Shown: positions 1 through 64,000 of the stretch, in pieces
Layout: each line of letters opens with the position of its first letter
Position numbering within the stretch: the first letter of the stretch is position 1
Source: Candidatus Bathyarchaeota archaeon
Lineage (GTDB): Archaea > Thermoproteota > Bathyarchaeia > Bathyarchaeales > Bathycorpusculaceae
Assembly (NCBI GenBank): GCA_963702095.1
Contig: OY969706.1
Span: 256,001 to 320,000 of the forward strand
Length of the DNA: 64,000 nucleotides
Direction of reading: 5' to 3'
The notes under the pieces: generated by a model
What the model was told of the DNA's origin: nothing
Database searches by the model: none
Seen by the model: the letters and a program-made list of their open reading frames with translations, nothing else
Program-made: the position numbers and the translations under genes

Positions 1-162
1 TAGCCGATATTTTGATTCTCCTAATTGTGGGGGCTGTATTTACAAAACAAGCAGTTACTGCTGGGGACAATGCTCCCTAAACATTTGGAAAAAAGACAAA
101 GAATACTAATTATTTTGGAGTGCACGAGCGATTGCATACTAACTTTAGAAGTTGATTCAGTT

Positions 163-483
163 TTGGAACACACTAACAAGCTTATTGTGAGAGTGGTTAA
201 CCATCAAAAGAATAAACCAATCCAGAATATTACGGTTAAAGTGTTCAAGATCGAAAAAAAACCAATAACACCCGAACAATGGGTTAAAAATCTAAAAAAT
301 GGACCTCCCTTTAAAACCTTAGTTCTCTCAATGAACACCGATAACACTGGTACCGTAACCGCCGAATTCCCTGAAGGTACCTATGAAGCTAAAGTAGAAG
401 GATATGGGTTTAATCAGATTTGCGAATTAACCCAAAATGCTGAAGTTCTCGTTATTGAACCAAAAAAGCATTGGTGGCAATGA
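163..483 (+). CDS. Small hypothetical protein, carboxypeptidase-regulatory/transthyretin-like beta-sandwich
   Basis: ORF 25..483; likely TTG start at 163; motifs KPIQNITVKV and TDNTGTVTAEFPEGTYEAKVEGYG typical of this fold. Confidence 0.5.
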   Translation: MEHTNKLIVRVVNHQKNKPIQNITVKVFKIEKKPITPEQWVKNLKNGPPFKTLVLSMNTDNTGTVTAEFPEGTYEAKVEGYGFNQICELTQNAEVLVIEPKKHWWQ

Positions 484-1048
484 TGTAGTTTGCCTCTATT
501 CCGCGGTCTCTGCAAAGTCTAATGTTCAATTTGAAATAACCGTTTTGAACTGCATCCATGTTTTCAATTGGGGGTTAGCCGAAGTCCTTTGTGCCGCTAA
601 ACCCATATTCTCCTGTAGCTTTTCTAGCAATTTTTGGATTTAGTCCGCCTGCAGAGGCGTCGATCGCTATGACTGGGACCTGATTAACTTGAGAAGATTT
701 AGTCTACTCGCTCGGTCGTTTTTTGCATTATTTGGAGCGGTCAAGCGCGTTTCCTAAGCAATAAAATTCATACAGTTTTGGGAGGCAATGTGTTTCTAAT
801 TATCTAAAACTGGCTCCCACCTGTTGCTTAGTAGTAACCAACCCTATAAGCGTTATTTTATATATTTTGAGGCTTGATAATGCAACAGGCAAGAAAACCT
901 TGAAGCTACCCTATAGCGTTTCAGCTTACAAATTCGACTTGTTCCTCATTTTCTTGATTTTCGGTCTCAGCCTTCCAGCTCTCTCTGGATTACTGATTTT
1001 CCCCTTCTCACTAATACCCTGCACCAGCAGATTAACCATGCAAGAGGT

Positions 1049-3010
1049 TTATAACGACTTTATTGCTTTCGTTGAAGAAGGTATTGATGGAGCCAGTTCT
1101 TCTCGGGAATCAGCGATCACACACTTAAGTTCATTTATACTTGTTGAGTCCAATAGAATACTTGGAGGCTTTTTGGGGTCTATGTAAATTTGGAACCAGA
1201 GTTCCAAAGTTAACACCATCCAAAAGAATTGAGAGAGATCATATTCGACTGCGGGATCAATGTCGTCAGTACATAACATATCAAATGTTTTGAGTAACTT
1301 ACTTTGGTTAAATATCCCTCTGTCCTTGAATCTTTCAGAAGATAGGATTTCAAGGATTTCTGGGCGAAGGCTCTTAACCCACTTGATTGCTGGAACAGAA
1401 CTACCAAACTTCCGTCTGGATTTACGAACAGCTTCCGGTATCAAGCCTTTAACGGCCTCTCTTAAAACGTATTTAGATATGCCTCTTCTGCTTTTCTGGC
1501 TTTCTGGCAATGACATACAAAAAAGCATGAATTCGGGGTCTAAACAAGGATATCGGGGTTCAATAGAAAAAGCAGAGAAAATCATATCCTGAGCCTGCAA
1601 AATCTCTACTATGCTTCCTATCGTTCGGTCAACTTGTGATTCTTCGGTTCGAGCAAAATTCTCAGTGATACGCGCACGGGAAATGTATTCTTGGTTTAGG
1701 AATTGTGATTCTTTTCGTGTTGCTGTTGACTCTCTAAGTAGCTTTAGTTGGTTTACTATCTTCCCAAACGTAACGTAAGACAAATCTTGATGCACTATCA
1801 TACCTATTGTTTCAACTAAAAACTTGCCAAATTTCTTTTTTTGCCAAAGGATTCTAAGATATTCATAAATCTCAACATCCCCGCTAAGATATGTATCCAT
1901 TCCAGTCCCCAAGAAAGCCACTTTTGCACGTTCGTTCCCCAACGCCCTGGCTAAACATAATGACATATAAGCACTCTCGAAGTGGCAGGGTTCTTCCAAG
2001 CAAAAAACCAATCGCTCTAACTCTTTCCGTCCGAGTGATTGATGAAGGTTCACGTAATTGACCTCGGTTTCTCGGAACCGTTCGTATTCTCTAATGTATG
2101 GTTCCTCATTTACTCCTCTGGAGTCACCCGCACTGACAGCGGAAACCAATGTTTGCGTTCCAACTTGGTTTATCTTAGCAAGTTCATTAGAAATCAAAGA
2201 AGCAATAGCTTGGCTATCAATGCCCCCGCTCATGCATGTTCCAAATTGCACATCTTTGGGTAGCATTTTCTTGGTTGTATGCTGTAATTTATCTAAGAAA
2301 AGCGAGGAATAGTTATAATTCCCCTTTTTCGGGGCTGACGGAGAGGGAAGATGCCAATACTCAAAAACCTCTGGCTTGTTTTCTCCTAAAGTAAAAACCG
2401 CATAATATCCAGGCAACACTTCCTTTATCTGGGCAAAATAAGTATCACCACTCCTAAAATGGTAACGCTGTAATAAGTATCTGCACAATAAATCATGGTT
2501 GGGTTTACGTGGGATTGTTTGGTCAATAAAAAGGGCTTTTATCTCGGATGCCAACGCATAACTGTCGCCGTTTGCCGTATAAAATAGCGGCTTACTTCCT
2601 AATCGGTCTCTGACAGCAAACAACTTTTCCTGTGTTGAATCCCATATGCAGAAGGCAAAGACTCCGTCTAACTGTTTTATGCAATCTATACCATTGATTT
2701 CATAGGCTTTTAAGACAAGTTCGGCATCTGAGTAAACTGTAGTCGCGTTTTTATCAAGTTGTTCTTTGAGTTCACGACTATTGTATAATGTTCCGTCAAG
2801 GGTAATCCAAATGTTTTTTTTCTTGTTGCAGAGTGGTTGGTGAACAAACTTAGAACCCCTAAAAGACGCAACATTTCCGATCGCTACTTTTGAATCTAAA
2901 AACCAGCCGGAATCATCGGGTCCTCGATGTTTGAGAGCTTGACACATTTTACGTACTAACTCGTAGGATCTACCTGAATCATACCCTAAGAGAGCGACAA
3001 TCCCGCCCAA
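1049..3010 (-). CDS. Asparagine synthetase B-like protein with degenerate glutaminase domain
   Basis: HRGPD, RDRLGSKPLFY, SGGIDS PP-loop, FSIEPRYPCLD; GGTGA SD then TTG start gives MGGIVA (no Cys1). Confidence 0.8.
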   Translation of the reverse strand: MGGIVALLGYDSGRSYELVRKMCQALKHRGPDDSGWFLDSKVAIGNVASFRGSKFVHQPLCNKKKNIWITLDGTLYNSRELKEQLDKNATTVYSDAELVLKAYEINGIDCIKQLDGVFAFCIWDSTQEKLFAVRDRLGSKPLFYTANGDSYALASEIKALFIDQTIPRKPNHDLLCRYLLQRYHFRSGDTYFAQIKEVLPGYYAVFTLGENKPEVFEYWHLPSPSAPKKGNYNYSSLFLDKLQHTTKKMLPKDVQFGTCMSGGIDSQAIASLISNELAKINQVGTQTLVSAVSAGDSRGVNEEPYIREYERFRETEVNYVNLHQSLGRKELERLVFCLEEPCHFESAYMSLCLARALGNERAKVAFLGTGMDTYLSGDVEIYEYLRILWQKKKFGKFLVETIGMIVHQDLSYVTFGKIVNQLKLLRESTATRKESQFLNQEYISRARITENFARTEESQVDRTIGSIVEILQAQDMIFSAFSIEPRYPCLDPEFMLFCMSLPESQKSRRGISKYVLREAVKGLIPEAVRKSRRKFGSSVPAIKWVKSLRPEILEILSSERFKDRGIFNQSKLLKTFDMLCTDDIDPAVEYDLSQFFWMVLTLELWFQIYIDPKKPPSILLDSTSINELKCVIADSREELAPSIPSSTKAIKSL

Positions 3011-3183
3011 ACATGTCACCAGTCATTTTTTGGCTCTGTAGAGATTTATATTTTGTGTATTGCTAATCATTAAAAAAAGACAATTATCGACCAGTTGATT
3101 TGTGATTGTTAGAAAAATTTAAGGTTTCTTAAAAGAAAGGTGCAAAAAATTTATACAGAACAGAAAAAAGGCAATTCATAGCC

Positions 3184-3227
3184 ATCTCCACGGCTTAAAG
3201 GCTCGAACATCCACACCGCCTGCATCA
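3184..3227 (+). repeat. Degenerate copy of the tRNA-3'-end-containing segment at 3367-3407
   Basis: ATCTCCACGGCT...TCGAA...CCAC...CCTGCATCA aligns with ATCTCCACGGCT...TTCGAATCCCACCCCTGCACCA. Confidence 0.55.
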
Positions 3228-3384
3228 CAGCCCTCTAAGCGCTGAATTATATAGGCTTAACACCTTGAACTGTTGATGCAGTGCTAAAGCCGCCACACCA
3301 ACCCCATAAAGAGAGAGAAAAGCAAAACAAACGTTGATCTGCTGGTAAAAGAGACGGGCGGGCGATATCTCCACGGCTCAGAGA

Positions 3385-3407
3385 GTTCGAATCCCACCCC
3401 TGCACCA
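3385..3407 (+). other. tRNA 3'-end fragment (Leu-like), possible att-site remnant
   Basis: GTTCGAATCCCACCCCTGCACCA = T-loop, T-stem 3' side, acceptor strand and CCA; upstream GAGAG does not pair with CCCAC and no D or anticodon arm is present. Confidence 0.6.
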
Positions 3408-3626
3408 AGACCTGACTTTATCGGTTGACTCTTGATTTGATGACTATCAGCAACAGCTAAGCCTGAGAATCCGAGTTACACGCAAAGTCAACAGGCGATT
3501 TTTTTCTGTATAAAGAAAGCATTAATGCTTAAATTGTTCATCACTAATAGGAAACTATTGTAGAGCCGCCTGTTTACTTTTAGGTGATTCCAAATATCAG
3601 CCTCTGTTTTACTTGCCACTAAAAAT

Positions 3627-4287
3627 TTGAAGAAACTGCTTTATCGTTCAAAATATTTCTCTTTAGTATTCTTCATCGTTTTTTTATCTACTTTTTATTC
3701 CATACAGTCAAGGTTATTTTGGTCAGATTTTTCTTTCACTTATAGTGTCACTGGTTCTGGTTATTGCAGGGTTTTCAGTAAAACAAGAGAAAACAATCGG
3801 CCCAATTACCCTGCTGATAGTTTTTGTGACTTTGTTCTTTGTTTGGTTCTTTACAATTCAAGGAAGCCGGCACAGCGAGGAACTTGTGCGTTTTTTTACA
3901 ACAATTTCTTTCTCACTTATTGGAGCCTTGATCTTTATCAACGTCATCAAAACTGAGCGAAAGAAGGCTATTGAGATGGATTTGGTATGGGGTGGTGTGG
4001 CGACTTATCTTTTGATCGGGTTGGCTTTCGCTTCGATTTACCGTTTGGTTGAATTATACGTGCCGGGCTCTTTTTCCAGTTTATCGACTCCGCCTATGCA
4101 TGATTTTTCTAATTTTATTTATTTTAGCTATTATGCGTTGACTACGATAGGTGGACTTATGACGCCCAACACCTTGCAGGCACAGTCGCTTGTGATGTTG
4201 GAGCCTATTATAGGAACGTTGTTTATCGCTATTTTGATTTCACGCTTGGTAGGCATTGTTGGGAGTAAAGAAAACCAAGCCTCGTAA
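3627..4287 (+). CDS. Potassium-channel-family (Ion_trans_2) membrane protein; frameshift in T-run near 3680
   Basis: ORFs 3627..3956 and 3745..4287 join on removing one T; pore helix YFSYYALTTIGG and inner helix LEPIIGTLFIAILISRLV. Confidence 0.75.
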
Positions 4288-4387
4288 TGAACCGAAAGAA
4301 TGCAAAGGATAGGCGGGTAGGGGGAGCATAATCGCGTCAAATAGTTTTTAAGTAATATGAGGTTACCTTTAGGTAAGTGTTGGTTTT

Positions 4388-4669
4388 ATGGTTGAAGATT
4401 TTGATCTTGAAGACTTTAATCTGATTGACATGAATGCGAAGAAGGTCCTGGTTGCTCTATCAGACTTTGACAAAGGATTACTGATTAAAGGGGAAATGGT
4501 ACATAAGAAAACTGGTTTAACCCCCGCCGACATAAACGATGCAGTTAGAAGCCTAAAAGAGTCCTTGCTGGTCGATATACCCGATGCCCTCAAAAACTTG
4601 CTGCCCTACGACTTCTACGCGGTGGAAATCACGGATTTTGGAAGACAAGTGCTGGAACAATACGGGTGA
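4388..4669 (+). CDS. Small winged-helix protein
   Basis: TGLTPADINDAVRSLKESLLV...VEITDFGRQVL wHTH pattern. Confidence 0.6.
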   Translation: MVEDFDLEDFNLIDMNAKKVLVALSDFDKGLLIKGEMVHKKTGLTPADINDAVRSLKESLLVDIPDALKNLLPYDFYAVEITDFGRQVLEQYG

Positions 4670-5037
4670 GAGGCTTCTTATTATTTTTCCTTTGTCGCTT
4701 TTCTTAATTACCCTCCAAGGGTTATTTTATAATGTAAACAAATGTAAAGCGACTCCCCTGACTCCCTAAAATAATTAAAGTAAAATGAAAAGGGGTTTGC
4801 AGATGGCCTCTCTTGGCCAACAAAGGGTCGACTCCTACCTGTCCATAAAACATAGAATGAGTTTATTGCTTCTGGATTATAGGTTATCTACGTTATGCCT
4901 CTTTTTGGAATAGCGCACTAATAATCAACCATTCTATCGGTACTACTCTAATAAAGAAACAAAAAGAATGGAGAGGCGTGTCGCTACTTTTCAGCAGCGA
5001 CCTCTTTGGATTTCATGTTTATCTCTCTCGAAGAATT

Positions 5038-5259
5038 TTACTGGGGTCGCATGCTTCTATTGCCGATTATGTTGAATCTTATTAGCCCTAAAGCAAGTAT
5101 TACTATGCCTAAGACAAGCGATGCAGTACCTAAACCTGACCCGCGTAATAGATTAGGTAAAATTATTATCGCTGTTCCCACTAACGCCAGTATTATTCCA
5201 ATTAAAGCTAGAAGACTCCCTTGTTTCTTGTTTTTCCTTATCGGTCGTTGTTCAACCAT
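5038..5259 (-). CDS. Small two-TM membrane protein
   Basis: Two hydrophobic helices with basic N-terminus; purine-rich SD-like sequence upstream. Confidence 0.6.
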   Translation of the reverse strand: MVEQRPIRKNKKQGSLLALIGIILALVGTAIIILPNLLRGSGLGTASLVLGIVILALGLIRFNIIGNRSMRPQ

Positions 5260-5775
5260 CTTAGCCCTCTCCGTGTAGAGACAGGGTGAACTGTTCGTAT
5301 ATTAAAACATTATCAGCAGGACTTGATTCAAGTATCCAAATTGTAATGGATACAATGTTACATTTGCTCAGAAATTAGGCGCGTCATCCATTGATCCCCC
5401 AACAACCGTTAACCTCAACAGTGGTACCAATCATAACAGTTAGCACACTTAGTGGATGAGCTTAGAGGAAAAATGAATCCCTAAAGGTGCATATACTCTA
5501 ATTACACTATCACCGCTATCAAGACAACAAGCGCTAAATCCAACCATAACACCTTAACCTCCAAATTTAGTGCCTCATCCTCACCCTTAACAAAAGGCAA
5601 TCTCTCTGCACAGGTGGTAATCATATTACCGTTTCCAGGTCCCCGTATTATTTGAGGTCATGTTAGTAGTCATCATAATTATCTCGCTGGTATAGTGCTT
5701 TTTATTAGGTATCGAAACAGTAAGTCCAATGAGCTTCAAATAACATAACTATGTTAAGAGCGGGAGCTAGAATAA

Positions 5776-5943
5776 GTGAAGAAAAAAGACAGCGTCGAAG
5801 TAAGCGAATGCGAAACCTTCCAGTCCTACAACGAAAAACTCAAAGCAAAGTACGGTGACCAGTGGCTGGGAAAAGGCAAGTGTACTGGACTGGAGTTCAA
5901 ACGCTGGATAGCTCTACGGGACAACCTCACAGAAATCCCCTGA
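5776..5943 (+). CDS. 55-aa hypothetical protein (below ORF-track cutoff)
   Basis: GGGAG then GTG AAG AAA AAA GAC...; open to TGA 5941-5943. Confidence 0.45.
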   Translation: MKKKDSVEVSECETFQSYNEKLKAKYGDQWLGKGKCTGLEFKRWIALRDNLTEIP

Positions 5944-6082
5944 CCTCTCACTTGAAAAACCGCCTTTGACTATTTCTATTCAATAGTTTTTTAAGGCAAC
6001 ACAACAATAACTTTTCATTCACTATAGTATTTACCTATGGTCGGGAGTCCAACCACTTGCCACATTTAGGGATGCGAAAAAC

Positions 6083-7195
6083 ATGAACAAACAATTGCTA
6101 ACAGGTATTTTTATTGTATTTTTCCTTTTTTCAATTCTAGTTATCCCCCAAATAGTCTACTGTCAAACAGATGCACCGTCCGCAACAGAGCCAGCGCCAA
6201 CCGAAGCAGCACAAGGAGGCTTTAACTGGTTACTTGTGGGCGGAATCTCGGCGGCTGTGGTAGCGGCTGTTGTCGTCGTAGTTGCATTTGTTTTTACTAA
6301 GAGAAGGGTTAGCGAAAAAAGCCTCAGAAAAGTTTCATCCCGTGCCTTCGAAGATTGGGTTATTAAGCGGTTCAATGGCAAACCAAGCGATCCGACTTCG
6401 GGTGTAAGTGCAGTTACCGAGGGAGGTCAACCGCTCTTAATCGTGCAGTCTGATCATATTGGTTTAGCCGAGGTTGAAGATTTTGTTAAAGTATTGGCTA
6501 GGGGCGGAACGCAGAAGGGTACGATTGTAGCTTTCAATTTCGATAATGACACCGTCGAGGGAAAAGTAGCAGCATTGGATAACGGCATTGAGCTTCAGTT
6601 GGTACGTGTAAATGAACTGGTGAATAAACGCTATGCTGGAAGGATCAAAAGCCTTGCCCGTTCACAGGCAACCTTTGAGGCCCCACCGGTTGGCATCATG
6701 GAAGATCAAGTTCCTGAGACAAAAACACCAGCCTTTGAAAGAATGCCCATGGCAAGTAGCCACTCAGGAGATGCTCTGGGAAGACCCCGGGTCTTCATAT
6801 CTAACAGCAACACAAAGGTAGCGGACCAAGTAAGAAAAATGCTGGATTTCCTAGATTACGGCTATGTCACGGGCGACAAAGAAGAAACTACAGTGCCTAT
6901 TTCGGACAATAAATTTGGGTTAATGCAAAACTGCGACTGCGCGATAATCAACATAGCCGCAGCTGAACAGGAAAGACGGTACAGCGGACTCTACGTTCTA
7001 AATTCAACGGTTTCCTCAGAAATCAACGCTGCGTACCTGAAATATAACACTCAAGTGGTTCTGCTGGTTGAAAGAAAAGTAGATTTACCTCCAAACCTTA
7101 AAGGGGTAAACAGAATTGACTATGACAGTGATGATTTGTCTTTCAACGCAGCAATGGATCTTAAGAAAACCTTAGAGGGCTTTAAAAAAATATAG
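6083..7195 (+). CDS. Membrane-anchored protein: signal peptide, TM helix, inactive Mrr-like domain, C-terminal TIR-like (CAP12/Pycsar-type) domain
   Basis: N-terminal hydrophobic signal; second TM ending KRR; FEDWV...KGTIVAFNF Mrr-like pattern; RVFIS...NSTVSSEINAA...VDLPPNLKG TIR-like pattern. Confidence 0.75.
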   Translation: MNKQLLTGIFIVFFLFSILVIPQIVYCQTDAPSATEPAPTEAAQGGFNWLLVGGISAAVVAAVVVVVAFVFTKRRVSEKSLRKVSSRAFEDWVIKRFNGKPSDPTSGVSAVTEGGQPLLIVQSDHIGLAEVEDFVKVLARGGTQKGTIVAFNFDNDTVEGKVAALDNGIELQLVRVNELVNKRYAGRIKSLARSQATFEAPPVGIMEDQVPETKTPAFERMPMASSHSGDALGRPRVFISNSNTKVADQVRKMLDFLDYGYVTGDKEETTVPISDNKFGLMQNCDCAIINIAAAEQERRYSGLYVLNSTVSSEINAAYLKYNTQVVLLVERKVDLPPNLKGVNRIDYDSDDLSFNAAMDLKKTLEGFKKI

Positions 7196-7217
7196 TTAAG
7201 CCTCAAAACCCGAGGTA

Positions 7218-7509
7218 TTAGGTTTCTTTTGAGAGTTTCTCAACCAACTGCTCTCCTTCCGCGGTAAGGTCGTATTGACGGTACTCGCTTCGGGCAGTTT
7301 CTTTTAATTCGCCTTTTAAGAGGCGGGCTCTCTCCAAGACAGCCAAATCATGCATCACCTGCTTAACATCGTAAAACGCTGGGCCCTCACTCTGAGGCAT
7401 CATATCAAAAGGCCGGCACCTTTGCCACCCGAATCAAAAGAGACCGGTAGCGTTCAAACCCTTCCTCAAACTCTTTCATTTCACGTGCTTTGTTTTCTTC
7501 AGCAACCAT
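7218..7509 (-). CDS. Small winged-helix-like protein; frameshift in T-run near 7405
   Basis: MVAEENKAREMKEF...VPAF joins DMMPQ...YRQYDLTAEGEQLVEKL on deleting one T. Confidence 0.5.
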
Positions 7510-7652
7510 ATTCAACCTATTTTTTAATTCTAAGGACATAAAACGCCAACCCAAAACTATCTAACTAAAGAACCATTTTTAATCAGCTTCTGTGGCTAAA
7601 GAGTCTTTAGGCGACTTAGCACTTATTGCTTCGCCGTTTCCTGCCTGCATGA

Positions 7653-7832
7653 CCCGTTTACGTTGGCTATGATGATGCTTGGGTATCACAGGTTCCTGAG
7701 TTTCCGGCAGCGTTGGCGGCAACGGTTTGTTTGCTTGTAGTGACAGCAGTAGCAATCCTTTTTGATTGTATAAGATATTTAACTTTTACCCTTATCCCTC
7801 AAACGCTTCAAAACAGAGGGGCATCTAACTAA
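7653..7832 (+). pseudogene. Orphan C-terminal fragment with PEF-CTERM-like sorting signal
   Basis: Frame reads PVYVGYDDAWVSQVPEFPAALAATVCLLVVTAVAIL immediately after a TGA, with no start codon. Confidence 0.4.
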
Positions 7833-8305
7833 GCGAGTGCCCGCTTACAATGAAAAAGAGATTGTAGGATGCATCTGCAACGTTAAAGCGGTTTAAATCC
7901 ACCATTGTACCATTACTACTTACCTGTGTCGGATTGCAGGCAGTTTTGGCTTTCTTAGCCACTTCTTTTATGGCAGTAAAAGAGGGGTCTGCTCCACAAA
8001 ATGGCAATAGGGTAATTGACAGAACAGCGCCTGCTTAAGTGATTATAACCAAGTTGCATGATTGCTCAGGGCAGTAGGTAACGCCACCCAACGACGGAAA
8101 GTCCGTTAAAAACGTTCACATATACAACTAATAGATAGTAATAGTAAACTTTAACAGATTAAACGCCGGGATTTTTGAGTATCTACTAAGCGGTCTTTTA
8201 GATTTGACGTTTCAATGCAGAAACTCTCTGATAAAGACAAAAACCCAGCTTTTTTGGAGCTTTTGGGAAAACAACTAAATAGTTGAAGAGTTCAATCATA
8301 AGACT

Positions 8306-8998
8306 ATGACCTACGTAAAGAAACGCTCTAACCTCAAAGTCTACATCGCCGTAACCGCAGTTATTGTACTGGTCATAGCTGCCTTTGCTGGGATCTACCT
8401 ATTGAATTCTGGTTCCAAACCTGTAACTGTCGGTGTACGAGTTGGTGACACCTTCACTTATAGTATAGTGGGTACTTCAGAATTCGCTGAAGAAGGAACC
8501 AACGACACCCCTGGTTTTGACCAATACAACCAAACGGATTATTTCAAGATAACAATCACTGACGTAACTGGAACTAACGTTTCCATGGATTCTGTTTGGC
8601 GCTTCCTAAACGGTACACAGTTATCCTATAAACAAACCCTTGACATTGCAAGCGGAAACAAGACCGACGCAAACGGTTTCTGGGCTATTTACCCAGCCAA
8701 CCTAACTGCAAAAGATCTGCTACGCCCAGTGGGTGCCGACGGCAGAATCGTCAACAAAACCATCACACAAGTCTACACAAGCGGTAACCGAGATACAAAC
8801 TTCTGGTTCATAAACAACCAGTTCTATGACTCCAGAGATACAAGCTACGGTACACTCATGTACGATTACCGCAACATCTACTTCGATAAGGTAACGGGCG
8901 TGTTGACTTCGTATGACGAGTATCAAGTGTTTAACAATCCGCAGATGCAAGAAGTCATCAGTTGGAGACTAGTATCTACCTCAGTTTGGGATGTATAA
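8306..8998 (+). CDS. N-terminally anchored surface/secreted protein
   Basis: Basic N-terminus plus TM; VGVRVGDTFTY and YFDKVTGVL motifs; many N-x-T sequons. Confidence 0.75.
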   Translation: MTYVKKRSNLKVYIAVTAVIVLVIAAFAGIYLLNSGSKPVTVGVRVGDTFTYSIVGTSEFAEEGTNDTPGFDQYNQTDYFKITITDVTGTNVSMDSVWRFLNGTQLSYKQTLDIASGNKTDANGFWAIYPANLTAKDLLRPVGADGRIVNKTITQVYTSGNRDTNFWFINNQFYDSRDTSYGTLMYDYRNIYFDKVTGVLTSYDEYQVFNNPQMQEVISWRLVSTSVWDV

Positions 8999-9187
8999 CT
9001 GCCCAACAACCCCTTTCTTCTTACCTAACCAACAATGTAAGCCTCAAAATTTAATTTTTTACTTAAAAAAGCTATGTTAAAGATGAAAAGTCTGACTGCA
9101 TTTTGAGCTTTTTCTTTAAGTCAAGTATTTATAGCGTTTTTTCTTTGAACTATACAGGTGCTTTTAATGGAAAAATCAGAAAAAAGG

Positions 9188-9391
9188 ATGAGCCAAGCTT
9201 CTGGGTCCATGGAAAAAACAGCCGAAACCATAGGAGACACAATCATAGCAGTCCTTGACAGACTTGCCGGCAAACAATCTGATCTTAAACTCAGCTTCGA
9301 AGACTTAACCCTCGACACAGGAGTCATGAAGGCAAGAGTAAACGGCGCAATCGTTCTAGACCTCGTTATGGCCAAAGAAACCACAGCTTAA
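9188..9391 (+). CDS. Small hypothetical protein
   Basis: ORF with coding-like composition; forms an apparent two-gene unit with the next ORF. Confidence 0.6.
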   Translation: MSQASGSMEKTAETIGDTIIAVLDRLAGKQSDLKLSFEDLTLDTGVMKARVNGAIVLDLVMAKETTA

Positions 9392-9415
9392 AACAATTTT
9401 AAAGGGCGAATTAAA

Positions 9416-9835
9416 GTGCAAATAACCACTTTGCTAGTTGAAACTATGAAATCTGGGAAAATAACGATAAGCCAAAACAACGTTGAAGCCGTCGAAGTAA
9501 ACGTGAAGGACAAAAAAATCGACGTTAACGCAAAAGACAAGGCCTTCATCAAAGAAATCGTTTCCAGCGCACGCGGAACAAGCACAAAAGGCGGCGTCAC
9601 AGAAACCATCCGCAGAGGCGTCGGCACCTTAAGAGAAGCCAGAAAGTCACAGCCGCTGGTCAAAGAAATCGTCGAAGACCTATGCCGAGAAGGCGTCACC
9701 ATAACAGTTTCTTACAAAGGCGACCGCGTGGTAACAATCGGTTCAGAAGCAGACTCAAAGTTCACCAAAGTGGTCACTGGAACCAAAGGCATTGAAATCA
9801 ACAGTCCACTCAAACTTGCAGAAATGGGGATTTGA
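9416..9835 (+). CDS. Hypothetical protein
   Basis: 139-aa ORF with coding-like codon usage. Confidence 0.7.
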   Translation: MQITTLLVETMKSGKITISQNNVEAVEVNVKDKKIDVNAKDKAFIKEIVSSARGTSTKGGVTETIRRGVGTLREARKSQPLVKEIVEDLCREGVTITVSYKGDRVVTIGSEADSKFTKVVTGTKGIEINSPLKLAEMGI

Positions 9836-9876
9836 GCGCCAAACAGCAGTTAGGATTATGCACCAACCCAATTTTT

Positions 9877-11796
9877 CTATTTCTTCCTCTGTTTAGCTTT
9901 TATGAGGGCTAATTTTCCGCCGGCTAAAACCTGCTCTTTTTCATTGCGGCTCAAGTTCAGGCTTACAGTGATTTTTATGCCCTTGGTTTTGTCAACGACC
10001 ACCAAGTGCTCTTTTAACCCGTCAACCTCAAGTATCAACTCATCGCCCATTTCAACGGCATCATAGTCTTTTTTGTCAGCAAACGTCAAGGGCAGAATGC
10101 CGAAGTTTATGAGGTTCGCCAGGTGGATGCGTGCGAATGATTTGGCGATGATGGCTTTGACGCCGAGGTACTTCGGGGCCAAAGCTGCGTGTTCGCGGCT
10201 GCTGCCTTGACCATAGTTTTCGCCGCCCACGACAAATCCGCCGCTTTTTTCCATTGCGCGGCAGGCAAAGGTTTTATCTAAGTGGCAGAAGGTGTAGGTG
10301 CTGATTTCCGGGATGTTGCTGCGTAGGGACATGATTGCGCTGCCGCCGGGAATGATGTCGTCGGTTGTGATGTTGTCACCTGTTTTAAGCAGTACTTCTC
10401 CCGTCAATTTGGAGGGAAGCGGTGGAAAGTCTGGCAGGGGTTTGATGTTGGGTCCCATCGGAACTTTTGTGGTTACGCAGAAACTCGGTTGGATGAACAT
10501 TGCGTCGCTTAGCAGGAATTTCTCGGGCATCTTGATTTCCGGGTATTTGCCGAGTTTGCGTGGGTCAGTGATTTTGCCGTTTAGGGCTGCTGCCGCGGCG
10601 GTTTCGGGGCTGACTAAGTAGACTTTTGCGTCTTGTGTGCCGCTGCGTCCCTTGAAATTGCGGTTGAACGTGCGCAGAGAAACTCCTCCTGAAGGCGGAG
10701 CTTGTCCGATGCCGATACAGGGTCCACAGGCGTTCTCCAGCAATCTGGCGCCTGATTGGATGAAAGGTTCAATTTCCCATGCTGCAGCCAAATTCAACAT
10801 AACCTGCCGTGAACCCGCTGAAACGGTTAAGCTGGTGTTTTCGTTGACTTTTTTGCCTTTGAGCAGCGCTGAGACGATTTTGAGGTCCCGAAGGGACGAG
10901 TTGGTGCAGCTGCCGATGCAGACTTGGTCAACTGGGGTACCTTCGAGTTCAGCGACGGTTTTGACGCAGTCGGGGCTGTGGGGCAAGGCGATGAGGGGTT
11001 CGAGTTTGGAGAGGTCGATTTCTATGGTTTCGTCGTATGTTGCGTCTGGGTCAGCTTTGAGTTCTACCCACATTTCGGGGCGTCCCTCTGCGGTGAGAAA
11101 GGCTTTGGTGACTTCGTCAGAGGGGAAGATGCTGGTGGTGCAGCCTGTTTCGGTGCCCATGTTGGTGATTGTTCCACGTTCAGGCACGCTTAGGGTTTCT
11201 ATACCAGGGCCGTAGTATTCGAGGATTTTGTTTACGCCGCCTTTGACTGAGAGAATTTGGAGAATTTGGAGAATGAGGTCTTTGGCGGATACGAAAGGCT
11301 GCAGTTTGCCTGTGAGTTTGATGCCTACGATTTTGGGCATAACCAAATAGAAGGGTTCGCCTGCCATGGCTGCAGCGACGTCTAAGCCTCCTGCACCGAT
11401 GGCAATCATGCCCATGCCGCCTGCGGTGGGAGTGTGGCTGTCGCTGCCCAGAAGTGTTCTGCCGGGGCGGGCGAAGCGTTCAAGGTAGAGTTGGTGGCAG
11501 ATGCCGTTGCCGGGGCGGCTAAACACTATGCCGTATTTGGCTGCTACGCCTTGGAGGTAGCGGTGGTCGTCGGCGTTGCGGTAGTCGTTTTGGAGCATGT
11601 TGTGGTCGACGAAGCTGAAGCTTAACTCGGTTTTAACTTTGGGAACGCCCATGGCTTCGAATTCTAGGTATGCCATGGTGCCTGTGCTGTCCTGTGTGAG
11701 GGTGTGGTCGATTTTTATAGCGATTTCTTGGTCTGCAGCCATTTCGCCTTCAACTAAGTGTTTAGCTATGATTTTTTGAGCTAAGGTCTGCTTCAA
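9877..11796 (-). CDS. acn: Aconitate hydratase (single-chain, Aquifex-type)
   Basis: DSHT, IGSCTNSS, CGPCIG, NRNFKGR, DNITTDDI, NYGQGSSREHA. Confidence 0.92.
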   Translation of the reverse strand: MKQTLAQKIIAKHLVEGEMAADQEIAIKIDHTLTQDSTGTMAYLEFEAMGVPKVKTELSFSFVDHNMLQNDYRNADDHRYLQGVAAKYGIVFSRPGNGICHQLYLERFARPGRTLLGSDSHTPTAGGMGMIAIGAGGLDVAAAMAGEPFYLVMPKIVGIKLTGKLQPFVSAKDLILQILQILSVKGGVNKILEYYGPGIETLSVPERGTITNMGTETGCTTSIFPSDEVTKAFLTAEGRPEMWVELKADPDATYDETIEIDLSKLEPLIALPHSPDCVKTVAELEGTPVDQVCIGSCTNSSLRDLKIVSALLKGKKVNENTSLTVSAGSRQVMLNLAAAWEIEPFIQSGARLLENACGPCIGIGQAPPSGGVSLRTFNRNFKGRSGTQDAKVYLVSPETAAAAALNGKITDPRKLGKYPEIKMPEKFLLSDAMFIQPSFCVTTKVPMGPNIKPLPDFPPLPSKLTGEVLLKTGDNITTDDIIPGGSAIMSLRSNIPEISTYTFCHLDKTFACRAMEKSGGFVVGGENYGQGSSREHAALAPKYLGVKAIIAKSFARIHLANLINFGILPLTFADKKDYDAVEMGDELILEVDGLKEHLVVVDKTKGIKITVSLNLSRNEKEQVLAGGKLALIKAKQRKK

Positions 11797-11946
11797 GTTA
11801 CTCTTCCTCGTTAATCGTGTCGTAGTTATACGCCAATTGGGAGCAGAGAAATTTTAAGTTTCGCATGTCACTTGAAGGTTTAAATCCTAAAAAGACGATA
11901 AAAAGTGAATAGTTAATCACTATAACAGACAAGAGGCACCACGAGT

Positions 11947-12714
11947 TTGTCGTTTAAAGGTAAAATGCAAGAAGCAGCCAAAAGCAAAAACTCACCGCTA
12001 GTTCTGGCGCTTGATTTCCCCTTTGAAGCCGCTGAAAACCGCAACAACATCCTAATCAAAGCACAGAAAATCCTCAAAGCCGTCCACCCCTACATTGCAG
12101 CAGTAAAAATCAACCATCACCTCACCCTGCCCCTTGGCACCTTCGACGGCGTCCAATTTCTCGTCGAACAAATCCGTGGACAAGGCTTGCTGGCTATCAT
12201 GGATGCAAAAGTCAATGACATCGGAGCCACCAACCAAACTATAGCCGAATACTACTACGCCGCAGGTTTCGACGCCATCATCGCCAACCCATTCGTCGGC
12301 TGGGAAGAAGGCTTAAAACCCCTCTTCGACGTTTCCAAACGCCTCAACCGCGGCGTCATTCTGTTAACTTACATGAGCCACAAAGGCGCCGCTGAAGGGT
12401 ACGGCCAAACCATCGTTGACCCCTACACTGGGCAACAGATGCTACAGTACATTTCTTTTGCTAATAAAGCGCTGCAGTGGGGTGCTGACGGCGTCGTGGT
12501 GGGCGCTACGGTTCCCGAAAAGATTGCTGAGGTAAAGCGGATTTTGGAGGATAAAGTCGAGATTTACTCGCCGGGCGTAGGAGTTCAAGGCGGCGGGGCT
12601 GTGGCGGCGGTTAGGGCTGGCGCAAACTATTTGATCGTTGGCAGAGAAATAACTATGGCGTCTGACCCTGCGGAGTCGGCTCAGAGGATTCTGTGTTCAA
12701 TAAAAGGGGTTTAG
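11947..12714 (+). CDS. pyrF: Orotidine 5'-phosphate decarboxylase
   Basis: LALD, DAKVNDIGATN (DxKxxDIxxT), SPGVGVQGG, IVGR. Confidence 0.93.
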   Translation: MSFKGKMQEAAKSKNSPLVLALDFPFEAAENRNNILIKAQKILKAVHPYIAAVKINHHLTLPLGTFDGVQFLVEQIRGQGLLAIMDAKVNDIGATNQTIAEYYYAAGFDAIIANPFVGWEEGLKPLFDVSKRLNRGVILLTYMSHKGAAEGYGQTIVDPYTGQQMLQYISFANKALQWGADGVVVGATVPEKIAEVKRILEDKVEIYSPGVGVQGGGAVAAVRAGANYLIVGREITMASDPAESAQRILCSIKGV

Positions 12715-12718
12715 GCGG

Positions 12719-12874
12719 TTATCTGCCGCGTTTGTTTTCCCAGAGTTCTTTTTTAAGCAGGTCACGGACTGAGCTGCGGATGACGCTGCTTCTGCTTGGA
12801 TACATGTTTGCTCGAACCAATTCATCTAAGCCTTCGAGGTAGGCTTCTGGTAATAGGACTGTTACAAGTTTCAT
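12719..12874 (-). CDS. Ribbon-helix-helix (CopG/CdrS-like) regulator, 51 aa
   Basis: Manual translation MKLVTVLLPEAYLEGLDELVRANMYPSRSSVIRSSVRDLLKKELW; GGGAG upstream. Confidence 0.88.
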   Translation of the reverse strand: MKLVTVLLPEAYLEGLDELVRANMYPSRSSVIRSSVRDLLKKELWENKRGR

Positions 12875-12954
12875 TTTTGTTTTCTCTCCCTTAAACTATG
12901 TATGCCATATGTTATGTGGCAAATATAAGAGTTAGCCCCTAAAAGAACAGCCAT

Positions 12955-13797
12955 CTACAAACGCCTAAGCTGATTTAACGTACCCAAATAAGTACCATCC
13001 AAAAGATATAGTTCAGCATCATCCACATCCACAGCTTCTGAGCGCAACACGGGTCCAATCAATGCTTCGGCGCCGCTTTCTTTTCTGGGTCGCGATTCGT
13101 TTATGGGTCTGCCGCCTAAGAAGTCGTTAAAACTGGGGATAATGAAGAGCTCCGAGGCTTTGGGTTTGACGCCGAAGTGTTTCTGCAGGGTTTTCTCTAT
13201 TGAACCCTCGATTTTCACTTTGCTTTTCTGCAACAGAATTCTCGCTAAGGCTTCAGTGTCTAGGGTTGCCCTCATCCACACTTGCCGCGTCAACTTGCAG
13301 CCAGTTGGGTCCCTGAAAACCACCACAGGATGCAGATGCCCCATAACCAGCGTCTTGCAGCCCAACAACGCAGGCGACGGCCATTTGTGTCCATGGAAAA
13401 CGCCTACGTCGCCGATGACTGCGCCGGTGGCAGGCAGAAATTCGACTTTTTCTGGGAGAAGCGGTTCAAGGTTAGCGTCATGGTTCCCCCGCACAACCGA
13501 TATCTTGCCAACGCAGTTTTCGAGTTTTTTGAAGAATTCGGGGATGTCTTGCCACTCTGCCATTTGGCTGGAAACCACCGTGTACTTGACGTCGCCCAGA
13601 ATCACCAGTTCAGCAGGCTTGTACTCGGCGAGAATGGCGGACAGTTTGGCGAGGAGTTTGCTGGTTTGGCTTGGCACGTGGATGCCTTTTTCCTGCAGCT
13701 CCATTTCCCAGCCGATGTGAGGATCAGCGATAAGCAGTGTCCTGGTTTTTCCGTTTTTCACCATAGCAGCGGGATGGGGCAAAAGCAGACTAAACAT
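12955..13797 (-). CDS. Metallophosphoesterase (calcineurin-like)
   Basis: ADPHIG, LGD, RGNHD, FHGH, GHLHP; start at MFSLL overlapping the upstream stop. Confidence 0.9.
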   Translation of the reverse strand: MFSLLLPHPAAMVKNGKTRTLLIADPHIGWEMELQEKGIHVPSQTSKLLAKLSAILAEYKPAELVILGDVKYTVVSSQMAEWQDIPEFFKKLENCVGKISVVRGNHDANLEPLLPEKVEFLPATGAVIGDVGVFHGHKWPSPALLGCKTLVMGHLHPVVVFRDPTGCKLTRQVWMRATLDTEALARILLQKSKVKIEGSIEKTLQKHFGVKPKASELFIIPSFNDFLGGRPINESRPRKESGAEALIGPVLRSEAVDVDDAELYLLDGTYLGTLNQLRRL

Positions 13798-14617
13798 TCT
13801 TGACCAAGCTGAGGATCTGTTTGTGTAGTTCTTTGTTCGCTGAAGCAATGAAGTTAAGCGTTTGCTTGGGGTCAAGGGGCACGTTGATAGGTTGATTTTT
13901 TGTGTCGGTTACTGTTGCACCTGCTTCTTTGGCTATGATAAAGCCTGCGGCGACGTCGGTTGTACGGATTTTGCTCCGCAAATCAATGAAGGCATCAGTT
14001 AACCCCTCTGCAACATAGCAGATTTCTAGGGCGTTAGCGCCAAAATGTCTAGTGTGCCTAGTTTCATGTATTACTTTGGTGAAGGTTTCGACGTCGGCTT
14101 CGGTTTTGTAAGTGTTTATGTCTAAGCCTACTACGGCTTCATCTATCGAAGTAGTTTTTGATGTGTGCATGGGCTTGCCGTTTCGGTAGGTGCCCTTCCC
14201 CTCAAATGCCATGTAGGTTACGCCGTGGGCAAGATCAGCCACCATGCCTGCGTATACAGAGGCAAGTTCTGGTTTGCCAGAAACAGCTATTGAGGAGGCG
14301 TAGAATGGCAAGCCGTGGGTTAGGTTGGTGGTGCCATCTATGGGGTCAACTGTGATGTAGCAGCTTTGGGGGGATTCACCGTATTTTTTGATGCCGGATT
14401 CTTCGCTGACCAACGTGAAGGATACGCCATGCCGTTTTAGGGTGTCTACTATGGCTGTTTCTGCGGCTAAGTCGACGGGTTTCATCATGTCGCCGCCTGC
14501 GTTGACGCCTAAATTGGGCTGTGGCATCCGTATGGCTGATAGAGAGGGGATGATGGCGGCTTGAACGTTGTTTTGGCATTCGATGAGGATTTGTTGCCAG
14601 TCTGGTTGGTTTTTCAT
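13790..14617 (-). CDS. suhB: Inositol monophosphatase / class IV fructose-1,6-bisphosphatase
   Basis: SEESG, DPIDGTTN, DVAAGFIIAKEAG. Confidence 0.88.
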   Translation of the reverse strand: MKNQPDWQQILIECQNNVQAAIIPSLSAIRMPQPNLGVNAGGDMMKPVDLAAETAIVDTLKRHGVSFTLVSEESGIKKYGESPQSCYITVDPIDGTTNLTHGLPFYASSIAVSGKPELASVYAGMVADLAHGVTYMAFEGKGTYRNGKPMHTSKTTSIDEAVVGLDINTYKTEADVETFTKVIHETRHTRHFGANALEICYVAEGLTDAFIDLRSKIRTTDVAAGFIIAKEAGATVTDTKNQPINVPLDPKQTLNFIASANKELHKQILSLVKNV

Positions 14618-14720
14618 TGCTTAACCTTCGCATCTATATTTGCAGGCAAGTTGATAAAGAATTTACTTTTTCGGGGACTTTTGAAATTAATAAATTATTT
14701 ATCCGTAATAGTGATAGTTA

Positions 14721-16148
14721 ATGTTGAGGAATGACAGTCGCTTGAAAGCTGATAGTGCCCTGTCGGTGATTTTGTTTGTTGTTATTCTATCGTCGTCCTT
14801 GCTGGTTTATGTTGAGCCTGCTTCAGCCAACGCCGATAGTGAGAATACTTGGCAGGCGGCGGCGCCGTTGCCGGAAGCTGTTGTTGGGGGTAGAGCGGGT
14901 GTTGTGGATGGGAAAGTCTACGTTATGGACGGTTATCTTAATTACCAGTATGACCCGTCGACAAATACTTGGACGGCTAAAAAACCTATGCCTACACCTA
15001 GGCTCCAGTTTGGAATGGCTGTGTGGCAAGACAAAATATACGTAATAGGCGGGGGGAAAGGCGTGGATTCTACGAATTATCGCTGGAGCCTCTTGTCTGA
15101 TGCAGTTGAAGTCTATGATCCTTCAACTGACACTTGGCAGACTAAGCAGCCGATGCCGACTGCCAGAGTCCAATTACAGGCAAGCGTTGTTAACGGTCAA
15201 ATCTACTTGGTGGGTGGAAAGGAGGATAACCAAAATAAGGTTAATTTAAACGAAGTTTACAATATTGCTAACGATTCGTGGTCAACGGCAGAGCCAATTC
15301 CCTATGCAGTTTACAGTTATACGTCAGCGGTATGCGACGACAAAATCTACATAATTGGCGGTCAAAGCCTGCAGGCGCCGATACTGAATCTTAATTACGC
15401 CCAAATCTATGACTGTGCCAATAACTCTTGGAGTTTTAGTGCTCCTATGCCCACTTCAGTAACGTATGCCGCTGCATGTGCAACAACAGGCGAAGCGGCG
15501 TCTAGAAGAATATATGTTATAGGCGGGGTTTTGGAGGGCAGCTATGACCATGTTGTTTTGGGTGATGTGCAGATTTATGATCCGCAGACTGATTCGTGGA
15601 CGTTTGGCGCATCGATGCCTTCAGTCCGAAACTCTCATACCGTTGCCGCTGTTGATGATAGATTGTACGCGATAGGTGGCAAACCCTACGGTGAGCCTCA
15701 TCCTGTACTATCTGGTGATAAGGATACGTTTACGCATAATGAGGTTTACACGCCGTTTGGTTATGGTGTGCCTGATCCTGCGTATGTGTTTGAGCATACG
15801 CCGCCGCGTGTGACGCTTGAGTCTTCGCTGAATGGGACGACTTTTACTAATTCGTCTGTGCCCTTGGTTTTCTGTGTGGATAAAGTGTTGGATTGGGCTG
15901 GTTATAGTCTGGATGGGCAGGGGAACGTAACTGTATCGGGTAACTTTACTTTGACTGAGCTCTCCAGCGGCACACACAGCGTTGTGGTTTACGCTAACGA
16001 CACCTATGGCAACATGGGTGTCTCTGAAGCCCTGGCTTTCAGTGTAGCGGAGCTCTTTCCAGTGGCGTTTGTGGTTATTGCGGTTTTAGCTGTTGCCGTA
16101 GTCGGTGTGGTTGCTGGTGTGGTTGTTTTCTTTAAGAGACGCCGATGA
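14721..16148 (+). CDS. Kelch-repeat surface protein with Ig-like domain and C-terminal TM anchor
   Basis: Repeated IYVIGG...YDP.T.TW; GTHSVVVYANDTYGN; TM plus KRRR tail. Confidence 0.9.
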   Translation: MLRNDSRLKADSALSVILFVVILSSSLLVYVEPASANADSENTWQAAAPLPEAVVGGRAGVVDGKVYVMDGYLNYQYDPSTNTWTAKKPMPTPRLQFGMAVWQDKIYVIGGGKGVDSTNYRWSLLSDAVEVYDPSTDTWQTKQPMPTARVQLQASVVNGQIYLVGGKEDNQNKVNLNEVYNIANDSWSTAEPIPYAVYSYTSAVCDDKIYIIGGQSLQAPILNLNYAQIYDCANNSWSFSAPMPTSVTYAAACATTGEAASRRIYVIGGVLEGSYDHVVLGDVQIYDPQTDSWTFGASMPSVRNSHTVAAVDDRLYAIGGKPYGEPHPVLSGDKDTFTHNEVYTPFGYGVPDPAYVFEHTPPRVTLESSLNGTTFTNSSVPLVFCVDKVLDWAGYSLDGQGNVTVSGNFTLTELSSGTHSVVVYANDTYGNMGVSEALAFSVAELFPVAFVVIAVLAVAVVGVVAGVVVFFKRRR

Positions 16149-16176
16149 GTATTGCGGGAAAAAACAGGTCGATACA

Positions 16177-16347
16177 TGCTTTCACACCCACCGCGGCGGC
16201 TTCAACATGGAGACATGCAGGGCATGTGAAAGAAAACGCATATCCCACACCGAAACAGACGCAGAAAAACATTGCAAACCCAAAACACAACCGCATCCAG
16301 TTGCAGTCTTATGCTGCCCCGTAAACTGCAACACCCACATAAAGAGA
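16177..16347. repeat. Dispersed intergenic repeat, sub-family B copy 1
   Basis: Aligns to the reverse complement of 46703-46874, e.g. CATGTG..AGAAAACGC, CCACACC.AAACAGACGCA, TTGCAAACCCA, TGCAGTCTT. Confidence 0.8.
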
Positions 16348-16500
16348 CAGAAGTGTACAGGTCAACAAAACCTCCGTTATGTCAACCAAGTTTTAGCTGT
16401 GCGCGTTGAGGTCAGCTTTGACCATGAAAAAGCAATGCATCGTCCATAACACAAAAAAACCCCTCCTTTCTCCAATAATAGAGAACTCTGGTGACTACAA

Positions 16501-16863
16501 TTGGTTAAGAAACCTCATGTCTCAACCATATTCAAACGAGCAATAAAGAGCACGTTTTCTAAGCCAGCGACCGAACTCTACCCCGCCCAGAAGCCTGTGC
16601 TGCCCGAAAAGTACCGTGGAGAACCCTGCTTTGACTTCCAAGCATGCATCGGCTGCGGCTTATGCGCCAGAGACTGCCCCGCCAAAGCCATCGAAATGGT
16701 CACGGTCGACGGGAAAAAAAGGCGCCCGCAGATTAACCTCGCCAAATGCATTTTCTGTTACCAATGCGCCGAGACCTGCCCCAAGAAAGCGATAAGCACC
16801 TCCTGTGTTTACGAGTTGGCAACAACCGACAAGTCGGATTTGGTTGTGAAACCCCCAAGTTAA
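16501..16863 (+). CDS. 2x[4Fe-4S] ferredoxin (NuoI/hydrogenase small subunit-like)
   Basis: CIGCGLCARDCP and CIFCYQCAETCP; TELYP and YRG motifs. Confidence 0.9.
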   Translation: MVKKPHVSTIFKRAIKSTFSKPATELYPAQKPVLPEKYRGEPCFDFQACIGCGLCARDCPAKAIEMVTVDGKKRRPQINLAKCIFCYQCAETCPKKAISTSCVYELATTDKSDLVVKPPS

Positions 16864-17007
16864 CCCTAAACCCTGATTCCTTTTAATCGGCGGGTATGGG
16901 GCTGCAAGCATACGTTTGTAAACCAGAATTCAGCCAAGTTGAAAACAGAAAAACCATGAAAACTCTTAAATTATACAAAAGCCCACAGAAGAGACAAGGT
17001 CTCGTCA

Positions 17008-18015
17008 ATGGCACCAAGTAATAGTTCATTTGAAATTCAAAGTTACGACGAAAAAAAGCAAATGTACTTTGTTAAAACAAAATATGGCGTTGTACAGGTA
17101 CAGGATACTTTTGCAGAAATGTTCCCGCTTTGGGCAGCAAGAGTATTAATCACTGCCGCAAACGAGAAATGGGCAGAAATCGCCGCGTCCATAACAACCG
17201 GCTACGCAACAAGCGTTATAGCCGCCTCAGCTGAAGCATCCGTTGAACGGTCTGTTCCAGCCAGCGAGACACCAGACAAACGCCCCGGCATCCTAATTCA
17301 AATTTACAATAAAGACCGTTTTGAACTCAAACACTCCCTTATGGGACGCATTGGTCAGTGCACCATGACCTGCCCAACCACCGCAGCCTTCAACGGGCTT
17401 TTGGGCAAACGCGTATTGCTCATCGGCAGCAGCCTCCGCTACTTCGGCGACGGCTTCCAAGGAAAATCTCTAATCGGCGGACGCAAATGCTGGAAAATCC
17501 CAGTTATGGAAGGCAACTTTTTCGTAGAAGACGGCTTCGGTGCCACAGAAGCGGTTGCAGGTGGCAACTTTATGATATTCGCTAAAACAGACGCTGAGTG
17601 CCTTGCAGCTTCAGAAGCAGCCGTGGACGCCATCCGCGCGCAAGTTCCCGATGTCATCATGCCTTTCCCAGGCGGTGTCTGCCGCTCAGGAAGCAAAGCG
17701 GGCTCACTGAAATACAAGCTTAAGGCTTCAACTAACCACGTTTACTGCCCAACGCTTCGTGAAATCGTACCCGACACTGTTGTTCCAGAGGGATGCACAA
17801 GCGTTTTAGAGATAGTCATTAACGGTTTAACCCTTGATGTAGTCAAGAAAGCCATGACAGTCGGTGTACAGGCAGCCCTCACTTGCCCAGGCATCATAAA
17901 AATTTCTGCAGGCAACTACGGCGGCAAACTCGGGCCATTCAAAGCTTACCTAAAAGAAGCCATAGGCGTCCCTGAACCAGCCCCTGCAGCAGCGCCAAAA
18001 GCACCCAAAGCCTAA
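17008..18015 (+). CDS. ftr: Formylmethanofuran-tetrahydromethanopterin N-formyltransferase
   Basis: DTFAEMF, TPDKRPG, RIGQCTMTCPT, PFPGGVCRSGSK, ISAGNYGGKLG. Confidence 0.95.
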   Translation: MAPSNSSFEIQSYDEKKQMYFVKTKYGVVQVQDTFAEMFPLWAARVLITAANEKWAEIAASITTGYATSVIAASAEASVERSVPASETPDKRPGILIQIYNKDRFELKHSLMGRIGQCTMTCPTTAAFNGLLGKRVLLIGSSLRYFGDGFQGKSLIGGRKCWKIPVMEGNFFVEDGFGATEAVAGGNFMIFAKTDAECLAASEAAVDAIRAQVPDVIMPFPGGVCRSGSKAGSLKYKLKASTNHVYCPTLREIVPDTVVPEGCTSVLEIVINGLTLDVVKKAMTVGVQAALTCPGIIKISAGNYGGKLGPFKAYLKEAIGVPEPAPAAAPKAPKA

Positions 18016-18095
18016 CCGACTTTTTTGGAGTCGGAACTTTTATTTTCCTCATCTTAACGTAAGTATTTGAATTACCTTTATTTCAGTGAAGCTAA

Positions 18096-19365
18096 TTGAG
18101 TACCGCAAAAAAAAGCTCCCTATGAACTATTCAGGCTAAGAAAAACCATCAACTCATTAGCCCGCAAAGAGGGCAGTCACACAGAGTTAATTACGATTTA
18201 TGTGCCGCCTGACAAACAAATCAGCGACGCCCTAAACCTGCTCCGCAACGAATACGGCACCGCAAGCAACATCAAATCCAACGTCACCCGCAAAAACGTG
18301 CTGGACGCCATCACCAAGGCACAGCAGAAACTAAAACTCTTCAAAGACCCAGGTGAAAAAGGCATCGTCATCTTCACTGGCGCATTGCCACAGGAAGGCG
18401 GCGGACCCGGAACCGAACGCATGGAAAGCTACGTCATTGTCCCCCCTGACCCCATCAGGATTTTCCTCTATCGATGTGACAGCCGCTTCCACACTGAGCA
18501 TCTGCAAGAGATGCTGCGGGAAAAAGAAACCTATGGCATCTTACTGGTGGACGCTAATAATGCTACGATAGCCACTCTGCAGGGGAAACGGCTAGATATC
18601 GTTCGCCAAATGCATTCTGGTGTTGCAGGCAAAACTAAAGCTGGCGGTCAATCAGCCAGGCGTTACGAGCGGCTCCGCGACATGCAGCTAACCGAATATT
18701 TCACCCGCGTCGGCGCTCATGCAAACGAGATTTTCCTCCCCATAGACACTCTCAAAGGCATAATCATCGGTGGACCGGGACCAACAAAGTTTGATTTCGA
18801 AAAAGGCGATTTCCTGCATTATCAGTTGAAAAACAAAATCTTAGACACCGTCGACACCGCGTACGTTGAGGAACAAGGCGTTAAAGAAGTTATGGATAAA
18901 GCGCCTGAAATCATGAAGAAAGTTCGCTACATCGAAGAGAAAGAACTCATGCAGAAGTTCCTCTTTGAAGTCGGGCATGACAGCGGATTAATCACTTACG
19001 GCGAAGCAGAAGTTCGGCGCTTGATGAATGCTGGCGCGGTCCGAATGGTTCTGCTCTCAGAAGACGTGGATTTGGTCCGCATAACAGTCAAATGCAGTGC
19101 ATGCGGCTACCAAGAGGAACACACCGTTAAAAGCAAAGACTTAGCCGACTTCGAAAAAGGCTTAATCGGGAAACCATGCAGCGGATGCCAAGCACCCTCC
19201 ATGACGATTGTAGACAAAAAAGACATCGTCGACGACCTGGCAGAACTAGCTCAACTAACCAACACTGAAATCGAGGTTATTTCCAGTGAAACCGAAGAGG
19301 GGCAGATGCTTAAAAACGCCTTCGGCGGCATAGCAGCCATGCTGCGCTTCAAAATGCAAGGCTAA
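18096..19365 (+). CDS. prf1: Peptide chain release factor aRF1; +1 frame discontinuity near codon 9
   Basis: NIKS, YRCDSRF, GGQS; conserved N-terminus ELFRLRK...TELITIYVPP lies upstream of the track start; TTG 18096 is out of frame by one base. Confidence 0.93.
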
Positions 19366-19427
19366 GTGCCTGTTGCTCTGCATATACCTTCCCTCCCCTA
19401 TTTGTTAGTTGATTCAATTTTGGGCTT

Positions 19428-19494
19428 TTTTGTTTTTTCTAGTATTAGAAGATGAGAGTTCCGCCCTTACGCATCTTCTTCTAGTAGGCTTGGC
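19428..19494. repeat. Dispersed intergenic hairpin repeat, sub-family A copy 1
   Basis: 5 differences in 67 nt versus the reverse complement of 32818-32883; stem AGAAGATG/CATCTTCT. Confidence 0.9.
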
Positions 19495-19584
19495 AACCGT
19501 CTGTGTTTTTGCGCCAAGCAGAACACCAATTTTGGTCAACAGATAAAGCAGCTTGGACATCAAAAAAGTACTCTAAGACGTGCC

Positions 19585-20037
19585 CTACTTGCGTGGAATC
19601 ACCCGTACGGCTCGAACGAGTTCTGTGCCATCGGGGGTTTTGGCGATTTGCTCCAAAATCAACCCGACAAACGGCTGCTGCTTAGTCCGAGAAGGCGACT
19701 CATACATGCCGCCCCGCCCAGTCTTAGCCACGTAGAGGAAATCCTCAATCGGCAACCCAAAATGCGCCCCCTTACCCTGCAACGTCTGCAAATAACAGAG
19801 CATCGGGCTTCTCTTCGGCGGCTCTAGCTGGTAGCGGTGCCCCTGCTTCGGATTAACCAAAACATGGTTCTGAGCCGCAAGCAACTTTACCGCCTGCCAA
19901 AGCGCAAAACACGGTGACCCTGCTGTGGCGCATTGGCGGCAGAACTTGGTTTTCCTGTCACCCATCCAGTGTATGCAGAAAGCGGTATCCATCTTACGTT
20001 TTGCTTTTGGGTTCATTGCATCACTCTGCTCGAACAT
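19585..20037 (-). CDS. Hypothetical protein with Cys/His cluster
   Basis: CIHW...FCRQC...PC; 150-aa ORF. Confidence 0.6.
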   Translation of the reverse strand: MFEQSDAMNPKAKRKMDTAFCIHWMGDRKTKFCRQCATAGSPCFALWQAVKLLAAQNHVLVNPKQGHRYQLEPPKRSPMLCYLQTLQGKGAHFGLPIEDFLYVAKTGRGGMYESPSRTKQQPFVGLILEQIAKTPDGTELVRAVRVIPRK

Positions 20038-20145
20038 CCATTTGTATGTTTGTTTGGTGGCTTCTGAGTGGGTTGGGGTGTCGGCGGCAACATTTTTAAA
20101 TAGTTGTAAATAGTTATTACTTTACAAACAGGCAGGCTAACACAC

Positions 20146-20640
20146 ATGAAAGTCACAAGCACCTTATCGGCTCCCCTTAGTCAAACACAAAAAACCGTCT
20201 GGTCAATGATAACAAAAGGGCTATCCACCACAACCATCGCTGAAAAACTAAAAACCACCCGCCAATTCGTCAACCAAACCAAACTAGCCGCAGAAGCCAA
20301 ACTCTCCACAACTCTGCTAGACATAGCGCAGGCAAACGATTTCCAAGTCACTAAACTCTACCCCCAACAAGGCATGCTCTTAGGCTACCATCCGGGATTG
20401 AAACGCAAGGCAATTCTCACTTACAGCACCAACTACGGCATAAAAGTCTGGTACTGGCATAACAACGCCGAAGAGGTAACAAATGAAGAATTCCTTCGCC
20501 AAACACGCATTTATCTGCTTGATGTCGCAAAAGAAAGAGGCATAGAAATCGAAGACGCTGAGAAGCTGCATCCGGCAAGGCTTGCAGCCTTAATTTTTTC
20601 CAAGCTGATGCCTGACGCGGGACTAAGCGAACAGCAATGA
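20146..20640 (+). CDS. HTH transcriptional regulator
   Basis: GLSTTTIAEKLKTTRQFVN HTH; ATGA-coupled to the ABC ATPase. Confidence 0.75.
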   Translation: MKVTSTLSAPLSQTQKTVWSMITKGLSTTTIAEKLKTTRQFVNQTKLAAEAKLSTTLLDIAQANDFQVTKLYPQQGMLLGYHPGLKRKAILTYSTNYGIKVWYWHNNAEEVTNEEFLRQTRIYLLDVAKERGIEIEDAEKLHPARLAALIFSKLMPDAGLSEQQ

Positions 20641-21566
20641 CGAATCAAGCAAACGTTTTAGGTAGTTTTGTGGGTGTAACCAAAACTTTTGGTAACCACA
20701 AAGCATTGGATGGGCTAAACTTTAAGGTTTACAAGGGCGTCAACGGTTTAATCGGTCCCAATGGCGCAGGTAAAACTACTACAATCAAGCTGATTTTAGG
20801 ATTAATTAGAGCAAACACGGGACAAGCGGAAATGTTTGGGCTCGACTGCTGGCAGCAATCACAAGAAATCCGCTGCAAAATCGGCATACTCTACGAAAAA
20901 ATAGCCTTCTATGAGCACCTGTCAGGGTTTGAACACCTAAAGTTCATAGCAAAAATCAAAGGCGTCACTGACCCAGCATCAGAAAGTAAAAAGGTGCTCA
21001 AACTTGTCGAACTTGACGGTGAAGCACAAAACAAGCGCATAGGCACCTACTCGGCAGGCATGAAGCAACGAATAGGTTTAGCACACGCACTTTTGGGCAA
21101 ACCTGACCTTGTGATTCTTGATGAGGCCACGTCAAATTTGGATCCGTTGGGCAGGGAACACGTAATCAGGTTAGTTAATGAACTTAAAAAGGAGGGGTAC
21201 TCGTTTCTGATTTCAAGCCATATTTTACCTGAACTGGAAAAGGTTTGTGAACACATCTTTTTGATGAATAAAGGTCGAGCCGTAAGGCAGGGGCTACTTA
21301 CAGAATTGCTTGGAGAAATTTCTCCTCAGACATTTGCAATTAAGGTTCAACCAATTGCACCACTGTTTGAACTGCTGAAAAACGAAGCATGTGTAAAAAC
21401 AGTGACCCTAAACAACGGCACATTAATTGTTGACACAAAAGACCCCAATGCCTTCAAGCAGCGACTTCCATTGCTTGCCTCCGCGGCACATGTCTCTCTT
21501 GAAGAAGTCAAAGCAGGCGGCAAAGACTTGGACGCCCTATTCAAACTGGCAGTTGAGGAGACCTAA
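20637..21566 (+). CDS. ABC-2 type exporter ATP-binding protein
   Basis: GPNGAGKTT, YSAGMKQR, ILDE, SSH. Confidence 0.95.
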   Translation: MTNQANVLGSFVGVTKTFGNHKALDGLNFKVYKGVNGLIGPNGAGKTTTIKLILGLIRANTGQAEMFGLDCWQQSQEIRCKIGILYEKIAFYEHLSGFEHLKFIAKIKGVTDPASESKKVLKLVELDGEAQNKRIGTYSAGMKQRIGLAHALLGKPDLVILDEATSNLDPLGREHVIRLVNELKKEGYSFLISSHILPELEKVCEHIFLMNKGRAVRQGLLTELLGEISPQTFAIKVQPIAPLFELLKNEACVKTVTLNNGTLIVDTKDPNAFKQRLPLLASAAHVSLEEVKAGGKDLDALFKLAVEET

Positions 21567-21568
21567 GC

Positions 21569-22384
21569 ATGGATTCAAAAGGTGCAAAGATGGCGTTGCT
21601 TAAGACAGAGGTTAAGCGGGTTTGGGGTTTTCCAGTTCTTGAATTAGCCGCGGGTTTTTTGGCTTTTATTGCGGTTACAATGATTCCTACATTGCAAGAA
21701 ATAGTGAATCAAAGTAAGGCACAAGCCACCTTTAATGGGATTGTAGCAAAATCGGTCTACGACGCGATGAGCGCACAGTTGCTGCCTATCGGTTTATTTT
21801 GCGGCATACTAGTTGCGTTGTCGTTTGCCAAAGATTACGAGCAGGGGTTAATGCAGACGCTGCTGTCTTCGCCATTGTCGCGTTCAACCGTGTTTATTGT
21901 AAAATTTGTCGCTGTAACAGTACCGCTGACACTGCTGACTTGGGGCATAACCACCTTTATGATAGCCCTTAACTACAGCTTAGGCGGAGCCACCGTTTCT
22001 TTGCTACTCCAAGCCGCAGCGGCTTCATTGTTAACCACGTTTTTATCGGTGTTTTTCTTTGGCGGTTTAGCCATCTTAATTGCGTTAACGGTTAAACGGA
22101 CCATTCCGACAGCCCTTGTGACAATGATGCTAAGTTTTCTAATGTACTTTGTAACTACGCTAAGGGCTGAAACAATAGGGTCTTTAGCGAATTATATTGC
22201 GGTTACTCCTTTCAAAGCGCCGCTTGTTGGGCTTGGCAAACTGTTGGGCGTAGGTTTTGCGGAGAATACGCTTGAGAGTTCCGTGCCTGCCCTTGGATTT
22301 TTGGCTATTGCTTTGGTTTATGAGTTGGCGCTTGTGACGCCAATGTATCTTTATTTTACTAGGAGGTTTGAAGTACGAGAATAA
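21569..22384 (+). CDS. ABC-2 type exporter permease
   Basis: DYEQGLMQTLLSSPLSRSTVFIVKF motif; multiple TMs. Confidence 0.9.
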   Translation: MDSKGAKMALLKTEVKRVWGFPVLELAAGFLAFIAVTMIPTLQEIVNQSKAQATFNGIVAKSVYDAMSAQLLPIGLFCGILVALSFAKDYEQGLMQTLLSSPLSRSTVFIVKFVAVTVPLTLLTWGITTFMIALNYSLGGATVSLLLQAAAASLLTTFLSVFFFGGLAILIALTVKRTIPTALVTMMLSFLMYFVTTLRAETIGSLANYIAVTPFKAPLVGLGKLLGVGFAENTLESSVPALGFLAIALVYELALVTPMYLYFTRRFEVRE

Positions 22385-22956
22385 ACATAACCCGCTTAGG
22401 CCTTGTTTGCCTAATCATCGGTTTAATCATAATGATTAACGCTGCCTCATCCCATGTGAGTCTGATAAGTAACGTCGTTGATGGCGAAATTGATTCAGGC
22501 GAAACATCGTGTAAAGTCCTGTTTATGGCACCTGTAGGTAAAGGCAACCTAACAGTAGGATACAACATACCACCCGGAAAGAACAGCGCATTGTCTCAAT
22601 TTCTTCCTGAATATGTAGTTTTGCCTGTTAATCTGAAAGTCATTGATCCAGCCGGCCATACGCTGCTCGAACAAGATATAATCACACCTGCCAGCTTCCC
22701 AATTAATTTCGATACAAGAGGCGAATACAAAGTCTACTTAACCAACAATGGTTCGGAACGCAGCGGTATCGGAATCGGCACAATGTTTGAATCAGGTAAT
22801 CCTCAAAACCGAGAAGCAGACAAATACTTGCTCGCCTCAGCTTTAATTGTAGCCGGTGTCGTTTGCACGTTGGCTGGTTTAGCGTTAAATCTGGTTTATA
22901 GAAGGCTGAGTAAAACAAACTCTAAAATCTTAAAACAAACTGGTGTAAAACCATGA
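22381..22956 (+). CDS. Two-TM membrane protein with beta-rich extracellular domain (GOLD-like)
   Basis: First TM extends upstream of ATG 22432 to ATA 22381, overlapping the previous stop; RGEYKVYLTN. Confidence 0.65.
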   Translation: MNITRLGLVCLIIGLIIMINAASSHVSLISNVVDGEIDSGETSCKVLFMAPVGKGNLTVGYNIPPGKNSALSQFLPEYVVLPVNLKVIDPAGHTLLEQDIITPASFPINFDTRGEYKVYLTNNGSERSGIGIGTMFESGNPQNREADKYLLASALIVAGVVCTLAGLALNLVYRRLSKTNSKILKQTGVKP

Positions 22957-23567
22957 ACTGCCGCATACATATTACAACTCAAGGCTGGCTTCCACAAGAC
23001 CCCTACATACCAAGCCACCTAAAAATTGCCTCTAACAAGCACAGACAAATAAGCAAAGCAAAAATTTTTGCTGGATCAACTTTGCTGCTCATTGGCTTAA
23101 TTGCATTCTCGATGTTTCTTGGGGCTTCGGAACAGTCCTTCGGGGCTTTGGATTACACTTATACCTTGAATCCCGGCGTCAAGGATTCGCCCTTCTTTGT
23201 TTCAAGCACATATCATACAGCGAATTCTTACGATAGGCAACCAACCCATGACGGCAAAATTATAGTTAATGGAGGAACAGTTGAGCTCACAGTGCAAGAC
23301 TCAAAAGATAGTCGTCAAATAATCAGCACAACAATCGATGATACATACTCTTTTAGTATTCCAGCCAGTAGGGACTATGAATTTGTTTTTCACAATGTAG
23401 GCAGCCAGAAAGCAAGAGTGACCTTAGAATATGGAACAAATGCGACATATATGGTTCCGCTGATTATCGGTTCAGTTGCGCTGTTAGTTACTGCTCTTCC
23501 CGGAACAGTTCTGATCGTGAAGGGGCTTAAAGGCAAAAAAGCGCCTATGATGATGCCGCTAAATTAG
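22953..23567 (+). CDS. Two-TM membrane protein with beta-rich extracellular domain
   Basis: TM, YSFSIPASRDYEFVFHN, TM; ATGA coupling. Confidence 0.65.
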   Translation: MNCRIHITTQGWLPQDPYIPSHLKIASNKHRQISKAKIFAGSTLLLIGLIAFSMFLGASEQSFGALDYTYTLNPGVKDSPFFVSSTYHTANSYDRQPTHDGKIIVNGGTVELTVQDSKDSRQIISTTIDDTYSFSIPASRDYEFVFHNVGSQKARVTLEYGTNATYMVPLIIGSVALLVTALPGTVLIVKGLKGKKAPMMMPLN

Positions 23568-24490
23568 CGGTCTTGGAAAAGCCACTGGTATGCCCTGTGC
23601 ATGACGTCTAGCACGTTCTGGGGCGGAATGATGCCTTCTTCGCAGATTATGCCGTGGATGTAGCGGTTGGGTGTGACATCGAATGCGGGGTTTTTGACTT
23701 TAAGTTGCGGAGGCGCTTCAGCCCAGACTTCGGCGGGACTTCGCTGCTCAATCTTCTCGCATCCGCCATGTAGGGTTTCGGGGTCGAACTTTAGCAACTC
23801 AGACACCACGTAGAAGGGCACACGAGACTCGCTTGCGATAACTGCTATGCCGCCTGTCCCAATCTTGTTAACCACATTGCCTTCTGAGGTGATTGCGTCG
23901 GCGCCCACGAAAACCACATCCACATCAGCCATGAACGTTCGAGCAGCGGAGTCCACGATGAAAGTGGTGTCGATGCCCAGCCCGACTAGTTCTTTGGCAG
24001 TGATTCTGCCCTGGTAGGCGGGGCGGGTTTCTGTGCAGATTACTCGGAAGTCTACGCCGTCGGCTTTGGCTTTGGCGAGCATGCGGGTGACGGTTGAGCT
24101 GTGGCAATGGGTGAACACAACTGATCCGTCGCCTATGCGTTTGGCGCCGATTTCGGCAGTGCGGTCCCGTGAACTGTCAAGGTCACTGAGGAACTTTTCG
24201 GCGTGAGAAATCACAATCTGTTTGAGGTCGCCGATTTCTTCTGTCTGCGCATTTATGGTTTGGTTGATTACATACCGCAGTCCATTGCGCATCAGCGGCT
24301 CGGTTTCTCGGGCAGCAGAAAACAGCCCCTGCGCATCCCGCAGTTCCCCTAAGAGTTCGGTTTTGGTTTTGGCTTGGGTTTTTTCTGCGAGGGTTTGGAG
24401 GGCTTCCACAGCGGCGATGGCGACGTTTCGGGCACCTTGAACGTGGAGCAGGCGAATTTTCTCCGCCGTTGTTTGGATGTTTTCTGCCAT
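23564..24490 (-). CDS. Ribose-1,5-bisphosphate isomerase (eIF2B-like)
   Basis: VQGARNVA, ARETEP, THCHS, ETRP, VGADAI, NKIGT, NPAFDVTP; start MAENIQ. Confidence 0.88.
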   Translation of the reverse strand: MAENIQTTAEKIRLLHVQGARNVAIAAVEALQTLAEKTQAKTKTELLGELRDAQGLFSAARETEPLMRNGLRYVINQTINAQTEEIGDLKQIVISHAEKFLSDLDSSRDRTAEIGAKRIGDGSVVFTHCHSSTVTRMLAKAKADGVDFRVICTETRPAYQGRITAKELVGLGIDTTFIVDSAARTFMADVDVVFVGADAITSEGNVVNKIGTGGIAVIASESRVPFYVVSELLKFDPETLHGGCEKIEQRSPAEVWAEAPPQLKVKNPAFDVTPNRYIHGIICEEGIIPPQNVLDVMHRAYQWLFQDR

Positions 24491-24574
24491 TTTTTTCAAC
24501 CTTTGATCTCTGTTGATTAGGATATTTGTGGTGAAGCATATAAGCAGATTCGTATCAACTGGTTGGTGAGTGTT

Positions 24575-25713
24575 ATGTTGCCTGACCAAGACGCCATAAA
24601 CAGCATTCTGCGGCCGTATGTGCAGCCGTGGTACGATTCGCTCTTGGACCCAGCGCAGGCGCAGATGGGGGTGTTGGCTGATTTGCTGCCAACGTATGCT
24701 ATCACGGATTATGGCATGAGCCACAACGCCTCTGAAATTAAGCAGTTCTCAGATTTTCAGGCAAATTTTCCCATAACTAACTATAACGGGCTTGCTCCAT
24801 ACCTCGCATGGGTTAAAGAAGGTAATTATAAAGCGCTTCTGCCTGAACCGCCCCAAGCTTGGGTTATGACCCGCGGCTCCACAGGGCACAGCAAAGTCCT
24901 CCCAGCCACCCAAACCCACCTCAAACAAATCTACAGTTGCGGCGCAAGAGCCATCCTCAACTATGCTGTCAGGAAAAAACAGTATGACGTGTTTTTAGGT
25001 GTAATTTTGAACCTCAATTTCCCCTCAAGCGTCCACACCATGACCCAAGACGGCAAAAAGTTAGCTACGGCTACAGCAGCGGCACCTACGCCCGATTAAA
25101 TCCCATGTTTGACCGCGTCAGCCTCCTGCCCCGCCAAGAAGACATCGACAAACTCGGCAGCGGGATTGGCAGAAAAGACTGGCAGCAACGCTTCGAACTC
25201 GTCTATGAAATGGCGAAAGACCAGAACGTAACCGCCACCATGGGTGTAACCTCCGTTATCCTCTCCTTTGCCCGATACATCAAACGCAAATACGGCAAAC
25301 TCCCCAAAGACATCTGGAAGCCACAGGCGCTTTTCTGCACCAGCGTCCGCAAAATCCAATACAAATACGGCCCGATCCTGCAAAAATACTTCGGCGAGGT
25401 GCCCATCGTTGAGATGTATACGGCGACGGAGGGTGTGTTTGGGCAGCAACTCGATGACAACCCCTACATAACGCCGAACTATGACGCTTACCTCTTTGAA
25501 GTGGCAACAGGCAAAGGCGTAAAATTGCTACATGAGCTTAAACGGGGCGAATGGGGCAGCCTCGTAGTTTCTTCATGTATGCTGCCACGGTATGAAATAG
25601 GCGATTTGATTGAAGCAGCGGGCAAAAACTATTATCGGGTCTTCGGACGAAAAAACACTTTGACGTTGCTGGAGCATCGGTTGTACCGCGCTTTTCTGGG
25701 TTGGCTGCTCTAA
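24575..25713 (+). CDS. GH3-family acyl-acid amido synthetase-like protein; frameshift in A-run near 25057
   Basis: TRGSTGHSKVLP P-loop, YTATEG, RYEIGD; adding one A joins the two ORFs. Confidence 0.8.
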
Positions 25714-26114
25714 TGCGGCATAGGGCTGTGTCTGCGGGCGATGACTGCCACGTAGACTGCGCCGATTATGATGATTATGCCGATGATGAGCAACATCAGT
25801 GCCCAGCTTTGGCTTGGATCCACAAGGGGGGTGCCGCTTATTTGCAGCACAGAGAAGACGCCTATGGTTATTAGGATTAAGCCGCCGATGAGGTAGCCAA
25901 CAAAGCCCCGTTCGCCTTTCTCCTGTTTCTCTCTGCCCTCATGTTTTTCCTGTTTTTCGTCCTTCTCGTTTTTCTCTGATTTCTCGTGCCTCGGCGGATA
26001 AGTCGGCGGAGGAACCGGCGTTGCCGCTTCTGCACCATTCAGAGATGCCCCGCAACGTGGGCAAAACGTCATGGTGTCATCGACTTTGTTGCCGCATTTC
26101 GGACAATAAGACAT
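25710..26114 (-). CDS. Zinc-ribbon membrane protein with EK-rich linker
   Basis: YCPKCG...FCPRCG, HEKSEKNEKDEKQEK, two TMs. Confidence 0.85.
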   Translation of the reverse strand: MSYCPKCGNKVDDTMTFCPRCGASLNGAEAATPVPPPTYPPRHEKSEKNEKDEKQEKHEGREKQEKGERGFVGYLIGGLILITIGVFSVLQISGTPLVDPSQSWALMLLIIGIIIIIGAVYVAVIARRHSPMPH

Positions 26115-26214
26115 TGAACTTTTCTCCACTACTCATTTTATCTGCTCTGACTATTTAAAACATGCACTTGCCCACTTAGCAGAAAGATATATCTGCCTTT
26201 TATTCCATTTTTGA

Positions 26215-26730
26215 ATGGAGAACGACGGTTTGATTAGTGCCAAGTGGGGTCACGGTTTATCTGATAAAAGAAAAGAAAACCTTGTAACCGCCATTTATGT
26301 GGGCTCAGTATTTATCGCTTTAGCGGTTATCTACATTAGCCATCTCCCCAGCAGCCTCTGGAATCAGATAGTGGATTTCTTTATGTCCCTCACCCTTGCG
26401 CCGGTACCAGGAACTGGCATCGCCCTGCCTGCCCCCATCGACCCCACAGCCTTCACTGAACTCTACATGGCAGGATTCCAGTTTGCCATAGCTGTGGGTG
26501 CAGTCGAAATTGGGATATTGCTGCTTCGGGTGATGATGCGTTCACCGGTGTCACGGAAAGCTGAAACCATCGAAAACCTGGTGTTCTGGCTTTGCACAAG
26601 CTTCCTCATAATCACCTATCTGGTCAACGCGACGATTGCGGCTGAATGGTTCGTGTTCTGGTCGGGTATAATATTGATTTTTGGGTTAGCACTCATTGCC
26701 CGATCATTCGTGTTAATAGCTAAACGATAA
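26215..26730 (+). CDS. Hypothetical multi-TM membrane protein
   Basis: Four hydrophobic segments. Confidence 0.75.
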   Translation: MENDGLISAKWGHGLSDKRKENLVTAIYVGSVFIALAVIYISHLPSSLWNQIVDFFMSLTLAPVPGTGIALPAPIDPTAFTELYMAGFQFAIAVGAVEIGILLLRVMMRSPVSRKAETIENLVFWLCTSFLIITYLVNATIAAEWFVFWSGIILIFGLALIARSFVLIAKR

Positions 26731-26731
26731 G

Positions 26732-27478
26732 CTATTTCTGTTTAATTTTTAGGGTCCACCAGAGCCCCATGATCTGCCAGAACATACTCCATGAGTCTTT
26801 GGCAAGATGGACTTTTGTATCTTTGCCGCTTTTCCACTCCACAGGGAACTCGTTGATTTTATAGCCGTGGCTGTATCCGCGGACCATGACTTCGGTGTCC
26901 CAGAACCAATGCGTCGCCTTAACCTCACCCAACAAACTCAAAAGCGATTCCCGCTTGAACGCTTTGAATCCGCATTGGTGATCATAGAGTTTGGAGCCCA
27001 ACATGTGGCGGACCAAGAAATTGTAGGTTTTCGAACTAAAGCCCCTGCTAAATGTGCGCTCCGCTGCGCTCTGCGGCATCATGCGTGAACCCGTTGCGAA
27101 ATCGTAGCCTTCCAAGCTGATGGCTTCGACCAGTGGCTTGAGGAATTTTAGGTCAGTGGCCAAATCCAAATCCATGTAAACCAAGACTTCGCCGCTGCTC
27201 TGCTTAAACGCGTTGTTGAGCGCTGTTCCCCGCCCTAATCTGGCATCTCTATGAATATGCCTGACGCAGGGGTACTTCTGCACCAATTCTTCGGCGCGTT
27301 CTGCGGTGCCGTCGGTGCTGCCGTCTTCAGCGATGATTATTTCATAGGATTTGGTGAATCTGTTTAGGGTTTGGATTGTTTTTTCCACTGCCGGAGCTAA
27401 GTAGTCGACTTCGTTGTAGGCGGGAAGCACCACTGAAACCTGCACTTTCCCGCTGATGGGGGGTTGTGTCTGTGTCAT
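26732..27478 (-). CDS. GT2 dolichol-phosphate sugar synthase (DPM1/ALG5-like)
   Basis: VVLPAYNE, EDGSTDGT, MDLD, DHQCGFK, WFWDTE. Confidence 0.92.
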   Translation of the reverse strand: MTQTQPPISGKVQVSVVLPAYNEVDYLAPAVEKTIQTLNRFTKSYEIIIAEDGSTDGTAERAEELVQKYPCVRHIHRDARLGRGTALNNAFKQSSGEVLVYMDLDLATDLKFLKPLVEAISLEGYDFATGSRMMPQSAAERTFSRGFSSKTYNFLVRHMLGSKLYDHQCGFKAFKRESLLSLLGEVKATHWFWDTEVMVRGYSHGYKINEFPVEWKSGKDTKVHLAKDSWSMFWQIMGLWWTLKIKQK

Positions 27479-29328
27479 GGCGCGAAATACCAGCTTGGGA
27501 ACCACTTCAGATAATGAATGTACTCAGACGTTGCTGGGGCACCCTGAGATGACAGGATAGAAAGCTATGAACATGGCGACGGTTGCAGCGAATATGGCTA
27601 TGGCAGCTACTTTGCCGGCGGGTTTATGCCAGTACTTGTTGATAAAGTAGGTTATTGCCAGGCAGAGCAGGGGTACGCTTAGGTAGTAGTGGTAGATGTA
27701 GGTGGCTCTGCCTATGAAAACGTATGGCAACCAAGAGAACGCGTACACGACTAAGATGAAGATCGCTGCTGCATCCCATCGTTTACCCCGTAAGCTGATG
27801 TGTTCTTTCTTGGTTATGCGTCTCCATAGCTTCGGAGCCCACTCATCTATGCGGAACGCAATTACCGCAAGCACTATCACGGCGCCAAAGCCCACCCACC
27901 ACACAGCGGGGTTGCCCAGTACCGTGATGGTGGAGAGTTGGTTGTTGGGTAAACCATAGGTTATGTCGAACCAGCGGGGCACAGTTGCGCCATCGAACCT
28001 AAACATCAAGGGCCAAGACCACCAAGGCGAAGAAGAAGCATCCACAACAGTGCCTGAATGGAAGGAAAACATGGCGTTCTGCAGGTTCCAAATGGTGCCC
28101 AAAGAGTCGCCCATCAGCATCTCTGGGATGTAAGTTGCAAAGTAAATGCCGACGAATACTCCGACAAAAGCCAGCATCAACAGGAAGGGGCGACTGAAAA
28201 ACGCCACATACTTGTCGCTTAAGCTGCCCTTGAGGTTCTTAACGTCTCGTAACCGCAGCACACAAGCAACCCCAGCATACCTAAAGCGCCGAAAAGTGAA
28301 AACCACTTCGTCGAAAACGCCAACGCCGCACAAACCACCGCCAAAAACAGCGGTAAAACCGAAGTTTTCCAGCCGCTTTTTAGCACATTAGCAAAGTACA
28401 CTAAGAAGAACAACTGGGTAAGCAAGGAGAAGAACACCACATAGGTGTCTACGGTGCCTATGCGTGCCATGGTGAAATGCATGAAGTCAAAGGTGAACAG
28501 GAACGCTGCGGAGAAGCCGCCGATCCAGGTTCCGAACAGTTTTTTGCCCAACAGATACATCAGTGGGACCATCAAGGTGCCGAATAAGGCGCCCATGATG
28601 CGCCAGCCAAACGGAGTGTCACCGAAAGCCGCTATGCCCGTTGCCTGAATGAGTTTGCCCAGTGGCGGATGTGTCCGCTCCAATGGGATAACGTGGTTGA
28701 GGTAGTCTTCGGCTGCCCGTGCAAAGTAGACTTCGTCAAAATACATTTTTGACATGTAAGTTGGCGGTATCTGCAGGATGCTTTGTTCATCGACTAGGTT
28801 GGTCAGTGTTGAGTCGGTGTTTTCCAATCCGACTATGCCAACGATGGGGATTTGGGTGTTGTCGCTTTGGCTTGAAATCCCGATTTCGGAGATTTCCACG
28901 TAGGGCGAAGGTTCTTCGTCGGTGGGGTTGGTGATGCCCCAGTTAGAAAAGTTGGGTCGGGAATCATAAGTTACCGCTTCAATGTCAAAGCGCAGGTACT
29001 GCGTAGTTGTGAATAAGCCGACTTCTTTTTGAACGGAGTAGTCGGTGCCTCTGTCTTGGAGGCTAAAGTTGCCGATAAACGTCCAATCGCCCGGCGAACC
29101 CGAATAGGCGGATAGTGTGCCGTTGCCAGTTTTTACCCAGAAATAAGCGTTTTTCACCTGTTGAGAGGACCCTAAATCAATGTAGAAGCTCTGATGCGTC
29201 GTATTCTGCCATTGTGTTTTGGGTGCCTGGACTTCGCCTAGGTTCCAAGCGGCTATGCCAAAGAAGAGGACTGACAGCAAAACGATGGTTAAGACGTCTT
29301 TTTTGGTTATTTTTAGGTCAAAGATCAC
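27475..29328 (-). CDS. Protein O-mannosyltransferase-like GT39 with F5/8-like extracellular domain; two frameshifts (~28262, ~27543)
   Basis: YFDEVY, HPPLGK, FGWR, SSPWWSWP, LGNPAVWW, YIYHY; corrected C-terminus ...LKWFPSWYFAP ends in ATGA overlap with GT2. Confidence 0.85.
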
Positions 29329-30572
29329 TTTGGCACCTCACCTCTCTCATTTGCCTGCTCCGGCAAGGCGGATTTTAGCATTGATTTGCCTCTTAGTTCC
29401 TCGAAGAGGAGCACTGTGGCATAGAAGAACATGACTAAATTAATAATGCTTACCGCTAGAACCACCAAATCTCCGCTGGGAATAAACGCGTTCATGTTTA
29501 GGTAGTAGAGAACGTAGGCTTGGTTGACAAATAAAGTAGCGGATAAGACAACGTAGAACAAGCGGATTTTTTTGGCAAACGGCACCAGCAAAACCAGCAT
29601 GCTAATGGCTGGAAACAGGTACCGCTCGTGGATACGCGTGGGCAACATAAAGAAGCTGAATAGCAACATAAACGCTGCAAAAAAGGCAAGCATTTCGCCT
29701 GAAACGTGAAAACGCCTATACAGAACAAAAAGCGTCAAGACAGAGAAAACGCCGAAGAGCACCCAACCTATGAGGTAGAGACCAGTATCAGACAGCCAGA
29801 GCCCAAACAGCCCCCACAGGTTAAACGCATTAATCGAAGTGTATTGGTAACCGTTGTATGCGCCAAAGTAGATTCTGCTCAGGAAATCCACGGGGTTGCT
29901 CCATTCAAACGGCAGAATAACCAAGAAAATCGTCGCCGCAAACGCGCTAATCGACGTCAAAAGCCTCTTGGCGCCGCTCTGCATAAAAATAACCAATGCA
30001 ACCAGCGGCAACAATGCGATGCCCTGTGGCTTAGAAAGCAGTGCCAACGCAAAAATCACCGCTGAAACCTCAGGCTTCCGCTTCAACGCAAAGATTAGCG
30101 AGAGCACCAAGAAGAGGGTATAGATGGCGTCGAATTGTCCCCACACGGCGACGTTGAAGATTATGGCTGGGTTGAATGCGTAGAGGGCGGTGGCTAATAG
30201 TGTTTGGTTGGTGGTGAGTTTTTGGCGCAGGAACAGGTAGATGACGGCTATGGTGGCTAAGTCAAAGATTGTGGGGACTACTTTTACCATGTAGTAGATG
30301 TTGATGTTAAGTGAGTGGGATAGGTTGCCGAAGAACCAGAAGAGGTAAATGTTTAGGGGCGGGTAGTCGACCCATGCTGTTGCCGGGTTGCTCCAGAGGA
30401 TGCTGTAGAAGGGGCGTACGCCGTTGTCTGCTGCTGTGTTGAACCATGAAGCGAAGGAGGCAAGGTCGTTTTGGTAGCCTTGGAGGGGGAACAGGGCAAG
30501 CCTGATTACGAGGGCAGCGAGCAGGAGGACTATTAAGCCTATGACTTCACGTTTGTGGAGCGAGAAGTTTAT
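29325..30572 (-). CDS. GT-C membrane glycosyltransferase (GT87/ALG6-like)
   Basis: Frame open 94 codons upstream of the track ATG and includes DYPP; WGQFD, KPQ, NAFNLW, HERY. Confidence 0.85.
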   Translation of the reverse strand: MNFSLHKREVIGLIVLLLAALVIRLALFPLQGYQNDLASFASWFNTAADNGVRPFYSILWSNPATAWVDYPPLNIYLFWFFGNLSHSLNINIYYMVKVVPTIFDLATIAVIYLFLRQKLTTNQTLLATALYAFNPAIIFNVAVWGQFDAIYTLFLVLSLIFALKRKPEVSAVIFALALLSKPQGIALLPLVALVIFMQSGAKRLLTSISAFAATIFLVILPFEWSNPVDFLSRIYFGAYNGYQYTSINAFNLWGLFGLWLSDTGLYLIGWVLFGVFSVLTLFVLYRRFHVSGEMLAFFAAFMLLFSFFMLPTRIHERYLFPAISMLVLLVPFAKKIRLFYVVLSATLFVNQAYVLYYLNMNAFIPSGDLVVLAVSIINLVMFFYATVLLFEELRGKSMLKSALPEQANERGEVPK

Positions 30573-30661
30573 CGTGTTGACCCCTCTCTAGGGGCAATAC
30601 TGATGCTTAAACATAAGAAGCTTTTTCCAAAACCAACCCAACAACACAGGCAAAAACGGAG

Positions 30662-31534
30662 CTAACGGAGAGCCATCTTACGTTGCAAAACCCTAAGTGC
30701 CGCTATGCTTTTGAGGGCTTCTCTTCTGCCAGCTTTCGGTCGCAGCTCCAAAACTGTGTTCCTAACCTTCAACTTGCTGATCGCGTCGAAGATGCGGGCG
30801 GCTTCGACTTTGCCCTGTCCCAGCGGAAGGTGCTGGTCACCGAATTTCTCGTCAACCACTTCGGGGATACCCATGTTGTCGTGGATATGCATGTGGACAA
30901 GGTAGTGTGAGAGCATCGATATGAAATCCAAGATGTCGAAGCCATATTGGTTTGCGGAGAGGGTGCCGTGTCCGATGTCGAAGCAGAACTTGAGGTTTTC
31001 TTCGTCTACCGCTCGGATTACCTGCAGAATTTCATGAGGCATTATGCCTATGCGGTCGTTTTTCTTTTCTTTATGCAGGTTCTCGATGAGCACTGTGATG
31101 TTGTAGTTGGCTGCCATCTTGGACAGCTGCTTTAAGTTTGAGATTACGTTTTGGAAGGCTGCACTGTATTCCGTTTCAACCCTGTCGCCATGCATGACTA
31201 CATGTTCAGTGTCGAGGTAATCGGCTATCTCAAAAACCTTCGCCATTACCTCAAAGTTGCGGTTGTTTTTTACTCCTAAGTTGATGGAGTTGCCGTAGTA
31301 GTCATGGTCATAGGTGAAGGGACCATGGACGGAGAACTTGTTTCTAAGTGTAGAGAACTCTTCGAGGCGGAGATGGTCGATTTCGCCGTTTTTGAGCACG
31401 CCTGATTCGCCTATGCCAATTTCTATTAGGTCTACTTCTTCGCTGAAGATGGGGCCGTTTGAAACCTCTTTAATCATTCGACTGTTTATTCCGACGTTTA
31501 AGCGTTGGAACGTTTTGGTTTCTAACTGTTGCAT
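30662..31534 (-). CDS. Sugar phosphate isomerase/epimerase (AP endonuclease 2 TIM barrel)
   Basis: SVHGP, IENL, FDIGH, HMHIHDN, DQHLPLGQG. Confidence 0.88.
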   Translation of the reverse strand: MQQLETKTFQRLNVGINSRMIKEVSNGPIFSEEVDLIEIGIGESGVLKNGEIDHLRLEEFSTLRNKFSVHGPFTYDHDYYGNSINLGVKNNRNFEVMAKVFEIADYLDTEHVVMHGDRVETEYSAAFQNVISNLKQLSKMAANYNITVLIENLHKEKKNDRIGIMPHEILQVIRAVDEENLKFCFDIGHGTLSANQYGFDILDFISMLSHYLVHMHIHDNMGIPEVVDEKFGDQHLPLGQGKVEAARIFDAISKLKVRNTVLELRPKAGRREALKSIAALRVLQRKMALR

Positions 31535-31715
31535 CCTGCGTTCCTGTAGCCTACTAATAGGTCAGCTTCTTATATCGATTGGTTAAGTAAACTATTTTCA
31601 GTATATAGACGCAAAGAACAAGAAAGACAAACATGAGCCTTCGTTGGATACCCGCTTAAGGCATCAAACGCCCGTTTTGCTTTTTGATTAATTGTTTTAT
31701 CCCTCTGGAATGGAA

Positions 31716-32658
31716 TCAGAGCATGCTGCTTTTTTGGGGAACAAGAACTTCCCCGCGAAGATAAGCCACACTACATCCACCACCAGGCATACCGCGGCAG
31801 GCAGGGCTCCTTCAGGCCCAAGAGCACCAACGCCAACGACGCCGCCATGCCAGTGTTCTTGTAAGTGCTGAAAAGAACTTTGGAAACGGCTCTTGTCTGT
31901 TTTACGCCGCTTTTATGGAGAAAACGACTACAGACTATGCCGACGCCAAAGATTCTAACAGCCGCAAACACCACTAAAGCCGCCACCACAGTCCCCGCTG
32001 AGAATAGCAGACTGCGGTTTTCTCCCATTACAGCGATTACAAGAATAAAGAAGGAGATGTGGATGAGTATGTTCCGTGTTTTGGCAGAGGTTAAGAAACG
32101 TTTCACTAATCTTGAAAGGATTAGGGGCAGAACTATTTGGAGACTCAGATAGTACAGCAAAGTAAACACGTTTACCGCCTTGCCCAAGAATACAAAAGTT
32201 ATAACCGGTGTAACCACCAAGGAGACAAGGTAGATTACAATCGATGAGACAGCGGACGACTCAGTGTCCCCACCCCATAAACACGTAAAAGATATCACTG
32301 ACACAGCAGATGGCACGGCAGCTAATAGAATCCAGCCTGCCCTTAGGTCCCCGCTAAACAAATATGCTATGACTAAAGTGACGGCGGTTAAGAGGACAAA
32401 GGACAGGACGAAGGCGTTTCTAACTTCTTTTATGTGGGGTCTAAGCTTGAGGTTTTTGAGTTGTATTGAGGAAAGCGCAAGGGTCATCATCAGTATGAGC
32501 GATACCATGGCTATGTCGCCGTTCGATACCGGGAAACCAACTGGGAATCCGCCTATGCCCAGAACCAGAACAAGGGCTGTTAGCATCATAAGCGAACTGC
32601 TACTTAGAAATCTAATTATAACACTTGAAAGTTGGTTAAGGAAGCTGCTGGGGGTCAT
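31716..32658 (-). CDS. Bile acid:Na+ symporter (BASS)-family transporter; frameshift near 31818
   Basis: GWILLAAVPSA, YKNTGMA; adding one G restores the last TM. Confidence 0.8.
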
Positions 32659-32756
32659 CGAGTCGATGTCATGCAGCGGTTTATTATTATTTTTGGTCAC
32701 TTCAAAGAAAACAGTGATAACATAAAGCGCGCATGACCCTTCAGTTTGCAACTTGT

Positions 32757-32883
32757 GGTTTGCTCCACAACCAGCCCGCAACACAGACTAGACGCTGATG
32801 CAAAAAAGCACTGCACAGCCAAGCCCACTGGAAGAAGATGAGTAAGGGCGAAACTCTCATCTTCTAATACTAGAAAAACAAAA
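32757..32883. repeat. Dispersed intergenic hairpin repeat, sub-family A copy 2
   Basis: Perfect 10-bp stem AGAAGATGAG (32833-42) / CTCATCTTCT (32856-65); matches 19428-19494 and 42196-42318. Confidence 0.9.
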
Positions 32884-32931
32884 CTACAGCATACAACAAA
32901 TGAGGAAGGGCCGGCTGAGAGGCCGTTGGTT

Positions 32932-34155
32932 TTAGGCTTTCCACTGTTTTAATGCCAGCGCCAACTCACGGTGGTTTTTAGCGTAGTCCGCCAGCGTCCG
33001 CAACTCCAAAGTGGCGTCCACCGCTTGCCGCATAGCCCTTGCGCCTGCCAAGGTGCCCTCAGGGTGCCCATGGATGCCGCCGCCCGCCTGCAAAATTACA
33101 TCGTTGCCGAAGGTTTCCATCAGTTTCGGCACAAGCCGCGGGTGCAATCCGCCGCTGGCAACAGGCAACACAGGTTTGACTCCGCCCAGTTTGCCCTTGC
33201 AAGCCTCAATGTTCTCCAAAACTTCCGCTTTAGTCTCAGACATTTTGCCCACGACCGTGCCCACGTGCAGTTGGTCCACGCCGATGATGCGTGCTACGGT
33301 GGCGATGGGTTTCATGGCGATTCCATGCAGTGGGTTCTTGGTGAAAGCCGCATGTCCCGCGCGGTGTGCGTGGATGACAAGTTTTTGGTTTTGGTCACGC
33401 AGAGTCTGCAAACCGGACCATCCGACCGTGAGGATATCAACCATAACGTATTCACCGCCTTGAGCCGCAACCGTTTTGGCACGTTTGAGCATGGTTTTTG
33501 TTTCGGCGGTGACGTTTATCACGTAGACTTTGCGTTCGCCGGTTTGGGATTGGGCTTTGTCGCGTGCCTCCAAGGTTTTGGTGAGGCGTTCGTCAAAGGG
33601 GTTGAATTTTTGGCTGCTGAGGTTTTCGTCGTCTTTAACTGCGTCGCATCCGCCCACCCAAGCATCATAAGCCACTTTGGCGTGATCCTCAGTTTTCAAG
33701 CCAAGTTTCGGCTTAATGATGGTGCCGACAAGCGGGCGTTTTGGAACTTTGAGGAGTTTACGGATGCCGTCAATGCCAAATTGTGGTCCTTTGAAGGTGC
33801 TGGCTAAGGGTTTGGGAAATTCGATGTCTAGGAGACGCAGGTTTTTGAGCGCTTTTAACCCGAACACGTTGCCTGCGACGCTTGAGAGGATGTTGGGCAT
33901 GTTGCCGCGTTCAAAAAGCTCGACGGGATACGCAATTTTGATTGTGTTGCCCTCTATTTTGTAGACGTGGGCTGCCAGCTTTTTCACGTAGGGTTTTTCG
34001 GTGGTAAGTTCAGTCCATGTGCCGACGCTGCTTTCAGCGGCGACTCCGCCAGCCGCTTCCTCCAAACTGATGTCTTCGGGCTCCACGGTGAACGTGCAGA
34101 TTAAGTCGGTTGCTTTAGGTTTGTACTTTAAGTCGACAAAGTCAAGGTACTTCAA
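32932..34155 (-). CDS. rbcL: Form III RuBisCO large subunit
   Basis: AAESSVGTW, GTIIKPKLG, KDDEN, HAHRAGH, ASGG, QAGGGIHGHP. Confidence 0.96.
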   Translation of the reverse strand: MKYLDFVDLKYKPKATDLICTFTVEPEDISLEEAAGGVAAESSVGTWTELTTEKPYVKKLAAHVYKIEGNTIKIAYPVELFERGNMPNILSSVAGNVFGLKALKNLRLLDIEFPKPLASTFKGPQFGIDGIRKLLKVPKRPLVGTIIKPKLGLKTEDHAKVAYDAWVGGCDAVKDDENLSSQKFNPFDERLTKTLEARDKAQSQTGERKVYVINVTAETKTMLKRAKTVAAQGGEYVMVDILTVGWSGLQTLRDQNQKLVIHAHRAGHAAFTKNPLHGIAMKPIATVARIIGVDQLHVGTVVGKMSETKAEVLENIEACKGKLGGVKPVLPVASGGLHPRLVPKLMETFGNDVILQAGGGIHGHPEGTLAGARAMRQAVDATLELRTLADYAKNHRELALALKQWKA

Positions 34156-34245
34156 ATACTGTTCCTCATAGAGTAAAATTAGCTATTGTTCCATTAAAAT
34201 CTTTAACTATACCGCCTACCAATCAGTAACTAACGTGGGTGCCAA

Positions 34246-35793
34246 ATGGAGCTAATCGTGGAACTTCTCAACATCACAACAGGCGGAAACAGAGTCGCAG
34301 TCATCGGACAAAAAACCGCAAACCTCCTAGGAGTGCACAGCTCTGACAGAATAAAAATAACTTATTGCGCAAAGGAAATGATTGCTATCTCCAACATCGC
34401 CGAAAACTTCCCAGAAAACCGAATCGGCCTCTTTGAGGAAACCGAAGGTGCCCTCCCAGGCGTCAAAGACGATGAATCGGTTGAAGTGCAGTTGGCGCCT
34501 CTGCCTGAATCCCTCTTTAACATCCGCGCTAAACTCCACGGCGAACGCCTACGCGAAAAAGACATTTTTGCAATTGTCAAAGACGTGGTCGAGCGGCATT
34601 TGAGCACGGTGGAAATTGCGGGGTTTCTCACCGCTTTGAGTATCCATGGCTTGAGCACCGCTGAAACCGAGGCTCTCTCACGCGCCATGATTGTGACTGG
34701 TAAAACGCTGGATTTTGGTGCAGGACCGATTCTAGATAAGCACAGTGTCGGAGGCATCCCGGGCGACAAAACAAGCATGCTCGTCGTGCCCATAGTTGCC
34801 GCGGCAGGCTTCACAATTCCCAAAACCTCTTCTCGAGCCATCACTTCACCCGCGGGAACAGCGGACCGAGTGGAAACCCTCTGCCCAGTCACCTTAGCCA
34901 CAGACGAAATCAAAGACGTCGTCAAAAAAACAGGCGGCTGCCTAGTCTGGGGCGGCTCACTGGAGTTGGCACCGGCTGATGACCTCTTCATCCAAGTCGA
35001 ATACCCCTTGGGCATAGACCCCATGTTGTTGCCCTCCATATTAAGCAAGAAGAAAGCCGTCGGCGCTACACACGTCGCTATCGATATCCCAACAGGCATG
35101 GGCGCCAAAATCAAAACCCGCCAAGAAGCCTACACACTCGCCTCGGACTTTGTGGATTTGGGGAAGCGGCTGGGCTTAAACATCCAATGTGCTCTCACAT
35201 TCGGCGATCAACCATTGGGCTGCGGTATGGGGCCCGCTTTGGAAGCCCGAGAAGCCCTAAACACGCTTATGGGCGAAGGACCGCCTGACCTCCGCGAGAA
35301 AGCAGTATCCCTAGCCAGCATGCTCTTCGATATGGTCGGCGTAGAAAACCCTCGGGTTATGGCGGAAGACATTATTGATTCGGGCAAGGCTGAGAGGAAA
35401 CTGAGAGAAATTATTGCTGCTCAAGGCGGCAACCCAGCGGTTAAGCCTTCGGATCTGCAGGTTGGGCCAGAATGGGCGGCAGTTCGGTCCAAGGAGGCGG
35501 GAAAAGTTCTTTGGATGAGCACCGACGACCTTGTGCGGATTGCCCGCATGGCTGGGGCGCCCAAAGAGAAGGGTGCAGGTGTGCTGTTGCATGCTAAACT
35601 GGGTGACACAGTGCGTAAAGACGGCGTGTTGTTTGAGATTTATGCGGAGCGAAGCAGCAAGTTGACTGCGGCGCTGGAACTGGCGGAAAAGTTGTCGCCT
35701 GTTGTTCTTAGCCGGAAACCGGAAGAGATAATGGTCTTAGACATTATCCCCGAGAAAACCACTCATGAAAAGAGCTTCATGCTCGATAGATAA
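34246..35793 (+). CDS. AMP phosphorylase
   Basis: DKHSVGGIPG, KTSSRAITSPAGTAD, GPALEA; divergent from rbcL across 90 bp. Confidence 0.95.
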   Translation: MELIVELLNITTGGNRVAVIGQKTANLLGVHSSDRIKITYCAKEMIAISNIAENFPENRIGLFEETEGALPGVKDDESVEVQLAPLPESLFNIRAKLHGERLREKDIFAIVKDVVERHLSTVEIAGFLTALSIHGLSTAETEALSRAMIVTGKTLDFGAGPILDKHSVGGIPGDKTSMLVVPIVAAAGFTIPKTSSRAITSPAGTADRVETLCPVTLATDEIKDVVKKTGGCLVWGGSLELAPADDLFIQVEYPLGIDPMLLPSILSKKKAVGATHVAIDIPTGMGAKIKTRQEAYTLASDFVDLGKRLGLNIQCALTFGDQPLGCGMGPALEAREALNTLMGEGPPDLREKAVSLASMLFDMVGVENPRVMAEDIIDSGKAERKLREIIAAQGGNPAVKPSDLQVGPEWAAVRSKEAGKVLWMSTDDLVRIARMAGAPKEKGAGVLLHAKLGDTVRKDGVLFEIYAERSSKLTAALELAEKLSPVVLSRKPEEIMVLDIIPEKTTHEKSFMLDR

Positions 35794-35798
35794 CGCGC

Positions 35799-36176
35799 TT
35801 AGATACGGGCTATTAAGCCGCCTATGAAGCCGCCGAGTGCAGCAGCCACAGTTGCAGCTACACCTATGATTAGCACGATTATGCCTGATGCCAACCCGGC
35901 TAATCCGCCGAAGAGGACGCCGAGGAATCCGTGGGTTAAGCCGCCGTAGAAAACAAAGCCCAGAAACGATAGGATGGCTAAGCCGATGGAGCCCAAGATG
36001 CCTGCTATTACGCCGGCTATGGTTCCCCCGATTGCGCCACGTGCGATGAGCCCTGAGACGAAACCGCCGATTAAGGCACCTGCTAAGTGCCCGATGCCTG
36101 GGAAAATTACGCCCAAGACCACGATCAAGAGCAAGCCGACGAGTGCGCCTAACCCAACACTGCCCAAGGTTTTCAC
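35799..36176 (-). CDS. Gly-rich membrane protein (DUF5518-like)
   Basis: Repeated GxxxG TM helices. Confidence 0.75.
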   Translation of the reverse strand: MKTLGSVGLGALVGLLLIVVLGVIFPGIGHLAGALIGGFVSGLIARGAIGGTIAGVIAGILGSIGLAILSFLGFVFYGGLTHGFLGVLFGGLAGLASGIIVLIIGVAATVAAALGGFIGGLIARI

Positions 36177-36229
36177 TTCAGTTAGTTGTGGTTAAAGGGA
36201 GAAAATAAAATAAAAAGATTGTTGCACCT

Positions 36230-36946
36230 TTAGCGTGCTCTGGTGTTGCGAACTTTGGGTTCAAGCAGTGTCCAGAGCCATTCAGTGAACTCTTGGAGGT
36301 TCTTGGTTTGGATATGCACTTCGCCGGGACCTGTGATTTGGGTAACTAAGCCTTCGCCGCTTAGTAGGGTTTCTTTTAAGCCGCCGAACCGCGTGACCTT
36401 GTAACTGCAGGATTCGCTAAAACCCACCAAATGGAAGTTGTCCACAATTAGAGTCTGTCCAGGCTGAAGGACATGGGTGTCGATGGCGCCAAACGTGTTG
36501 ATGAACATTTGTCCGCTGCCAGTAGCCTTGAGCATGAATAAGCCCTGTCCGAAGAGGCCTTTGGTGAACCCCTCCCACTTCACGTCCAAATCGATACCCG
36601 CTGTGGAGGCGATGTAGGCGGATTTTTGGATGACATATCCAGTGCCGGGGGCTATGTCGAGTTGTTTGATGTCGCCGACTGGTGCAGCGACAAAGCCAGC
36701 TTCGCCCTGCCCACTAACTGCTGTGTAATCGTTTACCCAGAATGATTGTCCGCCTATTAGGCTTAGTCCCAAGCTGCCTAAGAGGCTTTTTTCTCTTTTG
36801 CGGGTATGCACTTCGATGTTGGGTGTTAGGTAGGTCATGGCGCCTGCTTCTGCCGTGATGGTTTCACCCTGATCCAAGGTGGTGACTACCATGGCGTATG
36901 AGGGTTTGTATTTTATTTCGAATTTCAAGGGTTCTCTCTCCTGCAT
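36230..36946 (-). CDS. TIGR00266/AIM24-family protein
   Basis: AEAGAM, GGQSF, GEGLV...GPGEVHIQT. Confidence 0.88.
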   Translation of the reverse strand: MQEREPLKFEIKYKPSYAMVVTTLDQGETITAEAGAMTYLTPNIEVHTRKREKSLLGSLGLSLIGGQSFWVNDYTAVSGQGEAGFVAAPVGDIKQLDIAPGTGYVIQKSAYIASTAGIDLDVKWEGFTKGLFGQGLFMLKATGSGQMFINTFGAIDTHVLQPGQTLIVDNFHLVGFSESCSYKVTRFGGLKETLLSGEGLVTQITGPGEVHIQTKNLQEFTEWLWTLLEPKVRNTRAR

Positions 36947-37162
36947 TGAGCTAAACTGTGTTTTGCTTAATAAATTGGGAGTTTAAAGGAGACTTTTCGA
37001 TTCATAGGTGATTGCGGTTGTTACCTGTTTTACTTAGGGTTAAGAGGAACTGGTGGGTTGGCGGAGAGTTTTTCCCCTGAATATGCGCTACTTATAATAG
37101 ACGCCGTAGCAAACCCTCTAAATAGAAGCCTACATTAGGGCAGAAACAGGGTAAGTTAGTAA

Positions 37163-37867
37163 ATGGCCGGCGCCGTTGGTACAGTCTTAAAGAAAACTTT
37201 TAGCATCGCCTTAATTTTCAATTCGCTTATCAGCATAGCAACCGTAGCCGGCATCATCTACGGCTACTACAACGCTTACCCAAACTGGCAGCCCTACTCA
37301 CCCTTCCTATTAAACGGAAACCTGTTCTGGCTTGCCCTTGCCGCCGCAGTAATCAACATTTTCCCCAGCGCCGCCATCGGACGAGCCCTACACACAGGCC
37401 GATTCCTCTTCCACCACTATGTCTACGGCTTCTTTGTTATTGCTTCTTCCTCTGCGTTTGTCATGGTTTTTACTCCCATCCCCCTGCTAAACCTCTTCTT
37501 TGTCGACAACAACACTGTAGCCGTTAATGCTGGTCGCGTGTTCTTGCTGGCGGGATTAGCAATGTTTCTTGATGACTTACCCGATGTTTCGAAGCATGTG
37601 GAGTCCAGTTTGAACTGGATAAAAACCAGAGCCTGCCAAATGAGAATGACCCTGCACATATCGCAATTAATAACTGGAATCTTTGCCCTCTACTGCAGCC
37701 TCTCAATCCTCTTCGCAACCCTTCATGAGAGCACACGGGCACTGCCCAACTCCTTTGTCATCGTCAGCCTATTCATAACAAGCATAACATCGTTTTCCCT
37801 TGTAAAACACAAAGCATGGCTAAACATCACGCCGCCCACGCCAAATCCATCTAAGCTTTTTGTTTAG
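37163..37867 (+). CDS. Hypothetical multi-TM protein
   Basis: FHHYVYG and LDDLPD motifs among TMs. Confidence 0.75.
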   Translation: MAGAVGTVLKKTFSIALIFNSLISIATVAGIIYGYYNAYPNWQPYSPFLLNGNLFWLALAAAVINIFPSAAIGRALHTGRFLFHHYVYGFFVIASSSAFVMVFTPIPLLNLFFVDNNTVAVNAGRVFLLAGLAMFLDDLPDVSKHVESSLNWIKTRACQMRMTLHISQLITGIFALYCSLSILFATLHESTRALPNSFVIVSLFITSITSFSLVKHKAWLNITPPTPNPSKLFV

Positions 37868-38567
37868 CAATCTCTTTTCCGATGACTTCTAACTGCTCAC
37901 GCGTAAACCTTCGTGTGCCTCCACGAGTTGTGATGTAGTTTGTTAATTGGGGCAATTGAAGGATAGGTACAGAGGGATTGTTGAGGCGGAGGCTAGCCTG
38001 CCTGTTAGTTAAAACCACAGCACCTTCAACCCAGACGTTGAAGCCACGCAGGTTAGGCGATTGGTCGATTATGTGTTTTATTCTAGCAGCATTGCGTTTA
38101 ACTTGGCGGCTTGGGCTTGACGAAAAATTGCGTTTCCCTGGTCGATGCCACTCGTCGCCGTTGCAGGATACGTTGCCGCTCCAGTTCTTGGTTTCCAGCA
38201 CAAAGATGCCGGCGGGCGCTAAAACTATGTGGTCAATGTCTCCTCCGCCTCCGTGTAGGTAGAGGTCGTTTATGAGGTAGTAGTCGTCGCTTAAGCTGCT
38301 GCTGAGTTGCTTGGCAACTTGTTTTTCGCCTTGCCAGCCGCCATTGTAGAGGTGGTATTTACGCAGGTAATAGTAGGCGGCGACGGTGGGCACAAGCAGA
38401 AAAGCCAACCCAGCCAGTGCAAATGTGTCTATTTGCAGAAGATAGATCGACCGGAACATAACAGAGAACAGTAAAAGCCCAAAAATCAAAACACATAATG
38501 CCGCTTTAGCCAAACTTGTCTGAGTCTTATTTTTTAAGTAACTGCTTGAGGCTTTAATCTTCCGCAT
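37851..38567 (-). CDS. Membrane-anchored NERD nuclease-domain protein
   Basis: GWQGE, DIDHIV, VLETKNWSG, SPSRQ; start MRKIK. Confidence 0.85.
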   Translation of the reverse strand: MRKIKASSSYLKNKTQTSLAKAALCVLIFGLLLFSVMFRSIYLLQIDTFALAGLAFLLVPTVAAYYYLRKYHLYNGGWQGEKQVAKQLSSSLSDDYYLINDLYLHGGGGDIDHIVLAPAGIFVLETKNWSGNVSCNGDEWHRPGKRNFSSSPSRQVKRNAARIKHIIDQSPNLRGFNVWVEGAVVLTNRQASLRLNNPSVPILQLPQLTNYITTRGGTRRFTREQLEVIGKEIAKQKA

Positions 38568-38709
38568 ACACCTTAGCATTTGCTTTGATGATATATTACC
38601 GTATGGTACCGCCTCTGGAAACATTTTTGCGGGTGTTCTTTTTGCGGAACCATTCTGTTCTTTAGGGAGAGCTATAACTCTCCACTGCATCCTATGTAAA
38701 ATACACACG

Positions 38710-39657
38710 GTGAGCTACATGGCACAAAAATCTCTTTCACCCAGAATCTTGGCGTTTTGCCTCATAACAGTTACCCTGTTAAGCCCAATTCTCCTTGCAA
38801 CCGTAGGCGCCCAGAGCGGCGGAGTCGTAGTCGGCGAGTGGCCACTTGACCAAATAAAACCCAGCGACTCCACCACAACAACCCCCGACACCACAGGCGT
38901 TAATAGCGGCGTCTTAGCAGGCGACCATGAACCTACGCTGGTAAATGGCAAATTCGACAAGGCCCTAAAGTTCGACGGCGAAAACACCGTTTATGTACCA
39001 GTCAAATTCGTTGTGGGTTTCCCACCGATGTCTCAGCCCATGTATGTGCCGATCTCACCTGGCCTTGACATCCAAAAATACGAGCAAATCGACGCTTGGA
39101 TCTATGTTCCCGACCTCAAAAACGTCACCTACAACAACATAGTCGTCAAATGCACCCACCCAGACCAAGCCTGCGCATGGCAAAACACCATCCGCATTTT
39201 GGGTTTAGCCATACGGGCAGGCACACCTGACAGCGGCGAAGACTACGTTCAAGGGGCACTTAGCGGCTTTGTGATGACTGACAGCGGCGGCTTCAACGAA
39301 ATAGTAACCACTGAACCAGTGCCTTTTAACCAGTGGGTCGAAGTTGAGTTTGTCCGTGACGCCTCTGGCATGCACCTCTACCTCAACGGTAACGAACAAA
39401 CCACAACGGTTCTCCACGGCGTAGAAAACCCCTCAGGCAACATAGTTAACGGTACTGAATACTACTTTGGACACGACAGCTACACAACCATCGACAACAT
39501 AAAAATCACCGACCTCTCACCTTCCAGCGTCGCTGAAAACGCCTTTGATATCGGACCCAACATCATGATCGCCATCATCGCGGTCGCCCTCATCTTCGCA
39601 GTCGCGTGGCTACTGCGCCGAGCTATCCAACTCTGGATTATCCGCCCCAAAATTTAG
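38710..39657 (+). CDS. LamG/concanavalin-like surface protein with C-terminal TM
   Basis: Signal peptide, WPLD, GKFDKALKFDG, LYLNG, IDNIKI. Confidence 0.8.
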   Translation: MSYMAQKSLSPRILAFCLITVTLLSPILLATVGAQSGGVVVGEWPLDQIKPSDSTTTTPDTTGVNSGVLAGDHEPTLVNGKFDKALKFDGENTVYVPVKFVVGFPPMSQPMYVPISPGLDIQKYEQIDAWIYVPDLKNVTYNNIVVKCTHPDQACAWQNTIRILGLAIRAGTPDSGEDYVQGALSGFVMTDSGGFNEIVTTEPVPFNQWVEVEFVRDASGMHLYLNGNEQTTTVLHGVENPSGNIVNGTEYYFGHDSYTTIDNIKITDLSPSSVAENAFDIGPNIMIAIIAVALIFAVAWLLRRAIQLWIIRPKI

Positions 39658-39670
39658 GGGAGCATTAAAG

Positions 39671-40843
39671 ATGGGTACAACCTTAAAACTGCTCGAGTTG
39701 ATGCTTCGACAGAAACTTTTAGGGCAGGGACTAAAAGGCGAACCCAACACCCCCCTCATTGTATCCTACGCGGTGACACGCGCCTGTAACCTGAGTTGTC
39801 TCCACTGCCACGTTTCCGCACGCGAAGCCATGCCCAATGAGCTCAACCTCAAAGAAGCTATGGCGGCGATTGAGGAAATGCACAGTTTGGGCACGGAAGC
39901 GGTGATTTTCAGCGGCGGCGAACCCCTCTTGCGCAAAGACTTCGTGTTGCAGCTAATTGAGTACTGTGATGACTTAGGCATCATCACCGCCATGCTCTCC
40001 AACGGTTTACTTATGACCCCCCATACGGCTCTGCAACTTCAGGAGGCAGGACTAAAAGCCGTCGGCCTGCCGATTGATTCGGTAGTCCCCGAAAGACATG
40101 ATCACCTCCGTAACCTGCCGGGCACATTCAACCGGACAGTGCATGCAATAAAAACTTGCCTTGAACTCGACTTAGAAGTTGTTGTGACCACGATGGCGCT
40201 CAAGGACACCTACACCGAGATGCCACAGCGCCTTCAATTTCTCAACGACTTAGGCGTGGATGAAGTGGCAGTCTACGATTTGGTTCCCGTTGGAAGAGGC
40301 AAAGATGTCATGGACAACGCGATGACTATGGATCAGCGGGTCAACTTGATTCGGTGGCTGCAAAGCAAACAAGAAGATACCGAAATGACTTTTACCATGT
40401 CAGGCGGCTTGCCACTCTACCCCGAAATCGCAGAGGAAATGCACCACAGCCACGGAACCAAAGCCAAAGGCCTCCTCATCAAAGAATTCTACATACACCA
40501 AGGCATCGGTTGCCACGCAGGCAACATGTACTTCAGCCTCCGACCCAACGGAGACATCTACCCCTGCACTTTCCTCCCCATAAAAGTCGGCAACATACGC
40601 GAACAGAGCTTAACCGAGATTTGGCGTAACTCCAAGGTACTCAATACCCTGCGGCAACGGCAAACACTCAAGGGTAAATGCGGCGGCTGCGAGTACCGCG
40701 AAGGCTGTGGCGGATGCCGGGGAAGGGCTTATGCGTGTACAGGCGACTATTTGGAGTCTGACCCAGTGTGCCTGAAGGATTTGATGCTCCAAGAAGGCGT
40801 TTCACCAGCGGACATCAAACGGTTCGGCTGGTGCGTAGGATAA
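39671..40843 (+). CDS. Radical SAM/SPASM protein (AhbC/D, NirJ-like)
   Basis: CNLSCLHC, SGGEP, CHAG...GDIYPC, CGGC...CGGCRG...C. Confidence 0.9.
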   Translation: MGTTLKLLELMLRQKLLGQGLKGEPNTPLIVSYAVTRACNLSCLHCHVSAREAMPNELNLKEAMAAIEEMHSLGTEAVIFSGGEPLLRKDFVLQLIEYCDDLGIITAMLSNGLLMTPHTALQLQEAGLKAVGLPIDSVVPERHDHLRNLPGTFNRTVHAIKTCLELDLEVVVTTMALKDTYTEMPQRLQFLNDLGVDEVAVYDLVPVGRGKDVMDNAMTMDQRVNLIRWLQSKQEDTEMTFTMSGGLPLYPEIAEEMHHSHGTKAKGLLIKEFYIHQGIGCHAGNMYFSLRPNGDIYPCTFLPIKVGNIREQSLTEIWRNSKVLNTLRQRQTLKGKCGGCEYREGCGGCRGRAYACTGDYLESDPVCLKDLMLQEGVSPADIKRFGWCVG

Positions 40844-40924
40844 CTCAATTCAGGCCGCTCATTTTCTGAATATTTTAAATACGTCTTCTTCGAATGAAGA
40901 GCATGCAAAAGGGGAAAAGACCGC

Positions 40925-42097
40925 GTGAAGATAGGTTACAGTAGGTTCTTGCTACCGGTGTTGGGGCTTTCGGTATTTTGCACTTGGCTAATAACGGTCG
41001 CTTTCCAGTTACTCCTAATCGATATTGCCCAGAGTTTCCAAATCAGTGTAGGCACAGCAGGATTAGTTGCTTCTGTGGGGGCTGTTTCAGGCATAATATG
41101 TGGTATTTTTCTGTCGGTAGCTAGTGTGCGGATTAACCACAAATTATTTGTGCTAATCGGTTTAGCATGCACATCCTTGGCGGCGGTTGACTTCTTTCTC
41201 GCACCAACTTTCGATTTACTCTTAATCGGCAACATCGGGGTCGGAAGCGGAATGGCTTTGGTAGGTGCAATGGCTTATTCGTTAATTGGGGAATTTTATC
41301 CTCTTCAAAAAAGGGGCAGAGCCATAGGCTGCATAGTGGCAGCCGGCACCTTGTCCTATGTAATCGGTGCACCCTTAATTGGAATAATCGCACAGACAGG
41401 GAGTTGGCGCCAAACGATGATTTGGCTGGTCCTGCCCTTGACTCTGATAAGCTTACTTCTCGCGTTTTTAGCTATACCCAAAAAGTCCCCTCAACATTTG
41501 CCTGGTGAGAAAGAGCCGTTTTGGGCTGGTTGCAAACAAGCATTCTCAAACCCATCAGCAATTGCATGTCTACTAGTTAGTATGCTGTTGGTTGCTGAAT
41601 CTTCTATGGCTTTCTATTCAATCTCTTTTTTTAGGTCCCAATTCCAAATAGGCGTCGATGTAGGCTCAATAGTGGCAATTGTCACTAGCATCCTCTCAGC
41701 TGTAGGGGGGATAATCTCAGGTTTACTCATAAATCGTTTAGGCAGAAAATCGCTGGGAATCGTCTCATGTTTGGTTGCGACATTGCTTACTGTAGTGTTT
41801 ACTTTCATGCCGAACTTTTCATTGTCTTTTGGGTTGTATGCAGTGAAATTTTGGTTTGGAGGGATGGCTTCAACCGCGCTTGGCTCCATGGTTATCGAGC
41901 AGGTTCCGAAGTTCCGAGCAACTATGACATCGCTTAATACTGCCTTTGTTAATGGGGGGATTTTGTTGGCTTCAGTAACCGCCGGCATAACCCTCAACTT
42001 CTATACCTATCAAGTGTTGGCAGCGGTCCTGAGCGGCTTAAGCTTTGTGGGCATAGTTTTATGGTTCGCTTTTGTCAAGGACTTAAGCAAAAACTAA
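40925..42097 (+). CDS. MFS transporter
   Basis: About 12 TMs, RGRAIG, NRLGRK. Confidence 0.9.
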   Translation: MKIGYSRFLLPVLGLSVFCTWLITVAFQLLLIDIAQSFQISVGTAGLVASVGAVSGIICGIFLSVASVRINHKLFVLIGLACTSLAAVDFFLAPTFDLLLIGNIGVGSGMALVGAMAYSLIGEFYPLQKRGRAIGCIVAAGTLSYVIGAPLIGIIAQTGSWRQTMIWLVLPLTLISLLLAFLAIPKKSPQHLPGEKEPFWAGCKQAFSNPSAIACLLVSMLLVAESSMAFYSISFFRSQFQIGVDVGSIVAIVTSILSAVGGIISGLLINRLGRKSLGIVSCLVATLLTVVFTFMPNFSLSFGLYAVKFWFGGMASTALGSMVIEQVPKFRATMTSLNTAFVNGGILLASVTAGITLNFYTYQVLAAVLSGLSFVGIVLWFAFVKDLSKN

Positions 42098-42195
42098 GAA
42101 AGCCGCTACTTTGCGTCATGCATCTGTGGTCCTCTGGCCACTTAGCCATCCAGCCTATGATAGTATAGATTCAAAGGGTTCTTGGTTCTGATTGA

Positions 42196-42318
42196 GGTTT
42201 GCTCCACAATCAGCCAGCAACCCAACACAGACGCAGACACAAAAAAGCAGTCGCCTACACAACCCACAGGAAGAAGAGTAAGGAGCACTCTGCCTTCATC
42301 TAACAATAGAAAACAAAA
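42196..42318. repeat. Dispersed intergenic repeat, sub-family A copy 3 (diverged)
   Basis: Shares GGTTTGCTCCACAA, AACACAGAC, CAAAAAAGCA, GGAAGAA, GAGTAAGG, TAGAAAA in order with 32757-32883. Confidence 0.75.
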
Positions 42319-42497
42319 TAAATTGAAAAAATGGAGCCTATTAACAACAACTAAAAAACAGCAAATTTGACCTATAGTTCCATAAGGGGCGGGAACCCTG
42401 GCAAAGCAGCGTTTACGCTATGTTGATTTACCTTTTTTTTGGCGCTAAATTGTAACTTTTACGGTTTACACGATTAGTTTTGGGTTTTGCTTTTATA

Positions 42498-42513
42498 GGA
42501 AAGGTTTTTAGTA
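42498..42513 (+). promoter_or_regulatory. Putative BRE-TATA promoter of the psmA/exosome operon
   Basis: GGAAAGG followed by TTTTTAGTA about 60 nt upstream of the ATG. Confidence 0.45.
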
Positions 42514-42569
42514 TAGTTATTGTATGAATCTGTGAAAAAGTCAACAGGTTAAAATGAGGTTAACACGTT

Positions 42570-43298
42570 ATGTCTGTATTTGCAGCACCAGGAGCATATG
42601 ACCGTGCAATTACTGTTTTCTCGCCTGATGGTCGACTCTTCCAAGTCGAATACGCGATGGAACTTGTCAACAGGGGAGCCACCATCCTTGGCATCCAAAC
42701 CTCAGACGGGTTAGTTCTGGGGTCAGAAGAAAACATTGAAGTCCTCGAAGAAGCAGGCTACTCATGGAAAATCTTTCGAGTAGACGACCACATCGGAGCA
42801 GCCATCGTCGGCTTAAGTTCCGACGCAAGAATATTGATTGATCAAGCACGGATTTATGCCCAAAGCAACAAACTAACCTATGATGAACCAATAGATATAG
42901 AGGTCGTAACAAAACGCATCTGCGACATACAACAAATGTACACGCAGCATGCAGGTGTACGTCCCTTCGGCGTTTCCATCATCTTTGGCGGAGTCGACAA
43001 AACCGGACCAAGAGTCTTCGGCACACACCCAAGCGGAACCTACCGCGGCTACAAAGCCACAGCATTAGGCGCAGGACGCGAAACAGTCCTAAACATCCTA
43101 AAAGAAGAATACAAAGACGACCTAAGCCTCGACAACACCATAAAACTCACCGTGAAATGCCTCATCAAGGCACTTGAAGCCCGCCAGTTGCCGCCCAGAA
43201 TCAAAATCGCCATCATCCCCGCCGCAACCAAAAAGATGGAAATGTTAAACGACAACACGGTGGAAGGCTACATAAAGGAACTGGGTTCAAGCAAGTGA
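42570..43298 (+). CDS. psmA: Proteasome alpha subunit
   Basis: YDRAITVFSPDGRLFQVEYA, RPFGVS. Confidence 0.97.
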   Translation: MSVFAAPGAYDRAITVFSPDGRLFQVEYAMELVNRGATILGIQTSDGLVLGSEENIEVLEEAGYSWKIFRVDDHIGAAIVGLSSDARILIDQARIYAQSNKLTYDEPIDIEVVTKRICDIQQMYTQHAGVRPFGVSIIFGGVDKTGPRVFGTHPSGTYRGYKATALGAGRETVLNILKEEYKDDLSLDNTIKLTVKCLIKALEARQLPPRIKIAIIPAATKKMEMLNDNTVEGYIKELGSSK

Positions 43299-43305
43299 CA
43301 ATCTA

Positions 43306-43992
43306 ATGAGTGAAAAGTTCACCGTCGCACGACTAACCAGAGAAAACGAACACTTCGAAATACTCGTAAAACCCCAAAAAGCACTAGACTACCGCAACGA
43401 CAAAATCTCAGGCATCACCGAAGTTTTAGCCGCTGAAACGATTTTCAGCGACGCAAACAAAGGCACCAAAGTTTCTGAAGAAGCGATGAAGAAAGCCTTC
43501 AAAACGGTGGATCCACTCAAAATCGCAGATGAAATTCTAAAAAAAGGAACCCTTCAATTAACCACCGATCAAAGAAGAAAGATGGTTGATGATAAAAAAA
43601 GACAAGTAATCGACTTCATCTCCCGGCAGGCAGTTGACCCCAAAACGAATTTGCCTCATCCCCCCATGCGCATCGAAAACGCCATGGAGCAAATTCGCTT
43701 TACCATAGATCCCTACAAGCCCGTGGAGGAGCAAGCTAAAGACATAGTTAAACTGCTGCGTCCCATATTGCCGCTTAAAGTTGAGCAGGTTAAGGTTGCA
43801 ATCAAGATTCCAGCACAGTACTCATCTCGTGCCTACGGCATAGTCAAAACATTGGGCACCATAAAACGTGAAGAATGGCGCAATGACGGCTCATGGTATG
43901 GCGAACTAGAGTTGCCAGCAGGCTCATACGCTTCCTTACTCAACAAGTTGGGCGACGCCACCAAGGGAACTGGAGAAGCAAAAATAATCTAA
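43306..43992 (+). CDS. Ribosome maturation factor SBDS/Sdo1
   Basis: HFEILV, IFSDANKG, DPKTNLPHP. Confidence 0.95.
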   Translation: MSEKFTVARLTRENEHFEILVKPQKALDYRNDKISGITEVLAAETIFSDANKGTKVSEEAMKKAFKTVDPLKIADEILKKGTLQLTTDQRRKMVDDKKRQVIDFISRQAVDPKTNLPHPPMRIENAMEQIRFTIDPYKPVEEQAKDIVKLLRPILPLKVEQVKVAIKIPAQYSSRAYGIVKTLGTIKREEWRNDGSWYGELELPAGSYASLLNKLGDATKGTGEAKII

Positions 43993-44017
43993 GTAATATG
44001 AAAGAACAGGTGATTAT

Positions 44018-44734
44018 ATGCCAACATTCTTTGAAAAAAAACAGCTCGTAACCCCCGGAGAATTACTCGCTGAAGGCGACTACTTACCCGGCGAAAACAC
44101 GTATGTAGAAAACGGCAAGATTTACGCCGACAGAATTGGACTCGTAGACAGCGACAACAAAAAAGTCAACGTGGTTGCACTAAGAGCGTTTTATGTACCA
44201 AAAACAGGTGACATAGTTATCGGCACAGTCGTCGAAGTAGGCTTCAACGGCTGGACCGTAAACATCCAAGCACCCTACACCGCAATGCTCCGTGCCTCAG
44301 ACGTTTTAAGCAGGCCCTTCAAACCCCAAAACGACGAATTATCCGCTGTTCTAAACGCAGGCGACTTAATCGTAGCTAAAATAGCCTCATTCGACCGTGC
44401 ACACGACCCCCAACTCACAGTCGGCGAACCCGGCTTGGGAAAAATCACACGCGGACAAATCCTCAAAGTGACCCCGACAAAGATTCCACGCATCATCGGA
44501 CGCAAAGGCTCCATGATATCCATGATTAAACAGGAAACCAACTGCCAAATCATCCTTGGACTCAACGGCGTCATCTTGGTCACGGGCAAAGCATCCGACG
44601 AAGAGGAAATTGCAATCGAAGCAATCCGGAAAATCGAGGAAGAATCCCACACCAGCGGCTTAACTGACCGCATTACACAGTTATTGAAAGAAAAGAAACA
44701 ACCAGCTAATTTGGAGGAAAACAAAGTTGAATGA
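44018..44734 (+). CDS. rrp4: Exosome RNA-binding subunit Rrp4
   Basis: [25 protein letters not shown]. Confidence 0.95.
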
Positions 44735-45461
44735 AAAACCCGATAAATTAATCGACAAAAAAGGCATCCGTGGCGACGGACGAAAAGCGGATGAACTTCG
44801 CTCCCTCAAACTTCAAGTGGGTGTACTCCCAAACGCAGACGGCTCAGCATATATAGAACACGGTAAAAACAAGATCTTAGCCGCAGCATTCGGTCCAAGA
44901 GAAATGCACCCCAAACACCTAGCACAAGCAGATCGAATGGTTCTAAGATGCCGCTACCACATGGCACCGTTTAGTGTTCCCGAACGTAAATCCCCCGCCC
45001 CTTCACGCCGCGAAGTCGAATTAAGCAAAGTCATAAAAGAATCCCTTGAACCAGCCTTATTCCTTGAACTCTACCCCCGCACAGGCGTAGACGTGTTCGT
45101 CGAAGTCTTGCAAGCAGACGGAGGAACAAGATGCGCAAGCATTACCGCCGCTGCTTTGGCAATCGCCGACGCAGGCGTCCCCATGAGAGACTTAGTGGTT
45201 GCATGTGCAGCAGGTAAAGTTGACGACACCGTCGTCTTGGACCTCTACGACGCAGAGGACAAATTGGGCGCTGCAGACGTTCCAGTGGCATACATGCCCA
45301 ACTTAAACGCTATCACCTTGTTACAGATGGACGGCATCCTATCCCCTGACGAATTCGAGAAAGCAGTCAACATGGCTATGGAAGGCTGCAAGAAAATCTA
45401 TGTTATGCAGAAGGAAGCGTTAAAAACTAAGTACATGGTTGTTAAGGAGGTTGAAGAGTAA
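44727..45461 (+). CDS. rrp41: Exosome exonuclease Rrp41
   Basis: DGR..DELR, ADGSA, YHMAPFS, QADGGTR. Confidence 0.96.
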
Positions 45462-46252
45462 TGTCATCCATAGTTACCAAAGTTAGACTACGACAAATCG
45501 AAGCCCAGCTTGAAAAAGGCAAACGCCTAGACGAGAGAGGCTTACTTGATACCAGAGAAATCAAAATCGAGCAAGGCATAATCGAGAAAGCTGAAGGTTC
45601 CGCACTCGTATATATGGGCAAAACAGAGGTTTTAGTCGGCGTAAAAGTTGAAGAGGGCGAACCTTTCCCAGATACACCAAATGACGGAGTCATGACTGTG
45701 AATGCTGAACTCGTACCCTTGGCATCGCCGAATTTTGAACCGGGTCCACCAGATGAAAACAGCATCGAACTCGCACGCGTAGTCGATAGAGGCATAAGAG
45801 AATCCCACGCTATAAACACTGAAAAACTCTGCATTGAACCAGGCAAAAAAGTCTTCGTGGTCTTCGTAGACGTATACGTCCTCAACCATGACGGCAACCT
45901 AATTGATGCATCGGCAATCGCGGCTATGGCGGCGCTCATGAACACCAAAATGCCCAACTATGAAATCAAAGACGGCGAATTAAAAATCAAACAAGGCTAC
46001 ACACCATTGCCAATGAAAAGCCACCCAGTCACCGTCACCATCGGCAAAATCAGCAACAAACTAATCGTCGACCCAGGCCTAGAAGAAGAATCCGTCATGG
46101 ACGCACGCATAACCTTCGCAACCAACGAAGAAGGCAACATCTGTGCCATTCAGAAGGGCTGCTCAGGCTATTTCACACCGCAACAGATTTTAGAAGCATC
46201 AAAGATTGCTCTGGAGAAAGCAGCAGAACTGCGTAAGAAACTCAATTGGTGA
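45461..46252 (+). CDS. rrp42: Exosome subunit Rrp42
   Basis: AEGSA, EPGPP, RVVDRGIRES, HDGNLID. Confidence 0.96.
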   Translation: MSSIVTKVRLRQIEAQLEKGKRLDERGLLDTREIKIEQGIIEKAEGSALVYMGKTEVLVGVKVEEGEPFPDTPNDGVMTVNAELVPLASPNFEPGPPDENSIELARVVDRGIRESHAINTEKLCIEPGKKVFVVFVDVYVLNHDGNLIDASAIAAMAALMNTKMPNYEIKDGELKIKQGYTPLPMKSHPVTVTIGKISNKLIVDPGLEEESVMDARITFATNEEGNICAIQKGCSGYFTPQQILEASKIALEKAAELRKKLNW

Positions 46253-46590
46253 AAAAGTTGCCGAAGACAAAGAAAGTAGGTCCAACTCGAGGATTAGGCG
46301 TACGCTACGGTTCCACAGTTAGGAAACGCTATATTAAAGTCATAACTGAACTCAAAAAACCCCACAGATGTCCACAATGCGGCTTTGTCCGTGTTAGACG
46401 CGTAAGCGTGGGCATCTGGAAATGCCGTAAATGCGAGTTCACCTTCGCAGGCGGAGCCTACACACCGTCAACGAAACTGGGCGCCGTTGCAAAACGTGCA
46501 GCTAAAGGGCGATCTGAAGAATCAGCGAGACAAGTAGCTCCAGTTGAAGAATCCTCTGTTGAGGCAACTGAAGAAGAAACCTCTGAGTAA
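46246..46590 (+). CDS. rpl37ae: 50S ribosomal protein L37ae (eL43) with acidic tail
   Basis: RYG..VRK, CPQC, GIWKCRKC, AGGAY. Confidence 0.95.
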   Translation: MVKKLPKTKKVGPTRGLGVRYGSTVRKRYIKVITELKKPHRCPQCGFVRVRRVSVGIWKCRKCEFTFAGGAYTPSTKLGAVAKRAAKGRSEESARQVAPVEESSVEATEEETSE

Positions 46591-46702
46591 ACCTTCTTCT
46601 TTCCTTTTCTTATTTAATTTTTTGTTGCTTAGCGTTATTTTATTTATAGTTGTTGCTAGATTTGCTCTTATTTAGCGGTCGATAAACTTTGATTAAGTTT
46701 TT

Positions 46703-46874
46703 TCTCTTATGTGTGTGTGGCGTTTTGTGGGGGGGCCACAAGACTGCAGGAGGGGGCGACTGCTTTATGGGTTTGCAACGTTTTTTTGCGTCTGTTTGGG
46801 TGTGGCAAAAGCGTTTTCTCCCACATGCTCTGTATGGCTCTATGTTGGATTGGTCACGGTGTGGGTTTGAAGCA
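46703..46874. repeat. Dispersed intergenic repeat, sub-family B copy 2 (inverted relative to copy 1)
   Basis: Reverse complement aligns with 16177-16347. Confidence 0.8.
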
Positions 46875-46946
46875 ACATACTAACCTCAAAAAACAGGCAA
46901 TAAAACGATATAGAAGAACCTAATAACAAAGACAGAGGCAACCTAA

Positions 46947-47219
46947 ATGTCCACCCAAGCAACCGCAACGCTTTGCTTAAACTTCGGCACCGAAAAACAA
47001 CTCAACTCCCTCCTCAACGCATTAAAGCCGGAAGCGGAAGCGTCGCCCACCCACAGATCCACAGTTAAACTTGAAAAAAACGGCCGCTCCCTCACCGTTT
47101 CGGTGGAGGCAGAAGACACCGTGGCGCTAAGAGCTACCCTTAACGCTTACCTCCACTGGATCAATTCCACCCTAAAAATCATCGACGTAGTGGAAGAAAG
47201 TAGTAAAGCAAAATCTTAA
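46947..47219 (+). CDS. pcc1: KEOPS subunit Pcc1
   Basis: ALKPE, RS, AEDTVALRATLNAYLHW; position in the exosome superoperon. Confidence 0.9.
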   Translation: MSTQATATLCLNFGTEKQLNSLLNALKPEAEASPTHRSTVKLEKNGRSLTVSVEAEDTVALRATLNAYLHWINSTLKIIDVVEESSKAKS

Positions 47220-47251
47220 AACCAAACAAAACCTATCTTAAATTCAGAGCA

Positions 47252-47568
47252 ATGTCAAAAACAAAAATTCGCCTACTCCAAATAACTGTTTTATTAGCCG
47301 TTGGCACGGCTCTTCTGCTGTAAACTCAGCCGTTTATGTACCAGAATTTAATGTGTTTCAAGATAAGTTCGCGCATGTAAACAACTCAGTTCATTCAACG
47401 AGTTCTCTAAACCCCAGCGTGTATGGGGTAACCCCAACAAACATCGTAATCTTCTATGTTCTGGGCTTAGCTGGCACCACACTGTTGCTGTCGGGCGCTG
47501 TTCTGCTGTTCATTTTAATCGTTACAAAATTGCCGCTTGACAGGTTCGAAAAACAGAGACACAGCTAA
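47252..47568 (+). CDS. Small two-TM membrane protein; frameshift near 47320
   Basis: MSKTKIRLLQITVLLAVGTALLL joins the 47353 ORF on adding one base. Confidence 0.5.
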
Positions 47569-47967
47569 CTGACCAAAACGATTCTTACTAGAAAAAGGGT
47601 TACGGGTGTTTCTTTTTTGTGGTGTTCGGACAACTTTTATGGTTACGGCTGGGAGATTTTGGCTTGGTGGGCGGTAATGGTAATCTGAGAGTGCTTACGA
47701 TGAGTTGCAGAAGGTTTCAGCTTGATTGGGAGGTATGTAGGGGCTGGTTGAAGTGGTTTGGTGTCGCTGTATTCCCCGCTTTTTTGGCTTGACGTTAGCA
47801 TCATAAAGAAAAGTTGCAGAAAAGTGGATGTTTTCAGGCTAAAATTATAAAACTTACCTAAATAACAGTGCTAAGAAGTAAGACATGCACTTTTTATGAA
47901 AAATGCATAAAAAAATTTATATGAAATGGCTTCCAGTAATACCGAAAAGTAGAGCGAGTGTTGAGGG

Positions 47968-50157
47968 ATGCTTTTTCAGAACAAGCCTCTAGAGGGCGCT
48001 ATTTTCGACATGGATGGAACCATGTTTGACACTGAGCGACTCCGTTTAAGAATGCTAAAACAGGCATCCAAAGAGATAACAGGCGAAGAAATCTCCGATC
48101 AACTCCTCTACGACTCATTTGGCCTTAGCGCAGTCACCGCCGAAAAACTTGCTAAAGCAAGATATGGTGAAAACTATCCGTACAAAAAAATCCGGGAACG
48201 CTCCAACCAACTGGAAGTAAGCCACGTGCGCCAACACGGCGTGCCCGTAAAAGAAGGTCTCTACAATCTACTTGAGCGGCTCAAGAAAAACGGCGTCCTC
48301 ATCGCGTTGGCGACTTCAAGCAAAAGAGAAATCGCCGAAGAATACCTGCTCAGTGCCAAAGTGCTACGTTTCTTTGACATAACCGTTTGCGGCGAAGAGG
48401 TCGAAAGAGGCAAGCCTGACCCCGAAATTTTCTTAAAAGCCGCTCGTGAACTCAACTGTGAACCAAGCAACTGCTTCATTTTCGAGGATTCCCAAAACGG
48501 GATTTTAGCCGCTAGCGCCTCAGGTGGAACACCAATTTTCATCAAGGACATAAAAGAACCTGATCCAGAAGTTAAAGCGCTTGCCTTCCGCTCCTACGAT
48601 AAAATGACTGATTTACTGGATGACCTTATACGGCAGATGCCTAAAATGGACATGCCAAGCTTGAACGAGCATTTTCCTCAAAGCATCGGCTACATGGTTG
48701 CTGGGATTCACGGGTTCGGCGCTATGGGTGGCGGTTATCTTGCACAGATTTTTTCCCATTGGGACGGATACACACGGCCCGTAAAATCATAGGGGTCACC
48801 TCAAACGATACCATGCGCCAACTGATTAACGCGTTGGGTAGGTACGAGATAAAGTATGAACGGCTGGCACATTTCCAAACCATTCAAAATATCACTTTAA
48901 TTGACATGCGTGACGAAGCGGAAATAGTTGATATGTATAAGGAGTCTCAGATTGTGGGGTTGGCTATTCCGGAACGTGCGGTTCGATCTCAAGCCAAAGT
49001 AATCGCTAAGGGACTGCTTGAACGTTATGACAGCGGCGGTGAACCCCTCACAATACTTATCGTCATGAATAAAATCCACGCTGCACGATTCGTAAGAAAC
49101 CACGTCGCCCACGCCCTAAAAGATTTAACGGACAAAGAGAAAGCCGAGAAAATCGTGAATTCCACTTACTTCTCCGAAACCGTGGTTAACAGGATTGTTT
49201 CTAGAACTCACCGATGAGGTGGTGCTTTCAAGGTTGCAAGTTAAGTTGATTGGATTGCACAACAGCATCCAAAATTACTCGGGGCAAATCGAGAGAATCT
49301 TCGAGTTCTCCAAGGGGTATATGCTGGAGAATAAACTTCATACAACCCCCCTAAGAAATGATTGCCACGCTGTCTACCAAACAATCAACGTTGCCAACAA
49401 CATTTTGTTAGTTACACAGTTCGCAGAGGAACTCTCAAAACTAAACATCACCCTGTTTAGCAGTGAACCCGATATGCCGCTTTTCGCCAGCAAAGGCAGC
49501 CCATTGCTGGAGCGGCTCAGGCAAGTGGTAACAGTTGAAGACATAAAGCCAATGCAGGAAATAAAAAACAAGCTTTCAAACGGGCCACATGCAATTATCG
49601 CTTGGTACTCGGCACTTTTGGGTTACCGGACCATCGGTCAAGGCATGGGTGACCCTCGGGTGTCTAAACTGGCGGAAAGCATAATCATCAACGAGATCAA
49701 GCCTGCTTTGCTCATAGAAAATCCCGGCTGCAAACAATACATAAACTCGATTACTTTGCACTTTTTCAAGCGGTGCCGTGCTTCTTTCCAAGATGAATGC
49801 CTCAGAGTTGGCAGAGACCCCCTGCGGAAACTCCAGTTTGGCGAACGCATCATGGGTACTATTCATTTAGCTCAAAAACATGGGTTGGCAACCAGCGGTT
49901 TAGAGTTTGGGGCTGTCTGTGCAATTATGTATTCGATTCAATCGGTATGCGGGGACGACATGGAAGCCCAAAAAATAAAGCAGTTGTACAATGAAAGAAA
50001 CTCTGTTATTGACGTTTTAACTTATAGGAGCGAGTGCAGTAAATCGAAATTCACTGGTTTAGACCCCGTGAAGGATGCTGGGTTGATTGAGCGTATATCG
50101 GTGAACTTTGATAACCTCAAAAAAGAGTTGGAGTTGCTGGGTGAAAAAAAGCAGTAG
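47968..50157 (+). CDS. mtlD: Bifunctional mannitol-1-phosphate dehydrogenase/HAD phosphatase (Acinetobacter MtlD type); two frameshifts (~48780, ~49205)
   Basis: FDMDGTMFDTERLR, GKPDPEIF, EDS; GIHGFGAMGGGY...SHWDGYTRP; ETVVNR; KNKLSNGPHA; RDPLRKL. Confidence 0.88.
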
Positions 50158-50192
50158 CTTAGTTTTCCTTTTACGGTTGATGGATATTTTTT

Positions 50193-50210
50193 GAAAGGAA
50201 GGTTTAAATA
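50193..50210 (+). promoter_or_regulatory. Putative BRE-TATA promoter of the rps13 operon
   Basis: GAAAGGAAGG followed by TTTAAATA. Confidence 0.55.
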
Positions 50211-50265
50211 AACACCAAGTCATTTCGTATATGCTTTCAAAGTTTAAAACGGATGAAAATTCAGC

Positions 50266-50751
50266 ATGTCACAGGAATACCGCTATATTGTTCGTATAAT
50301 GGGTACAGACGTTCAGGGTACCCTTAAGACTTCTTACGCAGTTGCGGAAGTCAAAGGGCTCAGCGCAAGCCTCTCAAACGCTATCCTTAAAAAAGCAGGC
50401 GTCAACCCCGACGTCCGCGTAGGTTTAATCGCTGACTCTGACATCGCAAAAATTGAAGATGTCATCCGGGACCTAGCAAAATACAACATCCCCGGCTGGA
50501 TGTATAACCGGCGAAAAGACAGCGACACAGGAAAAGATATTCATGTCTTAAGCGCGGACTTAGCATTCAAAATTAAAAATGACATAGACGGAGCCAAAGA
50601 AATCAGGTCTTGGCGTGGATACCGCCATGCTTACAGCCTAAAAGTACGCGGGCAAAGAACCAAAACCACTGGACGTGCAGGTAAAGCCTTGGGTGTCAAG
50701 AAGAAGACTCTTCTCCAGAAACCCGGCGCCCCATCTGAAGGAGGCAAATAA
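50266..50751 (+). CDS. rps13: 30S ribosomal protein S13
   Basis: [26 protein letters not shown]. Confidence 0.97.
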
Positions 50752-50753
50752 GC

Positions 50754-51344
50754 ATGGGAGATCCAAAGAAGCAACGTAGAAAGTATGATACGCCACGTTA
50801 CAGTTGGCGAAAAGACATCCTCCAAGAAGAACTTAAACTTCTGGGACAATACGGCTTACGCAACAAACGTGAACTCTGGAAACACAAAACTACCTTATCG
50901 AAAACCAGGGGCATCGCCCGTTCACTTATCAGCAAATCCGCTGAAGAACGAGCAAAAATGGAAAACGAGCTTCTCTCACAGCTTAAAAAGAAGGGTATCC
51001 TACAGGAAACAGCGGTCCTCGACAACGTACTTGACTTAACCATAGAAGATATATTGGAACGCAGGCTCCAAACCATAGTTTTCCGCAAGGGTCTATCTCG
51101 AACCGTTTTCCAGTCACGCCAACTCATCACACACGGACACATAACCATCGACAACCGCCGAGTAACCATCCCCGGCTACATCGTGCCCAAAGCGGCAGAA
51201 GCCACAGTCATCTATTCACCCGAAAGCTCAGTCGCAAAAACAGAGCATCCACTGCGCCTCGGCTTAACAGTAGTCGCAAAGCAACCTGAAATTAGGCCTC
51301 AACAGAGAGGCCGAAGAGGCGGACGCGGAGGCGGCAGATTTTGA
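50754..51344 (+). CDS. rps4: 30S ribosomal protein S4 with RGG tail
   Basis: [32 protein letters not shown]. Confidence 0.97.
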
Positions 51345-51748
51345 GCGGCGCAAACAGTAAACGCAACGATAAATGGGGAATCGTCCACATCTTTAGCTCC
51401 TACAACAACACATTAATCCACATAACAGACATATCTGGCGCAGAAACCATCGCACGCACCACCGGCGGCATGTTCGTCAAAGCCGACCGCATGGAATCCT
51501 CGCCATACGCAGCTATGCGTGCAGCTACAGGCGCAGCAGAAATCGCACGTGACAAAGGCATCACTGCTATCCACATTAAAGTTCGTGCTCCAGGCGGCAG
51601 CGGCCGAAGAACCCCTGGACCAGGCGCGCAAGCAGCCATCAGAGCCCTCGCTAGATTTGGTTTTCGTATTGAACGCATCGAAGAAGTCACACCGGTTCCC
51701 CACGACGGCACAAGAAGACCTGGCGGTAGAAGAGGAAGAAGAGTTTAA
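51341..51748 (+). CDS. rps11: 30S ribosomal protein S11
   Basis: [28 protein letters not shown]. Confidence 0.97.
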
Positions 51749-51852
51749 ACTCTCATATCCCAGTTTGTTAAGGGGAAAAATACAAATAATGCACCGAAAT
51801 ATCCTATTGACCGCAAAGCCATTATAGTAACCTTATTGGAGTGTCTTAGCAA

Positions 51853-52674
51853 GTGAAGATAGAAATCTTAGAGAAAAACGATACAAACCTCCGCTTAATC
51901 GTACGCGACGCGGATGTGCCATTAATGAACGCTCTTCGGCGTTTAGCACTTGCTGAGGTTCCCTGCATGGCAATCGAAGAAGTTGTCATGATAGAAAACA
52001 GCTCTATTCTCCAAGACGAAATCATAGCCCACAGACTGGGACTTACACCATTACGCACTAACCTCGACACCTACAATCTGCCAGAAGAATGCGAGTGCCA
52101 AAGCGAATTCGGGTGCCCACAGTGCAGAGTTTCTTTAACCTTGGATGCAGAGGCAAGAGACGGCACAAGAACCGTTTATAGCGGCGAAATCGTCTCTGAA
52201 AACCCGGAGATTCTCCCAGTATCCGATAAGGTTCCAATCATTAAACTAGCTAAAAACCAGAAACTAAAACTCGAAGCTTACGCACGCTTAGGCAGAGGCA
52301 AAACCCACGCGAAGTGGCAGCCCGTTTCTATGTGCGCATACAAGTATTACCCAAAAATCATTCTACCCGAAGAGAAATGTCCAGACTGCAGCAAATGCGT
52401 TGACATCTGCTCCAAAAAAGTCTTAACAATCAAAGAGGAAAAAGTTGACGTTCGAGACCTCTTAGCCTGCAACCTCTGCATGGACTGTGTCGAAGCTTGT
52501 CCACAGGGTAAGGCTTCCCCGCTAAAGATTGAGTGGGAAAAGAACGCTTTTGTCATGAACATTGAATCTACCGGTGCGCTTCCCCCTGAACGGGTACTCA
52601 AAGAAGCCACTAAACTGTTAGGCAAACAACTCAACGATTTTGAAGAACAAATCAAGGCGGAACAACCACAATGA
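51853..52674 (+). CDS. rpoD: RNA polymerase subunit D (Rpo3) with ferredoxin-like insert
   Basis: NALRR, AHRLGL, HAKWQP, CPDCSKC...CNLCMDCVEAC. Confidence 0.96.
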   Translation: MKIEILEKNDTNLRLIVRDADVPLMNALRRLALAEVPCMAIEEVVMIENSSILQDEIIAHRLGLTPLRTNLDTYNLPEECECQSEFGCPQCRVSLTLDAEARDGTRTVYSGEIVSENPEILPVSDKVPIIKLAKNQKLKLEAYARLGRGKTHAKWQPVSMCAYKYYPKIILPEEKCPDCSKCVDICSKKVLTIKEEKVDVRDLLACNLCMDCVEACPQGKASPLKIEWEKNAFVMNIESTGALPPERVLKEATKLLGKQLNDFEEQIKAEQPQ

Positions 52675-53033
52675 GAGAAACCAAAACCACTAACCCCCAA
52701 TTAACCGCACTTATCAGTGCACTACGCAAAACCAGCAGAGAACAGACTGCTCCAATCTGGGCTGACGTAGCGGACTACCTCGCACACACCCGCAGACAAC
52801 GCGTCACCGTCAACTTGAGCACTATTAACAGGCACACAGAAAAAGCCGACGTCGTTTTGGTTCCAGGTAAAATCCTTGCTTCAGGCGCACTCGACCACGC
52901 CGTAACAGTTGCTTCCTTTGAAGTTTCCGCCCAAGCAAAGACAAAGCTTGAAGCGGCAAAATCCAAGTACATCACAATCCAAGAGCTCATGGAGAAAAAC
53001 CCAAAAGGCTCCAAAGTAAAAATCATCCGGTGA
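52671..53033 (+). CDS. rpl18e: 50S ribosomal protein L18e
   Basis: TNP, VNLSTINR, VPGKIL, NPKG. Confidence 0.95.
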   Translation: MRETKTTNPQLTALISALRKTSREQTAPIWADVADYLAHTRRQRVTVNLSTINRHTEKADVVLVPGKILASGALDHAVTVASFEVSAQAKTKLEAAKSKYITIQELMEKNPKGSKVKIIR

Positions 53034-53040
53034 AAAATAA

Positions 53041-53494
53041 ATGCAAACAGCAACAACTAAATCCGCAGTCACATTGGTGAACGCTGAAGGCCAAATCGTA
53101 GGCCGCATGTGCAGCAAAGTCGCCAAACTGCTCCTAAACGGCGAAGAAGTCATCATCCTCAACGCTGAAAAAGCAGTTTTCTCAGGCAAGAAAAAAAGCA
53201 AAATCGCTGAAGCACACTTATTCCTCGAAGTCGGCGCACCCGAACGTGCGGCCATTCCACTACCGCAGACCCGACCGTTTCCTACGCAAAACCGTCCGCG
53301 GCATGGTGCCGTTCAAGCAGCCTAAAGGCAAAGCAGCCTACAAACGCTTAAAAACCTATATGGGTATCCCGGTAGAATACAAAGATCAAAAAATGATCTC
53401 ATTCGACGTCGCCCAAGCAGCAAACCTCAAAGGGCCACACTTCACCCTTGGCGAATTAGCCAAAGAAATCGGGTGGAGAAACAGGATGGAATAA
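53041..53494 (+). CDS. rpl13: 50S ribosomal protein L13; one-base insertion near 53249
   Basis: [17 protein letters not shown], then (G)[16 protein letters not shown] in the next frame. Confidence 0.92.
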
Positions 53495-53496
53495 TT

Positions 53497-53910
53497 ATGC
53501 CAACAACAAAGAAAGTCCTCGTAGTAAGTGGAAAAAGAAAAACCGCAACCGCCCGCGCCATCATTAAACCAGGCGTTGGTAAAGTCCGCATAAACCTGAC
53601 TCCAGTTGAAATTTACGAACCAGACATCGCCAAAGCAAAAATCATGGAGCCCCTTCTTCAAGCAGGTGGAGACGTCTGGATGCAGCTAGACATGGATGTT
53701 AAAACCGTCGGCGGAGGCTACATGGGACAGGCAGAAGCCGCCCGCATGGCAATCGCAAACGGACTCTTGAAATGGACCAAAAGTACGCACCTACGCACCG
53801 TTTTCAACGAATACGACCGCACCATGGTCGCTGGAGACAGCCGAGCTAAAGAAACCAAAAAGGTCGGTGGCGCAGGCGCACGTTCCAAGGAACAGAAAAG
53901 TTACAGGTAA
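53497..53910 (+). CDS. rps9: 30S ribosomal protein S9
   Basis: GKRKTATARA, GGGYMGQA, GARSKEQKSYR. Confidence 0.97.
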   Translation: MPTTKKVLVVSGKRKTATARAIIKPGVGKVRINLTPVEIYEPDIAKAKIMEPLLQAGGDVWMQLDMDVKTVGGGYMGQAEAARMAIANGLLKWTKSTHLRTVFNEYDRTMVAGDSRAKETKKVGGAGARSKEQKSYR

Positions 53911-53924
53911 GGAGATAGGAAAAA

Positions 53925-54155
53925 GTGATTATTCCCGTAAGATGCTTCACCTGCGGCAAGTTGGTTGGAGACCGATGGGACGAATTCACAAGGCGCATAA
54001 AAACCGGTGAGAACGCAAGCGACGTCCTGGATAGTCTTGGTCTTAAACGATACTGTTGCAGACGTATGCTGCTCTCTAACGTTGAAATCATCGATGAAGT
54101 TTTGCGGTTCTACGAAGAAGCTGAGAAACGCAAGGAAGCCCGCAACTTCTATTAG
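53925..54155 (+). CDS. rpoN: RNA polymerase subunit N (Rpo10)
   Basis: [16 protein letters not shown]. Confidence 0.97.
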
Positions 54156-54319
54156 GTTTCCAACTTTTTGCCTTTTTCTTGCATCAGTTGGTCACCTGTT
54201 TTGTTATCTTGTTTTTTTGAGTCTTTATGTGCTTCAAGAACGTAGATAGCCCAGCCGATTAGGAAAGGTAGAATCAGCAACGATAGAATTGGCAGTCTTT
54301 TGATGTTTTTGATAGCCAT
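54152..54319 (-). CDS. Small single-TM protein
   Basis: One hydrophobic helix and a charged tail. Confidence 0.35.
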
Positions 54320-54437
54320 GGAATGGGGTTTCACACGATTCACTAATAACACTTTGTAACATGAAGATATACATGCCCCTGGATTGTAGTTTGATAACCA
54401 TTAAAAGCAACATGTCCAACTTAGACTCGTGTAGTAG

Positions 54438-55426
54438 ATGCTAAAAAGTGGTTACTGCCCCTGAAATCTTCTCCCATTGCTGCTTTGGTCTCCTGCGGTA
54501 ACAAAGCCATCGAATACTTTGCCAGGCGCGTCCTTATCGAAGAAACAGTTGAGCCTGTAACTGTTGTTTGGCAGCTTCCTGAGGTTTTACGTCTACTTCG
54601 CAAACAGTAGCCTGACGGATCATGGCGGCACAGCGGCAAAGAAACAATCACTTACCCCAAAAATCACTACTCTCTGGTGGAAACATGGAAAGCCCTCCGC
54701 ATCCTAGTCGACCACTATGAGGGCACCAAACAGCATGAGGGTGTGGCTAAGGCAGCTGAGTACCTGTTTGCCTTTCAAACCAGCCAAGGCGACATCCGTG
54801 GCATGCTAGCCAACCAATACGCCACCTACTACACGGGGGCAATGCTGGCGGTGCTCATCAAAGCAGGATACGCCAACGACCCGCGCGTAGATAAGGGTCT
54901 AGATTGGCTGCTCTCTATGAGGCAAAACGACGGCGGCTGGTCTATCCCAATCTTAACCCACAACTTCACCCAAGCAACCATAAACAAGCTCACAAGCACC
55001 TACGCCGAACCAATAGAACCCGACCGCGCAAAACCTTTCTCTCATAACTGGACAGACATGGCTCTACGCGCCTTCGCAGCCCACCCGACTCGCCGCCACC
55101 AAAAAGAAGCCCACGCCGCATCAGACCTGCTGAAATCAACCTTTTTCCAGCCTGACTTTTACACGTCCTATCAAGACGCCCGCTACTGGACCCGGTTCAT
55201 GTTTTGGTGGCCAAACCTCATAACTGCACTCGATTCGCTATCTTTGATGGGTTACTCAAAGGATGATGTTGACGTCAAGAAGGGGTTGAATTGGCTTTTG
55301 GAGAATCAGATGCCGAATGGTTTATGGAGGCTCGAGTACGGTAAAACCGCAAAAAACAAAGCCTCTGAAGAACAGTTTTGGCTTGCCCTAAGAGTTGCCA
55401 GAATATTCAAGAGATTTTACGGATAA
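54438..55426 (+). pseudogene. Prenyltransferase/squalene-cyclase QW-repeat protein, interrupted by a 5' frameshift and in-frame TAG
   Basis: KQ*PDGSW (TAG 54608-10), RQNDGGW, NQMPNGLW; ATG 54438 needs one extra A. Confidence 0.7.
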
Positions 55427-55433
55427 AAGAGAG

Positions 55434-56147
55434 TTACATGAAGCTTGTTAACGTCATGTTTTCGGAGGGCGGTTCAGCTGTACCCAGCATGTAGGTCGGG
55501 TGCTTCTCGAGGTTTAATTCGGCAGTGTAGGGCGCTTTGAAGTAGGAGAGTACCGTGTTGGCTTTGCTCAGCGTCATTTCTTTGAGTGCAATGTTTCTTG
55601 TGCTGCCTTCATGATTGGGGTAGGTTGCGACGATGATGATTTGGTGTTTCTTTGCGAGGTACACCAGGAAGTTGACGATTTGCCCATACGCTCTCTGTGT
55701 TTCTTCCTTGGAGATGCCGTTGTCTAGAAATAAGCCGCCGATGTCGGAAACGATGACGAGTTTAGCGTTGCAGGCTAAGATTTTTTCTTCCAGCTTATCG
55801 ATTATGAGGGATGTTAGTTGGTACGCAGTGAATGCGCTGAAATTAAAGATTCGTTGGCGGGCAGTGGCTGGGTTTATGTGGTTTTGAACTGCAAGGCGAC
55901 TAATGCTTTCCTGTGCGAAAGTGTTTGCACAGTCGATGAATACTACGTTTCCTCCTAAACCACCCAGTTGCGTGGGTAGTTGCGCTCTTATGCAGAGTAG
56001 AGAAGTCAGTGAAGTTATGGATGGCGACCCATAGATAACGGCGTATTCCCCCGTTGTGAATCCTGGGAAAAGGTAGTCAACTTCGGGCACGTTAAAAGCG
56101 AATTTCAGCTGCGCCGATGTGGGTTTAACCATTATGTTCTGCATCAT
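55434..56147 (-). CDS. Inactivated RadA/Rad51-like protein
   Basis: RAQLP..LGGL..VVFID..NTF, AFTAYQL, LVIVSD; Walker A degenerate (YGSPSIT). Confidence 0.75.
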   Translation of the reverse strand: MMQNIMVKPTSAQLKFAFNVPEVDYLFPGFTTGEYAVIYGSPSITSLTSLLCIRAQLPTQLGGLGGNVVFIDCANTFAQESISRLAVQNHINPATARQRIFNFSAFTAYQLTSLIIDKLEEKILACNAKLVIVSDIGGLFLDNGISKEETQRAYGQIVNFLVYLAKKHQIIIVATYPNHEGSTRNIALKEMTLSKANTVLSYFKAPYTAELNLEKHPTYMLGTAEPPSENMTLTSFM

Positions 56148-56268
56148 GTTTTTGGTCTCCAGTTTTATGAAGAACCAGTTACCCATGTTAACCCTATTTA
56201 AGCAATCCCTCAAGCGACAATACAGCACAGGGGAGGGGTAACTGAAAGTGAAAAAACAAAAAAATGGT

Positions 56269-56502
56269 TTATGCCTGTTTCATCTGCTGTTGCCGGATTT
56301 CCTTCTGTTGCCTAAGCATTGCAGTAGCCAACGTGGCGAGGAAAATCACTATGAAAGAAAAGACAGCTATCCCCACTTTATAGGTTAAATCCAGTTCAAC
56401 ATAGAAAAGCGTCACCATAGTCACAAGCATCAAAGCTAAGATAAGTGCCTGTTCGATTCCGTTGAAGACTTTGAAACCGCCAAAACTCATCTGTTTCACC
56501 AT
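56269..56502 (-). CDS. Small two-TM protein
   Basis: Two TMs with a Gln-rich tail. Confidence 0.6.
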   Translation of the reverse strand: MVKQMSFGGFKVFNGIEQALILALMLVTMVTLFYVELDLTYKVGIAVFSFIVIFLATLATAMLRQQKEIRQQQMKQA

Positions 56503-56615
56503 GTCTTCTTGGGATTGCTCAGCCGTGGAATATTAATTTTCTGTCTACTATCCGATGTTATTTGGGCTAAAACAAGAATGTTAAGTAAAAATTTGAAAGA
56601 TGGGAAGTTGAGTGT

Positions 56616-57065
56616 CTACAGATTAGTGGAGATTTCCTTGACTCGGCTTTCGATGAATTCAGCGACTTTTTCTTCACTGAACTTACGTTCTGCTTCCTGA
56701 GCGTAAAGCTGCTGTTTCACTGTCTGCAAAAGTTTTTCCACATCAACTGGTTTAAGCAAATATGCATCTGCGTTTTTGTTTAGGGCTGCTATAGCGTTTT
56801 GCATTGAGGGGTAGCCAGTCACCATTATTTTGCGTGTGCGGGGCACGCTGTCTTTGAGGAGTTTGAGTAGTTCAACGCCTTCCATGTCTGGTAGTCTGAT
56901 GTCTAAGAGTGCTATGTTGTAGGCTTTTTCCTGTGTTTTCTGAATTGCTTCTTTACCAGTAGCTGCCAAATCCACTTGGTATCCTTCGTCTTGAAGGATA
57001 GCTTTCATGGTGGTTCTTATGGTTTCATCGTCGTCAACAACGAGGATTCGGGGATGTTTATCCAT
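56616..57065 (-). CDS. Response regulator receiver protein
   Basis: ILVVDDD, LLDIRLPDMEG, VTG, KP. Confidence 0.95.
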   Translation of the reverse strand: MDKHPRILVVDDDETIRTTMKAILQDEGYQVDLAATGKEAIQKTQEKAYNIALLDIRLPDMEGVELLKLLKDSVPRTRKIMVTGYPSMQNAIAALNKNADAYLLKPVDVEKLLQTVKQQLYAQEAERKFSEEKVAEFIESRVKEISTNL

Positions 57066-60000
57066 ACGTTTTCACCTCCAGTTTCAATTTTTTGATCAAT
57101 CGGTAAGGTTACTGTGAAAGTCGTTCCGTGACCCTTCTGCGTCTCAACGGTGATTATGCCGCCATGCGCTTCAACGATGCGTTTGCATATGGCTAAGCCA
57201 AAACCCATGCCCTGCGCTTTCGTCGTAAATAACGGGGCAAAAAGATTCGGCAAGGTTTCGTCGTTGATGCCCTCTCCTGTATCGGTGAAGCTAATTTCTA
57301 GGAAGTTTTTGGTTTTGGTGCTTGAGATGGTTACTGTGCCGCCGTTTGGCATGGCATCAACCGCGTTTTTAATCAGGTTTATGAAGACGCGTTTTATTTT
57401 GTCTTGGTCAACCCTCAGCACAGGCTCTTCTTCAAGTTTGTTTATAACTTTGATGTTTGACGGAATTCCGATAAGCGTCAATGATTCTTCCAGTAGTTTT
57501 TTGGGTGTAATGGCTTCCAATGATAGATGTATCTCCCTTGAATAATCCAGAAGATCGTTGATTATTCCATTAGAGTAGTTGACGCATTTATCGATGGTTT
57601 CAAGCATTTCATTCATTTGGCTGGGCGGCAGTTTATTGCCTTTCTTTTTGAGGAAGTACGCTGAGTTCTTTATGCCTGTGAGCGGGTTACGCAAATCGTG
57701 GCCGATCATGCCTGCCAATTCTCCGATGGCTGCCAACCGTTCTGATTTTACGAGTTCCGCCTGAGTTTGCCTTAACTGTTCAGTGCGTTTTGTTACAAGC
57801 TCCTCTAGCCGCTGCGAATATTCTCCCAGTTTCTTTTGGAGTTGCTTTCTCTCTGTGATGTCAATAGCAATCTCTAATGCCGCAATGACCTTTCCATCCT
57901 TATCTTTCACGGGGGTGCTAACAAGTTCAACCCATTTATTATCGCTGTCTGGGTGAATGTTGTAGTCCCGTCTGGCTATACTAGCGCCTCCTTCAAAGAC
58001 CTTTTTAACCCCACAATCAGAACAAATAGCAGGCGAGTTGTTTCCAAAGATTTTATGGCAATATTTGTTTTCGATGAGGTTAATACCCATCGCTTGTTTA
58101 GCTCTCTGATTAGCCCATATAATGCGGTAGTCTCGATCAACGATCATCAAAATAATATCAGTGCTTGTCGTCACGCTTTCAAGCAGGCCTTTTCTTGTCT
58201 TAGCGCTTCCTCCATTGCTTTACGTTCGGTAATGTCTGAGATAACCGCTAAAATGCCAATTTTGCATCCTAGATCATTGGTTATAATGGACATGGTAACC
58301 GCTGTTTCAACATATCCGCCGCCCTTCCGTGGAAACGCATATTCATATAGCGCTTTCGTTTCTGGGTGACTATAGTAGCTGCTTAAATTCTGCCTAACCT
58401 TTACTACTTTATCGGAATCGACGAAATCAAAAAGTTGCTTACCCAGCATCTCATTCTCTTCGAATCCAAGCATCTGTACCATACGTGGGTTGACGAAGGT
58501 TGTGACAAAGTTGCTGTCTACAGCCCAAATGCCTTCCTGTGCAACTTCCACCAATTGCCGGTAACGTGCTTCGCTTGCTGTTAGAGCCCTTTGAATCTTT
58601 TTTGCTTCAGTTATGTCATGGCAGATGCAGTAAAGGTATGCCTTGTTTGCTGGTTTGAAAGCCCTAAGGGTAACTGTGACATCGTGGGTTTCACCGTTTT
58701 TCGCCTGATATTTAGTTTCAAATTCGCCTCTGCCTTCTTGTAGTAACCAATTGATTTTTTCTCTTACCTGTTGGGGAGTCAGCTCAGCCTGAATGTCTGC
58801 GAACGTTATCTTCTCGAATTCTTCTCTTGTGTAACCCAGTTGTGCATGAGCGATATCGTTGAATTCTACATAGCTCATTGTTTCGGGGTCGATAACCATG
58901 ACTCCTAATGGTGCCTGGTTGAATAATGCGTGATATCGTTGCTCGGCATCCCGTAGATCTTGCTCGCCAATTTTTCTTTTCGTTATATCTTTAACGACGC
59001 CAACTGCATGCCATTTTCCATCAAGTTTCACGGGCGAAATAGACAATTCAACGGGGAATTCGCTGCCGTCTTTGCGTCGCCCAACTAATTCGACGTTGCC
59101 CACAGTAAAGTATCCTAAGCCCGTTTCGCTAAAGGTTTTCACGCCTTGCTTGATACGTTTTTTGCCCTCTAAGCATATGGTTTTGGGGGCGACCAGTCGG
59201 TGGAGGTTTTCGCCAACAGCCTCTTTGCTGGTGTAACCGAAGGTTTTTTCAGCCGCCGGGTTCCAAAAGGTAACTTTAGCCTTGTCATCAATTAATATTA
59301 AAGCATCTTTAACTGAGTTTGCTATAGCATAGAATCTTTCCTCACTATTGTGCAAAGCATCGAGCATTCGGTTGATGTCTGTTACATCGTGCCATGTAGC
59401 AAGCAATAACTCTTTATTTGATATGTAGATTTTCTGATTGTTAACCAGAACAATTCTTTGTTCGCCTGTTTTGGTGCGGTGCTTGGCTAGAAACTCTATG
59501 CGGTCTTCTCTTAGTGCCTTTTCAAAGCGATTCCTTGTTATCCGTGGTGACTCAACGTCCTCAACGTCGAACACTCGAAGTAGGCTGAATTCCTCTCTGC
59601 TGTAGCCTAATTGCTGATGCGCAACCTCGTTGAAATCTACAAATGCAGTTGTCTCGGGGTCAACCACTACAACGCCTAAAGACGCCTGGTCAAATAAGGC
59701 ATGATAGAGTTTTTCCGCTTTTTCAATTTTAAACTCCATCTGTTTCCGAGTGGTTACGGGGACAGCTACCTGTAGGGCTGCAAAAACTTTGCCGTCTTTG
59801 TCTTTAATGGGGCAAACGGTGATTTGTAACGAAATAGAGTTGCCGTCCCTATCTAGTCCAGTGTAATCCTTTGTGACAATGCTTTGTTTTTCAAAAACTC
59901 TTTGGACTTCACATCCTTGACAGACCGTATTTAAGTTATGAAATCGCTTGAAGCATGTTTTGCCTTGGATATCTTTGCTGAAAAACTCTTCCATGGCGCT

Positions 60001-60881
60001 GTTAATCCAGAAAATCTGGTAGTCTCTGTTTATGAGTGAGAGCCAACGCCGGTGTTTTTTGCCACTGCTTCTAAAATTTCTCGTTGCTGCTTGAGCAAGT
60101 GTTCAGCGTTTCTACGTTCCGTGATATCCCTAAACATGGTAAATGCTAATTTTTCGTTACCGATGTTTAATGCTGAAATCGACATTTCTGTTGGGAACTC
60201 TGAGCCATCCTTTTTTAGTGCAGGGACCTCTCGTATTCTTTTGGCGGTTGATGGGTTTTTGGTAAATTCTTTTTTGATCTTGGCAAACAAGCCTCCGCCA
60301 TTAGGTGGAACGATTGTTTGCTGCATTGTCTTTCCCAAGACTTCCTCTTTCTTGTAGCCAAAAAGCTGTTCCGCTGCCAGATTCCAATATCGTATTTTGT
60401 CTTTTTTGTCAAAGATAACTATGCCTTCAAATGTACTGTCGCTGATGGCTTGGAACCGCAGTTCACTGTTGAATAAATCGTTTTGAAGCTTTTTGTGCTG
60501 TCGATACCGCTTGGTTACATCACGGAAAACAACGACATCCAGTGCTTTGCCTGAGCACTCAATTTTTTTAGCGTTTACCTCCAGTCGAGCTAAGCTATTT
60601 TTGCCCTTCACTGTAACTTCGTATGGTTCAATCTGGTCACCGTTTAACCTTTTGCTGAGGTTTATCCTGAGGCACTCGTTTTGCTTTTCGGTGAATATTT
60701 TTTGTTCAAAAAGGTTCTTGCCCACTAAAGCGGTTAATTCTTTGCCTGTATATTCATCTATAACCTGGTTTGCCGCCAAGATGTCTCCAGAAGAATCAAG
60801 CACCACAACTGGGTCAGCGATGAATCCTACCAGTGTCTTTAGCGCATCGCTATATTCTTTGCTGTGGTTTTTCTCCTGCAT
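57017..60881 (-). CDS. Cytoplasmic multi-PAS (about 8) sensor histidine kinase; two frameshifts (~60040, ~58190)
   Basis: Three ORFs join on adding single bases; HDLRNPL, NAVDA, DTGEG, GMGFGL. Confidence 0.88.
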
Positions 60882-61263
60882 TGAGTAAAACCTCGACATC
60901 TACAGTTTTGCCTTTGTCTTCAAGGCAGAGCCTTATTAGTTTCACGTATTTTCCAAATGTTAAGTCGGGAACTAACCATTTTGGACCTTGCCATTTGTAT
61001 TTACATTGGACCTTTTGGTTTAGGTGTTTCATGATCAAGATTTCTATCGGTCTAGAAGCGTTGCCAAAAATTTTTTCGAGGGCAAGCGTAAAGTCCTCGA
61101 TTCTATCGGGAATGTCTTGTTTCGTAATAGCAAACTTTGTTTCAAGATGGAAATAAATCGATAACTTAACGTTTGGACCAAGCACTGTGAATGCTTCGTC
61201 TATGGCGTCCAAAAGAATAGTTGCAAACCTTTTTTCAGTTACTGTTCTAGCCAAACCTTTCAT
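60850..61263 (-). CDS. Small helical protein commonly linked to archaeal two-component systems (DUF3227/NitrOD5-like)
   Basis: AIDEAF..LG...IYFHLE...F..ALEKIFG. Confidence 0.7.
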   Translation of the reverse strand: MKGLARTVTEKRFATILLDAIDEAFTVLGPNVKLSIYFHLETKFAITKQDIPDRIEDFTLALEKIFGNASRPIEILIMKHLNQKVQCKYKWQGPKWLVPDLTFGKYVKLIRLCLEDKGKTVDVEVLLNAGEKPQQRI

Positions 61264-61564
61264 CTCGACGATTGCCCGTTTGTGCCTACCGTTTCTCGTT
61301 TATACACCCTAAAGATGTTGAGTTAAAAGTAAAGGCTTATGAATTCACAATTTTAAGTGCAGATTCAACTTACCCTGAAAAGGGGTAATTTCCAGGTAGG
61401 ATTATGTCCTATTCGATTGGTGTTTTCATCTGTAAAACGTTGTCCTGTCGAGTAATCGTAAGTTATAAATACGTAGCTCGACTTACCGTTTATGAACGAT
61501 AGTATTTGCTTACTTTTCGTTCAAAGAAGGAATTTTAGAAAAAATTTTTAGGAGATAAATAAAA

Positions 61565-64000
61565 GTGCAAAAGAAATTTTTAGCTATCGCTACTGCGTTA
61601 TTTCTAGTAGTTATAATGACAGCAACAGCATTATTCCCCAACCTCAACGGACAACTAACTAATCCCCCTGGAACAGTGCAGACATCATACCCCTTTGTCA
61701 GAGCTGGACCTAACCCCATCGGCGTAGGCCAAACAGTCACCATCATCATGTTCGTTGGACAGCCAACCTTAACTAGCGAAAACGTGCAAGACTGGACACT
61801 TGTAATCACAAAACCTGATGGAACCAACCAAACCCTTGGTCCATTCACCTCAGATACAACTGGCGGTACATTCACTACATACGTCCCTGAAACCACAGGC
61901 AATTACACAATCCAAGGCTTTGTAGCTCAGCAAACACTCTCTAACGGCGTAATATGGTCTGCTGGCATATCCCCCCCTGATACGCTTGTAGTGCAATCGG
62001 AACCCGTAACACTCAGTAACTACCCGATAACTCCACTGCCGACAGAATGGTGGCAAACCCCAGTTACCGCTGAAAACGTTCAAAACTGGTATAAAATCAC
62101 TGGACCATGGCTTGGATACGGCATGATTGCTTTCGGTATCACTGGAGGCTACAATAACTCACAAAACATGTACAACCCCTACACTGAATCAGTAATGTCT
62201 GGGCATGTCCTCTGGACGAAGCTCTGGGCTGAAGGCGGTGTAGTTGGAGGCGACGCAGGCGGAACAGAAAGCAGCCACTTTTGGTCAACAGATCAGTACC
62301 AACCCAAATATGCACCAGTCATCATGAACGGCAAAATGTACTCAACCCTCTATGACACAGACACCACAAACTCACATGGCATTATTTGCACTGACTTATA
62401 CACAGGAACAACACTCTGGACGCTCAACTTTAGCATCTCGCTAGTTTGCGGTATGGAAACTAACTTCAAGAATCCCAACCAATACGGCACAGTCGGTCCA
62501 TACATTGTCACCATGGGTGCTATCCCCGGAGTCACAACAGGCCGAGGAACAACAGCATACAGCCTATGGGATGCATTAAACGGAAAATACCAATGCAGCA
62601 TAATTAATGCGCCCAGCATGAACGGTATGGCGCCATTCGGCGGACCTCAATGGGGCACAGATGACAACGGAAACCTAATCGCCTATTACGTTAACAATAC
62701 TAACAGCAACAAACCAACGCTAGACCTCTTTAACATGACCGTAGCTACGGGCATGGCTAGTAAATCTGGAGCCGCCGCTTTCGGATGGGGCATAACCCCC
62801 AATGGTCTTTTCAACTGGACTGATGGCGTACTATGGTCTCAGCCAGTACCCACCACTGTCGACGGAGGCACATTGAAGACACCTTTAGCGATGAACGGAA
62901 GAGCAGGCAATGAAGTAATACTTACAGGCGGATTCACTTTCGGGCAATTCTACGGTGGATTACAACAGGGCTTTAACTACGTAGCAGCAATGGACCAATA
63001 CACTGGCAGTCTAACATGGATCAAGAACTTCACTCAAAGCGATTCAGCTGTCTTTGAACCTTGGACAAGAACACAAATGCAGATTTTCGATGGTCTATGG
63101 GTACAAATAAACCAAGACAATGACGCAGTTATTGCAGTAAACGCTAATGACGGTAGTATTGCATGGCAATCAGTTCTGCCTCCGGGCATAAATGATAAGG
63201 GCTATGATGTGTTTAACCTCAGAACCTACAACGGTCTCGGCTGCCTCGTAGTCGTCGGCTTTGGAGGAGACATATGGTGCCTCAACTCAGCCAACGGAAC
63301 AACAAGGTGGCAAACCGACACTGTCAAACTCTTAGGCAACCCTGGACTTGAAACTCCATACGCTACTTGGCCTTTATGGGTCTTCCCCTGCGACTGCATA
63401 ACAAACGACGTAGGATACTTTGCTGTCGGCCACGAATACAACCCGCCGCTATTCCACGGAGCACAACTGATTGCACTCAACATGACCGATGGAAGCTTCA
63501 TCTGGTCTGAACTCGATTTTTCCGTTGAATCAACCTCAATCGCATATGGTATCATGCTGTCACGCAATGCTTACGACAACCAAATCTATGCATTCGGCAA
63601 AGGACCAAGCGCTCTGACAGTTTCAGCACCTAGCATGGGCGTCACAACCGCTACACCCTTTACAATCACTGGTACAATAATGGATGTTTCCCCAGGCACA
63701 CGCGCAATAGTTTCACCTGACCAAACGCAGGCAAAGCAGAATGAAGTCGCATTACGATTCCCCAACGGGTTACCTGCAGTTTCCGATGAGAGCCAAAGCC
63801 ACTGGATGGAATACGTCTACCAGCAGCAGCCATTCCCATTCAACACTACTGGTGTCCCAATCACCCTCAGCGTAGTCGATGCAAACGGTAACTTTAGACA
63901 AATCGGTGAAACAACAAGCGATGCAAGCGGCACATGGGCGTTCAACTGGACTCCTGACATCTCAGGTGACTTCCAAGTCGTCGCCAGCTTCCCCGGATCT
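61565..64000 (+). CDS. Large secreted PQQ-like beta-propeller surface protein (runs off the window end)
   Basis: GGAG then GTG CAA AAG; signal peptide, PNPIGVGQ, PLPTEWW, HEYNPPLFHG, NAYDNQIYAFGKGPS; start and end in the same frame with no stop noted (absent from the ORF track). Confidence 0.9.
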   Translation, partial: MQKKFLAIATALFLVVIMTATALFPNLNGQLTNPPGTVQTSYPFVRAGPNPIGVGQTVTIIMFVGQPTLTSENVQDWTLVITKPDGTNQTLGPFTSDTTGGTFTTYVPETTGNYTIQGFVAQQTLSNGVIWSAGISPPDTLVVQSEPVTLSNYPITPLPTEWWQTPVTAENVQNWYKITGPWLGYGMIAFGITGGYNNSQNMYNPYTESVMSGHVLWTKLWAEGGVVGGDAGGTESSHFWSTDQYQPKYAPVIMNGKMYSTLYDTDTTNSHGIICTDLYTGTTLWTLNFSISLVCGMETNFKNPNQYGTVGPYIVTMGAIPGVTTGRGTTAYSLWDALNGKYQCSIINAPSMNGMAPFGGPQWGTDDNGNLIAYYVNNTNSNKPTLDLFNMTVATGMASKSGAAAFGWGITPNGLFNWTDGVLWSQPVPTTVDGGTLKTPLAMNGRAGNEVILTGGFTFGQFYGGLQQGFNYVAAMDQYTGSLTWIKNFTQSDSAVFEPWTRTQMQIFDGLWVQINQDNDAVIAVNANDGSIAWQSVLPPGINDKGYDVFNLRTYNGLGCLVVVGFGGDIWCLNSANGTTRWQTDTVKLLGNPGLETPYATWPLWVFPCDCITNDVGYFAVGHEYNPPLFHGAQLIALNMTDGSFIWSELDFSVESTSIAYGIMLSRNAYDNQIYAFGKGPSALTVSAPSMGVTTATPFTITGTIMDVSPGTRAIVSPDQTQAKQNEVALRFPNGLPAVSDESQSHWMEYVYQQQPFPFNTTGVPITLSVVDANGNFRQIGETTSDASGTWAFNWTPDISGDFQVVASFPGS

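Follow-up and report, generated by a model that had tools for sequence, protein, structure and literature searches.

A single gene in the window (the whole stretch of 64,000 nucleotides of Bathyarchaeia DNA analyzed here) encodes a protein of 370 amino acids, in which an effector-type TIR domain is joined to a membrane tether and a degenerate restriction-nuclease fold within one autonomous unit and which, judged by its sequence, may represent an undescribed variant of the NAD-destroying TIR defense proteins. Innate immunity makes wide use of TIR domains, be it in animals, plants or bacteria; archaeal TIR proteins have, to our knowledge, hardly been studied. Bathyarchaeia are abundant, largely uncultured archaea of sediments and soils. 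The reading that we put forward, at slightly less than even chances, is that of an effector made by a single gene, a TIR NADase tethered to the membrane and activated when it clusters, with a putative enzymatic activity, trigger and role in defense. If the TIR domain fires on clustering in the membrane, events at the envelope would be coupled to NAD+ depletion with no need for a cyclase and its second messenger, and the protein would provide a prokaryotic example of a receptor-like TIR topology. If the gene instead encodes an adaptor without enzymatic activity or a regulator of metabolism, its interest would be confined to Bathyarchaeia.

The initial annotation did not recognize the architecture as a described one, and this assessment holds: the 370-amino acid protein matches none of the PADLOC families at E<=10, and the architecture was not found in the literature searched, including the accessible parts of 10.64898/2025.12.03.692087, PMC7075850, and PMC9503650; the supplementary tables of TIR surveys might list it.

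Gene, distribution and neighborhood

The features of the locus, all on the plus strand, are as follows:

5972-6082, plus strand: conserved putative promoter and 5' leader, which travel with the gene (blastn, locus alignments)
6083-7195, plus strand: complete coding sequence, 370 amino acids and stop codon (translation of the reading frame, homologues)
6083-6163, plus strand: residues 1-27, N-terminal hydrophobic helix, ending in YC/QT (AF2 helix, conservation)
6164-6223, plus strand: residues 28-47, short, predicted extracellular stalk rich in Pro, Ala, Thr and Glu (sequence)
6224-6298, plus strand: residues 48-72, predicted transmembrane helix (AF2 helix 49-71)
6299-6334, plus strand: residues 73-84, stop-transfer KRR and juxtamembrane motif SEKSLRK (conservation)
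6335-6661, plus strand: residues 85-193, Mrr-type PD-(D/E)xK fold without the catalytic triad (model, structure matches, homology to paralogues)
6407-6409, plus strand: codon of S109, at the Asp position
6437-6439, plus strand: codon of L119, at the Gln/Glu position
6443-6445, plus strand: codon of V121, at the Lys position
6662-6781, plus strand: residues 194-233, acidic linker, poorly conserved and modeled with low confidence (pLDDT, conservation)
6782-7192, plus strand: residues 234-370, TIR domain of the CAP12/PycTIR (PF10137) clade (paralogues, Pfam matches of the family, fold)
7019-7021, plus strand: codon of Glu313 (motif SSEINAAY)
residues 335-341, plus strand: LPPNLKG motif (LPxNxxG conserved)

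The reading frame (6083-7195, plus strand) has the extent given in the initial annotation and encodes 370 amino acids. Homologues of the protein number 175 at E<=0.001 (identity 58-100% among the 120 listed), more than 120 of them full-length; because of this conservation, chance can be excluded as the origin of the reading frame, and the gene is evidently real. It occurs in 39 of the 120 species genomes of the host genus, with one copy per genome, and 16 genomes representing other families of the order lack it; across the GTDB species genomes just 37 loci were found, every one of Bathyarchaeia type. No relative was detected in the viral contigs scanned, and a search of sequencing runs found no matching RNA run, and DNA runs with word shares of at most 0.12. 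A presence in about one third of the species of a single genus is ill suited to a core function. The family as a whole is strongly conserved, with a mean identity of the TIR domain to the query of 79%, which is atypical for fast-evolving defense genes and thereby speaks against a defense effector.

The gene is accessory within the genus, as had been proposed: besides its patchy distribution, its genomic contexts vary, and genomes without it retain the flanking block (3 of 5). Among 38 loci, no neighbor is present in more than 13. The candidate for a conserved operon partner, a membrane protein of 230 amino acids, is the commonest neighbor and was rejected as such, being present in 13 of the 38 loci; of five genomes checked that lack the TIR gene, three still have this membrane protein next to aconitase, and in all five no homologue of the TIR gene lies in the 12 kb flanking the aconitase gene. 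A Pfam scan of 20 neighbors returned metabolic, transport or unknown genes, with no recognized defense gene and no defense-island context among them. The GC content of the first 10 kb of the window is 40-44%, compared to about 45-52% elsewhere, and Rfam and tRNA scans of positions 1-12000 of the window found nothing. No cyclase gene stands among the neighbors, and the earlier remark that none is nearby can be extended to the whole 2.94-Mb genome (90% complete), where neither PF00211 nor PF18144 (SMODS) has a match. One rare type of neighbor is a LOG/SLOG-cluster-4 protein (PF18306, E 7e-19; PF03641, E 1e-18), which occurs in 4 of the 120 genomes of the genus, three of which carry the TIR gene, and which lies within 1.5 kb of it in two (G005 and G133); the source genome has no homologue of this protein at E<=1e-20.

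What does travel with the gene is the element directly upstream (5972-6082). It is 78-91% identical (blastn) in all seven orthologous loci found in relatives, four of which have unrelated neighborhoods, and its conservation is seen again when 8 or 36 loci are aligned, with the element present in 36 of 36. It contains a TATA-like TTTTTTAAGG at 5987-5996 and a Shine-Dalgarno-like GGGAT about 8-10 nt before the ATG, which we interpret as a putative promoter and ribosome binding site. RNAalifold found no consensus structure in the element. A 7-bp RNA hairpin was considered and rejected, as it pairs in 87.8% of cells, equal to the shuffled mean, and shows no covariation beyond shuffles; it may instead be a protein-binding inverted repeat. 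With its own putative promoter and leader, no conserved neighbor, and no PF00211 or PF18144 cyclase in the genome, the gene is solitary and autonomous.

Membrane anchor and predicted topology

The AF2 model begins with a helix of residues 3-23, followed by VYC/QT, where Q23, C27, Q28 and T29 are nearly invariant and C27 is found in 106 of 122 family sequences. Residues 1-27 are probably a signal peptide that is cleaved; alternatively, they could form a first transmembrane helix. The stalk that follows (residues 28-47) has a net charge of -3, no Lys or Arg, and a mean identity to the query of 0.39. The second AF2 helix (residues 49-71), to which a weak Pfam transmembrane match at residues 48-71 corresponds, runs into TKRRVSEKSLRK. 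E78 of the juxtamembrane motif SEKSLRK is kept in 118 of 122 family sequences. Two predicted helices and the positive-inside KRR are compatible with a type I topology and a cytoplasmic TIR domain, and from the positive-inside rule we infer that both globular domains face inward, in agreement with the side first assigned to them. The overall order of signal peptide, stalk, transmembrane helix with KRR, Mrr-type fold and TIR domain is likewise borne out by the AF2 helices and the domain models. The comparison with a Toll-like receptor made in the initial annotation stands as far as the predicted topology is concerned, but not for the ectodomain, which is a stalk of about 20 residues without a ligand-binding domain.

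A TIR domain of the PF10137 clade

The C-terminal domain, which starts at nucleotide 6782 (residue 234) as first stated, was recognized through its relatives and its fold. The 370-amino acid protein itself scores below the threshold of PF10137 (E 0.043, 14.2 bits, under the 24.7-bit cutoff), is not recovered by a PF10137 search of the source genome, and yields nothing useful in NCBIfam or PDB sequence searches. PF10137 is matched at E<=0.01 by 35 of 40 family members, the best at 4.8e-7. Moreover, the paralogues P0129, P0131, P0134, P0138, and P0141, which score 56-66 bits on PF10137 (cutoff 24.7), are found by phmmer at about E 2e-29 to 1e-23 over residues ~207-369, and the TIR domains of the soluble paralogues are about 40% identical to residues 234-369. 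The fold search with residues 234-370 placed the TIR domain of SfSTING/Cap12 at the top (7un8_A, Z 14.2, rmsd 2.6, 122 residues), followed by 9lmq_A (Z 12.9) and then rows of Z<=11.8, among them MilB (Z 11.8), 6evs and 7o62 (Z ~11), 4w8h (Z 11.1), and 6lhy_A (Z 10.1). Taken together, profile and fold identify the domain as what is, by homology, a TIR domain of the PF10137 clade.

The initial annotation had pointed to a retained Glu and LP motif in this domain, and the family upholds both. In a weak profile match (E 0.042), Glu313 and LPPNLKG align with the Glu of NVHLEFG, which we take to be the catalytic residue of PycTIR and Cap12, and with LPSDAAG of PycTIR (8jsj_A). The role of the TIR Glu in general is treated in the accessible text of PMC7075850. 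Of the 122 family members, 117 have Glu313, and an equivalent Glu is found in all 48 soluble paralogues. The remaining five sequences, which belong to three separate lineages, carry Ala or Thr at this position with all other motifs intact (P0099, P0117, and P0100 are variants of this kind). Two of them are no more than 87% identical to each other and yet retain the remaining motifs, which suggests a function able to outlast the NADase chemistry. Conservation is higher than that of the Glu at D285, E295, R298, and N307, none of which varies in 122 of 122 sequences.

A Mrr-type fold without its catalytic residues

Between the membrane and the TIR domain, residues ~85-193 form a domain modeled at a pLDDT of 96.5. 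Its best structural matches by VIA-align are all PD-(D/E)xK nucleases, namely AF1548 (1y88_A, Z 10.1), the FokI cleavage domain (2fok_A, Z 9.5) and LlaBIII (4xqk_A, Z 8.9), with further matches to BspD6I, AspBHI, NucS, and MspJI. Homology is provided by L003, a paralogue in the same genome fused to a DNA methylase, which matches residues 76-184 (E 5e-11), scores 26 bits on the Pfam model Mrr_cat, above its cutoff of 21, and retains D...QVK. The 370-amino acid protein has no match to Mrr_cat (PF04471) at E<=10, and one of 40 family members does (E 0.0032). Foldseek, which the initial annotation had named for both globular domains, ranked TIR-STING first for the TIR domain (E 1.6e-5) but gave no match at E<=0.001 for the isolated Mrr-like domain, so that the fold assignment of the latter rests on VIA-align and the homology chain. 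As a lead, the nearest ESM-Atlas clusters are Mrr_cat clusters, with members that are mostly also labeled NA-iREase1, at a score of 0.81, which lies below the threshold.

S109, L119, and V121 occupy the catalytic positions, and the motifs around them, GVSA and LIVQ, are exactly those given in the initial annotation. Of the 122 family members, 114 have a residue other than Asp at the Asp position (N 74, S 23, T 17; D in the other 8), 119 have Leu in place of the Gln/Glu, and 46 have Lys at the Lys position, which is mostly hydrophobic in the others. By comparison, 36 TIR-less paralogues of the module keep the Asp in 36 and the Lys in 27 cases. The metal-binding Asp, the Gln/Glu and the Lys are lost; therefore, as far as sequence can tell, the domain can no longer cut DNA and is an inactive derivative rather than a nuclease. 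A complex prediction with two copies of the domain (residues 74-196), run without controls, scored 0.01 against a mark of 0.42 and has no bearing on dimerization either way. The linker to the TIR domain is modeled at a pLDDT of 47-57 at residues ~201-230, with a mean identity of 0.35 and a net charge of -4.

Relatives without a TIR domain

The transmembrane helix and the Mrr-like domain form a module that is the sole cytoplasmic part of many TIR-less surface proteins. Proteins of this kind, with signal peptide, stalk, transmembrane helix and Mrr-like domain but varied ectodomains, occur in the same genome and genus: L002 of the source genome has a zinc-ribbon ectodomain, P0132, P0153, and P0194 are other examples, and the genus contains further matches to residues ~30-190. 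The juxtamembrane Glu of SEKSLR is present in 49 of 49 rows of an alignment spanning TIR-bearing and TIR-less members. Among the sequences compared, the only TIR-bearing forms with a real ectodomain are P0121 (505 amino acids), P0122 (609 amino acids) and a frame of 502 amino acids in G108. In P0121 and P0122, ectodomains of ~140-250 amino acids replace the stalk; they have no Pfam match at E<=0.01, and neither protein matches PADLOC. The ectodomain of P0122 is 52% identical over 172 amino acids to that of the TIR-less P0194 (E 5e-44). A larger, apparently undescribed group of surface proteins with a cytoplasmic Mrr-like tail is thereby revealed. The module may serve some general purpose that has nothing to do with sensing, and it may already have a name in a newer Pfam release. 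PF27998 appears in precomputed annotations of the TIR-less paralogues.

Proposed function and alternative readings

As a membrane-tethered NADase effector, the protein would be inserted in type I orientation: its signal peptide would be cleaved off, ~20 residues of stalk would lie outside, and one transmembrane helix would follow, such that both globular domains would be cytoplasmic. The membrane-proximal domain, derived from a Mrr-type restriction nuclease, would most likely act as a sensor or an assembly scaffold. The TIR domains of Cap12 and PycTIR, from the same clade, hydrolyze NAD+ and become active only upon being forced into oligomers. Here a stimulus at the membrane, possibly a disturbance of the envelope or a ligand that the dead nuclease domain binds, would cause the protein to cluster in the plane of the membrane. 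The clustered TIR domains might then hydrolyze NAD+, or convert it to a signal, and the loss of NAD+ could lead to cell arrest, as in abortive infection. That the Mrr-like domain detects DNA entering at the membrane, as the initial annotation suggested, would be purely conjectural; its net charge is just +2. In favor of a NADase effector we count the TIR identity, the retained Glu, the link to defense families, the precedent of PycTIR for the mechanism, the accessory behavior, the autonomy of the gene and the dead nuclease. Against it we count the PF10137 score below the cutoff, the lack of a PADLOC match, the lineages with a replaced Glu, the non-defense neighbors and the residues that are more invariant than the Glu (D285, E295, R298, and N307). 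The occurrence of the transmembrane and Mrr-like module in TIR-less surface proteins tempers it as well.

It is possible, if on balance unlikely, that the protein is a non-catalytic receptor or adaptor within a modular type I surface family, where the TIR domain would serve for homotypic interaction or nucleotide binding and the TIR form with its bare stalk might act as a co-receptor together with paralogues that have an ectodomain but no TIR domain. The proteins that combine this module with varied ectodomains and lack a TIR domain (L002, P0132, P0153, P0194), the ectodomain common to P0122 and TIR-less P0194, the Glu lost in three lineages with other motifs intact, and the SEKSLR Glu that is invariant with or without a TIR domain would all fit such a family, for which a membrane-anchored TIR protein of Hydra without a ligand-binding domain, as described in the accessible text of PMC7075850, might be an analogue. 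However, the Glu is found in 117 of 122 members and in 48 of 48 soluble paralogues, as expected of enzymes, and the PF10137 clade is the one with demonstrated NADases. Moreover, we see no TIR adaptor that could act downstream as a partner, and the sole other PF10137 protein in the genome is unlinked to the gene. A receptor system of Bathyarchaeia analogous to Toll-like receptors, where members with an ectodomain would sense surface events (e.g., virus attachment) and, by associating laterally through the transmembrane and Mrr-like module, cluster the stalk-only TIR protein so that its TIR domain fires inside the cell, is improbable in our estimation; if true, transmembrane TIR signaling would be an archaeal invention parallel to animal Toll-like receptors and the LRR/TRR pair of Hydra.

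The TIR domain could also generate a signal, converting NAD+ to a cyclic ADP-ribose-type molecule like ThsB of Thoeris, with an effector encoded elsewhere or sometimes nearby. This is improbable, and the observation that raises it is the rare LOG/SLOG protein within 1.5 kb of the gene in G005 and G133; three of its four hosts carry the TIR gene, and SLOG domains are described in the accessible text of PMC11204291 as the cADPR sensors of ThsA. However, the association is seen in two of 38 loci, the LOG/SLOG protein has no effector domain, the source genome has no homologue at E<=1e-20, and no neighbor is conserved across loci. The TIR domain is also nearer to the effector TIRs Cap12/PycTIR (7un8_A, Z 14.2) than to ThsB (6lhy_A, Z 10.1). 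Least probable of all is a housekeeping function at the membrane that has no part in conflict, exerted by an N-glycosidase acting on nucleotides or NAD+ or by a regulator that binds nucleotides and through which some of the species would control metabolism or dormancy, which the metabolic and transport genes nearby, the high sequence conservation with one copy per genome, and fold neighbors among nucleoside 2-deoxyribosyltransferases and CMP N-glycosidases (MilB, Z 11.8; 6evs and 7o62, Z ~11) would suit. Restriction to about one third of the species of one genus speaks against it, as do the sequence kinship with PF10137 TIRs rather than with deoxyribosyltransferase families and the soluble paralogues that match PADLOC defense candidates.

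Comparison with known systems

The closest known relatives are Cap12/TIR-STING (SfSTING; 7un8, 9lmq) and PycTIR (8jsj), the TIR NADase effectors of CBASS and Pycsar, with which the protein shares the PF10137 TIR clade, the Glu and LPxxxxG. The NADase activity of PycTIR is switched on by oligomerization, according to the accessible text of PMC11224242. The 370-amino acid protein differs from both in being archaeal, in its predicted membrane anchor, and in the dead Mrr-type fold in the position of the sensor: searches of Pfam, NCBIfam and PADLOC found no STING, CNBD or SAVED sensor, and a restriction endonuclease fold stands N-terminal to the TIR domain instead. Unlike CBASS and Pycsar, it has no PF18144 or PF00211 cyclase in the locus or the genome (90% complete), and in contrast to Thoeris, no ThsA-type neighbor is conserved over 38 loci, two of which have the LOG/SLOG-like protein nearby. 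The soluble TIR paralogues match PDC-S35, a single-gene candidate for phage defense in PADLOC (E 1e-5 to 1e-11), as well as CBASS TIR effector models and PycTIR. With PDC-S35 and the soluble P0129, P0131, P0134, and P0141 (~360-380 amino acids), the protein has in common that a domain without catalytic function comes first and is connected by an acidic linker to a PF10137 TIR domain at the C-terminus, whereas the N-terminal domain of these soluble paralogues is helical and unrelated, and PDC-S35 itself is not matched by the 370-amino acid protein.

The membrane-proximal domain has the same fold as Mrr/Mrr_cat (PF04471), AF1548 (1y88), FokI, and LlaBIII (Z 8.9-10.1), with a homology chain via L003. 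It differs from Mrr nucleases in that D...(E/Q)xK reads S...LxV, in its membrane tether, and in having no DNA-recognition domain attached. A restriction endonuclease fold is also found in immune proteins, in Avs4 and as the NACHT-associated inactive domain NA-iREase1 (PF22722), and the N-terminal domain of Avs4 is matched with Z 6.8; the 370-amino acid protein has no NTPase and no sequence match to PF22722, and in Avs4 the nuclease is the effector. Animal Toll-like and IL-1 receptors resemble the protein by analogy, not by demonstrated orthology, in the predicted type I topology with a cytoplasmic TIR domain. Their TIR domain belongs to a different clade than the enzymatic one found here, the archaeal protein places a dead nuclease between the membrane and the TIR domain, and its ectodomain of ~20 residues shows no homology to LRR or Ig domains. 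The stalk-only ectodomain has a parallel in the membrane-anchored TIR protein of Hydra, as described in the accessible text of PMC7075850, and the TIR domain of Hydra TRR-2 (4w8h) is itself among the fold matches (Z 11.1).

Gene and domain layout

The ORF at 6083-7195 (+) is uninterrupted, encodes 370 aa and is a real gene. A word-indexed search returned 175 homologues with E<=0.001. Of these, 120 were listed; they share 58-100% identity with the window protein, nearly all over full length. The labels of their source MAGs are mostly Bathyarchaeia, Bathyarchaeota or Nitrososphaerota, and 22 of the 120 sequences already bear PF10137 in precomputed annotations. Every sequence element named in the initial annotation was found again in the translation, the AF2 model and the family alignment, in the following order:

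aa 3-23: N-terminal hydrophobic helix, with a conserved YC|QT at its end
aa 28-47: Pro/Ala/Thr/Glu stalk, free of K/R
aa 49-71: second helix, followed by TKRRVSEKSLRK
aa ~85-193: first globular domain
aa 194-233: acidic linker, of low model confidence
aa 234-370: second globular domain

The AF2 model, built from a 126-row alignment, reaches a mean pLDDT of 86.4 and a pTM of 0.52; the single domains are therefore modelled well, and their relative orientation is not. The positive-inside rule points to a type-I topology, which would place both globular domains inside.

The C-terminal domain is a predicted TIR of the CAP12/PycTIR clade

Sequence and modelling agree in assigning the C-terminal domain to the TIRs of the CAP12/PycTIR clade. 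This bears out the initial annotation, which had read it as TIR-like: residues 234-370 model as a TIR, the Glu and LPPNLKG are present, and paralogues pass PF10137. Its closest structures are SfSTING/Cap12 TIRs (7un8_A, Z 14.2, rmsd 2.6, 122 aa; 9lmq_A, Z 12.9), followed by generic flavodoxin-like folds and other TIRs (Z<=11.8), and Foldseek agrees with this placement. On the window protein itself PF10137 remains sub-threshold (E 0.043, 14.2 bits vs 24.7), with model positions 1-118 of 119 covered; of 40 family members, 35 match it at E<=0.01. When 1.84 billion representatives were searched exhaustively with phmmer, 312 matched. Many of these are soluble and some 360-380 aa long, and their last ~135 residues share ~40% identity with aa 234-369 (lowest E 2e-29); five of these soluble paralogues, scanned with Pfam, score 56-66 bits on PF10137. 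The soluble paralogues also match PADLOC's single-gene candidate PDC-S35 (E 1e-5 to 1e-11), CBASS TIR effector models and PycTIR; PADLOC returned no match for the window protein or for the long TIR-bearing forms P0121 and P0122.

In a profile search with the TIR domain, the top PDB sequence was PycTIR (8jsj_A), a weak match (E 0.042) in which Glu313 falls on the Glu of NVHLEFG and LPPNLKG on LPSDAAG. Of 122 family members, 117 retain Glu313, as do all 48 soluble paralogues; D285, E295, R298 and N307 are conserved more strictly still across the 122. In three separate lineages (P0099/P0103, P0117/P0120 and P0100), Ala or Thr has taken the place of the Glu while every neighbouring motif is retained, and one such pair has since diverged to 87% identity. 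The window genome encodes a second PF10137 TIR protein (L058, G000:C1:128000-137500, ORF 4261-5115 (-); 284 aa, 58 bits). It sits among purine-biosynthesis-like and nitroreductase-like genes and reads ...VILMFGF... where the family usually has Glu, the motif being placed by eye.

The middle domain: a decayed nuclease from a modular surface-protein family

Pfam Mrr_cat has no direct match on the window protein and matches only one of 40 family members (E 0.0032). The assignment of this domain comes from two paralogues of residues ~45-184 in the same genome and from structure:

L003 (G000:C1:1192873-1196211), ORF 472-1854 (+): 460-aa N6/N4 DNA methylase fused to Mrr_cat
L002 (G000:C1:1270171-1273605), ORF 859-1935 (+): signal peptide, DnaJ-type CxxCxGxG zinc-ribbon ectodomain, TM helix, KKRR and Mrr-like tail

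The C-terminal domain of L003 exceeds the Mrr_cat cutoff (26 bits vs 21), retains D...QVK and matches the window protein at E 5e-11; it is likely the ancestral, active form of the module domain. The tail of L002 retains GIDG...IK. Modelled alone (pLDDT 96.5), the domain of the window protein finds PD-(D/E)xK proteins in all of its ten best matches among 48,161 PDB representatives, including AF1548 (Z 10.1), FokI (9.5), LlaBIII (8.9), BspD6I (8.8), AspBHI (8.6), NucS (8.5), MspJI (8.1) and Can2 (8.0); Foldseek returned nothing at E<=0.001. The catalytic positions are occupied by S109, L119 and V121. Paralogues, fold search and catalytic positions thus agree on a decayed Mrr-type nuclease as the predicted identity of the middle domain, and the earlier description of a dead Mrr domain was correct. 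Across the 122 family members, the Asp position holds N in 74, S in 23, T in 17 and D in eight, the Gln/Glu position is Leu in 119, and 46 members have Lys at the Lys position, where the remainder are mostly hydrophobic. The 36 TIR-less paralogues of the module retain Asp in every case, Lys in 27 (Arg in five) and Gln in eight; the TIR-bearing family has therefore specifically relaxed the remaining active site. Beside the L003 methylase, a 306-aa ORF at 2150-3070 (-) shows transposase-like zinc-finger and DDE-like text on reading.

The unit of signal peptide, stalk, TM and Mrr-like domain forms the C-terminal part of many TIR-less proteins, whose ectodomains range from low-complexity stalks (P0132) through zinc ribbons (L002, P0153 and 24 relatives) to a large multi-domain form (P0194, 871 aa). 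Real ectodomains also occur on rare TIR-bearing forms, namely P0121 (505 aa), P0122 (609 aa) and a 502-aa frame in another genome of the genus, G108. P0122 and the TIR-less P0194 share 52% identity over 172 aa of ectodomain and 40% in the stalk/TM/Mrr part, and the Glu of the juxtamembrane SEKSLR is invariant in 49 of 49 rows of the module alignment. Within a modular surface-protein family with a REase-like cytoplasmic tail, the window protein thus represents a branch that acquired a TIR. The genome encodes a further type-I surface protein at 14721-16148 (+), a 475-aa ORF whose N-terminus is signal-like; Kelch-like repeats were seen by eye, the C-terminal TM helix ends in KRRR, and there is no Mrr-like tail.

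Distribution, neighbourhood and control region

Some match to the window protein occurs in 59 of 120 species genomes of the genus. The TIR gene is full-length and intact-looking in 36 and split or cut by a contig end in three more (39 of 120 in total); elsewhere in the order, 16 genomes representing 11 further families gave no match of any kind. A pattern scan of GTDB species genomes yielded 37 loci, all in Bathyarchaeia-type MAGs, and the viral contigs scanned held no relative. In three MAGs (L051, L052 and L054, gene at ~6001-7115 each) the gene consists of two ORFs (133+220, 259+100 and 200+183 aa), and it is likewise split in genomes G099 and G113; the splits may reflect either pseudogenes or frameshifts introduced by long-read assembly.

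When the ORFs at 38 loci, each taken with at most 6 kb on either side, were clustered, the most frequent neighbours were a 230-aa membrane protein (13 loci) and, behind it, an aconitase-family gene (12). All others occur in nine loci or fewer, and many loci have nothing in common. Within 12 kb flanking the aconitase gene, five TIR-less genomes contain no homologue of the TIR gene, and in three of them the 230-aa protein still adjoins aconitase; the TIR gene is thus a presence/absence polymorphism and not part of the aconitase block. Its accessory status, proposed earlier, is upheld by this varied and patchy occurrence. A Pfam scan of twenty neighbours gave metabolic and transport genes and genes of unknown function (among them transaldolase, transketolase, GNAT, MFS, ferredoxin, DUF998, PQQ propeller and ion channel), with no recognised defence gene; no defence-island context is seen. 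The initial annotation had seen no cyclase nearby, and this extends to the whole genome (one contig of 2.94 Mb, 90% complete): PF00211 and PF18144 have no match, and therefore the genome as a whole, not only the neighbourhood, yielded no CBASS or Pycsar partner.

Immediately upstream of the ATG, 111 nt (5972-6082, +) show 78-91% identity between orthologous loci, including those whose neighbours differ wholly. With a control region conserved in sequence, the gene is therefore a transcription unit of its own. We interpret a T-rich box with an invariant TTTAA as TATA, and GGGAT, about 8-10 nt ahead of the start, as an SD motif; the region probably combines a promoter with an operator or leader on which a regulator acts. 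RNAalifold found no consensus structure in its alignment, and a 7-bp inverted repeat was rejected as RNA structure, its covariation being no greater than in shuffles. Rfam and tRNA scans of window positions 1-12000 found nothing, and a search of sequencing runs found no RNA run containing the locus.

GC is 40-44% over window positions 1-10000 vs about 45-52% further on. This stretch holds a 656-aa asparagine-synthase-like ORF (read from translation), an ion channel (PF07885) and the TIR gene, with ORF-poor gaps at 4670-6082 and 7196-8305. Two small ORFs, at 7218-7403 (-; 61 aa) and 4388-4669 (+; 93 aa, without Pfam match), look winged-helix-like by eye. The former recurs at 95% identity in one genome, G007, and nowhere else; neither is conserved beside the TIR gene in other genomes.

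Possible modes of action

The best-supported reading, which we hold tentatively and at somewhat less than even confidence, is a one-gene, membrane-tethered TIR effector. TIRs of the CAP12/PycTIR clade are described in PMC11224242 as NADases firing upon oligomerisation, and the tethered TIR would act likewise. Given that neither a second-messenger sensor nor a cyclase is present, the activating signal would have to arise at the membrane or at the dead nuclease domain. The domain layout, the lost nuclease residues, the retained Glu, the autonomy of the gene and its patchy occurrence are observed; NADase activity, trigger and defence role are what we infer for such an effector. Several observations speak against it and raise the rather unlikely reading of a non-catalytic receptor or adaptor: the loss of Glu313 to Ala or Thr in three lineages with surrounding motifs intact, the stricter conservation of D285, E295, R298 and N307, the missing defence island, and a conservation unusually high for a defence gene.

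That the protein generates a signal in the manner of ThsB seems quite improbable. The one thin lead is a LOG/SLOG-cluster-4 gene found in four of 120 genus genomes, three of which have the TIR gene, and lying <=1.5 kb from it in two; the 193-aa product (PF18306, PF03641) is encoded at L017 8824-9405 (+) in G005 and at G133:C3:30338-30886, and the counts are too low to establish an association. An archaeal counterpart to TLRs, signalling through a transmembrane TIR protein with ectodomain-bearing proteins as co-receptors, is very unlikely. Least probable is a housekeeping role, which the neighbour genes fit but the patchy distribution does not.

Relation to known systems

The initial annotation did not recognise the architecture as described, and it was found neither in PADLOC nor in full-text searches of the articles themselves. 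Precomputed annotations of TIR-less relatives carry PF27998 and PF27659, so the Mrr-like module may already have a name in a newer Pfam release. Prokaryotes commonly fuse TIR to a variety of sensor domains, and the window protein is therefore a variant of a known TIR-fusion type. It shares its TIR clade with Cap12/TIR-STING and PycTIR, which use another sensor and depend on a cyclase, and is related to the PDC-S35 candidate via its soluble relatives. With Mrr-type nucleases it has the fold alone in common, its own domain being inactive, and its likeness to TLRs and Hydra TRR is one of topology only.
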